Below are positions 1-60,131 of a stretch of 60,131 nt of DNA, piece after piece. The DNA is taken from assembly GCA_023252215.1 (NCBI GenBank), contig JAHEXG010000003.1, positions 1-60,131 of the forward strand. The letters run 5' to 3'. Positions within the stretch are counted from its first letter, which is position 1; every line of letters starts with the position of its first letter. The notes beneath the pieces were generated by a model. It was not told where the DNA came from, did no database searches, and saw only the letters and a list, made by a program, of their open reading frames with translations. The DNA comes from Candidatus Altiarchaeales archaeon. Lineage in GTDB: Archaea > Altiarchaeota > Altiarchaeia > IMC4 > QMZM01. A program made the position numbers and the translations under genes.

Positions 1-412
1 ACTTCTCAAAAAGCTTAACCCGAAGCAAAGACTCTATCCTATGCGCCAAAGAATCCGCAGGCTCAAACTTCCCGGACTCGATACGATGGATCAAAGACTC
101 CGGTTCATTAAGCATCTTCGCAAAATCCTCCATCTTCAACTGCCTTTTTTCCCGCGCAGTCTTAATGATCCGGCCATAATCCTCCTTCAAACTCGGAACA
201 GACAACTCAGCCTCAAGCACCTTAGAAAGACTAGGAACAGGCCTACTAGGAACAGCTGCAACAACAGGCTTCTTCGGAGGCTCAACATGCGGACGAACTA
301 CGCCCACGACCAGACCATAACGGGCACACTCGTTACAGACGACGGCTACACAGCCCTCGATCTTAACCTTCTTACCCTCGATGAAATGCTTGCCACAAGT
401 CTCACACTGCAT
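1..412 (-). CDS. Multiprotein bridging factor 1 (MBF1) homologue, Zn-ribbon + HTH_XRE; C-terminus runs off the window
   Basis: Manual minus-strand translation from ATG 412-410: MQCETCGKHFIEGKKVKIEGCVAVVCNECARYG...KMEDFAKMLNEPESLIHRIESGKFEP. Shows CxxC..CxxC followed by a cro/C1-type HTH. Absent from the ORF track because no stop lies inside the window. Confidence 0.75.
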   Translation of the reverse strand, partial: MQCETCGKHFIEGKKVKIEGCVAVVCNECARYGLVVGVVRPHVEPPKKPVVAAVPSRPVPSLSKVLEAELSVPSLKEDYGRIIKTAREKRQLKMEDFAKMLNEPESLIHRIESGKFEPADSLAHRIESLLRVKLFEK

Positions 413-475
413 TTTGAAAAGAAAACTGGAGTACTGATATATAATTGGGAGGAGAGGCAGAAAAATAAGGGTTAA

Positions 476-634
476 CTAACTTCTTCGACGGAGTGATTTC
501 TTGACTCCTCCCTTTTTTAACTCGATAAGCCCGCCCATCATATCAAGAAACGCCTCATTAGAGATCTTCTTGCGCTCCTCGACCTTGCGTTTGATCTTCT
601 CGATGTCGAGATGTTTGACTGGCTTCTTTTTCAC
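476..634 (-). CDS. Small basic hypothetical protein (52 aa, GTG start)
   Basis: Manual translation VKKKPVKHLDIEKIKRKVEERKKISNEAFLDMMGGLIELKKGGVKKSLRRRS*. GAGGT lies upstream. Same strand as MBF1 and immediately upstream of it. Confidence 0.25.
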   Translation of the reverse strand: MKKKPVKHLDIEKIKRKVEERKKISNEAFLDMMGGLIELKKGGVKKSLRRRS

Positions 635-692
635 GGAAATACCTCAATTTACTTATTATTTTGATTCAAAACCACTATATTAAATTCTACAT

Positions 693-852
693 GGGGATGT
701 GGGGTAACCTGGCATCCTAGCGGGCTCCAGTTTACATACCTGGAGCACTGATGTGACCGAAAGGACACAGATGATGAAGAGACAGGTAAGGTCCTTAAAC
801 GGGCCAAAAAAGAAGATACCTGCCGATGAGGGTTCAAATCCCTCCGTCCCCA
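693..852 (+). tRNA. tRNA-Trp (anticodon CCA) with an intron of about 87 nt (about 731-817)
   Basis: Acceptor GGGGATG/CGTCCCC, D-arm GGGT..ATCC, anticodon stem GCGGG/CCTGC, loop CTCCAG|intron|A, T-arm GAGGG-TTCAAAT-CCCTC, discriminator A. Confidence 0.75.
731..817 (+). ncRNA. Box C/D-like guide RNA embedded in the tRNA-Trp intron
   Basis: CTGA (748-751) and GATGATGA (770-777) are separated by the hairpin TGTGACC-GAAA-GGACACA. The guide CTGGAGC, one nt upstream of CTGA, pairs with tRNA G31-G37. The fifth-nucleotide rule then points at C34. Confidence 0.6.
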
Positions 853-856
853 AACA

Positions 857-874
857 TCCCTTCACAGGGACGTT
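857..874 (+). repeat. Conserved tRNA-trailer hairpin TCCCTTCACAGGGACGTT (copy 1)
   Basis: Identical 18-mer at 36398-36415. The match extends to 28 nt with 2 mismatches. Both copies start 4-5 nt after a tRNA discriminator base. Confidence 0.7.
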
Positions 875-1076
875 TACGGAAAAGAAAGGAAAGGGGAATT
901 GCCTTTAAGGCAATCCAGTCACGCTTAACCAGATATTCGATCTAATCAGTGCTGTCGAGCAAGAGCGAATGAGCGATTTGTCGCTCATGCACCAAAGTTG
1001 CAAGCACCCGCGGGGAGGATCAGGTGCCCGAAGGTGCCCTCAATGGGTATGCCAATTAAGCACATGAAAGCGTCAC

Positions 1077-1114
1077 TTTCAAAACTGGGTGGTTGAAAAC
1101 CACGCGGTTTGGTG
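1077..1114 (+). repeat. HP-1 imperfect hairpin element, copy 1
   Basis: TTTCAAAACTGG-GTGGTT-GAA-AACCAC-GCGGTTTGGTG. Same flanks as the copies at 5970, 25869 and 38914. Confidence 0.8.
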
Positions 1115-1139
1115 TAGGGTTCAAATCCCTTCGTATTCA
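1115..1139 (+). pseudogene. Decayed duplicate of the tRNA-Trp 3' end (T-arm + acceptor strand)
   Basis: TAGGGTTCAAATCCCTTCGTATTCA versus the genuine GAGGGTTCAAATCCCTCCGTCCCCA (828-852), 20/25 identical. No matching 5' acceptor strand was found. Confidence 0.6.
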
Positions 1140-1238
1140 TGATTTTGCTCGAAGTGCCTGAGAACGGAGTTCAGTATCCAGACGTGAGATGTCCATTTTT
1201 CTTGTGATATATTAAATATATTAAAGATATATGCGAAA

Positions 1239-1973
1239 ATGGCCTCTCCTAAGTTAAGGAACGAAACGAAGAAAGAGATTTTAAGATATATTCAAGAAAA
1301 AGCAACCTCTCAAACTTCTTTATCTGAACTTGCTCGAGATGCAATAATTAACAAGTTTAAATCTGAACAATTTGCTGACAATGATGTCAGGGAAATAATT
1401 GATGAGCTTATAAACAAGGATAAGGCTGTTCATTCACATAAGGTTAAATTAGATGTAATAATTCCTTATGACCGAGTTACTAATTTTACTAGAGAATACG
1501 CACCTTACATGACCAAAGGAACAACATCCATAGCTGTTATCAGTTTAATAATTACTATCTTGTTTATATCCTACTTTGGAAGTACTCCCACTCAGTCAGC
1601 TATGACTCCAAATACCTCTATGATAAATACAAACTCCACTTTAACCGATCAAAAAAGTGAGACTGCTCCAAACTATGGAGCATTATATCTCATTGGGCTG
1701 ATGCTTAACTTTCTTTTCTATAGTATTATCTATATTTTATATGAACCAATACTACGTAGCCTAAAACTTGGAATAGTTAACAATCGTAGAATTAATGTAG
1801 TTATTATTTCAGTCCTACTATCATTGGGCTTTACTACAATTATTATTTATTCATTTACCTTCCTCAACCATGAATCTTTTACTACAAATCATTTTGCGGC
1901 GGGTGTTACTGCAGGAGCTGCTCTAGCTGCGGTTGTTATCTATATATTCTCAAAAGACTTTCATGTGTCCTAG
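1239..1973 (+). CDS. Hypothetical membrane protein (soluble N-terminal domain, about 4 TM segments) in a low-GC segment
   Basis: 244-aa ORF with hydrophobic stretches in the C-terminal half. The surrounding DNA (about 1140-2080) is visibly AT-rich. Confidence 0.5.
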   Translation: MASPKLRNETKKEILRYIQEKATSQTSLSELARDAIINKFKSEQFADNDVREIIDELINKDKAVHSHKVKLDVIIPYDRVTNFTREYAPYMTKGTTSIAVISLIITILFISYFGSTPTQSAMTPNTSMINTNSTLTDQKSETAPNYGALYLIGLMLNFLFYSIIYILYEPILRSLKLGIVNNRRINVVIISVLLSLGFTTIIIYSFTFLNHESFTTNHFAAGVTAGAALAAVVIYIFSKDFHVS

Positions 1974-2094
1974 AAATAAATGTTTCCTTTGCGAGACCAA
2001 GATTGTTGTTTTGTCGGGTGGAAAACTTAACTCGACAGAACTACTTATATTCTTTAAATAAACATAATACACCTATATCACGTGTAATACCAAC

Positions 2095-2403
2095 ATGGCC
2101 GCAATCACCTTATCCGTCCCCGACGATCTTAAGAAGCGCATGGATTCCGTTGACTGGGTGAATTGGTCGTCCGTGGCTCGGAAGGCATTCGTTGAAAGAT
2201 TATCCGACGTGGAAGAGCTCGAAGCAAAGAAGAAGGTGGCGGAGATATCGGAGATCCCCGATGACGACAAAAGAGTAGTCAAGTCCAGTCTCGTCAAAAA
2301 GGTCGTCAAGTCCATCGACAAGACTTCAAAAGAGCTGAAAGCTGGCAAGATCAAGCCCATGTCCTTGGAAGAATTCAACAAAGGCCAGACTAGAAGAAAA
2401 TAG
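2095..2403 (+). CDS. Small ribbon-helix-helix (CopG-like) protein
   Basis: N-terminus ITLSVPDDLKKRMD...NWSSVARKAFVERL fits the RHH beta-alpha-alpha pattern. Confidence 0.4.
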   Translation: MAAITLSVPDDLKKRMDSVDWVNWSSVARKAFVERLSDVEELEAKKKVAEISEIPDDDKRVVKSSLVKKVVKSIDKTSKELKAGKIKPMSLEEFNKGQTRRK

Positions 2404-2405
2404 GC

Positions 2406-2726
2406 CTATATCGTTATCCCCTCTGCATTCGCCTTTCCGACTAAAGTCACTCCCTTGCTTCTTTTCCTGTATTCTTCCGGGGTATAGCAGATAAAATCCA
2501 CTGGCTGATCCGTCAGACCCCAGTAATCATACATCCTTGCTCCTCGTTGCATGTAGTCCAGGTCTTTGAATTTCGGGCTGACTATGATCAGGTCTACGTC
2601 GCTGTCTTTATGGGTTTTCCCGCTTGCCTGGCTTCCGAAGAGTATCATCTTCTCTACTGGATAGTCGCGGCTTATGTTTTTCTTTATTTCTTTCAGACTG
2701 TTTAAGAGATCTGTTTTTTTGCCCAT
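2406..2726 (-). CDS. Minimal nucleotidyltransferase (MNT family)
   Basis: Motif LFGSQASGKTHKDSDVDLIIV (GS...DxD). Overlaps the end of the upstream HEPN reading frame. Confidence 0.8.
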   Translation of the reverse strand: MGKKTDLLNSLKEIKKNISRDYPVEKMILFGSQASGKTHKDSDVDLIIVSPKFKDLDYMQRGARMYDYWGLTDQPVDFICYTPEEYRKRSKGVTLVGKANAEGITI

Positions 2727-3067
2727 TTTATTATTCCCTCGGCATAATCTGCAAATATTTTCGCTTTCAGGTCTATGTCCTTTATTTCCGGCATATCGGG
2801 GTATCTTGAGTATGTATAAGCCGGAGCAAGCTCCTTTGCCGACTCCATTATGTTCTTAGGCGCTTTAAGTTTCTTTGCCAGGAGCACCAGATCATGCGTT
2901 CTGATGAGTTCGCCTTCCTTTTCTATTAGAATCGCTTTAAAAGCTTTCTATGCAGCTTGCTGGCATAGGAAGACGCAGACATTGTACTTGCAGCCTGTGA
3001 GATTGTATCTTGCAGCATCTAAATCCTCGTCCGCCTTACATAGCCAACTAGCAGCCTCTGCTTTCAT
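2702..3067 (-). pseudogene. HEPN-domain gene interrupted by an in-frame TAG (codon 40, 2948-2950)
   Basis: Manual translation MKAEAASWLCKADEDLDAARYNLTGCKYNVCVFLCQQAA*KAFKAILIEKEGELIRTHDLVLLAKKLKAP... continues in frame into track ORF 2702-2887. The TAG sits where HEPN proteins usually have Glu (QQAAEKALKA). Confidence 0.7.
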
Positions 3068-3304
3068 AACTAATAAACAATTAGAATCCGTCGATTATAT
3101 ATCTATCCCAGAAAGGCGTTGTCTCAAAAGTTATGGCTTTCGCCTTCCTCTGCGGCTTCGTATGGGCATAAAATAATAAAAATTACGTTAAAAATTGTTA
3201 AAATGTGCCCATACACCTGTCATGTTTCTTCACCGCGCCGCATACGCACCCGTCCCGGCAACATCTTATCTACTCTCTTTCCCAATCCTTAACAGAACTA
3301 CAAC

Positions 3305-3826
3305 ATGAAAACCTTAATAGTATATTACTCCGGCACCGGCAGCAACAAAGCCCTTGCCGAAGACATGGCAAAAAGGATGAATGCCGATATCGAAGGCCTC
3401 GGCGGAGGCGGAACCATCGAAGGTATGGGCATTGCCGTCACTGCGTTCAAGTCGTTCATTGGCTTGGGTTCAGGCATCGGTAAATTAAAATACGATCCAA
3501 GCGGTTATGATCTTGTGGTCCTTGTTTCGCCTGTTTATGCAATGGGTGTCCCTCCTCAGATGAATGCGTATCTTAGCCGTTTCAAGGGCAAGATAAAGAA
3601 AGCAGCAATTGCATCAGTTTCGGGTTCCGGGAATAACCCTAAGGCTATGGCGAAGATGGAAAAGCTCGCGGGCGGTAAGGCAGTGGCTGTTCTTCAGCTG
3701 AAGGGCTTGGAGGACAAATCAGGGCCAAAGAAGGGCTTCCAGAAGCTCACCGCGCAAGATCTCGGAAAACCGGAATACGGGGAAAAGATCGATGCCTTCG
3801 TCCGGGCGGTTCAAAAGGGTCTTTGA
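3305..3826 (+). CDS. Flavodoxin-like fold protein
   Basis: N-terminus MKTLIVYYSGTGSNKALAEDMA is typical of flavodoxin-family proteins. Confidence 0.55.
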   Translation: MKTLIVYYSGTGSNKALAEDMAKRMNADIEGLGGGGTIEGMGIAVTAFKSFIGLGSGIGKLKYDPSGYDLVVLVSPVYAMGVPPQMNAYLSRFKGKIKKAAIASVSGSGNNPKAMAKMEKLAGGKAVAVLQLKGLEDKSGPKKGFQKLTAQDLGKPEYGEKIDAFVRAVQKGL

Positions 3827-4239
3827 CTCTTTTTATTCTCATATCCCTCGCATCGACAGAACACCCCGTGCCCTTTTTCGCACGGGAATATCCTGCAGAA
3901 CATGGGTTTTACGTCATATATCGTGCAGTAGTACTCTTTTTTGTTTCTGACTTTTCTTATGAACGGGCATCTGTGGCTCGTCCTGTTTTTGAATAGACCG
4001 CTCGAGCCGAATTGTTCCCATTCGGCGAGCATCTTTTTGCCTGTCAGATCCTTTCTGCCTGCGCGTTTCCATCCTTCCAGGTCTTTTTCACATATGTCTA
4101 TATGGTCTGTCGAGAGGCAGCATCTTGCGCATCTTTTGCATTGGAAGCCTAGAGCCGCCCTTTTCTTTTCGACCTCTAGTACTTGTTCTTCTATGGTCTC
4201 TTCTTTGAACTCGGGCCCGCCTGCATAGTCGTCGTCCAT
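3811..4239 (-). CDS. YkgJ/UPF0153 family Cys-cluster (Zn/Fe-chelating) protein
   Basis: Contains CKRCARCC plus further conserved Cys residues (CPFIR, CTIYDVKPMFCRIFPC). Confidence 0.65.
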   Translation of the reverse strand: MDDDYAGGPEFKEETIEEQVLEVEKKRAALGFQCKRCARCCLSTDHIDICEKDLEGWKRAGRKDLTGKKMLAEWEQFGSSGLFKNRTSHRCPFIRKVRNKKEYYCTIYDVKPMFCRIFPCEKGHGVFCRCEGYENKKSQRPF

Positions 4240-4335
4240 GTTTTAGGTGGTTAATTATGTATCCCTTGTTCCTAATATCCCTAGGGGCGTGCTAATGCAG
4301 CCAATGAAGCATAATGGCAATGCATACTGATCCTT

Positions 4336-4368
4336 ATGTGACTACATTACGTCAATTTGTAGTCACAT
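4336..4368. promoter_or_regulatory. Perfect 11-bp inverted repeat upstream of thiM (candidate operator)
   Basis: ATGTGACTACA-N11-TGTAGTCACAT, about 125 nt upstream of the thiM start. Confidence 0.3.
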
Positions 4369-4490
4369 AGCTACTTGCAGCCTTTCATCTCCTTTCCAAA
4401 AAACCACCTGCGCTCTCCTATTTTCTGCACTTTCTTATCCTGTCCCCAAGATTAGATAACCTAATCCAATAATATACTCTCCCTTAAACC

Positions 4491-5285
4491 ATGAAAACCT
4501 ACGAAATATTCGAAAAAGTCAGAAAGGAAAAGCCTTTAGTGCACCATATAACGAACTGGGTGACGATCTACGACTGCGCGAACATGACGCGCGCATTCGG
4601 GGCACTCCCGGTCATGGCGCATGCAAAGGAGGAGTCAGGGGACATGGCCTCTATCGCATCAGCATTAGTCTTAAACATCGGCACCCTCACTCCGGAACTC
4701 ATAGAGTCCATGATAATCGCGGCGAAGAGCGCGAACAAGAAAGGCATCCCGGTAGTCCTGGACGCAGTAGGCGTGGGCGCAACCAGGCTGCGCAACGAGT
4801 CTGCTGCGCAGCTATTGGATAAGGTAAAAATAGACATCATCAAGGGCAACTCGTCTGAAATAGCAAAGCTTGCAGGCATGAACGTATCGACCCGGGGCGT
4901 GGAAGCAACGAAGGTCGATACCGATCTTAGGGAGGTTGCAAAGAAACTGGCAAAGGAAAGGAAAGCAACAGTCGTCATAACCGGGAAGGAAGACATAGTG
5001 AGCGACGGCAAAAATACTTACCTGGTGAAAAACGGCCATGAATTGATGGGCAAAGTGGTCGGGACCGGCTGCATGGCGGCGTCAGTCATCGGCTCATTCG
5101 CGGCAGTAGAAAAGGACTACGCTAAAGCAGCGGCTGCGGCCTTATCTATTTACGGCATAGCCGGGGAGCTTGCAGCCGAAGAATCGGATGGCCCCGGAAG
5201 CTTTAAAGAGAATCTGTACGACGCAGTCTACAATCTGCAAAAAGATAGCATAGAGGAGTTGAGCGAAATTGAAGAACTTAAATGA
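4491..5285 (+). CDS. thiM: Hydroxyethylthiazole kinase
   Basis: 264 aa. [10 protein letters not shown]...[16 protein letters not shown] and VVGTGCM motifs are typical of ThiM. Confidence 0.85.
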
Positions 5286-5895
5286 CATCGACTTTTATTT
5301 CATAACCGACGCGCGCCTGAGCAAAAAAGGGATATTCTCAGACGTCGAGGACGCAGTCTGCGCAGGCTGCAGGATAGTCCAATACCGCGAGAAGGCCAAG
5401 AAAGATGAAGAGATGATAGAGGAAGCCAGAAAGCTAATGGAATCATGCGGGAACAATGTAATTTTTGTGGTGAACGACCGGGTCGATGTCGCTCTCGCAG
5501 TTGACGCAGACGGCGTGCACCTGGGACAAAAAGACCTTGACGTTGCGGATGCGAGAAAGATCCTTGGAAGAAAGATACTGGGCGTCACAGTGCATAACCT
5601 GCAAGAGGCTCGCAGGGCCGTAGAATATGGCGCAGATTACCTGGGAGTGAGCCCTATTTTTCCCACCAGTACAAAGTCCGACGCAGGCAAATCATGCGGA
5701 ACAGAATTAATAGAAAAGATAAAAGAAGAGATAACTCTGCCAATCGTAGCCATCGGCGGAATCACCAAAGCGAATACGCCTCAGGTCATAAGAGCCGGGG
5801 CAAACTCAGTAGCCGCGATCTCGGCAGTCATGTGCTCCGACGACGTTGAAAAAGAAGTCAGAGACTTTATAAGGATAATACATGAGCGTGTCTGA
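5269..5895 (+). CDS. thiE: Thiamine-phosphate synthase
   Basis: 208 aa. FYFITD...VQYREK...DGVHLGQKD...[11 protein letters not shown]...VAIGGI are typical of ThiE. Overlaps thiM by 17 nt. Confidence 0.85.
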
Positions 5896-5969
5896 TCTAT
5901 TAGCCGTCAGCATTGTCTTCGCTTCGCTCGACAGCAATCGGGGGGGAGGGTCAGGATGAACGGCGCAGC

Positions 5970-6010
5970 CTTTCAAAACTGGGTGGTTGAACTCAACCAC
6001 TCGGTTTGGT
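5970..6010 (+). repeat. HP-1 imperfect hairpin element, copy 2
   Basis: TTTCAAAACTGG-GTGGTTG-AACT-CAACCAC-TCGGTTTGGTG, 75 nt after the thiE stop. Confidence 0.8.
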
Positions 6011-6028
6011 GATTAATTAATTCTGCGT

Positions 6029-6940
6029 GTGAATAATTCTACGATGACTTTAAACAGCAGTAAAAGCTTCAGGAAACCGGAGAAAAAGGCCGGCGTGGGA
6101 CGCGGGAAGGTACTGCTGTTGCTCGTGGTTTTTGCATGCCTTCTGCTTACTGTTGCTGTTGCGGCCCTGCTTTTGGGCGGCGTTAAGATGGGGCAGCTGC
6201 CTCTTGTGGGGCAGAAAATAGCCATCATCCCTTTGAAGGGCGAGATCACTGCCGAAGGCTGTAGTGCCAGTTTATTCAGTTCTGCTTCGTGCGCTAATGT
6301 GGCTGCTATCAAAGAGATGCTGAAGGCTGCGGATAAGGATGATTCCATCCGGGCCGTGGTATTGGATATCAACAGCGGCGGAGGGTCTGTCGTTCCTTCA
6401 AGGGATCTTGCTTACACCGTTAAGGCTATGAAAAAGCCCGTTGTCGCCTTCATCGGGGAGACTGGTGCGTCTGGTGCTTATTATGTGGCTTCGGCCGCGG
6501 ATTATATAGTCACGGACCGGGATTCTATGACTGGCAGCATCGGGGTTATAATGACCATACAACAGATGTATGGGCTATACGATAAGCTGGGTCTGAACGT
6601 TACAGTAATTAAGTCCGGAAAGGTCAAAGACATAGGCAGTCCCTATAGGGAGATGACTCCCGAGGAGAATAAGGAGCTTACTAATATGGTCGATAAGATA
6701 TACGAAGATTTTATCTCAGACGTTGCCGTGAACCGTAACCTGTCAGTGGATTACGTGAGGAACATCTCCGACGGAAGCATATACCTTGGCAGGGATGCAA
6801 AAGACATGGGTCTGGTAGACTCGCTGGGCGGCATAGACGATGCAGTGCAGATAGCAGCGAGCCTGGGAAATGTCAGCGGGGAGCCTGCCATACAGAAGAC
6901 CGCGTCCAAGACCCTCAGTATATGGGATCTTTTTACCTGA
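6029..6940 (+). CDS. sppA: Signal peptide peptidase SppA (S49 family), membrane-anchored
   Basis: N-terminal TM segment, then [12 protein letters not shown]...[15 protein letters not shown]...GSIGV, typical of SppA 36K type. The true start may be ATG 6044. Confidence 0.8.
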
Positions 6941-6990
6941 TCTCTCTTAAGTGTTTTGATATAAAAAGGCCAAATTCCAAGGAATACACT

Positions 6991-7191
6991 ATGGGAAGAA
7001 TTAAGCAGACCTATTTGAAGAGGGTGGCTAAGAACCTCCTGGCTGTATACCCTGACGCCTTTACCCCGGATTTTGAGAACAATAAAAAGAAGGTGCAGGA
7101 ACTGACCACAGTGCAGAGCAAATCCATCAGAAACAAGATAGCCGGCTACCTATGCAGGGTCATGAGACAAAAAGAAGTACTGCCTGACTAA
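6991..7191 (+). CDS. rps17e: Ribosomal protein S17e
   Basis: [17 protein letters not shown]...[11 protein letters not shown] at 6991 lies inside track ORF 6922-7191. Confidence 0.85.
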
Positions 7192-7222
7192 GATCCGGGG
7201 CCTAAATCTAAGACCCGGATAA

Positions 7223-7999
7223 CTATATCTCATAGCATTTCTTTGAATAGCCGCAGGACTCGCATTTTCTACCGCTCCCGTGGGGGCATATGTCCGGAAC
7301 CACTCCTTCAAGGATCTTGAACACTGCTTCCGAGGTCTCAGAAACCTTCTTTCTAAGGCTGTCAGTATTCATGACCGGCCTCATCTCCGGTACTCGCGTG
7401 TATTCTACAAAGCCGTAAGGTATTTTTTTCTTCGCCTGCACATCCTCTTCCAAGAGCAGGGCATAGGCGCACACCTGTATCCTATCCCCTTCCCAAACGC
7501 TCTCAGGCGGACTACAGGTCTTAATCTCCACAGGATAATAAAAGGATTCTTTCATGACCTTGTCTATCCTCCCGCACAGGCTCAGTTTCTCGGACGACAC
7601 AGGATAATCGACCCTCCACGGACTCATCCTGCGCAAGGCAGCATCAAAACCAAGGTCTTCTGCGATATAAGAAACCCGCTCACCCAATGCGCCCAAGTCG
7701 GCAAGGACCTCGGACCTCACAGCCTCAGCATCCTCTCTCCTAACAGAAGGATAATCTTCCAAGACGACTCCAAAAGAGCGCTCAACTACATCCCTCAAAG
7801 CAGAAACCAGGCCCCCGGCATCATCAACCGCTCCCAACAACTCCATCTGCTTAGCGATCAACGTCTTCCTCAACGCATGATCGAACAAACCCCTCTCCAG
7901 GCTGGCCACAGAATCAGGCTCAAGCCCCAGGACGCTGGAAAGATAAACGCTACGCGGACAAAAAGAATAAGAACTCAGAACCGAGACAGCAACTTTCAT
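7223..7999 (-). CDS. Cas4/DUF83-like PD-(D/E)XK nuclease with a 4-Cys cluster (no CRISPR-Cas nearby)
   Basis: N-terminal Cys (SYSFCPRSVY), GRIDKV...YPVEIKT core, C-terminal CESCGYSKKC (CX2CX5C). Confidence 0.65.
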   Translation of the reverse strand: MKVAVSVLSSYSFCPRSVYLSSVLGLEPDSVASLERGLFDHALRKTLIAKQMELLGAVDDAGGLVSALRDVVERSFGVVLEDYPSVRREDAEAVRSEVLADLGALGERVSYIAEDLGFDAALRRMSPWRVDYPVSSEKLSLCGRIDKVMKESFYYPVEIKTCSPPESVWEGDRIQVCAYALLLEEDVQAKKKIPYGFVEYTRVPEMRPVMNTDSLRKKVSETSEAVFKILEGVVPDICPHGSGRKCESCGYSKKCYEI

Positions 8000-8364
8000 G
8001 AGACGATCCTTACAGAATCCGCATTTTTTGGCTTGACCTCCAGCGCCCCCTTATACTCGTCCAACTCCCCGATAACGTCGACGCCGCACCCTTTAACTAC
8101 CCGGGAAGTCGCGTTGGCCATATAATAGCTCACAAAGACATCGATAACGCCGCTGCCATCGTCTACGGAAAATGTTACGCTCCCGCCCTTGAACTTGTAG
8201 ACCTCGGAAACATTGCCCCGGACATGAACCTGCCTGCCGATAGAACCAGAACCAAGCACGCCGATCTTTGAAACCGGCGGCTCCATAACCATGGAAGCAT
8301 ACGTAAAAATCAACAAGCCAAGCACCGAAACACCCAAGGCAACATAGACGATCCTGCCTGACAT
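7996..8364 (-). CDS. Membrane-anchored OB-fold (tRNA_anti-like) protein
   Basis: N-terminal TM segment, then the pattern VHVRGNVSEVYKFKGGSVTFSVDDGSGVIDVF...GELDEYKGALEV. Overlaps the Cas4-like start by 4 nt. Confidence 0.55.
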   Translation of the reverse strand: MSGRIVYVALGVSVLGLLIFTYASMVMEPPVSKIGVLGSGSIGRQVHVRGNVSEVYKFKGGSVTFSVDDGSGVIDVFVSYYMANATSRVVKGCGVDVIGELDEYKGALEVKPKNADSVRIVS

Positions 8365-8384
8365 CGTAAATGCCCGCCGGGTGC

Positions 8385-8543
8385 TTAAACCGATGCTTTT
8401 GCCGCTTTCTTCTTGTGCTTCCTGCGGATCTTATAGGTCTTCCCGCATCTCCTGCACTTCGTCGCACCGACAGGGTTCTTGGCGTTGCAGTTCATGCAGA
8501 TGCCTTTAAAGATCCTTGCCTCAGCCTCTAAAAACTTAGCCAT
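8385..8543 (-). CDS. rpl40e: Ribosomal protein L40e
   Basis: Manual translation [52 protein letters not shown]. Shorter than 60 aa, so absent from the track. Confidence 0.85.
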
Positions 8544-8589
8544 CGTTTCTGTGAAAATAAGATAGTGATTTGTGATTTAGAGCATTTAA

Positions 8590-8658
8590 ATCAACCTTCT
8601 GAAAGGTTGATCATCACTACGAGTATGTGGTACCTGAAGGTACCACAGAACGCATCAG
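8590..8658 (+). repeat. HP-2 double-hairpin module, copy B
   Basis: ATCAACC-TTCTGAAA-GGTTGAT..ACGAGTAT-GTGGTACC-TGAA-GGTACCAC-AGAACGCATCAG. Homologous to 24187-24253, with compensated stems. Confidence 0.7.
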
Positions 8659-8834
8659 TCGTCGGCCGACCCATCGAGCGAAGCGAGCATGGGTCCCAAT
8701 TTTTGTCCCTATGGGACATGTGCGTCGCACATTTTTCCAAGGCTTTTGCGCTTAGCGCATGCCTGCGGGCATCTTTTATTTTTAAGAAATGTCGGAAGGC
8801 CCGGCATGCCAGCAAGCTTGCTGGCAAAAAGGTT

Positions 8835-8981
8835 TAGCGGGGAGTAGATTTGAACTACTGACCTTCGGGTAACTCAGAAGTGTTTGTCTCATGAGTATTG
8901 CCTCTTATGAGCTTCGCCCGCGCCGAGCGATTTTACTCCTCATGCGCGTCCGACGAGCACTCCTGGCTGCTCAACCCCGCT
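8835..8981 (-). tRNA. Initiator-like tRNA-Met (CAU) with an interrupted anticodon arm (two putative non-canonical introns)
   Basis: A1:U72 acceptor AGCGGGG/CCCCGCT, D-arm GAGC-AGCCAGGAGT-GCTC, T-arm AGTAG-TTCAAAT-CTACT. Joining ..GTCGG + GCTCATAA + CCCGAAGGTC.. gives the anticodon arm TCGGG-CTCATAA-CCCGA with three G-C pairs. Confidence 0.55.
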
Positions 8982-9697
8982 GTATGTAAATCAATATTCC
9001 GTAGCACTTCTTGTCGGTGTTGAATATTGGTATTTGTCATATAATAACCAAGGTTTTTCCATATTTTGTACTTTGTTTCGTGTCTTGGGTTGTGGAATTT
9101 TATTTCATTTACCCATTTTTCAAGGATTTTTTTGCCGTTCATTTGTATCCTTATGCAGCCGTTTTGCTGGGCTGAAGTGATCGGCCGATATTCGAGGTTT
9201 GACAGGATTTCAAGTGTTTGTTTTCTCATCGGTGATGGGAGCATTTTTAGTTCTAGGCGGGGGTAAGCATGTTCTTTTTTGTTTTGCCTGTCAAAAATAA
9301 CGCATCCGTCGGTGTCAAACAGTCCTCTAAGGAAGTGTTTCTCCAAGCCTTCCTGGAAAATGAATGAGGGTATGATCGCCCGATCCCTCTTTGGCGAAGC
9401 AGCCATCCCCAGGTCCATTAAATATTCGTAAAACGGTTTTCCGAAATACATTAGTTCAAGGGTTCTTTCGCCGCGCTTAAATCGCAGGAGTGGTTCTTTG
9501 TCGAATAACCGGGTCATTAGCGGTCGTAAACAATTGGTGAAATATTCAAGGTTCTCTGACGCATCGCCGCTTATTTTCACCCGGTACTGTGTCTTGATCT
9601 TGTCCCCTGCTTTGCAATGATAACAACCAATTGATCCGTCGCCTAGTAAGGCACCTACGAATTCAGCGAGTTGAGCGTCTTGCTGGGGTTTTCTCAT
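8933..9697 (-). CDS. LAGLIDADG homing endonuclease (double-motif); the last 16 codons and the stop lie inside the tRNA gene
   Basis: Motifs FVGALLGDGSIG and FLRGLFDTDGCV. The ORF ends ...TAGLSSQECSSDAHEE*, encoded by tRNA positions 1-49. Confidence 0.75.
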   Translation of the reverse strand: MRKPQQDAQLAEFVGALLGDGSIGCYHCKAGDKIKTQYRVKISGDASENLEYFTNCLRPLMTRLFDKEPLLRFKRGERTLELMYFGKPFYEYLMDLGMAASPKRDRAIIPSFIFQEGLEKHFLRGLFDTDGCVIFDRQNKKEHAYPRLELKMLPSPMRKQTLEILSNLEYRPITSAQQNGCIRIQMNGKKILEKWVNEIKFHNPRHETKYKIWKNLGYYMTNTNIQHRQEVLRNIDLHTAGLSSQECSSDAHEE

Positions 9698-9801
9698 AAT
9701 CCTATTAAGTATTAGAATCCTAAATATGGGTTATTTTTGCACTCTAATTTTTGGATATTTTTAGTTCCCTGGGTCGATTATCTATATTGAGCGGGGTTTT
9801 T

Positions 9802-10275
9802 ATGACACGGGTGAAAAAGTCCTGGAAAGAAAAACTTTCCGATGACAAGGGCCTTCCAAGGATTGAGCAAATAACCGACAAGTTGAGCCCACGCTGGGGC
9901 ACGGGCACAGTAGTCATTCCCGCCCCTAAAGAGGTCGACGAATTCATGAAGAAAGTTCCCCGAGGCAATGTCACAACCATAAACGAGATACGCGAGGCGT
10001 TGGCAAAAAGGCATCATGCGACCATTGGCTGCCCCATTACGACCGGGATATTTGCATGGATCGCCGCCAACGCCGCCGCAGAAGATGCTGCTTCCGGCGC
10101 GGCTATCATTACTCCTTATTGGCGTACTTTGAAATCCGGCGGCGTTGTCAATGAGAAATACCCCGGAGGCGGCGAGGCGCAGAAGAAGATATTGGAGAGC
10201 GAGGGCCTGAAGGTCGTCAAGAAGGGCGGTAAATATACAGTAGAAGATTATGCGAAATATTTGGTTCGTTTCTAA
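9802..10275 (+). CDS. MGMT-fold / alkyltransferase-like DNA-binding protein lacking the acceptor Cys
   Basis: TINEIREALAKRH...IGCPITTGIFAWIA...ITPYWRTLKSGG resembles the MGMT C-terminal domain, with PCHRV replaced by PYWRT. Confidence 0.4.
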   Translation: MTRVKKSWKEKLSDDKGLPRIEQITDKLSPRWGTGTVVIPAPKEVDEFMKKVPRGNVTTINEIREALAKRHHATIGCPITTGIFAWIAANAAAEDAASGAAIITPYWRTLKSGGVVNEKYPGGGEAQKKILESEGLKVVKKGGKYTVEDYAKYLVRF

Positions 10276-10277
10276 AA

Positions 10278-10877
10278 ATGAAATATTGTCTTATACTTGG
10301 GATGATGGCTCTTGCATTGTTCCTACTGGGCGGATGCTTGTCTGCGACCACGCAGAATAATCAGACAGGTATTAAGAATGCTTCTGCGACGTCTATGCAT
10401 TCTACCGGAGGCCCGGCAGGTTTTGTTACTTATGAGAATCCCGCATATAAGATAAAGATACAATACCCCTCCTATTTGATGAGACAGGAAGAAACCACAG
10501 GGGACGTAATATTCTTCCTATCGCCCCAGGACAGCGCGACAGAACCCTTCCCCGCGACCGTCGATATCCTGGTACAGAACATGTCCGATCAGCCTATTAC
10601 CCTGGACGAGTTCACGAACCAGTCCATTGAAGCCATCAAGGAGTTTGTTCCCGATTATAATTTCTCTGATTCCCGGAAGGCAACCCTGGCAAAAGAAGAC
10701 GCATACCTGCTCGCTTATACCGGAATGCAGGGCCTGATAAGATCGAAGTGGATGTCGGTTTATACGATAAAGAACAATACCCTGTATCTGATAACATACG
10801 CCGCAGGGGCTGATAAATTCCCGGTATATCTGCCGACTGTGAGCAAAATGCTTGATTCGTTTGAGATAACTGATTAG
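10278..10877 (+). CDS. Secreted lipoprotein-like hypothetical protein (PsbP/DcrB-like fold suspected)
   Basis: Signal peptide ending LLGGC (lipobox-like). No recognisable catalytic motif. Confidence 0.45.
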   Translation: MKYCLILGMMALALFLLGGCLSATTQNNQTGIKNASATSMHSTGGPAGFVTYENPAYKIKIQYPSYLMRQEETTGDVIFFLSPQDSATEPFPATVDILVQNMSDQPITLDEFTNQSIEAIKEFVPDYNFSDSRKATLAKEDAYLLAYTGMQGLIRSKWMSVYTIKNNTLYLITYAAGADKFPVYLPTVSKMLDSFEITD

Positions 10878-11147
10878 GCGATGATAACGTCCAGGATTTT
10901 ACGAATGTGGCCTTCGGCCATTTGGACTGAGCGGCCGAAGAGAGCGGGCCTTAAAAAGCCGGTTATGCAGCCCGCAAGGGTCGAGGAGCCGAACGAGGCG
11001 ACGAGAAGTTCAAAAACGCGGCCGTCGTTCGTTCGTGTTGTTGCCTCAGTTCCGTCATTAATTAAGGGGGTGGAGGCGTCCGCAACCGGTTTATTTTTCT
11101 GTTGCTCTGTTAAGGAATATAAAGCGCTAAGACGCTATACTACCATA

Positions 11148-12488
11148 ATGGCTGATATTTCCGAGTCCGAGACCTTGGAGCTAAAGAAGTCTACGTCTGA
11201 ACTCCGGGAGGGTGTAATCTCCGTAGCGTCTATGCTAAACAAGCATGGGAAAGGCATCCTATACTTTGGCATAAGGAATGACGGTAAAGCTCTTGGTCAG
11301 GAAATCGGGGAGAGAACTTTAAGGGACGTATCACAGGCAATTTCAGAAAATATTGAGCCGAAGGTCTATCCAAAGATCAGCAAGGAAGATATAGGCGGTA
11401 AGATCTGCATCAAGGTCGAATTCTCCGGAAACAACAAGCCGTATTATGCTTATGGCAGAGCTTACGTGCGTGTAGCCGATGAGGATCGTCAGTTGTCTGC
11501 TAAGGAGATCGAAGAAACAATCCTTCGCAAGAACAAAGATAAGCTACGCTGGGACACTGAAGTATGTGAGAAGGCGACGGTGTCTGACATAAGTCCAAAG
11601 AAGCTTAAATCATATGTCCGGAAAGCACATCTGAGATATGATTCGATTGAAAATGCCTTACAAAAGCTTGGCCTGCGATCCGATGGAAAGATTTTAAACG
11701 CCGCAGTACTGTTATTTGGTCGAAAGCCCGAGACGTTTTTTCCAAATGCCCGCCTAAGGTGTGCAATATTTGCGACGACCGATACTCATCTTCCTCTTGA
11801 CATGCAGGACTATAAAGGAGACCTGTTCACTTTAATAGAAACTGCTCAGCAATACATCCTCCAAAACATACACGTGGGCATGAGGCTTGAAGGCCTGTAC
11901 CGCGTGGATGTGCCGGAAATATCCCAAGAAGCGTTCAGAGAAGCCATAATAAACGCCTTCTGCCACCGAGACTACAGGGAATACGACTCGGTAAACATAG
12001 CGATATTCCGCGACCGCCTGGAAATAAGAAGTCCAGGACTGCTGTATGGCGGACTTACTATAGAGAAGATCAGGCGAGACATGGTATCAGAGAGACGGAA
12101 TGAACTGATCGCCGACCTATTGCATAGGATACATTTCATAGAAAAATGGGGCCGTGGAATAAGCCTTATATTATCAAACGAGCCGACAGCGAACTTCAAG
12201 GAATCGGGAACGCATTTTATAACGACCTTTAAGAGAAAGAGCGTTGAAGCGCAGATGGGCGAGCAAACCGGAGGGTTGGTAGATAGGTTGGTAGATGGGT
12301 TGGTAGAAAACCAAAAGAAGATACTGCGCTTAGTGAAGGTAGACCCATCCATATCAAAAAGAGAACTGGCGCAGAAAACGGGTATCAGCACCACAGCAGT
12401 TGATAAAAACATATCTACTCTCAAGAAGAAAGGCCTGCTGAAACGGGTAGGTCCGGCTAAAGGGGGGCGATGGGAATTGAGTGGATAA
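11148..12488 (+). CDS. Schlafen/AlbA_2 domain + HATPase_c_4-like + C-terminal wHTH protein (COG2865 type)
   Basis: ESETLELKKS...MLNKHGKGILYFGIRNDG at the N-terminus and NAFCHRDY...IEKWGRGI in the middle. HTH at the C-terminus (ISKRELAQKTGISTTAVDKNISTLKKKGLL). Start chosen at ATG 11148. The upstream 270 nt of the track ORF look non-coding. Confidence 0.7.
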   Translation: MADISESETLELKKSTSELREGVISVASMLNKHGKGILYFGIRNDGKALGQEIGERTLRDVSQAISENIEPKVYPKISKEDIGGKICIKVEFSGNNKPYYAYGRAYVRVADEDRQLSAKEIEETILRKNKDKLRWDTEVCEKATVSDISPKKLKSYVRKAHLRYDSIENALQKLGLRSDGKILNAAVLLFGRKPETFFPNARLRCAIFATTDTHLPLDMQDYKGDLFTLIETAQQYILQNIHVGMRLEGLYRVDVPEISQEAFREAIINAFCHRDYREYDSVNIAIFRDRLEIRSPGLLYGGLTIEKIRRDMVSERRNELIADLLHRIHFIEKWGRGISLILSNEPTANFKESGTHFITTFKRKSVEAQMGEQTGGLVDRLVDGLVENQKKILRLVKVDPSISKRELAQKTGISTTAVDKNISTLKKKGLLKRVGPAKGGRWELSG

Positions 12489-12546
12489 GGGGTAATTAAT
12501 CTGTGCCATATATCTTGGTATGGCCTATTGAATTTATGACCACCGG

Positions 12547-13857
12547 TTACCCTGACTTGGACTTTAGCATTTCCTCAAGAACACATGTCGTGGCTATTTC
12601 TACTGGCATGCCTAAGGCGCAAGCGGTATATGCAAATAATGTTAAGATTGTTAACGGCTTCTCTTCAATTTCTTTAATCTGTTTTTCAATTGACTGTAAA
12701 GGATAATATTGTTCGTTTTTCATACATATCGGTAGGCCGAATTTCTCAACAAAGTCGAGATAGTTTTTACTTTGGAAATATAGACTTGTTTTCCAACAGT
12801 TGATTAGCCTAAATTTTATTTCTATCATATCCTTATAACTAGCCTCAGACAGGAAATCCGAATATTTTTTGAAAATAGCTAAAATTGCACCGAAAATTAA
12901 TCGTCCACTCAAGAATTTAATATCAAAGGTAGATGTATCCCCCTCTCGAGAGTTGTATTTTTTATTTAATGCTTCCAACAAATCCTTATCATACTCCTCA
13001 GAGTTGCCAAAAATTGTAGTTAAGGGTAATAAAATTTTTAAGTTGCCGTAAATATCAATCTCCATAGACAAGCCATTTAAGTTAAAATCACCTTTGCTGA
13101 GCGTTCTTAATACAATACTGTTATGATATGTATTGATGGTATCAAAAAATATCGTACCCCCAAATGATATTTCTTTATCCTCAGTAGAGTCCTTTATTTT
13201 ATATGGTTCATTAAATTTTTTAAGAATATCCAGCATTTTCTCAGGAAAAAGTAGATCCTCGATAAAATGATGCTTAAATGGTTTTGGCGTAGCGTATATT
13301 TCAAGATACGATAGGCTATCCTCCCCTTTACAAAACGTTAATTCACACTTTCTAAATTTTTCTAAATCTTCATCATATTTCTGAGCTTTTTTGTAGAGTT
13401 CATCGATAATATGCCTATTCGTTTCTGGAATGGGATCGGACGCTGACCCTTGTCTCCTGTAAATTATTCCATCAGAGTTAATATACGGTGGGTTTTTCCC
13501 TTCAGGTATTACTACCATCAAGACATTCATTCCGTTACGAAGAGGTAATGTAAAAGTTTCAAACAACGGAAAAGGTTGCAAATTACCCCTTACGGAGTCT
13601 CTAATTATGTCTGGCGAATCTTTGATACCAATTATATTGGTCGCAAAATTAGTCTTTGTATCTGAATCGATCCCTATAAAATATATGCCCCCATGAGAAT
13701 TAGCAAAAGAAGCTATCGATTTTGATATTTTTCGCCCATTCAATTTTTCCTTTTTGTACTCGATATACCAACCCTCAGCAATGGATTTAAGTAATTCCAA
13801 ATCGCTTTCTTTAACCTCTTCAAAATCTTTTCCGAAGGGATTGAACAAGTTTCTCAC
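12547..13857 (-). CDS. AlbA_2 (Schlafen-like) N-terminal domain protein with a C-terminal region of about 300 aa and unknown function; low-GC gene
   Basis: ESDLELLKSIAEGWYIEYKKEK...SIASFANSHGGIYFIGID. Gene and flanks (about 12500-14160) are visibly AT-rich. Confidence 0.6.
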   Translation of the reverse strand: MRNLFNPFGKDFEEVKESDLELLKSIAEGWYIEYKKEKLNGRKISKSIASFANSHGGIYFIGIDSDTKTNFATNIIGIKDSPDIIRDSVRGNLQPFPLFETFTLPLRNGMNVLMVVIPEGKNPPYINSDGIIYRRQGSASDPIPETNRHIIDELYKKAQKYDEDLEKFRKCELTFCKGEDSLSYLEIYATPKPFKHHFIEDLLFPEKMLDILKKFNEPYKIKDSTEDKEISFGGTIFFDTINTYHNSIVLRTLSKGDFNLNGLSMEIDIYGNLKILLPLTTIFGNSEEYDKDLLEALNKKYNSREGDTSTFDIKFLSGRLIFGAILAIFKKYSDFLSEASYKDMIEIKFRLINCWKTSLYFQSKNYLDFVEKFGLPICMKNEQYYPLQSIEKQIKEIEEKPLTILTLFAYTACALGMPVEIATTCVLEEMLKSKSG

Positions 13858-14163
13858 CTCTTTGCTGGCAGCTATTAAAATTAATGATACTGCAATAAAA
13901 TATTAGCATCCGTTAGGTTTTTTGTCAAGTAAACAAGAATTTATCTATGGCCCTTTGTCGATGCCACCACCCTCGTTTAAGTATAATTCGTTCATCCGTG
14001 AACTGAGGCCACAACCATAACTCAAGGAGGCTGAGTTTTTGAATTGCGTATAACTCGTTTTTATGCGGACTTTCTTCGCATAAAACCTGTTTTTGGGTAT
14101 GTTATGCGGACTTTTTTATGTGTATATTAAGAATTAATAAATCCCGGTTATCTCCTTGGATAT

Positions 14164-15567
14164 TTATTGTTTGATCGATCCCTCATACAGGTTCTTCATC
14201 TTGTGTAGGAAGAAGGGGCATATCGCTGTTATTTCTGCTATTTGTTCTACTGTCATTCCGTTTGCGTATGCGTCGTATATGTAGTATAATCTTTTGTCTG
14301 TGGGGTGTGCGAGGTTGTCTTTTATGATTTCTATGTCTGTTTCTCCCATTCCGCTGAATCCTTGTTTTCCTATGTCCAGTGATCGTATGGCTTTTTGTAG
14401 TGCTTCTTCGAATGTTCTTCCGATGGCCATTACTTCGCCTGTGGATTTCATCTGGGTTCCTATGTGTTTGTCTGCGTCTTTGAATTTGTCGAAGGGCCAG
14501 CGGGGTATTTTTACTACTATGTAGTCGATTGTTGGTTCGAATGATGCGGGTGTCTTCTTGGTTATGGAGTTGGGTATTTCGTCGAGTGTTTTTCCGATGG
14601 CTATCTTTGCCGATACCCGGGCTATTGGGTATCCTGTGGCTTTGGATGCGAGGGCTGATGATCTTGATACCCTTGGGTTTACTTCTATGACGACGTATTC
14701 GCGTGTCACGGGGTGCATTGCGAATTGTATGTTGCATCCTCCTTCTATGCCGAGTGCGCGTATTATTTTTACTGACGCGTTTTTGAGTACTGAGTTGTCT
14801 ATGTCGCTTAGTGTCTGGGCCGGTGCGACGACTATGCTTTCGCCTGTGTGTATGCCTATGGGGTCTACGTTTTCCATGCTGCATATTATGATGCAGTTGT
14901 TTAGGCGGTCGCGTATTACTTCGTATTCTAGTTCGTACCATCCTGCGACCGATTTTTCGATTAGGACTTGGTGTATCATGGAGAGCTGCATGCCGTGGCT
15001 TGCTATTCTTTCCAGTTCTTCGTCGTTGTTGGCTATTCCTCCTCCTCCTCCTCCGAGCGTGTATGCGGGCCTTATTATTACCGGGTAGCCTATTTTTCGG
15101 CCTGCGTCGAGCGCTTCTGTTATCGAGGTTGCGGCCTTGCTTGGGGGTATGGGCTCGTTTATCTCCTTCATTAGGCCTGCGAATGCGTCTCTGTCTTCGC
15201 CTTTTTGTATGGTCTCTATCGGGGTTCCGAGGACTTTGACGTCGTATTCTTTGAATACTCCCATGACTGCGAGGGATGATGCGAGGTTTAGCCCGGTCTG
15301 TCCGCCCATTGTGGGGAGTATGGCGTCTGGTCGTTCCCTGGCTATTATCTTCTTGATTATCTCCGGGGTCAGTGGCTCCATGTATGCGATGTCTGCCACG
15401 TCCGGGTCTGTCATTATGGTTGCCGGGTTGGAGTTTACAAGTACTGTCTTTACGCCTTCCTCTCTGAGCGAGAGGCAGGCCTGGCTTCCGCTGTAGTCGA
15501 ATTCTGCTGCCTGGCCTATCTGTATGGGGCCTGAGCCGATGATCAGTACCTTTTCTATCCTCTGCAT
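14164..15567 (-). CDS. carB: Carbamoyl-phosphate synthase large subunit, N-terminal half only (first ATP-grasp + part of the oligomerisation domain)
   Basis: [24 protein letters not shown]...[16 protein letters not shown]...[24 protein letters not shown]. Ends after 467 aa. Confidence 0.85.
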
Positions 15568-15652
15568 CGAAAAATATTAGAACTGGAAAGATTTAAATCA
15601 CTGGCTGGTTTTCTGTGTTTTTATGTCCTCTTAACCAATTATTACTTAGGAA

Positions 15653-16978
15653 ATGAAACGAATGATCGCTCTTGCAGCCTTTGTATTATTCTTGGCGGCG
15701 TCTTTTTCATCGGCGCTGCCGGATACGGAAGCGGCAGGCAGTCCGTCAGTTGTGCAGTTGGGCAGCGGAAATAATGCATCCAATATGTATTTTTCCGGTA
15801 GGAAATTGACTGAGGATATCTATATGAATGCCTATCTTGCCATTTACAAAGATATCGTCTCCGGGGGAGGCAAATATACTCCTGGCGAGTTGTCCGACGT
15901 AATAGACTACTATGTGTCGAATGAGAATTTAGCCTCTAACCTGAGTTCTCGGGGCGAAAGATCCGATGAGGCGATAGGGGATATATTGAAGAAAGCCGGC
16001 GCAGATATCGGCTGGGGGTCTTGTTACATGGCCCGTTCTGTAGACTCCGAAGTGTGCTGTGTGGATGACACGAGCACTCCGGGCTATTGCTTCGTTGACT
16101 CCGTCTGCCAGGGCGGTAAATGCGTGCCAAACAGCGGAAGCGGCTGCTACATGACCGTGTCGAGACACGGCAAACCCTGCTGCGTCGACTATACGGTTTC
16201 GCATGGCTACTGTTATCTGGACAGCGTCTGCCTGGGGGACTTATGCGTTGATAATTCCACGAACGGCACTACTACGACAACCACTCCGGCTCCCACTACC
16301 ACTTTGGGTCCGAATCCTGGTTGCCGTTGGATGGTTTGCGGGAATATGTACTGCGAAGCAGTGTTTCCTTATAATCCCTATCTTGACGAAGCCAATCCTC
16401 TCAGTCCCTGTTGCTGCGAGCAGGACTGCGGCTTTCCGTGCTCCTCTAATACGACAACTACCACCACCAGTATTGTTACCACCACCACTACTATTTCCAG
16501 TACCACCACTACTATTTCCGGCACCACTACGTCTTCCTCCGGCACCACTACGACGTTGTCTAGGGGCTGCTGGCCTCTGGTATGCGGAGACTGGTTATGC
16601 GAGTATATGGTACGGGATCCCTCTCGCGACGAGTCCGATCCCTACAGCAGGTGTTGTTGTGAAGAGGACTGCGGGATTCCGTGTTCTTCCAACGCAACTA
16701 CTACCACTACTATTTCCAGCACCACCACTACCGCAGTCAATCAGTCCTGTTCTATGACCACGTCGATCTACGGAGAACCGTGCTGTGTTGACGCGAGCAT
16801 TTGGCCGGGTTATTGTTATCTTAACAGCGTCTGCCAGGATGGCTGGTGCGTTGATAAGAAGACGACTTGTTATATGACTACCTCAAAATATGGTGATCCT
16901 TGTTGCGTTGATTCCTCGGTGCCTTCGGGTTATTGTTATCTTGACAGCACCTGCAGGAACGGAATTTGTGTCAGTTGA
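15653..16978 (+). CDS. Secreted modular Cys-rich protein: 4 six-Cys modules + 2 eight-Cys modules joined by poly-Thr linkers
   Basis: Signal peptide. Modules CYMxxSxxGxPCCVDxxxxxGYCYLDSVCxxGxCV (x4) and CxxxVCGxxxCExxxxxxxxxxxxxPxSxCCCExDCGxPCSSN (x2), arranged A-A-B-B-A-A. Confidence 0.7.
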   Translation: MKRMIALAAFVLFLAASFSSALPDTEAAGSPSVVQLGSGNNASNMYFSGRKLTEDIYMNAYLAIYKDIVSGGGKYTPGELSDVIDYYVSNENLASNLSSRGERSDEAIGDILKKAGADIGWGSCYMARSVDSEVCCVDDTSTPGYCFVDSVCQGGKCVPNSGSGCYMTVSRHGKPCCVDYTVSHGYCYLDSVCLGDLCVDNSTNGTTTTTTPAPTTTLGPNPGCRWMVCGNMYCEAVFPYNPYLDEANPLSPCCCEQDCGFPCSSNTTTTTTSIVTTTTTISSTTTTISGTTTSSSGTTTTLSRGCWPLVCGDWLCEYMVRDPSRDESDPYSRCCCEEDCGIPCSSNATTTTTISSTTTTAVNQSCSMTTSIYGEPCCVDASIWPGYCYLNSVCQDGWCVDKKTTCYMTTSKYGDPCCVDSSVPSGYCYLDSTCRNGICVS

Positions 16979-16987
16979 GGCGAGAAG

Positions 16988-17677
16988 ATGAGAAAAGAAT
17001 GTAGCGGTAAGAGGTCGGGGATGTTTTTGTTTTCCTTCTTAGCCTTAGCTCTTTTTTTGTTCTTAATCCTTGGCGGCGCCTCGGCAAAGGAATTGGTTGA
17101 AAAGGCGCATGGGGCTGTTGTTCCCTCGGCTTCGGGCGATAACGTTGAACTTGCCGCATCCGCGGGGCAGACGCCGGTTACTGCGGAGATCAGGATGTAT
17201 TCAAAGGATAAGATCGCTCCCAGGTTGATACTTTCCGCATCCGAGATAGAGGCTTTGAAAAAGAAGTTAGTCAATCTTCCCAAGTCTTCCAGGATAGAAG
17301 TCCCTGACTGGGGCTATGTGGTGGTTTGGAACTATAACAACTCGGCTCTTTCTTACAGTTCCATATATGCGCTGAATAACCGGTTGATCCTGGTTGATGC
17401 GAAAGGAGAGCGCAGCTACTATGTGGATACTAAGAAGGTCGGGGAATGGCTGCTCCTGCTCGTAAGCAAAAATACGCAGGTCGTATCCCAGAGGCCGGAA
17501 TGGGCTGGGAGCGTGGTAGTAGGCAAGTCCACTGAGACGACAAGTGAAACGCCGGCGGGCGCAGGCGTAGTCAGGAACCAGAACCTCATGGAGTATGCTC
17601 CTTACATGGTCGTAGTATTGATATTGCTGTTATTCGCTTATATGGCTTTCAAAAAGCCCAAAACCGAAGGCGCTTGA
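16988..17677 (+). CDS. Hypothetical secreted protein with a C-terminal TM anchor
   Basis: N-terminal signal/TM segment. C-terminus is YMVVVLILLLFAYMAFKKPKTEGA. Confidence 0.5.
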   Translation: MRKECSGKRSGMFLFSFLALALFLFLILGGASAKELVEKAHGAVVPSASGDNVELAASAGQTPVTAEIRMYSKDKIAPRLILSASEIEALKKKLVNLPKSSRIEVPDWGYVVVWNYNNSALSYSSIYALNNRLILVDAKGERSYYVDTKKVGEWLLLLVSKNTQVVSQRPEWAGSVVVGKSTETTSETPAGAGVVRNQNLMEYAPYMVVVLILLLFAYMAFKKPKTEGA

Positions 17678-17687
17678 TTCTTTTTTT

Positions 17688-18515
17688 TTAGATTATCATC
17701 CCTAGGCCGAAGCCTAATAAGAGTCCAAGAGTAATGGGCGGAAGCGCCGGCAGGACTACGTCTTTTTTGTTGATGATATAGAAGAACAATGCTGCAAGGC
17801 CGAGTAGTCCGCCCAGGCTCGTAGCGGCCGCCTGAGTTACAGTGTAATCCCTTAGCACGGAAACCGAGAACACCAGCGGTATGGCCAGGTCTCCCGTGCC
17901 CAGGCCCAGTATCCTTTCTCCTACTGGTATTCCGAACATCAGGGGCAGTTTTCCTTTTGCGCCTTCGGCCAGAGTCACCATATGCTTTGTGCCGAACACC
18001 GCGACCAGGTCGTAACAGGACAGGCCTATGAGCAGTACCAGCGAGGGAACGAAGGCGAGGGATGCGCCCATCCAGGAGCCTATGCCCGGCAGAGAGAGTA
18101 TGAGTAAGGCGTTCATAACTGTTAGATTATGTCTCTTCCAATACGCTATTATAAAGACCGGGATTGCCAGAAGCGCTCCGGCAGCGCCTAATAGACCCCA
18201 CAAGGTTATGTCCAGGCCCGCGAAAAGACCAAGGTAAATAATTAGTTTTATTACCTGATTGAATTTATATTTCATGAGTACCAGGAGCGCGGCAGTTGAT
18301 GCCAGTACGTATGCGAATATCTGCAGAGAAGATGTGACGTCTCCTGGGTTGTCCACTACCGGCTGAAGGTCTCCTCCCTCTTTTACGTTGTCTATTATAC
18401 CGCGGCTTCCGTCTGGTCCGGTCCTGCTGATGTAGAGCCCTATGCCCTGGACCAAAAGGTATATGGCTGCGGCGATGAGCAGCGGCTTAAGATGCCCTGC
18501 ATCCAACTTATGCAT
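17688..18515 (-). CDS. Presenilin / signal-peptide-peptidase-like intramembrane aspartyl protease (PSH family)
   Basis: Polytopic protein. YD (LSCYDLVAVFG), GxGD (LGLGTGDLAIP) and PAL (VVLPALPP) motifs occur in the expected order. Confidence 0.7.
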   Translation of the reverse strand: MHKLDAGHLKPLLIAAAIYLLVQGIGLYISRTGPDGSRGIIDNVKEGGDLQPVVDNPGDVTSSLQIFAYVLASTAALLVLMKYKFNQVIKLIIYLGLFAGLDITLWGLLGAAGALLAIPVFIIAYWKRHNLTVMNALLILSLPGIGSWMGASLAFVPSLVLLIGLSCYDLVAVFGTKHMVTLAEGAKGKLPLMFGIPVGERILGLGTGDLAIPLVFSVSVLRDYTVTQAAATSLGGLLGLAALFFYIINKKDVVLPALPPITLGLLLGFGLGMII

Positions 18516-20583
18516 CCTCCGTGAACTGGTATTTGTCGTGCCTGGGCTCGAATATCACGCCCTTGCTCTTTAATTCGTTTATTATCTTCTCAACCTCGGA
18601 GCGGTCTATTTTCTTCTCGGCAGTCGCAGCAAGTATCTCCTGCATTCCCGCACTCTTCTCCGGGCTGTTTGCGATGATTCCTCTGATAGTGGTCTCCACT
18701 ATCTTTATCCGGTCTCTTGCGGACTGGGAGTGGTCGGTTGCGATCCGGTCTATGTCTATCTTTCCTGTGATCTTGTCTGTTGCAACCTCTCGCAGGACGA
18801 AGTTTGTTAGATTGATGACCCGTTCCGCATCTTCCACCGTAACCTCGCTGCGCAGCCTTATCTTTGCCGAGGCCTCTGCCAGCCTGACCAGGGCCTCAAG
18901 CTGTCTTGCGGTCGCACGTACTGTGTCGCGGTCTCCTCCTCTTAGTTCTACGTAATAGTCCCGCAGCTTTATCCCGGCTTCTTCCGAGAGCAGGGGGTGT
19001 ATGTTCTTGCGGGCGTAGGCGATGTATTTTCTGAACAGGTCTACCGATATTGCGGGCTCCAGGTCTTTTTGGTCTTCGCCTACTTTGTGCATCTTCAGCA
19101 TGTGTTCCGCTATCTTTCGGTCAGTGTCCCGGTCTACGATGTCCTGTATGGGAAAGATCAGGTCAAATCTGGATATCAGGGTCGGCGGTATGTCGAACTG
19201 TTCGCCGAGGGGCTTGTAGGAATCGAATCTGCTGAATTTTGGGTTCGACGCAGCCAGTATCGCAGTGTTGCACTTGAACCTTGCGACGATGCCGGCTTTT
19301 GCTACGCTGATCGTTTGCTGTTCCATTGCCTCGTGCATCGCGGCCCGGTCTTCTTTTTCCATCTTGTCGAATTCGTCGATGCATGCTATTCCTCCGCCTG
19401 CTAGGACGAGCGCTCCTGCTTTCAGGGTCCAGGCGCCTTCTGCTAGTTCGTCTTTCTCGGCCGTGGCCGTCAGGCCTGCGCCCGTTGTTCCCTTGCCTGA
19501 GACGTAGATACTCTTTGGGGCTATCTGGTCCACGTATTTGAGGAGACGCGATTTAGCGACACCGGGGTCGCCGATGAGAAGCAGATGTATGTCGGCTCTC
19601 ACCTTTCCTCCGTCAGGCAGCGTCTTGCCCTGCCGTCCGCCGAACATCTGCAAGGCGATGGCCTCCTTTACTTCGCGGTATCCGTAGATGGACGGAGCGA
19701 TCGAATCGACTATCTTCCGGTATACTTCCGGGTCGCGGGAGAGTTTCTGTATCTCTTTTTCTTCCTTCTTTGTTATCTCGATATCCTCAAAGTCCTTCTC
19801 CACGGGCTCTATGTAGTTAGCCTCTATGAACTTATAATACACCGACCCCTTCTTCTGCGGAGGCTGCAAACGTATGACTCCGGTCAAAGTCACCTTGTCT
19901 CCTGCAGTAACCTTGTCTGTGAGGTCGTCCTCCACCCATACTTTGATCTTTCTGGCCTGTTCTCCGCCTTTTATGTATTCCAGGGGTTCCTGTATCTCCA
20001 GTACCTGGAAATCAAGCCACTGCGACTCCTCTGGAAGGAAGCGGAAATCCATTTTGCCGCAGTCTCTGCATCGCACGGGCTGGACTATCTGCCCCCGCAG
20101 GCGGTCTTCGCGTTCCTGTCGTATGTCCATGTTCTGGCCGCATCCGTTGCAGCGGAATTTGGCCACATATAATTTGGGCAATACGTCGCTTATCCGGTTC
20201 ACCACGCCCTCGGTGCCTAGGAAGTGGGCGATGGTCTCGGAGTCGATGAAGCGCACCATCAACGTATATCCTTTCTCCTTAGGTAGGTTAGTGAATCTTA
20301 CGTGGAACTCCGGACTACCGGAAGCGCCGGTTTCAAGGACCGGGATATTCCGCTCGTTCAAAGCCTGCTCGAATATGTCTATAACGCCGGTCGGGGTCTT
20401 TTTCCCCTGGCTGTCATAGGTTACGCCGTAGGGATTGGCCAGTAAAGCTTCCGCGATGTCGGAGTCGAATTTCTCCAGCGCCTGCCAGTCAAGGACCAGG
20501 CTCTTCTCCTCGGGATACTTTTCGGCAAGCTGGTTGATCGCTTCCTCCCTTCCGTCTAAGAATTTCTCGATACGGTCCTTCAT
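18508..20583 (-). CDS. mcm: MCM replicative helicase
   Basis: 691 aa. Zn motif CNGCGQ...CRDCG, Walker A GDPGVAKS, Walker B CIDEFDKM, arginine finger SRFDLIF. Confidence 0.95.
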   Translation of the reverse strand: MKDRIEKFLDGREEAINQLAEKYPEEKSLVLDWQALEKFDSDIAEALLANPYGVTYDSQGKKTPTGVIDIFEQALNERNIPVLETGASGSPEFHVRFTNLPKEKGYTLMVRFIDSETIAHFLGTEGVVNRISDVLPKLYVAKFRCNGCGQNMDIRQEREDRLRGQIVQPVRCRDCGKMDFRFLPEESQWLDFQVLEIQEPLEYIKGGEQARKIKVWVEDDLTDKVTAGDKVTLTGVIRLQPPQKKGSVYYKFIEANYIEPVEKDFEDIEITKKEEKEIQKLSRDPEVYRKIVDSIAPSIYGYREVKEAIALQMFGGRQGKTLPDGGKVRADIHLLLIGDPGVAKSRLLKYVDQIAPKSIYVSGKGTTGAGLTATAEKDELAEGAWTLKAGALVLAGGGIACIDEFDKMEKEDRAAMHEAMEQQTISVAKAGIVARFKCNTAILAASNPKFSRFDSYKPLGEQFDIPPTLISRFDLIFPIQDIVDRDTDRKIAEHMLKMHKVGEDQKDLEPAISVDLFRKYIAYARKNIHPLLSEEAGIKLRDYYVELRGGDRDTVRATARQLEALVRLAEASAKIRLRSEVTVEDAERVINLTNFVLREVATDKITGKIDIDRIATDHSQSARDRIKIVETTIRGIIANSPEKSAGMQEILAATAEKKIDRSEVEKIINELKSKGVIFEPRHDKYQFTEDA

Positions 20584-20645
20584 ATTCTCACAGTTTTTTT
20601 TCTAAAGGGTTATTACTTATAGAATTGAGATTAAAAACAGCCCCC

Positions 20646-22232
20646 TCAGCTCAAAGTTATCTCCTGCCCCGCAGCTATCGCGTTTTGAAGCATCCTGCCT
20701 TCCTGGCTGCTCCTTTTGATCTTGATCATCCCGTTCTTATAGGTCCTGGCATTGAATAGGTCTTCTCCGTCGGCGCAGACGGTTACCATCTCGTCTCTCC
20801 TGCCTGACCTGATAACTATGGCCTTCTTTGTGTTGGCGACGCTTACTTCGTCTCTTGCGCGTTCTTCTTTCTGCGCGGCCTTCTGCCTGACCGGTATGAC
20901 GACGACTTCTTCGCCGAAGGAATACATCTCATATTGCGGGTTGCAGGTCTCAAAGTCCCTTATCTCGATGACCGGCCTGGACAGGTCTCCGTCGCGCATT
21001 CCAAAGGGGACTTTCACAGTCATCCTAAGCTCGTACACCTGCTTTATCTGGCCTGCCTCTATGAAAAGAATGGTGTCCACTACGTGCGGTATTATCCCCA
21101 GTTCCACGCGGCCGATCAGCCTCTGCACTGCGTCTATTGCCCTGTTGGCGTGGCAGACTCCCACCAGCCCTACTCCTGCGAGGCGCATGTCTGCGAATAT
21201 CTGGAAATCTTTTGTCTTCCTTACTTCGTCGTATATGGTATAATCAGGCCTCACAAGCAGCAGCACGTCGGCCGTCGCTTCCATCGAGCCTTCAAGGCCT
21301 GTGTACTGGGTTACAACGTCCGGTACCTGCAAGTCCCTTGGAGACTCCATGGTCTTGATGACCTTGCCCCTGGACAAATAGAACTCTGCAAGAGCCTGCG
21401 CAAAAGTGCTTTTACCCTGCCCCGGGGCGCCTGCGATAAATATACCCTCAGCCCTCGAACCCAGCCGGTCAAGAAGCTTCTTGGAAAGCTTATAGTCCTC
21501 CAGTCGGGTCTTCATAATGGGCCTTACGGCAGTTATCTCCAAGCCGTCGGAAAAAGGAGGCCTCGCGATCACGATACGATACTCGCGCAACTGTATGACG
21601 GACACCCCCCGTTTCTCCATCTCCATGTAACCCTTAGGGTCCGACCGGGCGCAGGAAACTATTTCTTTAGCATATTCCTCAATTTCTTCCCTGGAAACAT
21701 GCGGCTTTATCTCTACAAGCGCGAAACTGCCCACATGGCCTTTCTTGGCATAAGCCGGGGTGCTTTCTTTGAGATGCACCGAAGCAGTCTCATTATCGAA
21801 CAATTTGAATATCCCCGGCTCCACAGTCTTAACCTTTGGGCCGATGTATACTACTTTCAACCCCTTTGCTTCGGATACCAAAGCCTGCGTCTTATCGCTG
21901 GTGACCAGCGTCGCATCGTTTTCTTCCGCAGTCTTACGGATAAGATCGTCAATGGCCCCTGCCCTGGCGAATTTTATGCCCAAATCACTCGGCGGCTTTC
22001 CATGGAACCGGATCTTTATCCTGCCGTCTGATCCGTCTGCGACCTTTCTTAGTTCCTTTAATTCGTTTAATCCGTCGAACCCTGTTTCCCGGCCCAGGTT
22101 GGCCTGGTTCTCAAGCTCCGCTACGGCCGCTTCTGGTATTATTATCTCCACTACGCCCGGTTCTCTTTTCAGGGCTTCTGTTATCCGTCCGTCTATTATG
22201 GCGGAGGTATCCGGCACTATCCTGCTGTCCAT
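20646..22232 (-). CDS. PIN-domain + PilT-like ATPase + KH-domain protein (COG1855 type)
   Basis: N-terminus [13 protein letters not shown] (PIN), Walker [10 protein letters not shown]. Confidence 0.75.
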
Positions 22233-22337
22233 TACGTCAAATCGTCGAATGTCGATTTATGTGCTTTGAGTCTTTTATTTGGCCAGAGACTATTAACTAC
22301 TGTTAACTACTGGGTTTTGAACTAGAAATAACAGGAA

Positions 22338-23051
22338 ATGAGAGAAAAAAACGCTTCAAAAGACCTACTGGAAAAGAATATCGCAGGAGAAATAACCCTG
22401 TCAGAGAAGCCGGGAAAGGCTTTGAGGAAATGGCGCGAGATATTCGGGATAACCCAAAAAAACCTGGCAAAGACATTGAAGATATCCCCCTCAGTTCTGT
22501 CAGACTATGAATCCGGACGACGCAGATCACCCGGCGCGGAATTCATAAAAAGATACGTACTGGCACTGGTCGCACAGGACCGCAGAAAAGAAGGAGGAAT
22601 AACCGGCAAAATTCCCGAAACCGCCAAATCCGGAGCAGTGCTGGACATAAGGGAATTCATAAAACCCATGACCGGCAGAGCATTCCTAAAATACGTAAAC
22701 GGAAGAATAATAGCAGACGAAGGGGACCTAGACAAAAAAATCTACGGATACACCGTGATAGACAGCATAAAAGCCATACTCGAACTATCGGACACGCAAT
22801 TCCCCCAGATATACGGCCTAAACAACCAGAGAGCCCTCATATTCACAAAAGTCCACATGGGGCGTTCGCCCATGATAGCGATAAAAGTAACAAAACCCAA
22901 GCCGGTCCTTGTAATATTCCACGGCGTCGCGCCATCTGAAGTAGACAAACTAGCGGTTAAAATAGCGGAAGCAGAAAAGATCCCGCTCATAATATCCCTG
23001 ACCGAAAACGAAGAAAAACTGGTAGAAGACCTAAAGAAGATCGAAGCGTAA
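22338..23051 (+). CDS. Archaeal HTH_XRE transcriptional regulator (COG1709 type)
   Basis: LRKWREIFGITQKNLAKTLKISPSVLSDYESGRR. Confidence 0.65.
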   Translation: MREKNASKDLLEKNIAGEITLSEKPGKALRKWREIFGITQKNLAKTLKISPSVLSDYESGRRRSPGAEFIKRYVLALVAQDRRKEGGITGKIPETAKSGAVLDIREFIKPMTGRAFLKYVNGRIIADEGDLDKKIYGYTVIDSIKAILELSDTQFPQIYGLNNQRALIFTKVHMGRSPMIAIKVTKPKPVLVIFHGVAPSEVDKLAVKIAEAEKIPLIISLTENEEKLVEDLKKIEA

Positions 23052-23109
23052 ACTTTATTAAACCCCATCACCTAAATCACAATAATCGCAGACTTTTGGA
23101 AAAAAGAAA

Positions 23110-24162
23110 ATGCAGGTAGGAATAGTCGGATACGGAGCATATGTGCCTAAATACCGGATAAAAGCAGAAGAGATAGCCGTCGTCTGGGGAGAAGACGCGG
23201 AAAAGATAAAAAGCGGTCTCTGCGTCCGGGAAAAATCAGTGCCCTCGATAGACGAAGACACGGCAACCATCGCAGTCACATGCGCAAGGAACGCGCTCGA
23301 ACAGGCAAAGATCGATCCTGCGGACATAGGCGCAATATACGTCGGTTCCGAGTCCCATCCATACGCTGTGAAGACTACTTCTAGCATGGTGGCCGAGGCC
23401 ATAGAGGCAACTCCCGTGCTCACGGCCGCTGACTATCAGTTCGCCTGCAAGGCAGGGACTGCGGCGATGCAGACTGTCATGGGGATGGTTGCTTCCAAGA
23501 TGATAAAATACGGAGTCGCCATCGGAGCAGACACCTCCCAGGGAAAACCCGGAGACGCGCTTGAGTACACTGCCAGCGCAGGAGGCGCAGCATACATAAT
23601 CGGCGCAGAAAACGTCCTGGCGATAATACGCGATACCTATTCATACACGACCGATACCCCTGACTTCTGGAGGCGGGAAGGAGCGGAATTCCCAAGCCAC
23701 GGCTCAAGGTTCACCGCGGAACCTGCATACTTCAGGCACGTCCTCGCGGCGGCGAAGGGGATACTGGAGAAGAACAAGATGCAGCCCAAAGACTTTAAGT
23801 ACGCAGTCTTCCACCAGCCCAACGGAAAATTCCCGCTGAACGCGGCAAAGAAGCTGGGATTCACAAACGAACAAGTATCAACCGGCCTGCTTACGCCGAT
23901 GATAGGGAACACGTATTCGGGAGCCACACCCCTCGGCCTCGCGGCAGTCTTGGACGAAGCATGCGCAGGCGACAAGATACTCGCGGTATCATACGGTTCG
24001 GGGGCCGGAAGCGACGCGTTCATAATCGAAGTGACGAAGGAAAACGAGAAGCGCAGGAACAAAAAGACCGTGAAGTCCTACATAAACAAGAAGGAATACC
24101 TGACCTATTCGATATACTCTAAATTCAAGGGGAAAATAAAGGGCGTCTCCCTGGAGAAATAA
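23110..24162 (+). CDS. Hydroxymethylglutaryl-CoA synthase
   Basis: 350 aa, archaeal HMGCS pattern ([15 protein letters not shown]...[12 protein letters not shown]...FHQPNGKFP...SYGSGAGSD). Confidence 0.9.
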
Positions 24163-24163
24163 G

Positions 24164-24301
24164 ATGACCGGAAAGAAAGTCGCAATGTGAGGCTACAGCC
24201 TCACTCACCTGCCACGAGTATTGTGGTGCCCAGGGCACCACGTAACGCATGAGTATTTTAGGAATTACGAATGACAAAATGACCGGAAAGAAAGTCGCAA
24301 T
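24164..24301 (+). repeat. Perfect 23-bp direct repeat (24164-24186 and 24279-24301) flanking a 92-nt hairpin insert
   Basis: ATGACCGGAAAGAAAGTCGCAAT occurs twice. It is the thiolase start codon plus the next 20 nt. Confidence 0.9.
24187..24253 (+). repeat. HP-2 double-hairpin module, copy A
   Basis: GTGAGGC-TACA-GCCTCAC..ACGAGTATT-GTGGTGCC-CAG-GGCACCAC-GTAACGCATGAG. Confidence 0.7.
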
Positions 24302-25445
24302 AATAGGAGTCGGGCTCACAAAATTCGGAGAGCTCTGGGAGAAAAGCTACCGCGACCTCATAACCGAGGCCGGAGTAAAGGCCATAAGCGATGCCGGAAT
24401 AGACGGAATAGACGTGCAGGAACTGTTCGTAGGCTCCATGTCCCCCGGCCTGTTCGCTGCGCAGGAGCATATAGGCGCGCTTGTCGCCGACTACGCAGGG
24501 TTAACGGGCATCCCCGCAACAAGGGTGGAAGCCGCATGCGCTTCAGGAGGCCTTGCGCTCAGGCAGGCATATACTTCGATAATGGCTGGAAGAAACGACA
24601 TCGTAGTCGCAGGCGGCGTGGAAAAGATGACCGACGTACCCACGGGCCTTGCAATGACCGCCCTAATGGGGGCGGGAGACGAAGAATGGGAAGCATTCAA
24701 CGGAGCGACATTCCCCGCGCTTTACGCCCTGATGGCCCGAAGACACATGATGGAATACGGAACCACGATAGAACAGATATCAATGGTCTCAGTCAAAAAC
24801 CACGCGAACGCAAAACACAACGAATACGCGCAATTCCAGTTCGAAGTATCATTGGAAGACGTTCTAAATTCCGCCAAGGTCGCAGAGCCTCTGCGCCTGC
24901 TGCACTGCTCGCCCATAACCGACGGAGCGGCAGCGGTCATACTCGCAAGCGAAAAGAAAGCAAAAGAAATATGCGACAACCCTGTCTGGATAACCGCATC
25001 GGCAATGGCGACCGACACGCTCGCCCTAAGCGATCGAAAGAGCTTGACGCAGACCAATTCGGCCATTCTCGCGGCAAAAGACGCCTACAAGCAGGCAGGA
25101 GTCGGCGCAAAAGACATAGACTTTGCGGAGGTCCACGACTGTTTCGCAATAGCAGAGCTTTTGGCAATAGAAGCGCTCGGCTTCTGCAAGATAGGCGCGG
25201 GCGGAAAATACACGGAAGACGGGCACACCAAGATCGGCGGAGAACACCCTGTAAACACGAGCGGAGGCTTGAAAGGAAAAGGACATCCTGTCGGCACGAC
25301 TGGAATAGCGCAGGCAATAGAGGCGACGCTTCAACTACGCGGGACAGCCGGGAAAAGACAGGTCAAAGACGCAAACATCGGGCTCACGCACAATGTGGGA
25401 GGATCGGGTGCGACCGCGGTTGTTCACATATACCGGAGGGACTAA
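24279..25445 (+). CDS. Acetyl-CoA acetyltransferase (archaeal thiolase)
   Basis: MTGKKVAIIGVGLTKFGE...ACASGG...HNVGGSG. Start placed at ATG 24279 (second repeat copy) rather than track start 24249, which lies inside the insert. Confidence 0.85.
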   Translation: MTGKKVAIIGVGLTKFGELWEKSYRDLITEAGVKAISDAGIDGIDVQELFVGSMSPGLFAAQEHIGALVADYAGLTGIPATRVEAACASGGLALRQAYTSIMAGRNDIVVAGGVEKMTDVPTGLAMTALMGAGDEEWEAFNGATFPALYALMARRHMMEYGTTIEQISMVSVKNHANAKHNEYAQFQFEVSLEDVLNSAKVAEPLRLLHCSPITDGAAAVILASEKKAKEICDNPVWITASAMATDTLALSDRKSLTQTNSAILAAKDAYKQAGVGAKDIDFAEVHDCFAIAELLAIEALGFCKIGAGGKYTEDGHTKIGGEHPVNTSGGLKGKGHPVGTTGIAQAIEATLQLRGTAGKRQVKDANIGLTHNVGGSGATAVVHIYRRD

Positions 25446-25446
25446 G

Positions 25447-25845
25447 ATGAAAGGATTAGCTTCTTACTGGAGATTGATTCCTCAAAGGTATAACCTTATT
25501 GGAACCGAGTGCAATCACTGCAAGCAAAAGTTCTTCCCTCCGAGGAAGATATGCCCCACCTGTAGACGGCATGGGGAGATAAAGAGCTATAAATTCAAAG
25601 GCGTTGGAGAGATTTACTCGTACACCGTAATACATGCTGCGCCCGATGGGTTCGAGTTTCAGAAGCCTTACGCGCTAGGGCTCATAAGGTTGGTCGAAGG
25701 ACCTCTTGTGACTGCGCAGATCGTGGACTGTAAGCCGGACGAAGTAGAAGTTGGGAAGAAAGTGGAAATGGTTTTTAGGAAGATTTTTGCCGGTGGGAAG
25801 GAAGGGACTATCCGGTATGGATATAAGTTTAAGTTGGTTGACTGA
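25447..25845 (+). CDS. DUF35 OB-fold/Zn-ribbon protein (scaffold of the thiolase/HMGCS complex)
   Basis: CNHCKQKFFPPRKICPTC...YSYTVIH...GLIRLVEGP. ATG lies 1 nt after the thiolase stop. Confidence 0.8.
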   Translation: MKGLASYWRLIPQRYNLIGTECNHCKQKFFPPRKICPTCRRHGEIKSYKFKGVGEIYSYTVIHAAPDGFEFQKPYALGLIRLVEGPLVTAQIVDCKPDEVEVGKKVEMVFRKIFAGGKEGTIRYGYKFKLVD

Positions 25846-25868
25846 TTATTTGTTTTCTTCTATTGGCC

Positions 25869-25908
25869 TTTCAAAACTGGGTGGTTGAACTCAACCACGC
25901 GGTTCGGG
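25869..25908 (+). repeat. HP-1 imperfect hairpin element, copy 3
   Basis: TTTCAAAACTGG-GTGGTTG-AACT-CAACCAC-GCGGTTCGGG, 23 nt after the DUF35 stop. Confidence 0.8.
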
Positions 25909-25911
25909 CGG

Positions 25912-25951
25912 GAAGGGACTATCAGGTACGGCTGCAAATGGGGTGCTTGAG
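25912..25951 (+). pseudogene. Second, divergent copy of the DUF35 gene 3' end
   Basis: GAAGGGACTATCAGGTACGGCTGCAAATGGGGTGCTTGA (EGTIRYGCKWGA*) versus the genuine 25801-25845 (EGTIRYGYKFKLVD*). The three differences in the first 7 codons are all synonymous. Confidence 0.65.
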
Positions 25952-25974
25952 CCTTGGGTAAAATTGGCTAGTTG

Positions 25975-28218
25975 TTAGTCTTCAGCCCGGTTTGGGGCGG
26001 GGTTGTTGGGTATTGTTATTAGTCTGAATTGGTTTATTGAGTTGTTCGGTAAGGCTTTTTCTTCATTCATCTGGTTGCTCATTATGGTTGGTCCACTGCC
26101 TGCCCATGCGTTTATCAGAGCTATTACTTCTTGTAGGGTGGCTTGTCCGGTGCTCCATTTGTTTATGATGGCAACTATCTCTGCTATGGATATGTCTGCG
26201 CATGGTGGATAGTCTCCGACGAGGTTGCATTCTCCTTGTGTGGTTGTGGTGGTTGTGGACGTGGTAGTTGTCGTGTTTATGAGTGTGGTGGTCGTGACTC
26301 CGTATTTGTTGCTTAGCGGCATGTAGTCTATGTTTATCGAATTGAGTTCTAGGGGAACGTCGCAGAATCCGTTTCCGTCTGCGTCTACGCAGGTCTCGGA
26401 GTATCCGGTCCCGTTATAGTTCGCCCAGTAGTTTCCGGCGACCTGGGTTCCCTGTGAGTAGATCCTGGTTCCTGTTTGCATTGTTGTGTTCCAGTCATTT
26501 GATTCGTTTACATCTTGCATTATGGAGTTGCTGTTAGAGTTATTGAAGTAGTTATTGTATATGGTGTTGTCCGCGGAGTCGTAAACCCATATGCCTGTAG
26601 CGTTGTTCCCTGTGATCTTGGAGCCCGTTACGGTGTTTGAGTCGCTTCGGTCTATGACGAAGCCGCTGTCGTTATTGTCTTTTGTTGTTATGTTGTTTAG
26701 CGTGTTGCTGTTGCTACCGGATATGTATATGCCTGAGAAATTGTTTACGTTTGTCGTTATGTTGTTTAATGTGTTGTTGCCGCTGTTGTACACGTATACT
26801 CCTGAGAAATTGTTTGCGTATGTTGTTGCGTTGCTTACCTTGTTGTTGTCGCTGTAGTACAGGTATATCCCCTGTTGTCCGTTGTCGTGTGTTTCTATTC
26901 CGTTCAGGGTGTTGTTGTCGCTGTTGTCGATCAGTACTCCGTGGCTGTCTTGCATGTCGTGTGAGACTGTGCCGGTTATTATGTTGCCTGATGAATTCCA
27001 CAGGTCCAGTCCGAATGATTCGCAGCCTATTGTGGTGAGGTCTCTTACTGTGTTTTCATTGCTTTCTTCTATTACTAATCCGCTGTAGTTTTCGTCTCTT
27101 GTCGTTATGTTGTTTAATGCGTTGTTGCCGCTCTTGTACAGGTATATTCCTGAGAAGTTGTTTCCGTGTGTTGTTGCGTTGTTTACCTTGTTGTTGTCGC
27201 TGTAGTACAGGTATATTCCCTCTTCTCCGTTGTCGTATGAATCTATTCCGTTCAGGGTGTTGTTGTCGCTGTTGCTGAGCACTACTCCGTGGCTGTCTTT
27301 CGTATCGTGTGAGATTACGCCGTATATTGTATTTCCTATCGCATTCAGCAGAGTCAGCCCAAAGGATTTGGTGCCTGTCGTTTTAACGTCTCTTAGGGTG
27401 TTTGTGTCGCTTAGGTATACCATGATCCCGGTGTAATTTTCATCTCTTGTCGTTATGTTGTTCAGCGTGTTGTTGTGGCTGTTGTAGAGATACACGCCTG
27501 AGTCGTTGTTTGAGTATGTTGTTGCGTTGGTTATAATGTTGTTGTCGCTGTAGTACAGGTATACTCCCTCATACACGTTGTTGTATGCCGTTATGTTATC
27601 TAGCGTGTTGTTATCGGAGTCTTCCACTATGAATCCGTGGGAGTTTCCTGTGTTGTCATACGATGACGAGTCCGTTATTGTGGTGTATGAGGCGTTCCAT
27701 AGGTCGAAGCCGAAGGAATTGCAGTTCTTTATTGTGACGTTTTTGATTACGCTTCTTGAGGAGTTCCAGATGATGAAGGCGTAGGACTGCGATCCTGTGA
27801 CCGTTACGTTGTATGCCTTGTTGTTTCTGCCTTCGTATATGCCTAGGCCGTAACCGCCGCTTGAGCTGGATTCCGAGTTCTGGAAGGTATTGTCGTCTCC
27901 GTGTATTGACATTATGCCGTAGTACCAGTCAGTCGTTATGCAGTTTTTGACCATGACTCCTGATACGCCGTTTATTATCACTCCGTAGGTGTCGCTTAGG
28001 TTTAGGCCGTTTATGTGGTGTTGTGCGCAGTTCAGAGTCACGTTATTTGCGAGGATGCTCATACATTCCGTTGCCGGAGAGGCCAGGATGTCCGATGTCA
28101 GGGTATATGTCTCTCCTGTTATGTTGAGGTTTGCGCAGTTGTTTATGTCTATTCCAGCGGCTGCGGCAAAGGTTATTGTCTGCATCAGAAACAAAAGGAT
28201 AAGTGTGTGTTTTCTCAT
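25975..28218 (-). CDS. Secreted right-handed beta-helix (PbH1/NosD-like) surface protein with a poly-Thr linker and a dockerin-like C-terminal module
   Basis: Signal peptide. Dozens of periods of about 22 aa (NNTLNNITT.., SGIYLY..). The TTTTTSTTTTTT linker is followed by DISIAEIVAIINKW / ATLQEVIALINAW. Confidence 0.75.
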   Translation of the reverse strand: MRKHTLILLFLMQTITFAAAAGIDINNCANLNITGETYTLTSDILASPATECMSILANNVTLNCAQHHINGLNLSDTYGVIINGVSGVMVKNCITTDWYYGIMSIHGDDNTFQNSESSSSGGYGLGIYEGRNNKAYNVTVTGSQSYAFIIWNSSRSVIKNVTIKNCNSFGFDLWNASYTTITDSSSYDNTGNSHGFIVEDSDNNTLDNITAYNNVYEGVYLYYSDNNIITNATTYSNNDSGVYLYNSHNNTLNNITTRDENYTGIMVYLSDTNTLRDVKTTGTKSFGLTLLNAIGNTIYGVISHDTKDSHGVVLSNSDNNTLNGIDSYDNGEEGIYLYYSDNNKVNNATTHGNNFSGIYLYKSGNNALNNITTRDENYSGLVIEESNENTVRDLTTIGCESFGLDLWNSSGNIITGTVSHDMQDSHGVLIDNSDNNTLNGIETHDNGQQGIYLYYSDNNKVSNATTYANNFSGVYVYNSGNNTLNNITTNVNNFSGIYISGSNSNTLNNITTKDNNDSGFVIDRSDSNTVTGSKITGNNATGIWVYDSADNTIYNNYFNNSNSNSIMQDVNESNDWNTTMQTGTRIYSQGTQVAGNYWANYNGTGYSETCVDADGNGFCDVPLELNSINIDYMPLSNKYGVTTTTLINTTTTTSTTTTTTQGECNLVGDYPPCADISIAEIVAIINKWSTGQATLQEVIALINAWAGSGPTIMSNQMNEEKALPNNSINQFRLITIPNNPAPNRAED
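26540..27800. repeat. Tandem 348-bp (116-aa) repeats inside the beta-helix gene, at least 3 units
   Basis: Three near-identical shadow ORFs start at 26882, 27230 and 27578, exactly 348 nt apart. The DNA aligns by eye at high identity. Confidence 0.8.
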
Positions 28219-28281
28219 GCTTATATATTCTATAAAAGGGTATAAAAATCGGGCGTAAATAAGAAAGAGGAAAGGAAGAGA

Positions 28282-29448
28282 TTAGAACGTGCATACTTTT
28301 GCTTCCATGCACATCTGGGTTATCTGTCCTATGTCTTCCAGCCAGCGGTCTGTTATCTGGAGTGCTACGTTTTCCAGTTCTTTGTCGCCCAGTACTTCTA
28401 CCGAGGCCATGAGTGGCTGGTCTATGGGTTTTCCTATCTGTGAGAGGAGCCGTACGTGGACCTGTTCTGCGCCTTCCCCGGCTATTTCTTCCGCTATTTC
28501 CTTGGAGAGCAGGTTGTATATCTTTCCTACGTGGTTTATGGGGTTTTTTCCCGATGTTGCCTCCAGCGACATGGGCCTGTAAGGCGTTATGAGTCCGTTG
28601 GCTCTGTTTCCTCTGCCTACGGATCCGTCGTCTCCTCCTTCTGCCGAGAGCCCGGTCATGGTCAGGTAGACTGAGCCGTCTTTGTAGTCGTCTGCAGTGT
28701 TTATGTATATGTCCACTTCTTTGTCTGTGAGTTTGGAGGCGTGGTCGAGTAGTTTGTCGTTTAGTTCCTCTATTGTGGATATGTAGTCGTCGAGGTCTTT
28801 TACGTATTTGGATACTATGGCGCAGGCTACTGTCAGGGTTATTTTGTCTTTGTTTCGCACTCCCATGACTTTTACGTCTTCGCCGGTCTCTTTCATGCCT
28901 AAGCCGTTGTTTATGTATTGTTCGGTCTTGAGTACCAGTTGCTCTGTTATCGAGAGGGGGGCGTATCCTACGCCGAAGCTGGTATCATTGGATTTTGGGA
29001 CTCCTTTTTGTTCGAATACGTGCTGCAGGTCTGCTGAGCCGCGGCCTATTTTTTGGTCTATTTTTACGTAGGAGTCGACGTCCAGGTTCTTGAAGTTCTG
29101 TTTTAGGTATTCTTTGGCGGCTTTTACCGCTATCATGCCTGTGGGTATTTTTTCGTTTCCCACGTTGGCTGTGGCTCTTCCGCTTAGGAGTATGTATATG
29201 GGCTCTACGTAGTCTCCTCCGCCGTATCTTGGATGAGCTTCTCCGCCTACGAGCTCTACCTGGTCTGTATTGTGGTGCAGGACGTGGCCGTATCTTTTTA
29301 CGTATTCCTTGGAGAGGGCTCTACTGACGGCTTCGGCGAGTCCGTCGCATATGGAGTCCGGGTGCCCTATTCCTTTACGTTCCACGAGTTCGACGTTCTG
29401 CTTGTGGACCGCGGTTATCCTGGGAAAATCCACTACTATGTTTCTCAT
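28282..29448 (-). CDS. metK: S-adenosylmethionine synthetase, archaeal type
   Basis: 388 aa. ERKGIGHPDSICDG...GLSAEGGDDGSVGRGNR is typical of archaeal MAT. Confidence 0.9.
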   Translation of the reverse strand: MRNIVVDFPRITAVHKQNVELVERKGIGHPDSICDGLAEAVSRALSKEYVKRYGHVLHHNTDQVELVGGEAHPRYGGGDYVEPIYILLSGRATANVGNEKIPTGMIAVKAAKEYLKQNFKNLDVDSYVKIDQKIGRGSADLQHVFEQKGVPKSNDTSFGVGYAPLSITEQLVLKTEQYINNGLGMKETGEDVKVMGVRNKDKITLTVACAIVSKYVKDLDDYISTIEELNDKLLDHASKLTDKEVDIYINTADDYKDGSVYLTMTGLSAEGGDDGSVGRGNRANGLITPYRPMSLEATSGKNPINHVGKIYNLLSKEIAEEIAGEGAEQVHVRLLSQIGKPIDQPLMASVEVLGDKELENVALQITDRWLEDIGQITQMCMEAKVCTF

Positions 29449-29519
29449 CTTGAATCCTAATTATTTAGGATTAAAGTATATAATTTAGAAAAAAAATAGG
29501 GCAATAGCCCAGAAGGTCT

Positions 29520-30476
29520 TTAATCCTTGTTCTTCGAGTCCTGTATGCCGTTCCCGGTCACCTCGAACACGCATTCTCCTTCCGGCAGGCTGGGCGAGTC
29601 TACGAGTTTTGCAACCCTTTTGTCCCCCTTGCTCTTTCTCAGGTATAGTCTGAACGTGGACGTATGGCCTACTATGTGCCCTCCTACCGGCGCAGTGGGG
29701 TCTGCGAAGAATGTGTCGGGCTTGCTCATTACCTGGTTTGTTACGACAATGGTTATATTGTGCGCATCCGCGAGCTTTCTTTGCAGGAGGTGCATGTGCT
29801 TGTTTATTTTTTGCTGGCGATCTGCAAGCGTTCCTCTGCCGGTGTATTCTGCGCGGAAATGCGACATCAGGGAGTCTACTACTACAAGTCCTATGTTGTA
29901 TTCTTCCGCGATCTCGGCAGCCTTTTCTGCGAGAAGCATCTGGTGGTCCGAGTTGTAGGCTCTTGCGATGTGTATGTTCTTTAGGACTACGTTCGGGTCG
30001 AGTTTGAGCGCTTTTGCCATTGACATTAATCTTTCAGGCCTAAAAGTGTTCTCTGTGTCTATGTATATGGCGTTCCTTCCCAGTCCGCCTTCATCCTCCG
30101 GGAGCTGCACGTTCACCGAAAGCTGGTGTGCAAGCTGCGTCTTCCCGGAACCGAACTGCCCGTATAATTCGGTTATGGCCTGTGTCTCTATTCCCCCGCC
30201 CATGAGCTTGTCCAGTTCCTCGCTTCCTGTCGTTATTTTTCCGATGAGCTCTCTTTTCTTGAGCGCTTCAATGCCTGTTTCGAAACCCATTTCCGGGGTG
30301 TTCTTGATGCCTTCTTTTGCAGCTTTTATGATCTTTACGACTGACGCTTCCCCCAATCCTATGTCTTTTAGCTCCGATACGCTGGCCGCGGCTATTGCTT
30401 CCATGCTGTCGAATCCCGCTTCTCTCAGTTTCTCGGCTACTTTTTCTCCTACTCCCGGCAGATCTTCTATTTCCAT
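29520..30476 (-). CDS. radA: DNA repair and recombination protein RadA
   Basis: HhH N-terminus ([12 protein letters not shown]), Walker [10 protein letters not shown], Walker B LVVVDS. Confidence 0.95.
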
Positions 30477-30561
30477 TTTATCTTTTTGTTTCTTGGTATG
30501 ACTTTCCTAATTAATTGGGAACGGGGTATAAATATACAATAGGAGAGAGTGCGCTGGAAAA

Positions 30562-31497
30562 ATGATCTGTCATTCGTGCGGGAAAAAAACGGTTCAGATA
30601 GGATTGTGCTTAGAGTGCTTCCTGAAAAAACACCCTATATTAATAGAAGACATCGCCGTCAAAGTGTGCCGATGCGGCCGATTCTGGAGGAAAGCTTTAT
30701 GGGAGAAGGACTTGGAGAAATTCCTTGGAAAAATGATCTTTGAGAATCTCGTAGTTGATCCTGAGATTAAGATAACCGGTATAGTTGTCGACCCTGTTTT
30801 CGAGGAGAGGAAGATAAAGGCAAAGGTGGTCCTAAAAGGAACATACAGGGGCTTGGAATTTGAAAGGGAGATGTCTAAGGAGATAAGAAAAGAGCCGGTA
30901 AGTTGTCCCGTGTGCAGCCGGGTCTCTTCCAGCTACTATGAGGCTGTGGTGCAGTTTCGCATTCCCGTGGACGCCAGAAAGACGCTTGACGGGGAATACG
31001 TTACCCGTACCGAAAAAGTCGCCGGAGGATTCGACGCATATGTGACGAATGCGCCCTATGCCCGTAAGCTGGGATCACAATTTGCCCGGAAAGGTTATAT
31101 AGTGATGCACTCCAAGCAGATTGCCGGTATGAAGGACGGCGTAGAGATGTGCCGTGAATTCGTAGCTATTAAGTCTCCGGGGGTGGAGGTCGGCGACTTT
31201 ATAAGATATAAGGATAAGTTCCTGCAGATAATGGAATTCGGAAGGACTATTCGCACAAAAGACGTTTCACAGCGAAAGACTCAGATGATTCCTCCGAACC
31301 GTATAGAGAAATCAGAGGTGGTGGCAAGGAAAAGCGATGTAAGAAAGGCGATGGTTTCGTCTGTGTCCCCCTCCGTGACGCAGTTCATGGACCAGGATAC
31401 GTTCTCTACGTTTGAACTGCCTAACAAGTATCCGGAGCTGAAGGAAAAGGATATTGTAAGCTATGTGAAGATTGGAAAAGACGTGTATATTCTATAA
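30562..31497 (+). CDS. NMD3-family ribosome biogenesis protein
   Basis: N-terminal Cys clusters MICHSCGK...CLEC...CRCG...CPVC. Size is typical of archaeal NMD3. Confidence 0.65.
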   Translation: MICHSCGKKTVQIGLCLECFLKKHPILIEDIAVKVCRCGRFWRKALWEKDLEKFLGKMIFENLVVDPEIKITGIVVDPVFEERKIKAKVVLKGTYRGLEFEREMSKEIRKEPVSCPVCSRVSSSYYEAVVQFRIPVDARKTLDGEYVTRTEKVAGGFDAYVTNAPYARKLGSQFARKGYIVMHSKQIAGMKDGVEMCREFVAIKSPGVEVGDFIRYKDKFLQIMEFGRTIRTKDVSQRKTQMIPPNRIEKSEVVARKSDVRKAMVSSVSPSVTQFMDQDTFSTFELPNKYPELKEKDIVSYVKIGKDVYIL

Positions 31498-31530
31498 TTA
31501 TCTACTTTATATAATTATCTATCCGCAGCA

Positions 31531-32868
31531 TTACTTTAATTCTTTTATCGCTCTTTCTACCTGCTCTACCGCCGTGCCTATGTAGTTCTTGGGGTTAAGG
31601 GCCGCATCTATCTCTTTTACATTCAGGTATTTTCCTATGTCTTTGTTTTTCACTAGTAGGTCCCTGAAAGATTTTTCTTTGTCGTGGGACTCCATGGCTA
31701 TCGTACGCAGTAATTCGTGGGCGACCTGTCTGCCCATGCCTTTTTCTACGAGCTTGATCATCAGGTTCTCCGCCATTATCTTTCCGCCTGACAGGTTCAG
31801 GTTACGCTCGATGGCTTTATAGTCAAAGACCAGGTCGTTTATGAGGTCTATGCTGACGTTTAGTATGTAGTCCGTCAAAATGCAGGCTTCCGGGAAGATT
31901 ATCCTCTCCGGGCTGCTGTTTGTCAGGTCGCGTTCATGCCAGAGGGGTATATTGTCCAGTGATACGATGGCGTTGGCCTTTATCACCCTGGACAGGCCGC
32001 AGACCCTTTCCGCGTATATGGGATTCCTCTTGTGCGGCATAGTGGATGATCCGACTTGTTTTTCGCGGAAGCCCTCTGACACTTCGCCGATTTCGGTTCT
32101 CTGGAGGTTGCGTATCTCGGTTGCTATCTTGTTCAGGGTCTCGGCGATTAGTGCAAGGTCGAGCATGTATTCTGCGTGGCGGTCTCTTTGTATTACCTGG
32201 TTGCTGACCAAGACCGAGCCTAGGCCCAGGTCTTTCATGACAAGTTCCTGTATCTTCATTCCTTTGTCTGCGAATGCGGCCTGCGTGCCGACCGCGCCGG
32301 TCATCTGTCCCACTAGAAGCCTTTTCTTGCATTCGTTGATGCGGTCGACGTGTCTCTGCACCTCGCAGGCGTATATGGCGAATTTTAGGCCGTAGGTCGT
32401 GGGGATAGAGTGCTGCGCATGCGTCCTGCCTATGCAGACTGTTTTCTTGTGGTCTTCCGCCTGCTTTAGCAGCGCCTTCTTCAATTTATCAAGGTCCTGG
32501 AGCAGGAGTGCCGTATACTCTTTGAATTGCAGGGCCAGGGCGGTATCAGTTATGTCGTTGCTGGTAGCCCCGAGGTGAACGTATTTTCCGGCCTCGTCTC
32601 CGCACTGCTCTGAAAGCGCTCTCACGACTGCCATAACGTCATGATGTATCTCGGATTCTATCTCCTTTACACGCGCTACTTTGACGTATTTGGCGCTGGC
32701 CTTCGCACTGATCGTGTCTGCGTCCTTTTTCGGGATGTTCCCGACGGCGGCCTGGGCTCTCGATAGCGCGGCTTCGACGTCCAGCGCCTTTTGCAGTTTG
32801 TTCTCTTCCTCAAAGATCTTCCTGACTTCCTTCCTGCCGTAGCGGTCCTCTAGGGGGTGAACAGACAT
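31531..32868 (-). CDS. purB: Adenylosuccinate lyase
   Basis: 445 aa. GATSNDITDTA and GSSTMPHKRNP signature motifs. Confidence 0.9.
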   Translation of the reverse strand: MSVHPLEDRYGRKEVRKIFEEENKLQKALDVEAALSRAQAAVGNIPKKDADTISAKASAKYVKVARVKEIESEIHHDVMAVVRALSEQCGDEAGKYVHLGATSNDITDTALALQFKEYTALLLQDLDKLKKALLKQAEDHKKTVCIGRTHAQHSIPTTYGLKFAIYACEVQRHVDRINECKKRLLVGQMTGAVGTQAAFADKGMKIQELVMKDLGLGSVLVSNQVIQRDRHAEYMLDLALIAETLNKIATEIRNLQRTEIGEVSEGFREKQVGSSTMPHKRNPIYAERVCGLSRVIKANAIVSLDNIPLWHERDLTNSSPERIIFPEACILTDYILNVSIDLINDLVFDYKAIERNLNLSGGKIMAENLMIKLVEKGMGRQVAHELLRTIAMESHDKEKSFRDLLVKNKDIGKYLNVKEIDAALNPKNYIGTAVEQVERAIKELK

Positions 32869-32919
32869 TTTATATCAACCGATAATTTCTTTGGTTTGAT
32901 AGAATAAGAAATACATGTA

Positions 32920-33333
32920 TTACTGTAGTTTATGCTTTATCATAGTCCTAAGCTTATGTATCACGGAGTCCAAAGTTTTTTCCTTTCTTGTTACGTAGTC
33001 TTTCTGGACGAAGAAGCCGTCGTACGCTATCCTGTTCCTCAGGGTTCTCAGATCTTCTATGGCGCTTATTTCGTACTCTGTGAATTCCTTATAGTTTTTC
33101 GACAGGTATTCGATCGTCTTCTTATGGGCTCCTTCGCCGTAGGTCTTGTATCCGTCAAGTAGCAGGACTGCGGATATTAGTTCTCTTATGACGTCGTAAT
33201 ATTCTTTTGCCGCGTTGGATGGAAATCTCTCCAAGTCGATGGTTTGGATCATCTCCAGGGTGGTCTCAGCCATCTTAAGTATTGACTTTGCTTTTTCCTT
33301 GTCTGGTGACGTCTTTATGAACTGGTCGTCCAT
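32920..33333 (-). CDS. HEPN-domain protein (partner of the upstream nucleotidyltransferase)
   Basis: All-alpha protein. RTLRNRIAYDG lies at the position of the Rx4-6H motif, but no His is present. Starts 1 nt after the NTase stop. Confidence 0.6.
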   Translation of the reverse strand: MDDQFIKTSPDKEKAKSILKMAETTLEMIQTIDLERFPSNAAKEYYDVIRELISAVLLLDGYKTYGEGAHKKTIEYLSKNYKEFTEYEISAIEDLRTLRNRIAYDGFFVQKDYVTRKEKTLDSVIHKLRTMIKHKLQ

Positions 33334-33334
33334 T

Positions 33335-33871
33335 TCAGTAAGCTTTCAGGTAGCCTTTTAGTATTGCTCCGTTTACTATGTTGTTTTTCAGTTCAGGGCT
33401 CAATTCTTGGAAATCCGCGTTAAAAAATAGGCTTATCTTCCGGCCCAGTTTCTTCTCGAACCTGGATAGGTCTGTTTTCTGTTCCTTTGTTTCAATGAAG
33501 ATGTCTATGTCGCTCTCTTTCACGTCTTCCCCTCTGGACGCGGAGCCAAACAAAACTATGCACTCCGGAGAAAATTCGTCGTATAAGACGTTTACGATGC
33601 CTGCTTCATGCAGAGATGCCAACAGGTCAAGTTTCTTGTAAAGTCTGAAGAACTCATTATCGCGGTTTGCGTGATAAACGGGGTAATTGTGCGCCCTATG
33701 CGGTTCTTTTACGATAAGGCCTTCCTTGATCAATTCGCCAAGGTATATCCCGACAGACTTGGGGGCAAGCTTTGTTAGCCTTCCGATCTCCCTGAGATGG
33801 AAGCCTCCTTTCGGGAGCGGGTCGTCGAAGAAAACCTTCAAGACTCTGTATTTGTTATAATTTTTCCACAT
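33335..33871 (-). CDS. wHTH + nucleotidyltransferase-domain protein
   Basis: IVLFGSASRGEDVKESDIDIFIE (GS..DxD), with an N-terminal winged-helix region. Confidence 0.7.
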   Translation of the reverse strand: MWKNYNKYRVLKVFFDDPLPKGGFHLREIGRLTKLAPKSVGIYLGELIKEGLIVKEPHRAHNYPVYHANRDNEFFRLYKKLDLLASLHEAGIVNVLYDEFSPECIVLFGSASRGEDVKESDIDIFIETKEQKTDLSRFEKKLGRKISLFFNADFQELSPELKNNIVNGAILKGYLKAY

Positions 33872-33920
33872 ATGTAATAAAATTATAACATTTGTGATAT
33901 AAATATAACAGTTGCATCCT

Positions 33921-34301
33921 TTATCTCTTTTTCTTCGGCTTCATGGCATACGGGATGTCTATGTAGTAGACTCCTTCTTCTGCCCTGACCACTATGGGTT
34001 TTCCGCTCATAAGGGAGGCGATATCAAGCGTGAATTTGCCTTCTTCGACCCGGATCATGTTCTCTATGTCCAGGCGGATCGTGCCTTTGCCTGCCATGCG
34101 GTCGCCGAATTCCTTGTCCAGCCATTGGATGTCGGATTCTTTGATTTTTTTGGTCCTGAGTTCTTTGACTGCTTCCTCTGACGTGCGGCCTGGTTTGTCT
34201 CTTAGAAAAAGGAACAGCCTGGAGCCGCAGGGGCATCCCTGTAAGAGTTCTTTTGCGTTGCTGTCGTATATCCTCTCGCAGCGGGCGCATTTATGGGGCA
34301 T
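33921..34301 (-). CDS. Zn-ribbon protein (COG3364 type)
   Basis: HKCARCERIY...GCPCGSR. Last gene of the conserved GTPase-DUF2073-Zn-ribbon trio. Confidence 0.6.
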   Translation of the reverse strand: MPHKCARCERIYDSNAKELLQGCPCGSRLFLFLRDKPGRTSEEAVKELRTKKIKESDIQWLDKEFGDRMAGKGTIRLDIENMIRVEEGKFTLDIASLMSGKPIVVRAEEGVYYIDIPYAMKPKKKR

Positions 34302-34310
34302 CTTGTTTTA

Positions 34311-34712
34311 TTATTCTTCGGAGTTTTTTTCAGAGTCTGACTGTTTTTTCTCGGCTAGTACCGATATGCGTTTGGGCTCCTTCTTTATCTGCTTTATCAG
34401 TTTCGAGGGCCCGATGACGGTCAGGCCGCCGGTCTTTCCGCCGAGGAGCTTTATTATCGTCTCCCTGATCCCGTTTTCCTGTTTTTCTCTCAGGGTGGAG
34501 ACCTCTATTCCCGAGAACTTTTCGGAGATGTTCCTCATGGTGGCCTCGATGAGCTTTGCTTCGTCTGTGGATGAGAGGCTTTCTTCCATGACAAGTATCT
34601 TGTTGTCTTTTATCTTGTCAAGGATGTATTGCATTTTCTCCTCTCCTTTGAATTCTTCGAGTATGTCGGATGATATAAACTCCAGTTCTATGTTTATGGA
34701 TGGATTTTTCAT
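34311..34712 (-). CDS. DUF2073-like protein
   Basis: Assigned from position between the GTPase and the Zn-ribbon protein and from its size. No motif could be verified. Confidence 0.45.
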   Translation of the reverse strand: MKNPSINIELEFISSDILEEFKGEEKMQYILDKIKDNKILVMEESLSSTDEAKLIEATMRNISEKFSGIEVSTLREKQENGIRETIIKLLGGKTGGLTVIGPSKLIKQIKKEPKRISVLAEKKQSDSEKNSEE

Positions 34713-34724
34713 TTTGGGAGAAAA

Positions 34725-35348
34725 CTATTTAGAGTGTTTTGCTATGGCGTTGTAAAGGTCTTCGATGTTCGACCCCGTAAGCCCGGATATCCTCACAATG
34801 GGGTGCTGCGGGAATGCCTCCTCAATCCACTTGGCGTTGGAATCCGGAAGGTCTATCTTGTTTGCGACAATGATTATGGGAATATTCCTTGCCTCAAGAT
34901 TCCCAAGTATGGTAATATTAACCTGCGTATACGGATCCTTGGTAGAATCCATGATCACAAGCGCAGTATCAACGTTCTCCAGCCACTTGATGGCTTCTAT
35001 TACGCCCTTGGTCGCTTCCTTTGCCCGCTGCTTTGCGTCTTCGGCTGAGAAGCCGTACTGGAGGAACTCTTCAAAATCGATCTTCGTAGAAATCCCCGGC
35101 ATGTCCAGGAGGTTCATGACTATCTTTCTCCCGCCTACTTTGACAATCACTCTCTCTTTCTTCTGCACTTCGCGGGTCTCGTGAGGAACCTCGGAAACAG
35201 TGCCGACCGGCTCCCCAGTCCAGTCGATGGATATCTTGTTTGCAAGAGTCGTCTTCCCCGCGTTAGGCGGTCCGTATAATCCAAGCCTTATTATCTTTTT
35301 CTTGCCAAAGAATCCTTTGAACCAGCCCAACAATTTCCTGAATGGCAC
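34725..35348 (-). CDS. Small GTP-binding protein
   Basis: G1 GPPNAGKTT, G3 DMPG, G4 NKID. Confidence 0.8.
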   Translation of the reverse strand: MPFRKLLGWFKGFFGKKKIIRLGLYGPPNAGKTTLANKISIDWTGEPVGTVSEVPHETREVQKKERVIVKVGGRKIVMNLLDMPGISTKIDFEEFLQYGFSAEDAKQRAKEATKGVIEAIKWLENVDTALVIMDSTKDPYTQVNITILGNLEARNIPIIIVANKIDLPDSNAKWIEEAFPQHPIVRISGLTGSNIEDLYNAIAKHSK

Positions 35349-35537
35349 TATGAATCACCTGAACAGTCTATGGAATACTATTGATTTTTAAGCCTAAAAT
35401 ATAAGTTAATAGATGTTTACATTATAGTGTATACGGCTATATAATAAACATTTTTATCCCCGCAAATGAGCCCAAAGGGCTCATGGAGATGTGCGCCTTC
35501 TGAGTGCGTGAATCCGCGAAAAGGGGAGGTGAATTCT

Positions 35538-36143
35538 ATGGGCTACTACAAATACGTTGCACAAACATATAAAGCAATAAGGAACAAACTAAACGAACCG
35601 GAAAACCTCGAACTAAGAAACCTGATAGGCGCACGAAAAAAGGCCTGGAGAAAGTGCCCGACGGTAGAACGCGTCGAACACCCGATAAGGATCGACACCG
35701 CCCGAAAATACGGCTACAAGGCAAAACAAGGCTTCGTCGTCGCAAGAGTCCGGGTCAGAAAAGGAGGACTAAACAAGCCCCGCCCCGAAAGAGGACGCAA
35801 ACCCAAAAGAGCCGGAGTAAACAAGATCACGCCCCGCATATCCATACAGCGGATAGGCGAGCAGAGGGTCATGAAAAGATACCCGAACCTGGAAATCCTC
35901 GGCTCCTACTGGGTATGGGAAGACGGGCAATACAAATACTACGAAGTCGTTTTGGTCGACCCAAGCCACCCTGTCATAAAGAGCGACAAAGACGTTTCTT
36001 GGATATGCGAGAAACAGCACACCAGAAGAGCATACAGAGCGCTTACGCCCGCAGGAAAGAAAGGCAGAGGATTGCTGAACAAAGGCAAGGGAGCGGAGAA
36101 GATACGCCCAAGCCTCGCAGCGAACGAAAACAAGGCCAAATAA
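35538..36143 (+). CDS. rpl15e: Ribosomal protein L15e
   Basis: MGYYKYVAQTYK...; GGAGGTGA lies 7 nt upstream of ATG 35538. The track ORF starts too early (35466). Confidence 0.9.
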   Translation: MGYYKYVAQTYKAIRNKLNEPENLELRNLIGARKKAWRKCPTVERVEHPIRIDTARKYGYKAKQGFVVARVRVRKGGLNKPRPERGRKPKRAGVNKITPRISIQRIGEQRVMKRYPNLEILGSYWVWEDGQYKYYEVVLVDPSHPVIKSDKDVSWICEKQHTRRAYRALTPAGKKGRGLLNKGKGAEKIRPSLAANENKAK

Positions 36144-36225
36144 GGGGCCTCGGTTTTCTTCTTTTTTTTTATTTTCTTTTATTATTTATTTAGTTCCAAA
36201 ACAGTAGTTAATAACCATTCGAGAT

Positions 36226-36298
36226 GCCTTGGTAGCTCAGCTGGTAGAGCGCTCGACTGTTAATCGAGTGGTCACAGGTTCAAGTCCTGTCCAAGGCG
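36226..36298 (+). tRNA. tRNA-Asn (GTT)
   Basis: GCCTTGG-TA-GCTC..GAGC-G-CTCGA-CTGTTAA-TCGAG-TGGTC-ACAGG-TTCAAGT-CCTGT-CCAAGGC-G. Confidence 0.9.
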
Positions 36299-36319
36299 TA
36301 TCAAGAAAAAAGGCCAAAC

Positions 36320-36394
36320 GGGCCCGTAGCTCAGACTGGTTAGAGCGCTCGACTCATAATCGAGTGGCCGTGGGTTCAAATCCCTCCGGGCCCA
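36320..36394 (+). tRNA. tRNA with anticodon CAT (elongator Met or Ile2)
   Basis: GGGCCCG/CGGGCCC acceptor, anticodon arm CTCGA-CTCATAA-TCGAG, T-loop TTCAAAT (one T-stem mismatch). Confidence 0.85.
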
Positions 36395-36397
36395 ACC

Positions 36398-36415
36398 TCC
36401 CTTCACAGGGACGTT
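36398..36415 (+). repeat. Conserved tRNA-trailer hairpin TCCCTTCACAGGGACGTT (copy 2)
   Basis: Identical to 857-874. Starts 4 nt after the tRNA end. Confidence 0.7.
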
Positions 36416-36512
36416 GATGGAAAATCCTAAAGGACGTCCCAGTGGGACAAACAGGAGGCAGGGTCTTCGACCCCCCCATAACGCACATTTTCAAAGATAA
36501 GAGGTCCATAAA

Positions 36513-36746
36513 ATGATTATTGAAGTAGGCAGGGTCTGCAGGAAGACCACAGGAAAAGACGCCGGCAAATACTGCGTGATCGTGGAAAAAATAGACGACA
36601 ACTATGTAATGACGGAGGGCATTGCCCAGAAGAGGAAAAAGACCAGCATACTACATCTCGAACCTCTGCCCAAAGTCCTGGAAATAAAGAAAGGCGCATC
36701 CACGGACGAAGTAAAAAAGAAACTGGAAGAAGAGAACCTCGCCTAG
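36513..36746 (+). CDS. rpl14e: Ribosomal protein L14e (KOW)
   Basis: MIIEVGRVCRKTTGKDAGKYCVIVEKIDDNYV... Confidence 0.8.
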   Translation: MIIEVGRVCRKTTGKDAGKYCVIVEKIDDNYVMTEGIAQKRKKTSILHLEPLPKVLEIKKGASTDEVKKKLEEENLA

Positions 36747-36753
36747 GTATGAT

Positions 36754-37752
36754 ATGAAACCAGCAGGCCTAACAGACGTCCTGATAAAGGAAGAGGCCGA
36801 AACAGACCCCGGATACGGCTGCCCCCCGGAAAACCGGGACATAAAAACACATCTGAACGACGGCATAGTCAACATCGACAAACCAGCAGGCCCCAATTCT
36901 CACCAAGTAACAACCTGGGTAAAAGAAATACTCGAACTGCCCAAGACCGGACACTCAGGAACACTAGACCCAAAAGTAACCGGTGTCCTACCGGTAGCGC
37001 TTGGAAACGCAACCAAAATAGTCAAAGTACTACTCCTATCAGACAAAGAATACGTCTGCCTAATGTCCCTACACGACACCGCGCCAAAAGACCGGCTGGA
37101 AAAAATATTCCACGAACTACAGGGCCCGATATTCCAGACACCCCCCATCATGTCCGCGGTAAAAAGAGAACTACGCATAAGAAACATATACGAATTAAGA
37201 CTGCTAGAACGAAACGGAAAAGAAATCCTCTACAAAGTCAGATGCGAAGCAGGAACCTACATAAGAAAACTCTGCCACGACATGGGAATAATCCTTGGAA
37301 CAGGCGCACACATGCACGAACTACGCAGGACAAAAGCAGGCTCATTCGACGAAACAAGCCTGGTAATACTACAGGACCTGAAAGACGCCTACGTAGCCTA
37401 CAAAGAAACAGGCGACGAAACAAGGCTGCGCAAACTAGTCCTCCCGGTCGAAGCAGGCGTCAAAAACATAAGAAAAATATGGATAAAAGACTCCGCCATA
37501 GACGCAATATGCCACGGAGCAGACCTCAACGCGCCAGGGATAAGCCTGCTGGAAAAAAACATAAACAAAAACGACCCAGTCGCCCTAATGTCCCTGAAAA
37601 ACGAACTAGTAGCACTCGCCAAAGCAAACTACGCATCAGAAGACCTGCAAAAAATGCAAAAAGGCCCCGCAGCAACCCTCGTACGCGTAATAATGGAAGC
37701 AAACACCTACCCAAAACAATGGCATAAAAACAAGGCAGAAAAAACAGCATAA
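36754..37752 (+). CDS. cbf5: tRNA/rRNA pseudouridine synthase Cbf5 (TruB + PUA)
   Basis: GHSGTLDPKVTGVLPVALG catalytic motif. Uninterrupted (no mRNA intron). Confidence 0.9.
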   Translation: MKPAGLTDVLIKEEAETDPGYGCPPENRDIKTHLNDGIVNIDKPAGPNSHQVTTWVKEILELPKTGHSGTLDPKVTGVLPVALGNATKIVKVLLLSDKEYVCLMSLHDTAPKDRLEKIFHELQGPIFQTPPIMSAVKRELRIRNIYELRLLERNGKEILYKVRCEAGTYIRKLCHDMGIILGTGAHMHELRRTKAGSFDETSLVILQDLKDAYVAYKETGDETRLRKLVLPVEAGVKNIRKIWIKDSAIDAICHGADLNAPGISLLEKNINKNDPVALMSLKNELVALAKANYASEDLQKMQKGPAATLVRVIMEANTYPKQWHKNKAEKTA

Positions 37753-37793
37753 TAAAACCACATAATCCCTAATCCATAACCTCATAATAGACG

Positions 37794-37949
37794 ATGAACA
37801 ACCTGCCAAGCATACAAAGCTGCCCAAAATGCAAAGGAGGACTAGAAGAACAAGAAAACAGCCTAATATGCCGCAGATGCAGAACACGCTACTCCCTAAA
37901 CCACGGAATACCCATAATGATAGTCGACTCAGCTGAAAAAGCAAGCTAA
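37794..37949 (+). CDS. Trm112/UPF0434-like Zn-ribbon protein (51 aa)
   Basis: Manual translation MNNLPSIQSCPKCKGGLEEQENSLICRRCRTRYSLNHGIPIMIVDSAEKAS*. Confidence 0.6.
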   Translation: MNNLPSIQSCPKCKGGLEEQENSLICRRCRTRYSLNHGIPIMIVDSAEKAS

Positions 37950-37979
37950 AAAAAAGTCGAACACAAATCATCCACACAT

Positions 37980-38067
37980 GCTGAGGTGGCAGAGTTTGGT
38001 CTAACGCGCGGGCCTGCTAAGTCCGTTCCTCGAAAGGGGAGCTTGGGTTCAAATCCCAACCTCAGCG
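37980..38067 (+). tRNA. tRNA-Ser (GCT), long variable arm
   Basis: GCTGAGG/CCTCAGC acceptor, anticodon arm CGGGC-CTGCTAA-GTCCG, extra arm, T-arm TTGGG-TTCAAAT-CCCAA. Confidence 0.85.
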
Positions 38068-38250
38068 CACCTTTTTTGCCTTCGAGAAGGCATGCCCTGT
38101 TGGGCATTTCTTAAGAAGAAAGATGCCTGAAGGCATGTCCCTGAATGGACAAAGAAGGGTGAGGCCTTCAGGCCCCACAGTGACGTGATATTTTTCGGCG
38201 CGATACCAATAATCCATATCCCAAAAAAAAATATTTTTGGAGGAACAAAA

Positions 38251-38457
38251 ATGGCTGGTCCGGAAAAGAGAAAACATCCCATATCGGAGATGGCAACAGG
38301 GAAAATACACCCCATACAGGCGATGAATAAATCCATAAATGAAAGAGAAAACAGAGGATCCGCAAGAGAAGATTTCAGCATGAACAAAGACGAGCGCGCA
38401 GGAATGAAACGCGTCATAGAAAGCGCCGCAAAATTCCAACCATACAAGAAAAAATAA
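38251..38457 (+). CDS. Hypothetical small basic protein (68 aa)
   Basis: ORF between tRNA-Ser and tRNA-Ala with GGAGG upstream. No recognisable motif. Confidence 0.25.
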   Translation: MAGPEKRKHPISEMATGKIHPIQAMNKSINERENRGSAREDFSMNKDERAGMKRVIESAAKFQPYKKK

Positions 38458-38471
38458 GGGAATAGAAAAAA

Positions 38472-38545
38472 GGGCTCGTAGATCAGTTCGGTAGATCGCC
38501 CGCTTGGCGTGCGGGAGGCCTCGGGTTCGAATCCCGACGAGTCCA
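38472..38545 (+). tRNA. tRNA-Ala (GGC)
   Basis: G3:U70 pair present. Anticodon arm CCCGC-TTGGCGT-GCGGG, T-arm TCGGG-TTCGAAT-CCCGA. Confidence 0.9.
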
Positions 38546-38646
38546 ATCCCTATCCCTCCCGCTTATTATTTTAACCTCAAACCCCTATCATAGACCATTT
38601 CATTCAACGGAACCGTGGGGTCGAAAGATCCCACGCTGATTCAACC

Positions 38647-38668
38647 GGGACCGTGGGGTAGCTTGTCC
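38647..38668 (+). pseudogene. Isolated copy of the tRNA-Pro 5' end (19 nt identical, 21/22)
   Basis: GGGACCGTGGGGTAGCTTGtCC versus the genuine 38752-38773. Followed by a trailer-like hairpin instead of the rest of a tRNA. Confidence 0.65.
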
Positions 38669-38751
38669 AGAACTCTCCCAAAGGGATGGTTTCATCCCCA
38701 AAAGAAAATTAAATTATAGAAACAATAAAAAATTTAATAAAATTCATTAAT

Positions 38752-38825
38752 GGGACCGTGGGGTAGCTTGGCCATCCTTCTAGCTTGGGGTGCTAGAAAC
38801 CTGTGTTCAAATCACAGCGGTCCCA
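38752..38825 (+). tRNA. tRNA-Pro (GGG)
   Basis: GGGACCG/CGGTCCC acceptor, anticodon arm CTAGC-TTGGGGT-GCTAG, T-arm CTGTG-TTCAAAT-CACAG. Confidence 0.85.
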
Positions 38826-38913
38826 TAGGAATCCCCCTCAAGGGATTATTCCATTCCCAAAAGAAAAGACAATGGGGTCTAAAGACCCCCCGTGGGGTGG
38901 GTCAGGATTAACC

Positions 38914-38952
38914 TAAAACTGGGGAGGGGCAAAGCCCCTCCGCGGTTTGGAG
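38914..38952 (+). repeat. HP-1 imperfect hairpin element, copy 4 (upper stem fully compensated)
   Basis: TAAAACTGG-GGAGGGGC-AAA-GCCCCTCC-GCGGTTTGGAG. Confidence 0.8.
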
Positions 38953-38978
38953 CTGTGTTCAAATCACAGCGGTCCCAT
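38953..38978 (+). repeat. Exact 26-nt copy of the tRNA-Pro 3' end
   Basis: CTGTGTTCAAATCACAGCGGTCCCAT is identical to 38801-38826. Confidence 0.9.
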
Positions 38979-39080
38979 GAACTGCCCTAAAGGGCATGTT
39001 TCATCCCCCTTGTCCTTCTGGGGCATGACCTGCATTAAATTGACTGGATTTAATGCCAAAAGTCGAAATAATTAGCATTC

Positions 39081-39154
39081 GCCTCCGTGGCTCAGACTGG
39101 CAGAGCGGCTGACTTGTAATCAGTAGGTCGAGGGTTCAAATCCCTCCGGGGGCT
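39081..39154 (+). tRNA. tRNA-Thr (TGT)
   Basis: GCCTCCG/CGGGGGC acceptor, anticodon arm GCTGA-CTTGTAA-TCAGT, T-arm GAGGG-TTCAAAT-CCCTC. Confidence 0.9.
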
Positions 39155-39214
39155 AATATTTTCTTAAACTGATTGGACATTTTAACCTGTCTTCCCTATT
39201 GTTTACTTAATAAA

Positions 39215-39391
39215 ATGGCTCGTCCGATCGAACCTCTTCCAACCCTCATGGGACAAGACGCTGTTAACTTCCTTAGAGAGAAGGAGAGGATTGAAAACCT
39301 TGATCCGAATGGCAAGGAAGCTAAGGAGCGTAACTCATTTCTTGACAAGTGTGTAAAGGTTTATAATAAGACCCGTCCGATTAATCTTTGA
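39215..39391 (+). CDS. Hypothetical small protein (58 aa)
   Basis: MARPIEPLPTLMGQDAVNFLREKERIENLDP... Converges on the GNAT gene and overlaps its 3' end by 11 nt. Confidence 0.35.
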   Translation: MARPIEPLPTLMGQDAVNFLREKERIENLDPNGKEAKERNSFLDKCVKVYNKTRPINL

Positions 39392-39905
39392 TTTTAAGCA
39401 GGTCTAGGTACATCGGGATGTTTGTTTTAATCTTTCTGTCTACGAGCCGCTTAAAGCCGTTCTTTTCATAAAACCGTATATTGCGCTCTTCGTTTAATGA
39501 GTCCACCGCCAGGTAGCGGCATCCCACTTCGTTTGCGTGTAGTACTGCCCGTCCAAGTACGTGTTCTATTATGACGCTTCCAAATCCTCTGCCTTGTTCT
39601 CCTTTTTTGACTCCGAGGCGTCCGATCATCATTGCAGGATAGTTCGCCAGATGTTTTCCTAACTTGTCGAATTCCTTCATGTCCTCCTCATTAACCTTTA
39701 TGTCTGCGTTGGAGAGACAGAAGAAGGCTTTTAATTCGTCTTCATATTCCAGCAAATATGTGACGGCCAGCCTGCCGTCAAGGTAACCCAGAGCATCCGT
39801 ACTTAGGAACTCGTTTAAATCAGCTATGCCGCAGTCGAAGCCTTCTATTAAATGGATTGTCTCCGTTGAAAGCTTAGTGATCCTGATTTTGGAGTAATCT
39901 ATCAA
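39381..39905 (-). CDS. GNAT acetyltransferase resembling TacT/KacT-type toxins
   Basis: FDCGIADLNEFL near the N-terminus and the GRLGVKKGEQGRGFGS acetyl-CoA motif. Confidence 0.6.
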   Translation of the reverse strand: MIDYSKIRITKLSTETIHLIEGFDCGIADLNEFLSTDALGYLDGRLAVTYLLEYEDELKAFFCLSNADIKVNEEDMKEFDKLGKHLANYPAMMIGRLGVKKGEQGRGFGSVIIEHVLGRAVLHANEVGCRYLAVDSLNEERNIRFYEKNGFKRLVDRKIKTNIPMYLDLLKIKD

Positions 39906-40174
39906 GTCGTATCACCTTTAGCGAATAAGGCGTTGGCGGTTTAGGTGCTGCTTTATTTATTAATTGGTTGACTGGATTAAACGGCGAGTGTTATTGTTTT
40001 AAAATGTAGAATGAGAAATAGAAGATATATGGGGGCTATTAACTCCTCTGTTCAGCGTTTATTCTTCTATTATCTCGTATTCTCCGTCGTCGTCAATGTA
40101 TGCTTTTAGATTTGTCAGGGATTCGTCTTTGGTCGTTGGTGTGTTCAGGTCTTGGAAGTTTTTTTTATGTTTTT

Positions 40175-40672
40175 CTATATGGTGTTGTCTTGTAGTGGTT
40201 CTATTGGTATGTTGAGGGTGTATGAGTATTTTGAGTCCATTTCCAATGAGTTGTCTGTCTGGCAGCAGCAGGTGTCCAGTCTTGCGGTCGGGCATAGTCT
40301 TCCGCCGTATATTGATTTTACTTCGTTTCTTACTCTGCATTCTAGTCCGTTGAGTCTGCAGTCTCCTCCTGCGTATCCTATGTTCTTGCAGTAGGAGTTG
40401 CATGTCTTTTTCTTTGTTGTTTTTGGCTGGGGTTTGGTGGTGGACGTGGGTTCTATGGTGGTTGTCTCTGCTGAGGAGGTTGTTGTGGTCGTCTCCAGCG
40501 AGGTCGTGGTTGTGGCTGTCGTAGTTGTTGTTACTGGTTCTGTGGTTGTTTCGTTGCCTGCGGGTTTCGCATATGTGGCATTATCCGTATTGTCCTGTGC
40601 GTAGCAGTAGCCTAGTAGCAGAATAATCCCAAGTCCTAATATAATGTACGTCTTTGTTTTCATATCTTTCAC
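40175..40672 (-). CDS. Small secreted protein: signal peptide, Thr-rich linker, 8-Cys C-terminal domain
   Basis: MKDMKTKTYIILGLGIILLLGYCYA, then TTTTTATTTTS..., then CNSYCKNIGYAGGDCRLNGLECRV...CPTARLDTCCCQ. Confidence 0.65.
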   Translation of the reverse strand: MKDMKTKTYIILGLGIILLLGYCYAQDNTDNATYAKPAGNETTTEPVTTTTTATTTTSLETTTTTSSAETTTIEPTSTTKPQPKTTKKKTCNSYCKNIGYAGGDCRLNGLECRVRNEVKSIYGGRLCPTARLDTCCCQTDNSLEMDSKYSYTLNIPIEPLQDNTI

Positions 40673-40739
40673 CTTAGGTTATCTATGGAAAGAAAACAAT
40701 AAATAATAAGTATAAAGTCCGGTGATCATATCGGATTTT

Positions 40740-41831
40740 TTACCATTCTTCGTTGTTGGGCATCCATTTCTTCAATTTGAGTACTGCGAATACTACTACG
40801 CCTGACAGCAATGTTCCTATGACCAGCGAATATAGCATGAATTCGTGGGAAACGTCGTCTCCCAGCGGTGTGCCATAGATTGTTGCGAGCGTGTTTGGTA
40901 CCAGCAGGGCGGTACCTATGACTGCTAGCCAGGTGGCCAGCCATGCCAGGCGGTTGTTCAGCATCTGTAATTGGTTGTTGTATATGCTTTGCAGTACTTC
41001 CAGCCCTGAGGCCAATACTTCGCTCATGTGTTCTGATAGTCCTATTTGCTGGTTTATGTCTGATGAGAGCATTGTTATGCGTTCTATTATCTTTTCATCG
41101 TCTGTTATTACCTCTGCGTCTCCGTAGCGGAGGCTGTTTACTACGTCGAGGGTGGCCCATAATGCGTTCATGTAGGTTATGAGGGCGTGTTTCATGTTGT
41201 ATATTGCGAGGCCGAGCCTGCTTCTGGGCGTTTTTGGGTCCATTAGGTCTTTGCTTAATTCGTCGGCCTGTGATTCGATCTCTCTGAGGTGGTCGAAGTT
41301 TCTGTCGTTGTTTTCATCCATGATGCGGATGAGGGCCAAAGTAAGCGCGTCCTGCCATAGTACGTTGGTGGGTATCTTGCGCAGGAAGGTGTCTGCGTAT
41401 CTTGAGAATCTCACCAGCCGGACTACTTCGTTCCCGGCCAGGGTTAGTATAAGGCCTTTTCGCATTAGGATAATAAGTGGATTGACGTTCACTTCCAGGT
41501 TCTTGACCGTGACCGCGGGTACGAGCAGTGCGAGTTCTACGTCGTTGTCTATGTATTCGGAGTAGCCTGTTCCTTCAAGCAGTTTTCCCACCAGGCCGCC
41601 GGTAAAGCCAAGGGAGTTTGCTACGTCTTCTCCTTGTGTCTTCAGGTCTTCGACCAGGTAGTTTATCCATGCTATTTTTGCTTTTTCAAGGACCGGCTTT
41701 AGTTCGCCGGTTGTGTTGTATTCTACTCTTACGCATTCTCCCGATTCCAGGAGGGCGGCGCAGAACTGTGCGTGGCTTACGCTTACGCGGGGCGTGTTTT
41801 TTACGGTCTGCGGGTCGTTTTCGTCAGCCAT
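40740..41831 (-). CDS. CorA-like divalent cation transporter with a non-canonical YGTPL in place of YGMN
   Basis: Long cytoplasmic domain plus two C-terminal TM segments. LATIYGTPLG lies where CorA has GMN. Confidence 0.55.
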   Translation of the reverse strand: MADENDPQTVKNTPRVSVSHAQFCAALLESGECVRVEYNTTGELKPVLEKAKIAWINYLVEDLKTQGEDVANSLGFTGGLVGKLLEGTGYSEYIDNDVELALLVPAVTVKNLEVNVNPLIILMRKGLILTLAGNEVVRLVRFSRYADTFLRKIPTNVLWQDALTLALIRIMDENNDRNFDHLREIESQADELSKDLMDPKTPRSRLGLAIYNMKHALITYMNALWATLDVVNSLRYGDAEVITDDEKIIERITMLSSDINQQIGLSEHMSEVLASGLEVLQSIYNNQLQMLNNRLAWLATWLAVIGTALLVPNTLATIYGTPLGDDVSHEFMLYSLVIGTLLSGVVVFAVLKLKKWMPNNEEW

Positions 41832-41884
41832 TTTCTGCCTTCTCAGTAGAAATAGTATCCGTTTATGCGGTTTTTTTTATTTTT

Positions 41885-42289
41885 TTACTTTACCAGTTTT
41901 ATGCCTTTGGGGAACTTGACGCGGTATTTGCCTTCGTGTGGCTCCAGTTCCAGGAGGTGTTCTTTTTTGCATATCGGGCATATTACTTTGTGATCCAGGA
42001 CCGCTATCTTTGCGTTGTGTTCGAATTCGCCTACGCATTTGCCGCAGCGCAGCAGGAATTTTTTGTGTATGACGGCAGGGTTCTTTTTCTGGAGGCTTGG
42101 CATGTTCAGGGAGAGCCTGTCTCTCAGTTTTTGTATGTCCTGCTCTATGAGTATTGATTTGCCCTTGGTCTGCGCAAGCTCCTTTTGTATCTTCTTTAAT
42201 TCCGTGTCTGAAATGGTCGGAGGCATCTCTTTTTTCGATTTTTTATCTTTTGATTTAGCAGTCTTTTTTGCGGCCATGGTAATCACCAA
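41885..42289 (-). CDS. Hypothetical Lys-rich / coiled-coil / Zn-ribbon protein
   Basis: CGKC...CPIC pair. The likely start is the internal MAAKK. Confidence 0.45.
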   Translation of the reverse strand: MVITMAAKKTAKSKDKKSKKEMPPTISDTELKKIQKELAQTKGKSILIEQDIQKLRDRLSLNMPSLQKKNPAVIHKKFLLRCGKCVGEFEHNAKIAVLDHKVICPICKKEHLLELEPHEGKYRVKFPKGIKLVK

Positions 42290-42398
42290 AAAGCGTTTAT
42301 GAGTTGTTAGCAGTCTTTCAGATAATCATTGGTTAAATGGATATATAAATCTCATAATAAAATATATAGGTATATAACACAGTGTCGTTTCTTGTAAA

Positions 42399-43901
42399 AT
42401 GAAATTTCAGATCAAGAACTGGCCTATCGAAGCCGGGAGGCCTATTGCCATATTGAACCACGAAGATGCGAAGGACCTTGGCCTATATGTGTCGGACCGC
42501 GTCGAGATATCATACGACGGCGCATCTACGGTTGCTTTGATAGACACAACCAAGTCGTTCGTTTCAGAGGGCGTAATAGCAGTTTCCAAGGAAGTAGTTG
42601 ACATATTGGGCGTAAAAGTAGGCAACGAAGTAGAACTGCACAGGACCCTGCGGCCCCAGTCAGTCGATTACATCAAAAAGAAGATCCGAGGAGAGGCATT
42701 GCTTGCATCCGAGCTCAAAGTCATAGTCCAGGATATCGTGGCTAACAATTTAAGCGATGTAGAGCTTTCCGCGTTTGTGACCGCTGGCTACATAAACGGC
42801 TACAACATGGACGAAGTGGTGGGGCTCACCAATTCCATGGTGGAGACGGGTCAACAGATAGACTTCGGAGACAACATAGTGGACAAGCACTGCATAGGAG
42901 GCGTCGCAGGAAACAGGACCACGATGATAATAGTTCCCATAATAGCGGCTGCCGGGCTTACCATCCCCAAGACCAGTTCCAGGGCCATCACTTCTCCGGC
43001 GGGTACCGCGGACACAATGGAAGTGCTTGCAAAGGTCGAGTTCAACATAGACGAACTAAAAGACATCGTGGACACAGTCGGAGGATGCGTTATATGGGGC
43101 GGCTCCCTCAATCTTGCGCCTGCGGACGATAAGATCATACGCGTCGAGTATCCGTTGTCTCTGGATCCGCAGGGGCAGGTTCTGGCAAGCGTCATGGCCA
43201 AGAAGAAGTCGGTCGGCTCTGATTACGTTCTCGTGGACATACCCATGGGCAAAGGCGCAAAAGTCGCAGACAACGAGGCTGCCGGGCAACTGGCCAAGCA
43301 GTTCATAGAATTGGGCAAGAGGCTTAACATTTACGTCGAGTGCCTGATAACCGACGGCACCGCTCCCATAGGCGCCGGCATAGGGCCTGCGCTGGAGGCA
43401 CGGGACTGCCTGCTGGTCTTGGACAACAAGGGACCAAGCGACCTAATGAACAAATCTCTTGACCTGGCCGGCGTATTATTGGAGCTTTCCGGCAGCGTCA
43501 AGAGAAACCACGGGCGAAGCGCGGCTGAGAAGCTTCTGGCATCTGGAAAAGCCAAAAAGAAGATGCTGGAAATAATAGAAGCCCAGGGCGGCAACCCGTC
43601 CGTAAAGCCCGACGACATAAAGCTGGGAGAAAAGAAGCACACGATCAAAGCGGACTGCAAGGGCCGCATACGCTACATAGACAATAAGAAGATCTCGCTG
43701 GTGGCAAGGGCTGCAGGAGCGCCCAAAGACAAATCCGCGGGAGTCTATCTGCACGTTAACGTCGGAGACTGCGTAAAAGCCGGCGACCCTCTTTTCACGA
43801 TATACTCCAAGGCTAACGGAAAGATAGATGAGGCTATCAAGATGGTGGAGAAACTGCAGCCGATAAACATCGGGGGCGTTATCCTGGATACGCTTACCTG
43901 A
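42399..43901 (+). CDS. deoA: AMP phosphorylase (archaeal DeoA-type, thymidine phosphorylase family)
   Basis: 500 aa with the N-terminal extension typical of AMPpase. KHCIGGVAGNRTT...SSRAITSPAGTADTME. Confidence 0.8.
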   Translation: MKFQIKNWPIEAGRPIAILNHEDAKDLGLYVSDRVEISYDGASTVALIDTTKSFVSEGVIAVSKEVVDILGVKVGNEVELHRTLRPQSVDYIKKKIRGEALLASELKVIVQDIVANNLSDVELSAFVTAGYINGYNMDEVVGLTNSMVETGQQIDFGDNIVDKHCIGGVAGNRTTMIIVPIIAAAGLTIPKTSSRAITSPAGTADTMEVLAKVEFNIDELKDIVDTVGGCVIWGGSLNLAPADDKIIRVEYPLSLDPQGQVLASVMAKKKSVGSDYVLVDIPMGKGAKVADNEAAGQLAKQFIELGKRLNIYVECLITDGTAPIGAGIGPALEARDCLLVLDNKGPSDLMNKSLDLAGVLLELSGSVKRNHGRSAAEKLLASGKAKKKMLEIIEAQGGNPSVKPDDIKLGEKKHTIKADCKGRIRYIDNKKISLVARAAGAPKDKSAGVYLHVNVGDCVKAGDPLFTIYSKANGKIDEAIKMVEKLQPINIGGVILDTLT

Positions 43902-44010
43902 GTAGCCGGGCTTTTGCGTAGCTGCCGCAGCGTGGTGAAATAAGCTGCAATCTTTTTTTTTTATCTCGCGCATTTTCAGACCAGACAATGTTTGGACAGA
44001 ATATATGCCT

Positions 44011-45593
44011 TTAGGGTGCCTCTTCTGTTCCTATGCTTGCCGACGGCTCGGTGGAGGCGTATTTTCGGGCTCTGACATTATCTATCTGGATATAATTCAG
44101 AAATGGATATCCGCCATATGCCCCTGCGGCAAGGGCGATCTTTGAGACACTTGACGAGGTTGCGGTCGCTACTTGAGTCCATGAGTCAGAAGAAGCTGGT
44201 TTTTGGTATATGGTGATAGTAGAACCGCTTATTACATACTTGAAATCTCTAATATCCCCATTCGACACCGATGCTCCACTACCTGTAGTTGCTTCGACAA
44301 AGATGTATCCATAGCTAGGAATTAAAGATGCTCCCTGACTATCCGTGTGAGTTATATACGCAGTTATTAAATTATCGCTTCCTACGATCGCGACGCTTCC
44401 TTCTCCCATCTGGTTTGATGAAGTATCCGATATTGTCGATCTCCATTCAACGATGAACGAGGACAACGGGGTCCAGATGGCCTGGTGCTGGCTTCCTGAG
44501 TTGCTATTTCCATAAATCCAATATGTGCCCTCGCTCTTTGTCGCATCAGTAAACCTGAAGTAGCCATTGACTGTATAACTGATAGAATTCACTGCATTGA
44601 CAGTCCACTTGCCCGTATTCAAAGTCGTACCGCTGAAGTCGTCGAAGAACTCGAATACCGAATTACCATTACTGAGGCTCGTTGCGCCGGAATTTCCATA
44701 ATACATATAAATCGTCTTAGTCCCTGCAGGTACGCTGGGCACGTTCACCCAGAAAACCGCCGAAGACGATGCGACATAAGACTCCCTCCAATAATTCAAT
44801 AAAGTCACAGCGTCGCTGTCGGTAAATCTTATGTCATTGAAGTTGGCTTGCATGTCGCTGTCATAGGTGACAGAGACCCGGATCTGGTAATCAGTCAGCT
44901 CGGAACCGGAATTCGTTATGGTAACCGGCCTCCTGAAACCAAAATTAGAAAGCCACGGAATAGTGGTTGTTGTTGTAGTCGTGGTAGTGGTTGTTGTGGT
45001 TGTCGTAGTGGTCGTTGTTGTTGTGGTAGTTGTCGTTGTTGTGGTCGTTGTTGTCGTCGTGGTGGCAGTTGTAGTAGTTGTTATGTTGTAGTGGTCGTCG
45101 TCGTTGGTGTTGTAATGAATACCCCCTCTGTGGTTCCCTGCAGGGTTCCAGAGCTTTTGAAGGTCGTATTCGTCCCTATGCGGTCGTCGAAGTATGCTAT
45201 TGTGACAACCATGTTGTACGCGCCGTTTGAGCTTCCTTCTGAACTGATGTTTTGATTCCAGAGGTATGTTTTTCCCGCGGAGAGATTTATTGGCGCATTG
45301 GGGAGATCCGGGTCTGAGTATATTTCCCCGTTTGGGCCGGTCACATTGATTCCTATTATTTGAATGTTTCCGTTGATGTTGTTCTTTAGCGAGAGGGCCA
45401 AATTTCCGTCGCTTTTGTAGTTGTAGTCTACGGGCATGACCCCCCAGAAGCCCGTGTATGTCTGTTCGGTGCTGCTTTGGGGGTTGAAGGCCCCCCACTG
45501 CCATAAGACGACGAGGACTACGCTTATTACTATAATGGCCCAGCCGTAGGTCATCAAGAATTCGAGAGACGCCTGGCCTCTGGATTTTCTCAT
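44011..45593 (-). pseudogene. Class III signal peptide (archaeal type IV pilin-like) + poly-Thr + DUF2341/LamG-like surface protein, split by a -1 frame change in the Thr tract
   Basis: Frame A (45593-45081): MRKSRGQASLEFLMTYGWAII...TTPTTTTTTT*. Frame B continues ...ITTTTTATTT(T)n-IPWLSNFGFRRPVTITNSG...IRFTDSD...YMYYGN to 44011. Confidence 0.6.
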
Positions 45594-45634
45594 TTTTATT
45601 TTTTCCTCTATTATCTAATAATTCTCTGAGGAGG

Positions 45635-46150
45635 TTAAATACTTTTAATAATTGCGGAAACCATGTTTACGATCTCTTCCACCGAGAATCTCTTGGTGTT
45701 TATGACCAGATCGTATATGGATCTGTCGTCGAGGTCTATTTTGTATATCTCTTTGTATCTCTTTTTTTCGCTTTCTTCTCTTTTGAGTATGTCTTTTTTT
45801 GCCCGGACCTCGGTTGTCTTCTCTCTTTTCGAAACTCTCTGCGCCCTCACCGCAAGAGGCGCATCGAGCCATATGCGCAGGTCTGCGTCCAGCATGTAGG
45901 CCGAAAGCCGTCCGTCGACGACGCAGTTCCCATTAGAGCACATGTCTTTCTGTTTGCGGTCTATCTCCTTGTCTATGCCGGGATTTGCTTCGGCGTATTT
46001 TGAGAATTCTATGAGCTCCATCTTCCGGTCTTTTGCCATCTGCCTCATCACTTCGCCCACGGAGACGTGGGACATGCCGAATCTATGGGATATCTCGGAC
46101 GCAAGCGTTGTTTTTCCTGAGCCGATGGATCCCCCTATTGTGATTATCAT
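45635..46150 (-). CDS. cmk: Cytidylate kinase, archaeal type
   Basis: MIITIGGSIGSGKTTLA P-loop. Size and pattern fit archaeal Cmk. Confidence 0.7.
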   Translation of the reverse strand: MIITIGGSIGSGKTTLASEISHRFGMSHVSVGEVMRQMAKDRKMELIEFSKYAEANPGIDKEIDRKQKDMCSNGNCVVDGRLSAYMLDADLRIWLDAPLAVRAQRVSKREKTTEVRAKKDILKREESEKKRYKEIYKIDLDDRSIYDLVINTKRFSVEEIVNMVSAIIKSI

Positions 46151-46160
46151 CTTATTTTAT

Positions 46161-47327
46161 CTATTTGTTCCCCATCCTTTTCATCCTCTGCAATACTTCT
46201 TCGAGTCGCTCCCTGGGCTGGGTGAGGGCGCATCTTACGTATCCTTCCCCGTATTTCCCAAAACCGGTTCCAGGGGTCATCACGACTCCTGTTTTTTCCA
46301 GCAGGCATTCGGCGAACTGGGCTGAGGACTTGTATCCTTTAGGTATCCTGAACCAGAGATAAAACGTGGCTTTTGGTTTCTTCACGGCATAACCCAACTC
46401 ATTTAGTCCGTCAACCATTACGTCTCTTCTCTCCTGGAAGACCCTTAGGTGCTCTGATATGGAATCCTGCGGCCCGCTGAGAGCTTCTATGCCGGCTTCC
46501 TGGACTGCCTGGAAGGCTCCTGAGTCTACGTTCTCCTTTATCTTGCCCAGGCCGGAAATCACCTCGGGGTTTCCTACCGCAAAGCCTATGCGCCAGCCGG
46601 TCATATTATATGTCTTGGACAGGGAATGGAATTCTACGCCCACATCCTTTGCGCCGGCAACTTCCAGAAAACTCGGAGCCTTGTAGCCGTCGTAGGCCAT
46701 CTCCGAATAAGGAGCGTCATGGCATACTATTATGCCGTTGTCCACTGCAAAATCAACGGTTTCTTTAAAGAACTTTTTGTCTGCGACAGCCGCCGTCGGA
46801 TTATTAGGATAATTGATGAACAAAAGTTTTGCCTTCTTAGCAGTCGCACGCTCGATCGCTCCATAATCCGGGAGAAAACCGTTCTCCTCCAGAAGCGGCA
46901 TTTCCACGGGCTTTCCTCCCGCGAGAATAGTGCCGACACGGTACACCGGGTAACCGGGGTCAGAGAACAATACAACGTCCCCCGGATTAACGAATGCAAG
47001 GGGGATGTGCGCTATTCCCTCCTTTGAGCCGATGAGTGCGAGCACTTCTTTTCCAGAATCAAGCGTTACATTGAAGCGCTTCTTGTACCACTTTGCAGCG
47101 GCTTCCCTAAAAGAAGTCATTCCTGCATAGGACGGATACCGGTGATTCCTCGGATCATGCGCGGCTTTGCACAATCGGTCTATTATGTTCTCCGGGGTAG
47201 GGATATCCGGATCGCCGATGCCCAGGCTTATCACATCCACTCCTTCAGACCTCTTTTTTTCGATGGCTCTGTCTATCTCCGCAAATAGGTAAGGCGGTAT
47301 TTGTCTTATCCGGTCCGAGTATTCCAT
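46161..47327 (-). CDS. dapL: LL-diaminopimelate aminotransferase-like class I aminotransferase
   Basis: [13 protein letters not shown]...ISLGIGDPD...[14 protein letters not shown]. Confidence 0.65.
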
Positions 47328-47360
47328 TTTTGTTTGATGCTGAATATCCGACTTTTTTTT

Positions 47361-48839
47361 TTATCTTTTTGCCATGAGCGAGTTTAGGCCGCTGACAAGC
47401 GCATCGACGCTTGCAAGGACGATGTCGCTTCCAGTTCCCTGGGCCGTAACCACGCGGTCTTTGCTTTTCAGTTTTACCATGACCTTGACCAGTGCGTCTG
47501 TTCCTCCGCTTATGGAGTCGACGTGGTACTCGACAAGCTCGAAGGGAACGTCTTTTGTGGCGTGCTTTATGGCCTTCAATGCGGCGTCGACCGGTCCCGT
47601 CCCGACCGCGGATTCCACAATCTCCCTTCCGTTAAGCGAGAGCTTAACCGAAGCCGTGGGCGTGATAGTATTGCCTGCGACTGCGACGAGCTCCTGGACC
47701 TTTAAGCATTTCTCTCTCTTGATGCCCTGGACGGAATCGGCGATCGCTTCTAGGTCTGAACTTGTAACCCGTTTGCCTTTGTCGCCCATGTATTTTATCT
47801 GCGAGAATATCTCTTTGAGCTGCTCGTCTGTTACGGATATTTTTTGGTCTTCGAGCATCTTCTTTACGGATTTTGCGCCTACGTGTTTTCCGAGGACGAA
47901 CATTCTTTTCGCTCCCACAAGTTCGGGCTTGATTGCTTCGTAGGTTTCGGCCTTTTTGAGTATGCCGTCCACGTGTATGCCCGCTTCGTGCGTGAATGCG
48001 TTCTCTCCTACTATTGCCTTGTTCGGGGGGACGGGTATGCCGCAGATTTTTTCAACGAGCTCGGACAATGCCAGTATCTTTTCAGTCTTGATGCCTGTCT
48101 CGTATCCGTATCCCAGTTTCAGAGCCATGACCGCCTCCTCAAGAGCCGTGTTGCCGGCCCTTTCGCCCAGGCCGTTCACTGCCACGTCGATAATGGCCGC
48201 TCCGGACTTTACCGCGCATATCGTATTTGCGGTCGCCAGCCCCAGGTCGTCGTGGCAGTGTATGCCTAAAGGCACCTTTGCTTTTTGCGCAAGATGCAGG
48301 AATATCTCGGATATTTTGTCCGGGGTCATTATGCCCACGGTGTCTGCGATGGTGAACCTGTCTATTTTGCATTCAGTCGCTTTCTTCAATACTTTCTCAA
48401 GGAATTCTATGTCTGTCCTCGAGCCGTCTTCTGCGCACAGGTCTACTATGAGTCCGTGTTCCTTGGAGTAGTCGATGGCATCCGCCATCCTCTTCAATAG
48501 TTCGTTTCGGTCTATGCCCAGTTTGTACTTGATGTGCAGGTCGGAAGTAGGAGCAACCAGGAAAACGGAGTCCACGCCGCACCACAGCGCTTTGTCTATG
48601 TCGTCCTTTACTATTCTCGCAAAGCTCGATATATTTGCCCGCAGATTCTCGCCCGATATCTTTTTGATGCTTTCCTGTTCTCCGGGGCTGGTGATCGCGG
48701 CCCCGGCTTCTATTACGTCGACTCCGACGTCGTCGAGGGCTTTTGCTATCATTAGTTTCTCCTCCGGCAGAAGAGATACGCCGGGCGTCTGTTCGCCGTC
48801 TCTCAGCGTGGTGTCGTGCACCATTATCTTCTTTGACAT
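47361..48839 (-). CDS. 2-isopropylmalate / (R)-citramalate synthase family
   Basis: DTTLRDGEQTPGV...HCHDDLGLATANT...; C-terminal LeuA-dimer-type domain, 492 aa. Confidence 0.8.
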   Translation of the reverse strand: MSKKIMVHDTTLRDGEQTPGVSLLPEEKLMIAKALDDVGVDVIEAGAAITSPGEQESIKKISGENLRANISSFARIVKDDIDKALWCGVDSVFLVAPTSDLHIKYKLGIDRNELLKRMADAIDYSKEHGLIVDLCAEDGSRTDIEFLEKVLKKATECKIDRFTIADTVGIMTPDKISEIFLHLAQKAKVPLGIHCHDDLGLATANTICAVKSGAAIIDVAVNGLGERAGNTALEEAVMALKLGYGYETGIKTEKILALSELVEKICGIPVPPNKAIVGENAFTHEAGIHVDGILKKAETYEAIKPELVGAKRMFVLGKHVGAKSVKKMLEDQKISVTDEQLKEIFSQIKYMGDKGKRVTSSDLEAIADSVQGIKREKCLKVQELVAVAGNTITPTASVKLSLNGREIVESAVGTGPVDAALKAIKHATKDVPFELVEYHVDSISGGTDALVKVMVKLKSKDRVVTAQGTGSDIVLASVDALVSGLNSLMAKR

Positions 48840-49230
48840 TTTGCTTGCAAAGTACTACCTATCTTTATTTATCTTTGTACATAATTAAATAAAGGAAAAA
48901 TGGCGGCAAAGAGCATACGTTACTCAAAGATAGCGGATGATCCTTTAGGTTTGCGTTTATGCAGATTCGAGAGGATGACCGAAGAATTGGAAATGCGCAT
49001 ATCTTCCTTCGGAAAAAAGAAACGCACAAAATCTTCTTCGAGGACAAGATGATTTTTCCCGGAGGAAAAAAGCGATAGTTATATATACTACGACAACAAA
49101 TAATCTTATTGATAAAAAACTTTTTTCCTTACAAAAAAGTTTTTCCTAAAAATGGCAGCAAAAAAATCTAAGAAGGCAACAAAAAAGAAGGCTACTAAGA
49201 AGAAATAAATTTTTCTTTTTAGTTTCTTCT

Positions 49231-50274
49231 TTATCTTTTCTTTTTTACCTTATCTGTTTTTTGTATCCCCTGTTCTGTTATGAATCCGCTTACGTATCTT
49301 CCGGGAGTTACGTCAAATCCCGGATTCCTTGCAACGCATCCCTGCGGAGCGATGCGCACTCCGTCGACGTAAAGGATCTCGTCTGCGCTTCTTTCCTCTA
49401 TCTCCACATCCTCTGAATTTAACCGGACGTCGAATGTGCTCTCGGGCGCGGCAACGTAAAAAGGTATGCCGTTCTCTTTTGCGACAACGGCTTTTTCATA
49501 CGTCCCGATCTTGTTGAATACGTCTCCGTCCTTCGTCACCCGGTCCGCGCCCACTATGACCAAGTCTATTTCGCCCAGGCTCATAAAATATCCTGCGGCG
49601 TTGTCAGCGATGAGAACATATGGTATGTCCTCCTGCGACAATTCCCACGCGGTCAGTTTCGCGCCCTGCAGACGGGGACGGGTCTCGTCAACGAAAACAT
49701 TTATCTTCTTTCCGCCGCGATGCGCGAGCCTCACAGGAGAAAGCGCGGTTCCGTAGTCGACGCATGCCAGCGCTCCTGCATTGCAATGAGTCAGGATTCT
49801 GGATCCCTCCTTGATGAGGGATTCGCCGAACACTCCTATCTTTCTGCATGATTCGGCGCTTCTATCGGCGTACAGGCAGCTTTCTGCGAGCGCGGTCTCT
49901 TTTGCTTCATTCACAGAAGACGCTTTCATTATTTTCCCCGTCATATCGTCGACCGCATAAAAAAGGTCGTATGCAGTAGGCCTGGCCCATTTGATCTGGG
50001 CCGAGGCGGAACTCATGTGTTTTTCAAATTCTTTCATGTCTGCGCCTTTGTACTCCGAAGCCGCCTGGGCCAGCGCGTATGCCGCTGCTGCGCCTATCGC
50101 GGGCGCTCCCCGCACTATCATGTTCCTGACGGCCGAAACAGTCTCCCTGTAATCTTTTGAGCGATAGATCTCGAATTTGTGCGGGAGCATGCGCTGGTCT
50201 ATCATGTTGACCGCGGTTTCTTCCATCCATATGGTGCGGTAATCCTTTGCTCCTTCCCCGGTTTTTACCAACAT
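49231..50274 (-). CDS. eIF2B-related isomerase (ribose-1,5-bisphosphate isomerase or MTR-1-P isomerase)
   Basis: MIVRGAPAIGAAAAYA...THCNAG...VGADRV are typical of the e2b2/MtnA family. Confidence 0.8.
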   Translation of the reverse strand: MLVKTGEGAKDYRTIWMEETAVNMIDQRMLPHKFEIYRSKDYRETVSAVRNMIVRGAPAIGAAAAYALAQAASEYKGADMKEFEKHMSSASAQIKWARPTAYDLFYAVDDMTGKIMKASSVNEAKETALAESCLYADRSAESCRKIGVFGESLIKEGSRILTHCNAGALACVDYGTALSPVRLAHRGGKKINVFVDETRPRLQGAKLTAWELSQEDIPYVLIADNAAGYFMSLGEIDLVIVGADRVTKDGDVFNKIGTYEKAVVAKENGIPFYVAAPESTFDVRLNSEDVEIEERSADEILYVDGVRIAPQGCVARNPGFDVTPGRYVSGFITEQGIQKTDKVKKKR

Positions 50275-50391
50275 TTTTTTGTTCCTCCAGATATTTCTTT
50301 TTTTTTGGCCGAATTATTTACTCTATATATTATAAAGTTATGTAATGTAATGTTATTTGTTAATTGAGAACGAATTACTACTCTACTAAAA

Positions 50392-51639
50392 ATGGCTTAC
50401 AGCGTTAAAGATATAAGGCTTGCGGATGAAGGCAGCTTAAAGATCGATTGGGCTGAGGCGCATATGCCCGTTCTGATGGAGATACGCGGGCAATTCTCCA
50501 GAGAAAAACCATTGAAGGGCGTGAGGGTGGGTTTTGCCCTGCACGTCACTAAGGAAACCGCGGTCCTTGTCAGGACGCTTCGCGCGGGAGGCGCAGAGGT
50601 GGCGATCGCGGGATGCAATCCTCTGAGCACCCAGGACGACGTTGCTGCGGCCCTGGCAAAGGAGGGCGTGGACGTGTATGCGTGGCGCGCAGAGAGCCGT
50701 GAGGAATATTACGAGAACATTAATAAGGTCCTTGACCACAAGCCCCAGATAACGGTGGACGACGGCGCAGACCTGATATTCACGATACACAAGGAAAAGA
50801 CCGAGCTATTGAAAGACATAAAGGGAGGCTGCGAGGAGACGACCACCGGCATAGTAAGGCTCAATGCCATGGAAAAAGACAAGGCATTGAAATATCCTGT
50901 GATGGCAGTAAACGACGCCGACACCAAGCATCTGTTCGACAACCGGTATGGTACCGGGCAGTCCACACTCGACGGGATACTTAGGGCGACAAGCATCCTT
51001 TATGCAGGCAAGAACTTTGTAGTCGCAGGATACGGGAACTGCGGCAGGGGAATAGCTTCCGACGCGCGGGGAATGGGCGCGAACGTCATAGTCACGGAAG
51101 TGAACCCTGTGAGGGCGCTTGAGGCGGTGATGGACGGATTCCGCGTAATGCCCATGGACAAAGCAGCGGAGCTCGGAGACATATTCGTTACCGCGACAGG
51201 CGACGTAGACGTGATCACTGGAAAGCATCTTGAGAAGATGAAGAACGGCAGCGTTCTGGCAAACTCCGGCCACTTCAACGTAGAGATAAACACGCAAGAC
51301 CTGGAGAAACTGTCAAAGGGCAAGAAGAAGATACGCGAGAACGTGGAAAAATACGCCCTGAAGAACGGAAAACACTTATATCTATTGGCCGAAGGCCGCC
51401 TCGTGAACCTCTCTGCTGCGGAAGGGCATCCCAGCGAAGTCATGGACATGAGCTTTGCGAACCAGGCTCTGGCAGTAAAATACCTCAACCAGAACAAACT
51501 GAAAGCAGGCATCTACAAGATACCCAAAGAAATAGACGAAATGATCGCCCGCCTAAAGCTGAAAACGATGGACATAGGGATAGACGAATTATCCGCAAGA
51601 CAGAAACAATACATATCAAGCTGGGAAGAAGGAACTTAA
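50392..51639 (+). CDS. ahcY: S-adenosyl-L-homocysteine hydrolase
   Basis: 415 aa. [14 protein letters not shown]...[10 protein letters not shown]...GHFNVEI. Confidence 0.95.
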
Positions 51640-51677
51640 TTAACCGGAACTTCTAATATTACTCTGATGGTGAAAAG

Positions 51678-52238
51678 ATGGAAAACAAAAAAATACTGAT
51701 AGGAGATTATCTAGGAACTATCGAAGAATTCGTTCCCGGAAAAGGCACCTACGCTGAAGACGGAAAAATATATGCGTCGAACATGGGCAAATACCTGGTT
51801 GACCCCGAGAACCACGTAGTCTCAGTCGACGGCAAAAACCCGCCGGTACTGGAACGAGGCCAGGTAGTGTTCGGGGAAGTATTGGACCTGCGGAAGAATG
51901 CGGCCGTGGTCATAGCAAGAAAACTGCAAGGACACCCGGGCGAAGTAGACATAAAGACCGGGTTATTCGTTTCCAACATGGCCGACAGCTACGTAGAAAG
52001 ACCCGAGGACGCATTCGCCATAGGCGACATAGTCAAAGGCGTAGTCATAAAAATAGAATCTGGCCTGATAGACATATCTACCAAAGGCCCGATGGGCGTG
52101 GTCAAGGCATTCTGCAGAAGATGCCGCTGCCCGCTTGAAAAATCCGACAAAGGCCCGGACATGCTCGAATGTCCCTGCTGCGGCAACAAAGAAAAACGCA
52201 AGATAGCAGAGGACTACGGGAACGTATCCGAATTATAA
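51678..52238 (+). CDS. csl4: Exosome subunit Csl4 (S1 + Zn-ribbon)
   Basis: PGKGTY..., S1-like core, C-terminal CRRCRC...CPCCG. Confidence 0.75.
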   Translation: MENKKILIGDYLGTIEEFVPGKGTYAEDGKIYASNMGKYLVDPENHVVSVDGKNPPVLERGQVVFGEVLDLRKNAAVVIARKLQGHPGEVDIKTGLFVSNMADSYVERPEDAFAIGDIVKGVVIKIESGLIDISTKGPMGVVKAFCRRCRCPLEKSDKGPDMLECPCCGNKEKRKIAEDYGNVSEL

Positions 52239-52264
52239 AGGTCCCGCGGGGATCTGCGGAAAAA

Positions 52265-53236
52265 ATGGGCGTAAACCTCAAAGACATAATAAACTCAGAC
52301 CCAATAAGCTTTTCGGACCTGAAAGGAAAAGTCATAGCAGTAGACGCCCTGAATTCTCTATACCAATTCCTGGCAAGCATCCGCCAACAGGACGGAACGC
52401 CGCTCATGGACTCCCATAAACGGGTTACTTCTCATTTATCCGGCGTTCTATACCGCACGATCCGCCTGCTGGAACTGGGCATAAAACCAGTATACGTCTT
52501 CGACGGAAAACCCCCCCAACTAAAAGGAAAAGAGATAGAGCATAGAAGCGTTGCAAAAGAGGAAGCCCACTATGAATGGATCCGCGCAAAAGAAGAAGGA
52601 AGAATAGAGGATGCAAAAAAATACGCCATGCGCACATCCCGCCTTACTTCCGAAATGCTGCGCGAATCAAAAGACCTGCTAAAATACATGGGCATGCCCT
52701 GCATACAGGCCCCGAGCGAAGGAGAAGCACAATGCGTCCGCATCTGCACCAACGGCGACGCATGGGCTGTGGGGAGCCAGGACTACGACTCCCTCCTATT
52801 AGGCTCGCCCCGGCTTGTCCGTGGCATGACCATGAGCGGAACGATCGAACTATCCATGATCACACTGGAAAAAGCCCTCAAAGAACTGGGCATAACGCGG
52901 GAACAACTCGTAGACCTCGCCATACTCGTAGGCACGGATTTTAACGACGGGGTAAAAGGGATCGGCCCAAAGAAAGCGCTCAAAGCAGTAAAAGAGGGAA
53001 AAATGGATGGACTACGCAGCCAGGTAGAAGGCTTCGACGAAATAAAAGAGCTATTCATGGACCCGGAGGTCTCGGACGAATACGGCATAGAATGGGGGAA
53101 ACCGGATAGAACTGCTGCGATAGACCTGCTTTGTAAAGAACACGAGTTCTCCGAAGACCGGGTGAATAACGCATTCAACAACCTGGAAAAATACATGAAA
53201 GAGTTTTCGCAGAAGGATCTGAGCGCGTGGTTCTAA
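52265..53236 (+). CDS. fen: Flap endonuclease 1
   Basis: MGVNLKDII...VAVDALNSLYQFL...VYVFDGKPP...SQDYDSLL. ATG 52265 lies inside track ORF 52169. Confidence 0.95.
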   Translation: MGVNLKDIINSDPISFSDLKGKVIAVDALNSLYQFLASIRQQDGTPLMDSHKRVTSHLSGVLYRTIRLLELGIKPVYVFDGKPPQLKGKEIEHRSVAKEEAHYEWIRAKEEGRIEDAKKYAMRTSRLTSEMLRESKDLLKYMGMPCIQAPSEGEAQCVRICTNGDAWAVGSQDYDSLLLGSPRLVRGMTMSGTIELSMITLEKALKELGITREQLVDLAILVGTDFNDGVKGIGPKKALKAVKEGKMDGLRSQVEGFDEIKELFMDPEVSDEYGIEWGKPDRTAAIDLLCKEHEFSEDRVNNAFNNLEKYMKEFSQKDLSAWF

Positions 53237-53253
53237 AACCCCGTTGTAAACTG

Positions 53254-53484
53254 CTATTTCATCAGTTCAAGAAACTCGTCTCTGCTAAGTCCCGCTTGCC
53301 TTATAATCTCTATCAAGGTTCCCTTGTCTATTTCTTTGTGGTCCGGGACGACAAGACCTTTTCTGCCTTCAAGGCTTGTCTTGGATAAAATAATATGGCT
53401 GCCTTTTTGTCTAATAGGAACGAAGCCTATCTTCCCCAGCAGCTTGATGACCTCACGCCCCGAGAGGACTGGGAGCCTTGACAT
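53254..53484 (-). CDS. hicA: HicA-type mRNA interferase toxin
   Basis: LSGREVIKLLGKIGFVPIRQKGSHIIL. Confidence 0.8.
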   Translation of the reverse strand: MSRLPVLSGREVIKLLGKIGFVPIRQKGSHIILSKTSLEGRKGLVVPDHKEIDKGTLIEIIRQAGLSRDEFLELMK

Positions 53485-53686
53485 TTTTGACTTTAAAATG
53501 CGTTACCAGTAGTTCTTCGCCTTTGATCTCCTCGGGTGCTCCGAATTCCTCCAGATACAGCTCAGCGGCTTCCTTCAGATTTTTTATAGCCTCTTCGACA
53601 GTGTATCCCTGACTGACAACGTCTATCTCAGGACATAATGCAACATACTGCTTATCCCCTTTTTTTATGACCGCCGTTAAATCCAT
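53453..53686 (-). CDS. hicB: HicB-like antitoxin (UPF0150)
   Basis: YVALCPEIDVVSQGYTVEEAIKNLKEAAELYLEE. The 3' end overlaps hicA by 32 nt. Confidence 0.75.
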   Translation of the reverse strand: MDLTAVIKKGDKQYVALCPEIDVVSQGYTVEEAIKNLKEAAELYLEEFGAPEEIKGEELLVTHFKVKNVKAPSPLGA

Positions 53687-53741
53687 TTTGATTGATTATT
53701 ATAGATATTTCTTGCTATTAATGGCCTTACCCCCTAAATTT

Positions 53742-54614
53742 TTATATCAGTTTCGCCACCGCCGACCCGATCGGCACTCCAATATCCTTTGCGACCGGTC
53801 CGCATTTTGCCTTCATCAGTAGCGCTACTTTTCCTTTGGTTTTTTCCGGGTATTCGCTAAGTGTTTCGTAGCAGCCCATGCCTTTGGCGATTATGAGGTC
53901 TGCTTCGTCCCATTTTTTGAGGAATTCCGGGGTGCAGCGCTCGAACCATATGCCTATGGAGTCGCTTCTGGGTATTATTTGCGCGATCTTGTCTATTCCT
54001 GTTTTTCTGATCTCTGCGATCGATGCGTCGTCTTGTACCGGCACGGTAAGCGGTGCTACGACCACGTTTGCGTATTTTTGGAGTTCTTTTATGAATAGTC
54101 TGTCGAATACGAGTTCTCCTGAGTTGTCTGTTGCGTATAGGATATTCTTTGCTTTTTTGGTTTTTTCGTAGATTTTGTCTGTGTCGTCTATGGCGAGCGG
54201 GGCTTTGACGACTTCCATCACTTCTTCTTTGAGCTTTTTTAGGTTTGGGTGGTGGTTTTCTGAGCCGAATTCGATGGTGTTTCCTGCGAGCGCCATTTTT
54301 AGCGCGGTTTTGAATCGCTCCTTTTCTCCGGGGATCTTTTTTACGTAGTCTTCCAGGAAGGGGTATATTTTTTCCGCTTCTTTTATGCTTTCGTCTTTGA
54401 GGTCTTTTAGCGGGTCTTTGTTTTTTATCATTTTTTCTGCGGCTTGGTTTCTCATGTGGGCCATCTGGGTTGTTGTGAGGCCTTCCGAGAAGTTTTCTGC
54501 GAATATCCGGCATATTTCCTTTATTACTTTGTATTTGGTTTTTTCGTCGGAGTCTTTGCAGAATAGCATTGTCCGTTTTATCATGCATGGTCCGCATTCG
54601 GGGTAGAGCTTCAT
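53742..54614 (-). CDS. DUF89 / ARMT1-like damage-control phosphatase
   Basis: N-terminal CGPCMIKR, overall size, and the C-terminal GMGCYETL-like motif. Confidence 0.65.
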   Translation of the reverse strand: MKLYPECGPCMIKRTMLFCKDSDEKTKYKVIKEICRIFAENFSEGLTTTQMAHMRNQAAEKMIKNKDPLKDLKDESIKEAEKIYPFLEDYVKKIPGEKERFKTALKMALAGNTIEFGSENHHPNLKKLKEEVMEVVKAPLAIDDTDKIYEKTKKAKNILYATDNSGELVFDRLFIKELQKYANVVVAPLTVPVQDDASIAEIRKTGIDKIAQIIPRSDSIGIWFERCTPEFLKKWDEADLIIAKGMGCYETLSEYPEKTKGKVALLMKAKCGPVAKDIGVPIGSAVAKLI

Positions 54615-54705
54615 TTTCCTGATATTTATAGACTTTTTACGATATCTTTATTCTGTATTATAATTTGTAAATTATTGTATATACCTGTTACATTACGGAT
54701 AAAAG

Positions 54706-55005
54706 ATGAAAGTTTCAATTATTGAGAAAAAAGACAGTCTTCTGGATATCGAATTCGACGATAAGGTCCTCCCAAACGCCCTGTTAAGCGTTCTGATGGC
54801 AAACAAAGTGGACGCATACGCATACGAGCCGCATCCGCTGCTTCCGGGCTACAGGCTGCACATAGAGGCCAAAGACCCCCTGAAAGAGCTGAATACGGCC
54901 ATTAAGACCGTGGAAGCCGACTGGAAGGCCTTTGAGAAGGAGTTTAAGGCCAAGTATAAGCCTGCAAAGAAGGAAGCAAAGAAGACGCCCGCAAAGAAGA
55001 AATAA
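54706..55005 (+). CDS. rpoL: DNA-directed RNA polymerase subunit L (Rpo11) with a Lys-rich tail
   Basis: LLDIEFDD..LPNALLSVLMANKVDAYAYEPHPLLPGYRLHIE. Confidence 0.7.
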   Translation: MKVSIIEKKDSLLDIEFDDKVLPNALLSVLMANKVDAYAYEPHPLLPGYRLHIEAKDPLKELNTAIKTVEADWKAFEKEFKAKYKPAKKEAKKTPAKKK

Positions 55006-55155
55006 ATCTCTTTCTTCCACTCTTTTCTGTTATCGACTGCTTTTTTCCTGTTTTTTTTCAGCTGTCTGCGGCGCATAGCAGAAAGTATTTATATCACTTT
55101 ATAGTTATATCTTAGTGTATACTTTAGAACCGATGTTCTAGGCTACTAAACGGAA

Positions 55156-55482
55156 ATGGAAAAAGTGACGCATGAGATAATGGATCTGTTCCTGCACGGG
55201 AAGCCGTCCGGGATCATTCTGAGCCTGCGGGACTCGGATGGGAAATATGCTTCCATACTCTCAAAGGAGGTCGACTGTACGTATACTCATACCCTGAAGA
55301 TATTGACTCAGTTGAAGGAGTACAATTTGGTTGAGTTTGAGAAGAACGGGAGGATAAAGCGGGTATGCCTGACGGCTGAAGGAGAGGACGTAGCCCATGA
55401 GCTTGGCGGCTTGGTGAGGAAATTGGAGCGGATAAACAAGGAGTTTCGGGGTGTTCCGGTCGATATTGAGGAAAAAACATAA
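55156..55482 (+). CDS. Winged-helix transcriptional regulator
   Basis: YASILSKEVDCTYTHTLKILTQLKEYNLVEFEKNGRIK. Confidence 0.55.
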   Translation: MEKVTHEIMDLFLHGKPSGIILSLRDSDGKYASILSKEVDCTYTHTLKILTQLKEYNLVEFEKNGRIKRVCLTAEGEDVAHELGGLVRKLERINKEFRGVPVDIEEKT

Positions 55483-55485
55483 TAT

Positions 55486-56013
55486 ATGTGCTCAAAAATG
55501 GATATCAGCGACATATTCAAATTGACGGGTAACAACGATATATTGTTGTTCTTTATACTGATAGTTATCCTTGTGCTTGTGGTATTGTCCATAAGCCAGA
55601 GAAACCGCTACGTGCGCCTCTCGACCGGCTTGGACAAGGATATGGATAAGGTGAAAGAGCAGGAAGCGGCTATTAAGAAGCTGGAGAACGACCTGCGCGA
55701 GTATGTGATGGGCGGCAAAAGCCTGCGCGAATGGAAGGTTGTAAAGCAGCAGGTGGAGGAATTGTCCGAGCTTCCCAGCTTTGTCGAGACCAAGAATGAA
55801 TACATATTGAAGATACACCTGTCCATGGCCAAGAAGGACGATATCCGGGTCTCAGGCTCAAATAATGCGATAAAGATTTCCATAGACTCAAAAGAAGGCC
55901 CGCCCCTGCAGTCGACTTATACGACCCCCAAGAATATCGACCCCAACGGGATGCGTGTAACCTACCGCGGCAATTCGCTTGAGGTGACGGCGCCCAAGGT
56001 TGCGGAAACTTGA
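55486..56013 (+). CDS. Membrane-anchored Hsp20/alpha-crystallin-domain protein
   Basis: N-terminal TM segment. ETKNEYILKIHLSMAKKDDIRVSGSNNAIKISI...VTYRGNSLEVTAPK. Confidence 0.55.
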   Translation: MCSKMDISDIFKLTGNNDILLFFILIVILVLVVLSISQRNRYVRLSTGLDKDMDKVKEQEAAIKKLENDLREYVMGGKSLREWKVVKQQVEELSELPSFVETKNEYILKIHLSMAKKDDIRVSGSNNAIKISIDSKEGPPLQSTYTTPKNIDPNGMRVTYRGNSLEVTAPKVAET

Positions 56014-56042
56014 ATCTGGTAAAAAAAAACAGCGTGTGAAAT

Positions 56043-56558
56043 ATGGCTAGCCTTACAGACCTCGGAGTCGGAGACCTAAGAGAGATACTATGGTCTTTGA
56101 TAATGCTTGGGACACTATTCTATATGATAGTGTTTATCAGCGTCATGCACCTGCACTCACAAATGGAGAGAAAAGCCAAGATTGTCCCTGCGAGGCTGAA
56201 AGCAATGTCCCTTAGTCTCAAGACCATCAGCGTAGGACTGCTCAAAGACAACTCCGACATCAGCGGCAGGGAAAAAGACCAAGTCGTGGAAGAAGTAAAA
56301 AAGATCTCCAACCTGTGGAAGACGCGCCGGGAACAGCTACAGATGGGCTACTGGGAAAAGATGGAAGCCCGCGCAGGCGAACTAACACAATTACAGGAAC
56401 AGAAGGAACACCTGGAAGAACTCATAAAGAGGACCAAGGTCAAATACCATAAGAGAGAACTGGACGAAGAAAGCTTCAGAGAAATAGTAAAAGACTACCA
56501 GAAACAGCTTATGGAAATAAACGTGAAAATCTGGGAACTAGAAAAAAGCCTAGGCTGA
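56043..56558 (+). CDS. Hypothetical TM + coiled-coil protein
   Basis: One TM segment followed by heptad-rich sequence. Confidence 0.4.
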   Translation: MASLTDLGVGDLREILWSLIMLGTLFYMIVFISVMHLHSQMERKAKIVPARLKAMSLSLKTISVGLLKDNSDISGREKDQVVEEVKKISNLWKTRREQLQMGYWEKMEARAGELTQLQEQKEHLEELIKRTKVKYHKRELDEESFREIVKDYQKQLMEINVKIWELEKSLG

Positions 56559-57083
56559 TCACTTATCCTCGGGGATCATGAGGCTTTTCTCCGCCGCTTT
56601 CTTTCTTTTGTGTCTTGCGGTCATTACCTGGGACTTCCAGGCGAGACCGATCTTTGTAAGATAATTCGCGAACGTAAGCGAATCCGAGAGGATAAGCGAG
56701 CGGCCCCGTCCAAGGCTTCCATCCTCTATCTCCCGCTCCCTTTTTACGAGGCCGAATCTTACCAGTTTAGGTATTATCTTGTTCTCCAGAGTCGAACGGG
56801 AATAATTCTTTTCCCCGAGGAACTTCCCTATCTCCTCCTTTGTCACAGTCTCATTCTCCAGTACAAGCATCAGAAAATCCACAGCCACCCGATAATACCT
56901 GGGCTGATAAGACCTGGGAAAAATATGATCCACCACGTCCTCTGCGCTCCAGATTATATCCTCCTCCAAGCCACCCTTCCCCTTCACCTCTTTACCATAG
57001 TGCCTCGGAAGCCATAGGCTTTCGTCCGAGGGAATGCCCCTTGACGAAGGCGGTGCCGGGTTTGGGTTGCCTTTGCTGCTCAT
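56559..57083 (-). CDS. Hypothetical wHTH-like protein, translationally coupled to argD (ATGA overlap)
   Basis: 174-aa ORF. IPKLVRFGLVKRE resembles a recognition helix/wing. Confidence 0.4.
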   Translation of the reverse strand: MSSKGNPNPAPPSSRGIPSDESLWLPRHYGKEVKGKGGLEEDIIWSAEDVVDHIFPRSYQPRYYRVAVDFLMLVLENETVTKEEIGKFLGEKNYSRSTLENKIIPKLVRFGLVKREREIEDGSLGRGRSLILSDSLTFANYLTKIGLAWKSQVMTARHKRKKAAEKSLMIPEDK

Positions 57084-58219
57084 TTTCTTATCTTCAACGA
57101 ATCGAATGACGCCAGGAATTCATCCGCATGCTTTTTCTCGATTATCAGCGGCGGAAGAACCCTTACAGTGTTCTTGGAATATATGACCAACACTCCCTTC
57201 TTTATCAGGGAAAGAGCGGTCTCCTCTCCGTTCTCAACGTCGATCCCTATCATAAGGCCTCTGCCTCTCACGTTGTAGCCTCTGTCTCTGAGGTTTTTCA
57301 TGAGGTATGCGCCCATCTTTTCCGCATTGTCTGCAAGCTTTTCCTTTATGATGGTCTCTACGACCGTGTTTGCCACGCTGCATGCCAGCGGGTTCCCGAC
57401 GAAGGTTCCTCCGTGCTGTCCCGGTTCGAAGTCCTCGCATGAGAAAGCTATGGCGCCTATCGGGAATCCTCCTCCCAGTCCCTTGGCCAGGCACAACATA
57501 TCCGGCTTGATATCCTCATGCTGGAACGCGAACATCTTCCCGGTTCTTGCAAAGCCGGTCTGCACCTCGTCGAGTATGAGCAGGACGCCTTTTTCTTCCG
57601 TTATCTCTCTTACCTCCTTCAGGTATCCTACGGGCGGGATAATGACTCCAGCCTCTCCCTGGATCGGCTCTACTATGACTGCTGCCGTGTCGCTCGTTAT
57701 CGCATCGCGCAGCGCATCCGCGTCTGCGTAGGGAATGGACTTTGTGCCCGGGATCAGTGGTTCGAATGGTTTTTTGTATTTTTCTCCGTAGGTGAGTGAG
57801 AGCGAGCCCATGGTTCGTCCGTGGAATGCGTTCTCCATTGCGATGACTTCTTTTTTTCCTGTTGCTTTTCTGGCTAGTTTGAATGCCGCTTCCACTGCCT
57901 CTGTTCCGTCGTTTGTGATGAATGCTTTGTTCATTCCCGAAATTTCGGTCAACGTCTGTGCGAGCTGTATCTGCGGCATCGTGTATAACCAGTTGGACGT
58001 ATGCATCAGGGTCGCAGCCTGCTTCTTTATGGTCTCAACCATTTTTGGATGAGCATGGCCCAGGCAGTCTACGGCGATTCCTGCGAACATGTCCAGGTAT
58101 TTTTCGCCTGATATGCCGTAGAGATACATTCCCTCTCCCCTGGCTATCGCTACCGGGAGCCTCTTGAATGTGCGGGCATAGTACTTTGTTTCCCTGTTTT
58201 TTATGGTTTCCAGGTCCAT
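57080..58219 (-). CDS. argD: Acetylornithine / LysW-lysine aminotransferase (class III)
   Basis: Start set at MDLETIKN (ATG 58219). GHAHPK...FHGRT...DEVQTGFARTGK. Confidence 0.85.
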   Translation of the reverse strand: MDLETIKNRETKYYARTFKRLPVAIARGEGMYLYGISGEKYLDMFAGIAVDCLGHAHPKMVETIKKQAATLMHTSNWLYTMPQIQLAQTLTEISGMNKAFITNDGTEAVEAAFKLARKATGKKEVIAMENAFHGRTMGSLSLTYGEKYKKPFEPLIPGTKSIPYADADALRDAITSDTAAVIVEPIQGEAGVIIPPVGYLKEVREITEEKGVLLILDEVQTGFARTGKMFAFQHEDIKPDMLCLAKGLGGGFPIGAIAFSCEDFEPGQHGGTFVGNPLACSVANTVVETIIKEKLADNAEKMGAYLMKNLRDRGYNVRGRGLMIGIDVENGEETALSLIKKGVLVIYSKNTVRVLPPLIIEKKHADEFLASFDSLKIRK

Positions 58220-58301
58220 TGCGGTATCTCTCTCACATAATTCTGATTTTTTTAGGTAGTCTACAAATAATTTAGATAATACGAATTTAAGACACGTAAA
58301 A

Positions 58302-59705
58302 ATGATAGTCATGAAGTTCGGCGGGACGTCCGTAGGCAGCGCAAGAGAGATACTGAGAGTAGCAGAGCTTGTCGGAAAAGAGAAACGCAAGAAGGTCGTC
58401 GTGGTCTCTGCGATGTCCGGGGTAACGGACAAGCTTGACAAGGCTGCAAAGAAGGTCGTAAACCTCCCGGCCGAGGTCGTGGAAAAAGAGGTTGACGCCT
58501 TCCATAAAGAGATACTGCACCAGCACGTCTCGGCCATAAAAGAGGCGATAACCGATAAAGGCATAGCCGAAGAAGTCATAGCAGGCGTTACCCTGCTTAC
58601 GCACAGCCTGAAGTTCGCGCTCATCGGCATAGGCTACCTGGAAGACCTATCGCCCAAGTCTCTTGACTACATACACTCCTTCGGAGAACGCATGTCTGTT
58701 CTCATAGTCGCAGGAGCCCTGCGTTCCAAGGGCATGGACGCAAAGCCTCTCACAGGATACGAAGCAGGCATCGTTACGAATTCCTGCTTCGGATGCGCAA
58801 GACCCCTATTCAAGAGACTGGACAATACTGTAAAGACAAGCCTGAATCCCCTCCTGGACAAGGGAATAGTCCCGGTAGTCACAGGATACATAGCCGCAGA
58901 CGAAGACGGGAGGATAACCACTCTCGGGAGAGGGGGCTCAGACTACAGCGCATCGCTCATCGGCCGATACCTGGGAGTAAAAGAAGTGCAGATATGGACA
59001 GACGTAGACGGGATACTCACAACCGATCCCCGGACCGTTCCAAGCGCCAGACTGATAGACGTCATATCCTATATGGAAGCAATGGACCTAGCATATTTCG
59101 GCGCCAAAGTAATACACTCTAAGATGATAGAGCCTGCGATGGATGCGGACATTCCCGTGAGGATACTAAACACGTTCAACCCCGGCTGCAAGGGAACCCT
59201 TGTGGTAAAAGAACAGAAACAGATAGAAGGCATCGTTAAAGCCTTGTCCATAGCCAAGAACGTTTCCATCATAAACATGAAAGGAGTGGGCCTGGCCGAA
59301 ACCCCGAACATAGCGGCCACGGTTTTTAACCTGCTGGGCGACGCGAACATAAACATCATAATGATCTCTGCTGCCTCCGAAGCGAACCTGTCCTTTGTAG
59401 TCAAAAAAACCGACGTGCAGAACGCTTTGAACGTCCTCAACAGCGAATTACTGGAAGGATGCATCAGGAGCATGGAAGTAATAGACGACGCCTGCATAAT
59501 AGCTGTCGTAGGAGCCGGGATGCGGGGGACAAAGGGGATAGCCGCCAAGATATTCCAGACTGCGGCAGACGAGGGAGTTAACCTGATAATGATAGCCCAG
59601 GGCTCGTCCGAAGTCAACATCTCCTTCATGGTCAAGGAAAACGTAGGAGACAAGATAATAAAAGCCCTGCACAAGAGATTCATCGAAAACAACAACCTTA
59701 AGTAA
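58302..59705 (+). CDS. lysC: Aspartate kinase (two C-terminal ACT domains)
   Basis: MKFGGTSVGS...VVSAMSGVTD...LGRGGSDYSA. Confidence 0.9.
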   Translation: MIVMKFGGTSVGSAREILRVAELVGKEKRKKVVVVSAMSGVTDKLDKAAKKVVNLPAEVVEKEVDAFHKEILHQHVSAIKEAITDKGIAEEVIAGVTLLTHSLKFALIGIGYLEDLSPKSLDYIHSFGERMSVLIVAGALRSKGMDAKPLTGYEAGIVTNSCFGCARPLFKRLDNTVKTSLNPLLDKGIVPVVTGYIAADEDGRITTLGRGGSDYSASLIGRYLGVKEVQIWTDVDGILTTDPRTVPSARLIDVISYMEAMDLAYFGAKVIHSKMIEPAMDADIPVRILNTFNPGCKGTLVVKEQKQIEGIVKALSIAKNVSIINMKGVGLAETPNIAATVFNLLGDANINIIMISAASEANLSFVVKKTDVQNALNVLNSELLEGCIRSMEVIDDACIIAVVGAGMRGTKGIAAKIFQTAADEGVNLIMIAQGSSEVNISFMVKENVGDKIIKALHKRFIENNNLK

Positions 59706-60131
59706 TGAAAGAAGACGACGTAAAGAAAGCCGTAACAATATTGGAGAACGCAGGCTTCCAGGTATCGGACTGCTCCCAGGTCCGAAGCTGCTTTGACCTC
59801 CTGGCAAGAAGAGACGACACGCTCCTACTAATAAAAGTCCTGGGCAACATCGAAGGAGTAACCTACCGCCTGGCAGCCGAGCTCCGGAACGCTGCACGCT
59901 CAATGTACGGAACGCCTCTAATCATAGGCGACCACATGAAGACATCCGCCCTCTCGCCCGGGATAATATATACAAGATACGACGTACACGTCGTCAACAT
60001 GGAATCCTTCAGCGAAATACTGGGCCAGAAAATACCAATCATCTACTCTGTCAGAGGAAACTACTGCGTACGCATAAACTGCGAACTGCTCTCAAAAATA
60101 AGGAAAAAAGAAAACCTCACCCAGGAAGGGC
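59705..60131 (+). CDS. Archaeal putative transcriptional regulator (COG1395 type), N-terminal part only
   Basis: ATG overlaps the lysC stop (TAATG). MKEDDVKKAVTILENAGFQVSDCSQVRSCFDLLARR... The ORF runs off the window. Confidence 0.55.
   Translation, partial: MKEDDVKKAVTILENAGFQVSDCSQVRSCFDLLARRDDTLLLIKVLGNIEGVTYRLAAELRNAARSMYGTPLIIGDHMKTSALSPGIIYTRYDVHVVNMESFSEILGQKIPIIYSVRGNYCVRINCELLSKIRKKENLTQEG

Follow-up and report, generated by a model that had tools for sequence, protein, structure and literature searches.

How does a gene come to have its 3' end twice, once where it is translated and once more behind a hairpin a short way downstream? The question is raised by a DUF35 gene of a Candidatus Altiarchaeales archaeon, which lies on a stretch of 60,131 nt that was analysed as a whole and is called the window here. 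The initial annotation had observed the end of this gene on both sides of a hairpin, HP-1, with only synonymous differences between the two versions, and had suggested that an incoming element brought its own version of the target end, as attP-bearing integrative elements do. The features on which the following analysis rests are collected in Table 1.

Table 1. Positions in the window of the DUF35 site, of the four copies of the E element (A-D) and of their flanking repeats
Feature	Position	Strand	Basis or remarks
E copy D	1009..1113	+	Hairpin core 1081-1113; 3' of a probably intron-containing tRNA (693-852)
Repeat pair of copy D	L 829-847, R 1116-1134		AGGGTTCAAATCCCTyCGT, tRNA T arm; 0/2000 shuffles as good
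E copy A	5942..6010	+	Full-length core, 46 nt downstream of thiE; covariance model
DUF35 gene	25447..25845	+	ORF list; Pfam PF12172 + PF01796; orthologues in Altiarchaeota
Upstream repeat copy L (copy 1)	25800..25845	+	Working DUF35 end, GGAAGGGACTATCCGGTATGG..TGA, peptide EGTIRYGYKFKLVD*
T-rich spacer	25846..25865 (20 nt)	+	ttatttgttttcttctattg, from the DUF35 stop codon to the element
HP-1, E copy B	25866..25908	+	Inverted repeat; covariance model; shared with copy A from 25866
Downstream repeat copy R (copy 2)	25911..25950	+	Untranslated, partly degraded DUF35 end, EGTIRYGCKWGA*
NosD/beta-helix gene	25975..28218	-	Convergent; bounds the DUF35 site
E copy C	38893..38951	+	After tRNA-Pro; best family-model match (77 bits); 5' modules 38827-38892
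Repeat pair of copy C	L 38801-38826, R 38953-38978		L from T arm to 3' end of tRNA-Pro; 26/26 identical

The DUF35 gene end and its second copy

The DUF35 protein is composed of the domains zf-ChsH2 and OB_ChsH2_C (Pfam), and its gene is the last of a trio with HMG-CoA synthase and thiolase. Its closest relatives are found in Altiarchaeia MAGs, with up to 92-95% amino-acid identity, and all of them share the C-terminal peptide, so that copy 1, also given as GGAAGGGACTATCCGGTATGGATATAAG..TGA, is the true and native end of the gene, as had been proposed from the window alone. Copy 2 has the nucleotides GGAAGGGACTATCAGGTACGGCTGCAAATGGGGTGCTTGA, with its TGA at 25948-25950, and starts 66 nt past the DUF35 stop codon and 2-3 nt past HP-1, whose hairpin arms occupy 25875-25888 and 25891-25904 and whose 3' terminus reads ..CGCGGTTCGGG. 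The initial 13 nt of the two copies are identical, 19 of 21 nt match, and the stop codons align if a gap of 6 nt is allowed. This 21-nt tail motif has two sites in the window, namely the two copies, where 0.01 matches would be expected by chance, and the alignment of the DUF35 tail with the sequence behind the element is better than 2000 of 2000 shuffles. Because an independent assembly (L031) is identical over the DUF35/HP-1 region, the doubled end is not an assembly artefact; an artefact is further rejected by the length of the repeat, which is shorter than assembler k-mers, and by analogous structures in relatives. Another public contig with an identical DUF35 gene (L032) ends, at 1991, in the middle of the HP-1 hairpin, which is consistent with assembly breaks at a dispersed repeat.

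The claim that the copies differ only synonymously stands for the seven starting codons (3 differences, 3/3 synonymous); it does not extend to all nine ungapped codons, which hold 4 synonymous and 1 non-synonymous differences, nor beyond them, where copy 2 is degraded (CKWGA*). Of the other neighbours, a T-rich stretch similar to the spacer precedes the element at the same DUF35 site in L001, L198, L034 and L036. The convergent NosD/beta-helix gene encodes a protein of 747 aa with a Thr-rich linker, whose C-terminal extension passes ..EVIALINAW.., where the orthologues of L001 and L033 stop; the 3' ends of both convergent genes are therefore variable here.

Anatomy and distribution of the E element

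HP-1 is a 5'-truncated copy of a structured element of ~60 nt, which we call E (GGGGAGGGTCAGGA..AAACUGG-helix-CGCGGUUYRGG) and which was traced from HP-1, from copy A beside thiE and from related elements at the DUF35 site of L001 and L036. The consensus comprises, in this order, GGGGAGGGUCAGGA, a short variable hairpin, AAAC and the main hairpin. The base of the main hairpin, AACUG/CGGUU, is invariant, including a U-G pair, and is followed by a G.G mismatch and a closing helix; the helix covaries freely, with pairing kept in at least three fully compensated versions (GGAGGGG/CCCCUCC, GUGGUUGA/UCAACCAC and GUGCCGG/CCGGCAC). An all-against-all BLAST of ~100 copies gives a sharp 3' end, with similarity stopping within 0-1 nt of ..CGGTTYRG(G), and a 5' limit of the core 23-26 nt before AACTGG. 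The 5' modules are longer in some subfamilies, and stretches that are T-rich or form a hairpin can be added 5' of the core; the DNA inserted between the repeats amounts to about 60-190 nt.

A scan with a degenerate pattern found 24 archaeal loci, mostly in Micrarchaeota, together with Altiarchaeota and one Iainarchaeum, and two additional matches in high-GC bacteria that were judged to be chance. A second pattern scan gave at least 117 loci outside the window and added Woesearchaeota and other DPANN MAGs, which makes the known distribution of E mostly Micrarchaeota, and also Altiarchaeota, Iainarchaeota, Woesearchaeota and other DPANN archaea. The exact hairpin of the window has no match in GTDB representatives, and the GTGGTT subtype of the helix occurs in two other genomes only. 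Rfam, run on the whole window at the gathering threshold, reports tRNAs only and has no family for E; the best sub-threshold matches that it gives near copies A, B and C with a limit of E<=10 are noise. Since a search of the searchable literature by topic and by conserved motif likewise returned no description, the element is apparently undescribed so far; the element of a 2012 paper on tRNA disruption in Caldiarchaeum was considered and is not E, being 1.8 kb long and recombinase-encoding. No viral carrier was found, three E patterns giving 0 matches in IMG/VR. Around the E copies themselves (~94 loci), no recurrent ORF or protein family and no reverse transcriptase lies within 3 kb; among the neighbours in the window Pfam detects neither an integrase nor a reverse transcriptase. 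An autonomous parent element was not found either, there being no upstream repeat copy further than ~200 nt away.

Overall, E shows no preferred orientation relative to neighbouring genes. A tRNA gene lies within 260 nt of 22 of 100 copies, and eight copies directly abut a tRNA end: the 3' terminal GGG of E overlaps or abuts it (0-3 nt) at minus-strand tRNAs in L079, L080, L086, L093 and L145 and at plus-strand tRNAs in L157, L159 and L188. The plus-strand tRNAs have no room for a promoter of their own, so they are presumably co-transcribed with E and freed by RNase P. E also occurs in tandem arrays with a conserved unit of 75-245 nt between the elements (L183 6250-6560, L064 800-990, L071 100-260, L086, and L124 480-700), the array of L183 consisting of two perfect 127-nt units before an assembly gap; this suggests repeated insertion at one spot or slippage at the hairpin.

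The four copies in the window

Run on the window, a covariance model of E (R1) finds four copies, A to D. HP-1, or copy B, is matched at 25873-25908 with 30.8 bits (E=1e-6), and the match includes the AACUG/CGGUU stem base and the 3' terminus, which makes HP-1 a member of the family; it covers model positions 23-59 only, and copy B is therefore 5'-truncated. Copy D matches the same model positions, and copy A has an additional 5' motif, GGGGGAGGGTCAGGA, that HP-1 lacks. Copies B, C and D each have a significant flanking repeat (0/2000 shuffles as good), whereas copy A has none that is significant (p about 0.05), and its similarity to the tail of thiE was rejected on that account. Three of the four elements in the window thus stand before a displaced gene or tRNA end, as do 26 of 93 elsewhere; the initial annotation had proposed to look for such ends at other copies of HP-1.

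Some details of these surroundings deserve mention. The tRNA at 693-852 is an Rfam call of 160 nt and 36.6 bits that ARAGORN does not report; it probably contains an intron, and its T arm is the upstream repeat of copy D. The interval from tRNA-Ala to tRNA-Pro holds at 38615-38665 a hairpin module, GTGGGGTCGAAAGATCCCAC, without an E core. Such modules precede E in Altiarchaeota, and 3' of this one lies a 19-nt copy of the 5' end of tRNA-Pro (GGGACCGTGGGGTAGCTTG, 38647-38665); module and tRNA fragment together look like the remains of an older insertion. Two sites in the window, 38691-38707 and 38850-38866 (0.08 expected), have the motif TTCATYCCCAAAAGAAA, which is also found 3' of tRNA genes in the Altiarchaeota loci L132, L135, L066 and L075; it belongs to the 5' modules of E.

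Filled and empty sites

A cluster of tRNA-Ala, tRNA-Pro and tRNA-Thr is syntenic in the window and in two related loci, L135 and L075. In the window the site 3' of tRNA-Ala is empty, with a bare flank (ATCCCTATCC..); in the two relatives the tRNA is followed by a T-rich/hairpin module, E, a copy of the 3' part of the tRNA (AATCCCGACGAGTCCAC) and then the flank of the window. As the same flank stands behind the downstream copy in both, downstream copy and flank are the original arrangement, and module and E are the insertion. The tRNA-Pro site shows the reverse, being filled in the window and without E in L135 and L075.

The DUF35 site itself is polymorphic as well. It is filled in the window and in L001, L034, L036, L193-195 and L198, the E and the downstream copy of L193 being degraded. 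The search for genomes with a single copy of the gene end, which the initial annotation had proposed as a check, found L190-192 (95% amino-acid identity), L196/197 (91%) and L033 (93%), all of them without HP-1 or any other element and with a short spacer behind the one gene end. An alignment of the window with the empty intergenic region of L190, asking which flank is native, met strongly diverged spacers. In L198 the segment TATGGTTATAAGTTTAAGTTGGTTGATTGA is present twice, 30/30 identical, around ttcttttttcttatacttgta, a hairpin and E; this insertion is a young case. The distance from the right junction to the end of the stop codon is about 41 nt in the window, 24 in L001, 30 in L198 and 81 in L034 and L036. 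With at least four different right junctions and two subtypes of E among the filled sites, the DUF35 end has been hit several times.

Where lineages share a junction (L034/L036 and L135/L075), both repeat copies resemble their own host lineage and not each other. The downstream copy of L001, on the other hand, is closer to the tail of the empty site in L033 than to the upstream copy of L001. Downstream copies decay with age, by a nonsense codon in L001, a frameshift in L034, general degradation in L193 and the CKWGA tail in the window. In L034 a tblastn match of DUF35 is reported as a single stretch of 590 nt (173-762), because the element lies between two copies of the last 81 nt; at loci of this kind automatic annotation can mis-call the gene end.

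Taken with the repeats that begin directly at the 3' end of E, these sites support the reading of HP-1 as an insert to which the second gene end is tied. HP-1 is a mobile, non-autonomous element flanked by a duplication, of which the second DUF35 end forms the downstream half, an untranslated relic.

Flanking repeats across the family

To what extent does this hold for E in general? Alignment of the 300 nt on the upstream side of each copy with the 300 nt on its downstream side gave, for 26 of 93 testable copies (~28%), a repeat that recurs no more than 8 nt from the 3' end of E, and 20 of these repeats are high-scoring. Of 600 control positions within these loci, 2 (0.3%) have such a repeat, none high-scoring. 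The repeats are 14-153 nt long and many are perfect (L198 30/30, L111 50/50, L187 34/34, L074 and L082 26/26, L097 25/25, L066 20/20); among the longest, those of L183, L105 and L170 are tandem arrays of element and spacer rather than target repeats. The repeated segment can be the tail of a protein gene or its starting codons (L074, L078 and L082), a tRNA from T arm to 3' end, or, on the other strand, the first bases of a tRNA. The targets of the core are diverse (DUF35, glutamine synthetase, PEP synthase, an arginase-family protein, phosphoglycerate mutase, many tRNAs and gene starts), and the dozens of them have no core sequence in common.

Direct repeats reconstitute the end of the target gene, and their similarity ends at the gene boundary, whether stop codon (even in the perfect pair of L198), tRNA end or start codon; the left junction lies 0-3 nt past a stop codon or at the tRNA end or start codon. 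Repeats of tRNAs start at the 5' edge of the T arm. Gene-tail repeats are confined to genes that stand 5' of E in the same orientation (6-7/35 vs 0/40); the minus-strand matches of a symmetric test are artefacts, spurious antisense frames over the same repeats.

Synonymous differences between the repeat copies

Eight protein-coding pairs were compared codon by codon: those of the window, L001 and L036 (all DUF35), L069, L076 (glutamine synthetase), L087 (PEP synthase), L116 (arginase family) and L144 (phosphoglycerate mutase). They contain 55 synonymous and 9 non-synonymous codon differences (86% synonymous), and their nucleotide differences are distributed over the three codon positions as 15/6/58, whereas randomly placed substitutions are 20% synonymous, 39% at most, with 0 of 20000 trials as extreme as the observation. 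A ninth pair, L034, has 11 synonymous and 0 non-synonymous differences. All of them follow a point at which the untranslated copy has lost 1 nt, and this copy is therefore not under selection as protein. Among the eight, examples are L076, with 19:1 over 50 codons, and L087, with 14:0 over 31 codons, including switches between Ser TCA and AGT and between Leu TTA and CTG. The differences involve all base types.

An in-frame stop codon is kept at the homologous position in 6 of the 8 untranslated copies, and the stops of a pair sometimes differ (TGA/TAG, TGA/TAA, TAG/TGA). In L087 (minus strand, about 3380-3460) the upstream PEP synthase copy has no stop of its own and reads into the element, gaining ~10 residues, and the downstream copy has its own TAG and the normal end, ..KALKRKK*. 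Several pairs are mosaics that are identical next to the element and then diverge like alleles, the identical stretch measuring 44 nt in L076, 66 in L036 and 13 in the window.

The bias seen in the first codons of the window thus recurs in a larger sample. From 55:9 across the family it follows that plain decay of a local duplication is rejected for the family and that the differences come from functional alleles; such alleles must be involved in the divergence of the copies, whether imported by recombination or carried by the element. The inference of the initial annotation that random decay is not at work therefore holds for the family, L034 included; for the pair of the window by itself, 3-4 synonymous changes are too small a sample to decide.

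How the duplication may have arisen

We give a probability of about one half to a polar insertion that creates the duplication and is followed by homologous recombination, which imports functional alleles. E would be a small non-autonomous mobile element that lands at gene boundaries, and upon insertion the target stretch just 5' of it would be present again directly at its 3' end. The upstream copy would remain joined to the gene, keeping it intact, and the downstream copy would remain joined to the old flank, untranslated. The duplication would come about through a polar process set by the 3' end of E, the expected active end, by target-primed copying or end-joining. At least one copy would be overwritten by, or descend from, another functional allele of the same gene, most likely by homologous recombination among diverged lineages in which filled and empty sites co-circulate; mosaics with an identical block beside the element and allele-like divergence up to the stop codon would result. 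Since filled and empty alleles do co-exist, donors for such recombination are available. The predominance of synonymous differences between the copies would then reflect a main source other than point decay. The insertion in the window is an old one, as HP-1 is 5'-truncated and its downstream copy already degraded. What the data show is the family itself, its boundaries and flanking repeats, the filled/empty polymorphism, the synonymous bias and the polarity; the sequence in which things happened, the origin of the bias in recombination and anything that concerns the enzyme are inferred.

Duplication followed by recombination explains the mosaics, the synonymous bias, the tracking of host lineage by both copies and the decay. 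The repeats, however, reach 153 nt, a length that no known target-site duplication approaches. Random staggered cuts also leave three features unexplained, namely the pinning of the left junction to gene and tRNA boundaries, the T-arm start of the tRNA repeats and the polarity of the gene-tail repeats.

These three features fit an element that carries the gene end, and it is here that the closest competitor has its strength. The mobile unit would consist of gene end, T-rich spacer and E, a protein-less miniature integrative element that integrates in the resident gene end by homology or site-specific recombination; the carried copy would become the new working end, and the resident end would be displaced to the 3' side of E. 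Such a unit accounts better than duplication with recombination for the pinned junctions, with repeats whose limit coincides with the stop codon or tRNA end, the young and perfect L198 pair included, for the T-arm start, which is shared with classical integrase sites, and for the strict polarity. It would also agree with the allele-like divergence, with stop codons kept in both copies, with the position of the L001 downstream copy nearer to the empty-site tail of L033 and with the at least four right junctions at one gene end. The attP-like import put forward in the initial annotation was not established, however. No integrase or recurrent ORF is present within 3 kb, there is no larger parent element, and E is absent from IMG/VR; with its 60-190 nt, a single family would have to serve dozens of unrelated sites that share no core sequence; both copies follow the host lineage in L034/L036 and L135/L075; an excised circle of 100-250 bp would be physically awkward; and later homologous recombination of functional alleles explains the synonymous bias equally well. 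We therefore regard the element-borne gene end as a serious but less probable account. The informative differences in the window's own pair are too few to decide between the two.

The remaining explanations together have less than a one-in-five share. For the window alone one could suppose a plain target duplication with ordinary decay, its three synonymous differences being chance: there are only 3-4 informative synonymous changes, the same copy goes on with 4 non-synonymous codons and a 6-nt gap, and the truncated element makes the insertion look old. Yet this is incompatible with the counts of 55:9 and 11:0 and with the drop from perfect to allele-like identity along the repeats of L076 and L036, and we consider it improbable. 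More improbable still is the remnant of a classical integrase-mediated integration (attL/attR) whose body has since been deleted. Direct repeats over the T arm to 3' end of tRNAs and over the 3' ends of protein genes are typical att sites of integrative elements; the same sharp-ended core of ~60 nt, however, recurs at more than 100 sites, never with cargo or integrase, and its repeats also cover gene 5' ends (L074, L078, L082). That downstream copy and hairpin form a functional RNA signal, acting as a terminator or as an alternative C-terminal exon that RNA processing would attach, is very improbable, for the better folding of the hairpin on the + strand, the conserved G-U pairs and the tRNAs that abut E and are presumably co-transcribed are outweighed by the absence of the downstream copy from 95%-identical relatives, by the nonsense codon and frameshift in L001 and L034 and by the non-conserved tail in the window.

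Significance

E is a non-autonomous mobile element whose mechanism may be new. It would be going further, and we do so only tentatively, to see in it a new class of archaeal mobile DNA, either a homology-guided "portable gene end" or the first SINE-like retroposons of archaea. If the former were true, an element without a protein would home, in one lineage after another, into the ends of housekeeping genes and tRNA genes; if the latter, E would be processed out of tRNA or mRNA co-transcripts. Either way, insertion would be made harmless by duplicating or bringing the gene end. DPANN genomes are tiny and densely packed, and nearly any insertion should harm them; E insertions leave the neighbouring gene whole because its end (or start) is present twice. 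A homology-guided or RNA-mediated mechanism would be mobility of a kind not described for archaea. On the practical side, E and its repeats can be used to mark recombination between lineages, and the frequency with which functional alleles are exchanged can be read directly from the allele-like divergence of the copies. The repeats also explain contig breaks and split protein matches such as those met in L032 and L034.

Comparison with known systems

Several known kinds of mobile DNA resemble E in part. A survey reports for Candidatus Altiarchaeum hamiconexum the highest density of MITEs among archaea (PMC11602168), and E is, like a MITE, small, non-coding, dispersed and intergenic; it is not one, as its ends (GGGGAGGGTCAGGA and CGCGGTTYRGG) are not complementary and form no terminal inverted repeats, and its flanking repeats of 14-153 nt are no short duplication of fixed length. 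A diversity-generating retroelement (DGR) is rejected because the substitutions are not adenine-specific and are mostly synonymous (86%), and no reverse transcriptase is nearby. In complex class 1 integrons ISCR1 is associated with a partial duplication of the adjoining 3'-conserved segment. It resembles E in having one defined end and in the adjacent sequence that is co-mobilised and reappears as a partial duplicate through homologous recombination; unlike E, it measures kilobases and has a gene for a rolling-circle transposase.

SINEs and other target-primed retroposons come closer in anatomy. They too are non-autonomous, associated with tRNA genes, sharply bounded at a structured 3' end, subject to truncation at the 5' end and flanked by duplications whose length varies, and E has the corresponding features in its conserved 3' end, in the truncated 5' ends of copies B and D and in its variable duplications. 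What sets E apart is that its small host genomes are not known to encode a reverse transcriptase partner, that it has no A-rich tail, and that its duplications reach 153 nt, with the left junction pinned to gene ends.

In fungal mitochondria, free-standing homing-endonuclease insertions such as that in atp6 of Allomyces bring in a foreign C-terminus and leave the resident 3' end behind as a downstream pseudo-fragment. The portable gene end, the displaced resident end and the coding-like divergence between both are shared with E, although these insertions encode an endonuclease, while E encodes nothing and is 10-20 times smaller. Tyrosine-integrase elements that target tRNA or protein genes carry the 3' end of the target gene in their attP. 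As with E, the repeats run to the gene end, the gene stays intact, a displaced partial copy lies on the far side, tRNA repeats start in the T arm and the copies can be different alleles; unlike these elements, E has neither integrase nor cargo, spans 60-190 nt and uses many unrelated targets, gene starts included. A classical integrative element is thus rejected, having an integrase and one attachment site per family where E has no integrase and many sites. In the way it works, E is nonetheless most like an attP-bearing integrative element or a mitochondrial homing-endonuclease insertion that replaces the C-terminus of its host gene.

Follow-up and report, generated by a model that had tools for sequence, protein, structure and literature searches.

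A tRNA-Pro gene amid copies of its own ends in an Altiarchaeales genome: probable repeated insertion of small, hairpin-rich noncoding modules

The 60,131-nt stretch of Candidatus Altiarchaeales DNA analyzed here, which we call the window, carries one intact tRNA-Pro(GGG) gene on the forward strand at 38752-38825 (Rfam tRNA model, 51.5 bits; ARAGORN places it at 38751-38826). The gene is flanked upstream by two copies of its own 5' end, one of 13 nt that is degenerate and one of 23 nt that matches at 22/23, and downstream by a copy of its own 3' end (26/26). A preliminary description, made from the sequence alone, had reported a tRNA-Pro gene among copies of its own ends, and this arrangement is real, as evidenced by ARAGORN, Rfam, the copy matches, and the agreement of two independent runs. 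Logan contigs from these runs (X1, corresponding to 38499-38928, and X2, corresponding to 38605-39200) show the same order, and the locus is thus not an assembly chimera. The inserts that separate the copies, of 17, 82, and 126 nt, contain no open reading frame (ORF); the nearby ORFs encode Cbf5, GNAT, and CorA. RNA runs from the same study yielded nothing from the tRNA-Pro locus.

On the 5' side, the outermost copy (38602-38621, forward strand) consists of 7 nt of 5' leader followed by degenerate tRNA-Pro positions 1-13 and lies at the ancestral gene start. It is the first arm of a direct repeat, A: ATTCAAC-GGAACCGTGGGGT aligns with ATTCAACCGGGACCGTGGGGT at 38639-38659, matching at 20/22, and the flank 5' of it (...CATAGACCATT) is orthologous to the flank that adjoins tRNA-Pro in four related loci (L001, X3, X4, and X22). 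The degenerate copy proper, GGAACCGTGGGGT at 38609-38621, had been noticed before, as had a GAAA-capped hairpin, which lies at 38614-38635. This hairpin, CGTGGGGTC-GAAA-GATCCCACG, is closed by the first part of the 17-nt filler between the two arms (38622-38638), which repeats the neighboring tRNA bases in inverted form. Such a pattern, we infer, would be the product expected from fold-back (snap-back) copying. Next comes an orphan 5' fragment (38647-38669), the upstream arm of direct repeat B, which corresponds to tRNA-Pro positions 1-23. Its first 19 nt (38647-38665) are an exact copy, as originally described, with at least two matches occurring in 0 shuffles; the TCCA that follows is the D-loop GCCA with one change, which extends the copy to 23 nt. 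The 82-nt insert B (38670-38751) then begins with a trailer-type module (38670-38708; GAAC-hairpin-GTTTCATCCCC-AAAAGAAAA) and continues as an AT-rich, TATA-like stretch up to the intact gene. One motif of this insert, GGTTTCATYCCCAAAAGAAAA, is common to L001 and L082, and a blastn-short search of the window and the collected loci found no source copies of the 5' inserts.

On the 3' side, direct repeat C joins 38801-38826 within the intact gene (T-arm, 3' acceptor strand, discriminator, and 1 nt more) to an orphan 3' fragment at 38953-38978; all 26 nt are identical, as had been reported. The 126-nt insert between these arms opens with a trailer-type module (38827-38868), in which an outer stem (GGAAT/ATTCC) encloses an inner CCC-TCAA-GGG hairpin and is followed by CATTCCC-AAAAGAAAAG. 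This module is homologous to the start of an insert behind tRNA-Ala in L001 (...TTTCATTCCCAAAAGAAAAA), and introns in L085, L087, and L115 are formed by modules of this type. Hairpin h1 (GGGGTC-TAAA-GACCCC, 38874-38889) comes next and also precedes the element described below in L001, L081, L087, L091, L094, and L115. The element itself (38890-38950) ends 2 nt before the orphan 3' fragment. Behind that fragment lies the displaced native trailer of tRNA-Pro (38979-39010; TGAAC-hairpin-GTTTCATCCCCC), which resembles the trailer found directly 3' of tRNA-Pro in L001 (TTGAAC...CTTCACCCCC). The earlier observation of three homologous trailers stands, and members of this module family are found after many tRNAs of the lineage. 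Neither orphan fragment carries CCA, which indicates that they were not copied from mature tRNA.

The 126-nt insert had been noted for its hairpin, but its conserved, multicopy structured element had been overlooked. The element is about 60 nt long and has a fixed 3' end, CGGTTTGG. The copy at the tRNA-Pro locus, a member of subfamily 1 (covariance model R1, 81.1 bits), contains a 5' purine run (38892-38901), the hairpin P1 (GGGT[CAGGATTA]ACCT, 38899-38914), and the hairpin P2 (38916-38948). P1 is invariant. In P2, pairing reaches 98.8%, and 53 compensatory cells fall in 7 pairs, a result matched by 0/500 shuffles. Moreover, the purine run stands in a mirror relation to the 3' strand of P2, and 0/2,000 shuffles were as good. 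This mirror-repeat covariation suggests a purine-motif triple helix in the element. That the purine run might instead pair with the 3' strand of P2 in Watson-Crick fashion is unsupported, with 139/2,000 shuffles scoring equally. Two further complementarities are leads at chance level: the P1 loop CAGGAUUAAC could pair with the 5' end of the L082 16S rRNA, GUUGAUCCUG (10 bp, one of them G-U), and GGAUU-AACC is complementary to the T-arm GGUU(CG)AAUCC.

The core 20-mer of the element occurs in 36 metagenome loci. An exact match to this 20-mer was the search criterion. Nearly all of the evidence comes from metagenome contigs, whose taxonomy is unverified; one wetland metatranscriptome contig also contains the core. 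Rfam 15 returned only chance-level matches to the 126-nt insert (E up to 10), 79 loci from other archaea (833 kb) contained no copy of the element, and literature searches by exact sequence and by topic found no account of it. Also, the core 20-mer had no match in 2.9 million viral contigs, on which ground a viral or plasmid origin was rejected. The element is thus an undescribed, lineage-specific, multicopy family.

Model R1 identified four copies of the family in the window, all on the forward strand. The second (1008-1139, with the element at 1008-1112; subfamily 2; 26.5 bits, E = 3.8e-5) lies 3' of tRNA-Trp; behind the element, 1114-1139 resembles a tRNA-Trp 3' end in decay, matching at about 20/25. 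The third (5939-6009; subfamily 2; 36.7 bits) is intergenic, between a thiE-like gene and an S49 peptidase gene. The fourth (25861-25907; 23 bits) is truncated at its 5' end and follows an ORF at 25393-25845; behind it stands a diverged, in-frame copy of the last ~54 nt of that ORF. X3 and X4 lack this copy at the corresponding site.

Copies elsewhere are associated with the same kind of repeat. A repeat of at least 12 nt whose second arm lies within a few nucleotides of the element's 3' end was found at 15 of 29 scorable loci, compared with 0.9% of random anchors. In about half of the loci, therefore, the element is followed by a 12- to 103-nt direct copy of sequence located 90 to 350 nt upstream; about half of the element copies have no flanking repeat. 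The repeated targets include the genes for tRNAs Pro, Ala, Leu, His, Phe, Ser, and Trp, CRISPR repeats, and protein genes at either their 5' or their 3' end. For instance, L109 carries a 103/103-nt repeat at the start of a membrane-protein gene, and L085 carries a perfect 73-nt repeat, the perfection of which points to a young event. In eight of nine tRNA cases, the repeat stops within 2 nt of the discriminator. The 5' side of the element varies, from the truncation at 25861 to the trailer module on other copies, and the 5' ends of the inserts are unrelated between loci, so that the only fixed end is the 3' end. No microhomology at the junctions was consistent across loci. We know of no established prokaryotic precedent for target duplications of 12 to 103 nt.

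Related genomes reveal the history of the locus. L001, an Altiarchaeia metagenome-assembled genome with a 91% identical Cbf5, keeps the gene order Asn-Met-Cbf5-Ser-Ala-Pro-Thr and has a plain tRNA-Pro, from which the gene in the window differs only by a compensatory change (T-A to A-T) in pair 52-62. In L001, the element lies instead behind tRNA-Ala, and an 18-nt repeat of that gene's 3' end comes after it. In X3 and X4, position 38599 is joined directly to 38752, and in X22, from an RNA run, it is joined to 38747; in all three, tRNA-Pro is joined to tRNA-Thr, the insert being absent. The fragments around tRNA-Pro are, therefore, recent. A filled and an empty site are also seen in the spacer between the S9 and RpoN genes, with a length of about 350 nt in L083 against 10 nt in L091. 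Together, these comparisons show that the element family is mobile between close relatives.

Units of the same family also occur as tRNA introns. An archaeal tRNA intron is defined by a 4-bp helix that lies between two bulges of 3 nt and includes the first two bases of the anticodon, the insertion leaving a complete cloverleaf (PMC4090602). In L115, the element unit forms a 177-nt insert in tRNA-Met at the canonical position, 37/38, where CUCA (32-35) pairs with UGAG between the 3-nt bulges UAA and GUA; an outer helix is not evident. The cloverleaf is retained in the minimum-energy fold, and the exons are about 90% identical to the tRNA-Met of the window. By this definition, the insert is an archaeal tRNA intron, the splicing of which is predicted. 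The trailer module alone forms introns of tRNA-Ser in L085 and tRNA-Arg in L087. The Rfam tRNA model missed both the L115 tRNA-Met and the L085 tRNA-Ser, and standard tRNA models thus overlook genes with module introns.

The best reading of these observations is a family of non-autonomous modules that spread by copy-and-paste and duplicate their target. In the window, the single working tRNA-Pro(GGG) gene was probably struck at least three times by small, noncoding, hairpin-rich mobile modules. Each strike would have duplicated a stretch of the target: leader position -7 to tRNA position 13 for repeat A, positions 1-23 for repeat B, and position 49 to 1 nt past the discriminator for repeat C. 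With the target stretch duplicated at each strike, one complete gene survives, and the other arm becomes an orphan fragment. The element would move together with the trailer-type module on its 5' side. Insertions are seen only where the tRNA stays intact, through duplication, or spliceable, through a bulge-helix-bulge motif; we propose that other insertions would be lethal. The preliminary description's idea of a hotspot of repeated integration is therefore kept insofar as there were at least three separate small insertions, bracketed by pieces of the gene and absent in relatives, but not as to the agents that it named. Against the mobile-module reading weigh the element copies that have no flanking repeat, the att-like extent of most tRNA repeats, the absence of CCA from the orphan fragments, the missing precedent for such duplications, and the single metatranscriptome contig as evidence at the RNA level.

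As for mechanism, we infer, with rather less than even confidence, copy-and-paste by target-primed, template-switching DNA synthesis. The target would acquire a nick or a staggered break, and synthesis would copy a discrete single-stranded template ending at CGGTTTGG. The template would most simply be an element transcript freed from a tRNA cotranscript; such an RNA would start at the tRNase Z site and end with ...CGGUUUGG. The repeat would then arise by a second copying of the displaced target stretch. The enzyme behind insertion is a matter of conjecture. Pfam searches of 30 window ORFs identified housekeeping genes and one Cas4-like nuclease, with no reverse transcriptase, transposase, or integrase among them, nor did any of these lie next to a copy of the element; when the ORFs up to 3 kb away from 38 family loci were clustered, no protein family recurred. 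A scaffold-and-guide role of the TnpB or CAST type for the element and its adjacent repeat is disfavored, as degeneracy is highest in the part of the repeat nearest the scaffold and the element has no linked effector gene.

Several other explanations must be weighed against this mobile-module reading. The one that survives best, while unlikely, is that the element is a selected small-RNA gene, transcribed from tRNA promoters and with its ends set by tRNA processing, such that tRNase Z acts upstream, RNase P or a tRNA-like 3' end acts downstream, and the 3' copy serves as a processing or terminator signal. The tRNA-linked copies are, indeed, all oriented like their tRNA. In L108 and L113, the element lies 2 to 3 nt 5' of a complete tRNA-Ala, behind a TATA-like box, so that RNase P would set its 3' end, and in L105 the order is tRNA-Arg, trailer, element, and TTTTTT. 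The constancy of the 20-nt core despite variation in P2 points the same way, although the exact 20-mer was what the search demanded. However, the orphan 3' copies show decay: L001, L081, L092, and L093 have mutations in the T-loop part, X3 has additional changes in its orthologue of the copy in L001, and the tRNA-Trp copy in the window has drifted to the extent given above. Moreover, a lone 3' fragment cannot make an acceptor helix for either RNase P or tRNase Z, and many element copies have no tRNA nearby. Selection for an RNA accounts for retention and orientation, not for the non-tRNA repeats, and it is compatible with mobility.

About as unlikely, in our estimate, is that the fragments are att scars, in which tyrosine-integrase plasmids or viruses of the SSV or pNOB8 type rebuilt tRNA-Pro from attP and later lost their bodies by deletion, leaving direct repeats and about 100 nt of attP-proximal DNA. 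Archaeal mobile elements are known to target tRNA-Pro, which speaks for such scars, and part of a tRNA gene is present as an att-type direct repeat, bordered on one side by the intact gene. The repeat spans the T-loop or T-stem to the discriminator plus 0 to 2 nt in eight of nine tRNA cases, which is the extent of a classical archaeal att site (PMC3293823). In SSV1- and pNOB8-type integration, as in the Caldiarchaeum tRNA-Thr fragment (PMC3293823), an intact tRNA is likewise accompanied by an orphan end copy in the same orientation, the repeat stops at the tRNA end, and close genomes differ at the locus. In contrast to those elements, no integrase or remnant of one lies between any repeat pair here, and the inserts measure 74 to 350 nt rather than kilobases, with repeats of 12 to 103 nt. 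A single 60-nt element is found at no fewer than seven different tRNAs, each with its own tRNA repeat, and its site differs between two close relatives, tRNA-Ala in one and tRNA-Pro in the other. Repeats also occur at the start of a membrane-protein gene (103 nt), at a gene 3' end, at CRISPR repeats, and in intergenic DNA. One cognate att site per element family is thus rejected, the repeats deriving from seven tRNA genes and non-tRNA DNA. The viral contigs that lack the core 20-mer argue against att scars too, as does P2, which covaries, unlike what is expected of a protein-binding arm site.

The casposons and integrative elements suggested at the outset as agents do not fit: integrase, Cas1, and terminal inverted repeats are all missing, the repeats vary in length, and the element occurs at seven or more tRNAs and at non-tRNA sites. 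Casposons are marked by Cas1 and PolB genes, terminal inverted repeats, and a 14- to 15-bp target duplication; here, the scanned parts of the window hold no Cas1 or PolB genes, the termini are not inverted, and the repeats are 20, 23, and 26 nt (12 to 103 nt family-wide). Miniature inverted-repeat transposable elements (MITEs), which have inverted repeats at their termini and duplicate a short target stretch of constant length, were rejected as well, given unrelated insert 5' ends, a fixed end only at 3', and variable repeat length.

A wrecked tandem tRNA-Pro array, also put forward earlier, is very unlikely. It would have formed two or three gene-plus-trailer units by unequal crossing-over, followed by internal or 5' deletions, and it draws on the three same-orientation units, each with a trailer of similar architecture. 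The orthologous loci (L001, X3, X4, and X22), comparison with which had been proposed as a check, hold one plain gene and neither an array nor its decay. Also, the tRNA parts are nearly or fully identical (26/26 and 22/23) while the trailers are only loosely alike, and a single duplication age cannot yield both; the 126-nt spacer is a family member that recurs at other tRNAs, each with its own end copy, and the first unit holds an inverted rather than a tandem copy. Finally, it is hardly credible that the fragments form a tRNA-Pro isoacceptor (UGG or CGG) that is split or interrupted by several introns, its exons being spliced in trans or in cis, including the split or tri-split type of Nanoarchaeum and Caldivirga, for although the lineage has long tRNA introns made of the same modules (L115) and 6 bp are possible between UCCAGA in the 3' flank of the 5' fragment and UUUGGA at the element end, that pairing lacks the 4-bp helix with 3-nt bulges of a bulge-helix-bulge, the fragments cover positions 1-23 and 49-73 while positions 24-48 with the anticodon exist only in the intact gene, ARAGORN with introns of up to 400 nt allowed finds only that gene (in keeping with the earlier failure to assemble such a tRNA), and relatives lack the fragments.

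Comparison with known systems places the mobile modules closest to several classes without equating them with any. In Thermoproteales, tRNA genes that are unrelated to one another share short, nearly identical sequences (Fujishima et al. 2010, as described in PMC4090602), and such identity within one lineage implies recent movement. The L115 unit, as a bulge-helix-bulge intron at 37/38, and the trailer module in tRNA-Ser and tRNA-Arg are alike in this respect. Here, however, the modules also occur in trailers, leaders, protein-gene spacers, and CRISPR repeats, with target duplications; the lineage is Altiarchaeia, and the 177-nt L115 intron exceeds the 11- to 129-nt range given in PMC4090602.

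Bacterial REP/BIME and Correia-like elements and archaeal MITEs are short, hairpin-forming, noncoding, multicopy sequences, mostly intergenic and often cotranscribed with their neighbors, as here. The present family differs in having no terminal inverted repeats, no short fixed duplication, one fixed end, and no RAYT or IS partner seen. Eukaryotic SINEs are small, non-autonomous retroposons with a sharp 3' end and flanking duplications of variable length. Like them, the element is an RNA-sized structured unit with subfamilies, several copies, a defined 3' end, a variable or truncated 5' end, variable flanking target duplications, and an association with tRNA genes. Unlike them, it has no evident internal promoter and no poly-A or simple-repeat tail, its host is prokaryotic, its RNA intermediate is hypothetical, and the scanned parts of the window contain no partner reverse transcriptase. 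The 3' end of MALAT1 and MEN-beta carries a triple helix beside a tRNA-like structure. The element similarly has a hairpin with a candidate major-groove third strand beside a tRNA or a piece of one, and RNase P cleavage would make its 3' end in L108 and L113. Its candidate triplex, as read from the mirror-repeat covariation only, would be of the purine motif (G.G-C and A or U.A-U, antiparallel) and not of the U.A-U/C+.G-C kind.

How archaeal tRNA introns, orphan halves, and split forms originate is a long-standing question, for which the earlier evidence was indirect, consisting of similar introns in Thermoproteales and one Caldiarchaeum fragment beside a recombinase gene. Here, one module family is seen in several states, as trailer, leader, end-duplicating insertion, canonical intron, and filled and empty sites. 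With these states present in one lineage, the process can be put to the test in populations sampled by metagenomics and, in principle, in vitro. A further outcome is a conserved nucleic-acid motif, hitherto undescribed, that shows unusual mirror-repeat (triplex-type) covariation. For annotation, neither a pseudogene from a lost array nor a provirus att site is the right label for an orphan tRNA end in genomes of this kind. It is possible, if doubtful, that Altiarchaeia-like archaea harbor SINE-like mobile RNAs, triplex-clamped hairpins that would be cut from tRNA cotranscripts and recopied at nicks in transcribed genes, and that would be a live source of tRNA introns (as in L115) and orphan halves. 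If true, this would supply a mechanism for intron gain and gene splitting, which has so far been inferred and never directly caught.

The tRNA cluster of the window runs Asn, Met, Cbf5, Ser, Ala, Pro, Thr, and the proteins encoded near tRNA-Pro are archaeal (L15e, Cbf5). The tRNA-Pro(GGG) gene itself is intact (38752-38825; ARAGORN; Rfam tRNA, 51.5 bits) and is surrounded by orphan copies of its own ends. The preliminary description had reported a 5' fragment, a 3' fragment, and a degenerate third copy, and each was borne out: 38647-38665 reproduces the gene's first 19 nt exactly (two matches arose in no shuffle), within a copy that extends to 23 nt (38647-38669; 22/23 identical); 38953-38978 is an exact copy of the gene's final 25 nt and one base of trailer; and GGAACCGTGGGGT at 38609-38621 is part of a 20-nt repeat taking in 7 nt of the 5' leader. 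Two independent runs yielded Logan contigs with this same arrangement. None of the orphan copies carries CCA, so they are duplicates made at the DNA level rather than copies of mature tRNA.

These copies form direct repeats around short inserts. Repeat A (20 to 21 nt; arms 38602-38621 and 38639-38659, read from the sequence) flanks a filler of 17 nt that opens with the adjacent tRNA bases in inverted copy. Within repeat B (23 nt) lies an 82-nt insert: a trailer-type module, the hairpin unit seen after many tRNAs of this lineage, comes first, and AT-rich, TATA-like sequence closes the insert. The third insert holds the hairpin GGGGTC-TAAA-GACCCC (h1) and, at 38890-38950, a structured unit of ~60 nt, here called the element.

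A core 20-mer scan of metagenome contigs returned 36 element loci, while viral contigs gave no match, and no Rfam family matches the element. At the RNA level, the core was seen in a single wetland metatranscriptome contig. Its anatomy, drawn from an alignment of 31 distinct copies, comprises a purine run at the 5' side, the invariant hairpin P1 (GGGU[CAGGAUUA]ACCU), a 13-bp hairpin P2 with covariation in its upper 7 pairs (98.8% paired and 53 compensatory cells, matched by 0/500 shuffles and clearly above slid controls), and CGGUUUGG as its fixed 3' end. From this alignment a covariance model was built, which located divergent copies at 1008-1112, 5939-6009, and 25861-25907 in the window, which have P2 GGGTGGTTGA..TCAACCAC in common, as well as second copies in L086, L101, and L110; other archaeal orders (79 loci, 833 kb) gave none. 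The element thus constitutes a multi-copy family specific to this lineage and comprising at least two subfamilies. What precedes the element in the insert varies: often it is a trailer-type module plus h1, sometimes unrelated sequence, and in one case the truncation falls inside the element.

Taken in reverse from UCAGG, the 5' purine run mirrors the P2 5' strand at a constant register, A being faced by A or T; identity is 0.81 versus 0.64 ± 0.02 in shuffles (0/2000; uncorrected for relatedness), and a register-free test was concordant (0/2000). Mirror repeats are a signature of the antiparallel purine-motif triple helix, and covariation uncorrected for relatedness suggests that the element may form one. 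Watson-Crick pairing of the purine run with the 3' strand of P2 was unsupported (139/2000 shuffles). Subfamily 2 copies have no mirror repeat. Trailer and intron modules are ordered as pyrimidine strand, purine strand, linker (GTTGATGG or TTTCATCCC), and second purine strand, as read in the L085, L087, and L115 introns, L001 7748-7805, and the L081, L096, and L098 trailers. In asymmetric modules the two purine strands have mirrored A/G patterns (5,3,4 versus 4,3,5; 2,3,5 versus 5,3,2), which would fit a triplex, with a Watson-Crick hairpin as the alternative.

The family is flanked by direct repeats. At 15 of 29 scorable loci, a 12- to 103-nt repeat has its second arm starting a few nucleotides from CGGTTTGG and its first arm 90 to 350 nt upstream, an arrangement shown by 0.9% of random anchors on the same contigs. 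Duplicated targets include the 3' parts of tRNAs (Pro, Ala, Leu at three loci, His, Phe, and Ser at two); tRNA-Trp, as a decayed 3'-end-like copy following an element in the window (1008-1139); CRISPR repeats (L101 twice, at one repeat position, with differing P2 sequences); the start (86 nt) and ribosome-binding site of a membrane-protein gene in opposite orientation (L109; 103/103); the final ~54 nt of a window ORF, where a 5'-truncated element precedes a diverged, in-frame copy that includes a stop codon (25861-25955); and intergenic DNA. Repeats that copy tRNA sequence stop at the discriminator +0 to 2 nt in 8 of 9 cases and mostly start in or beside the T-loop (G53 of GTTC in five). The L085 repeat, which spans the whole trailer, is perfect over 73 nt and therefore marks a young event, and the decay of older orphan copies (L001, L081, L092, L093, the X3 orthologue, and the window's Trp copy) argues for scars and against functional parts. 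The element could instead be a selected small RNA dependent on tRNA processing, a role compatible with mobility, but this leaves the repeats unexplained. Integrase att scars would have the repeat geometry in common; however, the targets are diverse and include non-tRNA sequences, and the body of an integrative element is absent.

The 5' fragments of tRNA-Pro obey the same logic as the 3' one, with different cargo. The pattern of repeats A and B recurs ahead of the tRNAs in L096 and in L092, where a 19-nt repeat accompanies ~137 nt of small hairpins, and in L115 a tRNA-Met T-loop-to-end repeat flanks ~135 nt of hairpins without an element.

Element copies adjoin CRISPR repeats at one position, between GCGGTTTGG and TGAGAAGTACTATGTAGTGTGGAAAC (L101 5300-6749; also L088, L090, L102, and L103), and a RelE/ParE-like toxin-antitoxin pair precedes one such copy in L101. 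This may reflect a leader position of the element or a targeting preference for the repeat. The window has a Cas4-like PD-(D/E)XK nuclease ORF (7223-7999, minus), with no cas genes nearby, and two adjacent Schlafen/AlbA_2-domain ORFs (10881-13857) within a region of lower G+C (0.37 at 12-14 kb). L082, alone among the metagenome contigs, carries an archaeal 16S rRNA gene downstream of an element copy; its order (1799-3652) is tRNA-His, element, tRNA-His 3' copy, trailer module, a second divergent element-like piece (~2130-2198, ending GCGGTTTGG), and 16S, beginning at 2517. Pairing over 10 bp, one of them G-U, is possible between the element loop CAGGAUUAAC and the start of the 16S, GUUGAUCCUG, at a level that chance might also produce.

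The window's tRNA-Trp(CCA) (693-852) has an 87-nt intron at the canonical position with CTGA and GATGATGA boxes, in keeping with the C/D-box sRNA that euryarchaeal tRNA-Trp introns harbour. Modules of the family also occur inside tRNA genes. A trailer-type module without the element forms the intron of tRNA-Ser(GGA) in L085 and tRNA-Arg(UCU) in L087. An intron-tolerant scan found in L115 (390-641, reverse) a tRNA-Met(CAT), missed by the Rfam tRNA model at gathering score, whose exons form a complete cloverleaf similar to the window's tRNA-Met and whose 177-nt intron, at the canonical position, comprises a trailer-type module, a hairpin, h1, the element, and UGAGGUA. The predicted core, with UGAG paired to C32-A35 and two 3-nt bulges (GUA and UAA), matches the bulge-helix-bulge definition of PMC4090602, and the minimum-energy fold preserves cloverleaf, core, and every module hairpin (z = -8.1); the intron exceeds the 11- to 129-nt range quoted for archaeal tRNA introns (PMC4090602). 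L083 has a trailer-type module after a ribosomal-protein gene too, and its S9-RpoN spacer is ~350 nt versus 10 nt in the related L091. The tRNA-Met and tRNA-Ser trailers in the window (36395-36480 and 38068-38180) hold three to five short hairpins with 3- to 6-nt loops, arrays that their L001 counterparts lack; between the trailers of tRNA-Met and tRNA-Trp, 27 nt are shared at 93% identity.

The best genome matches to the window are Candidatus Altiarchaeia MAGs, and the runs containing the sequence are groundwater metagenomes; among the relatives, taxonomy is confirmed for L001 and L002 alone. In L001, which has a syntenic, 91% identical Cbf5 and the same tRNA order, the flank ...CATAGACCATT abuts tRNA-Pro directly, and the trailer and tRNA-Thr follow. 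Because this junction is plain in L001 and likewise in X3 and X4 (related populations) and X22 (an RNA-derived contig), the orphan fragments and intervening sequences are recent gains in the window's lineage. The intact genes of the window and L001 differ solely by a compensatory T-stem change, and the orphan 3' copy has the window's version. After tRNA-Ala, L001 carries the window's 3'-insert sequence (GGGGTC-loop-GACCCC ... GGGGTGGGTCAGGATTAACCTAAAACTGGGGAGGGGC-loop-GCCCCTCCGCGGTTTGG) and then an 18-nt duplicate of the 3' end of that tRNA, neither of which accompanies tRNA-Ala in the window. Decay of a tandem tRNA-Pro array, one origin offered in the preliminary description, is contradicted by these relatives and was not upheld. 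A split tRNA gene is contradicted both by the relatives and by the absent anticodon arm. A GNAT acetyltransferase gene (39381-39905, minus) separates tRNA-Thr from the next shared ORF in the window and is without counterpart in L001 (8262-8400 compared with window 39173-40100).

A 3' end that is sharp and a 5' end that is ragged, together with variable repeats, subfamilies, and an orientation shared with host transcription, suggest that a discrete single-stranded molecule serves as template. The element's transcript would be the simplest candidate, copied with template switching where the DNA is nicked or has a staggered break. The fold-back filler of repeat A and the hairpins resembling fold-back copies of T-rich terminators agree with such copying. 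No reverse transcriptase, transposase, or integrase was linked to the family among the window ORFs scanned and the ORFs neighbouring the loci. We interpret the tRNA-Pro locus as a single working gene with the scars of at least three small, target-duplicating insertions and assign the 3' insertion to an undescribed family of non-autonomous, copy-and-paste modules.
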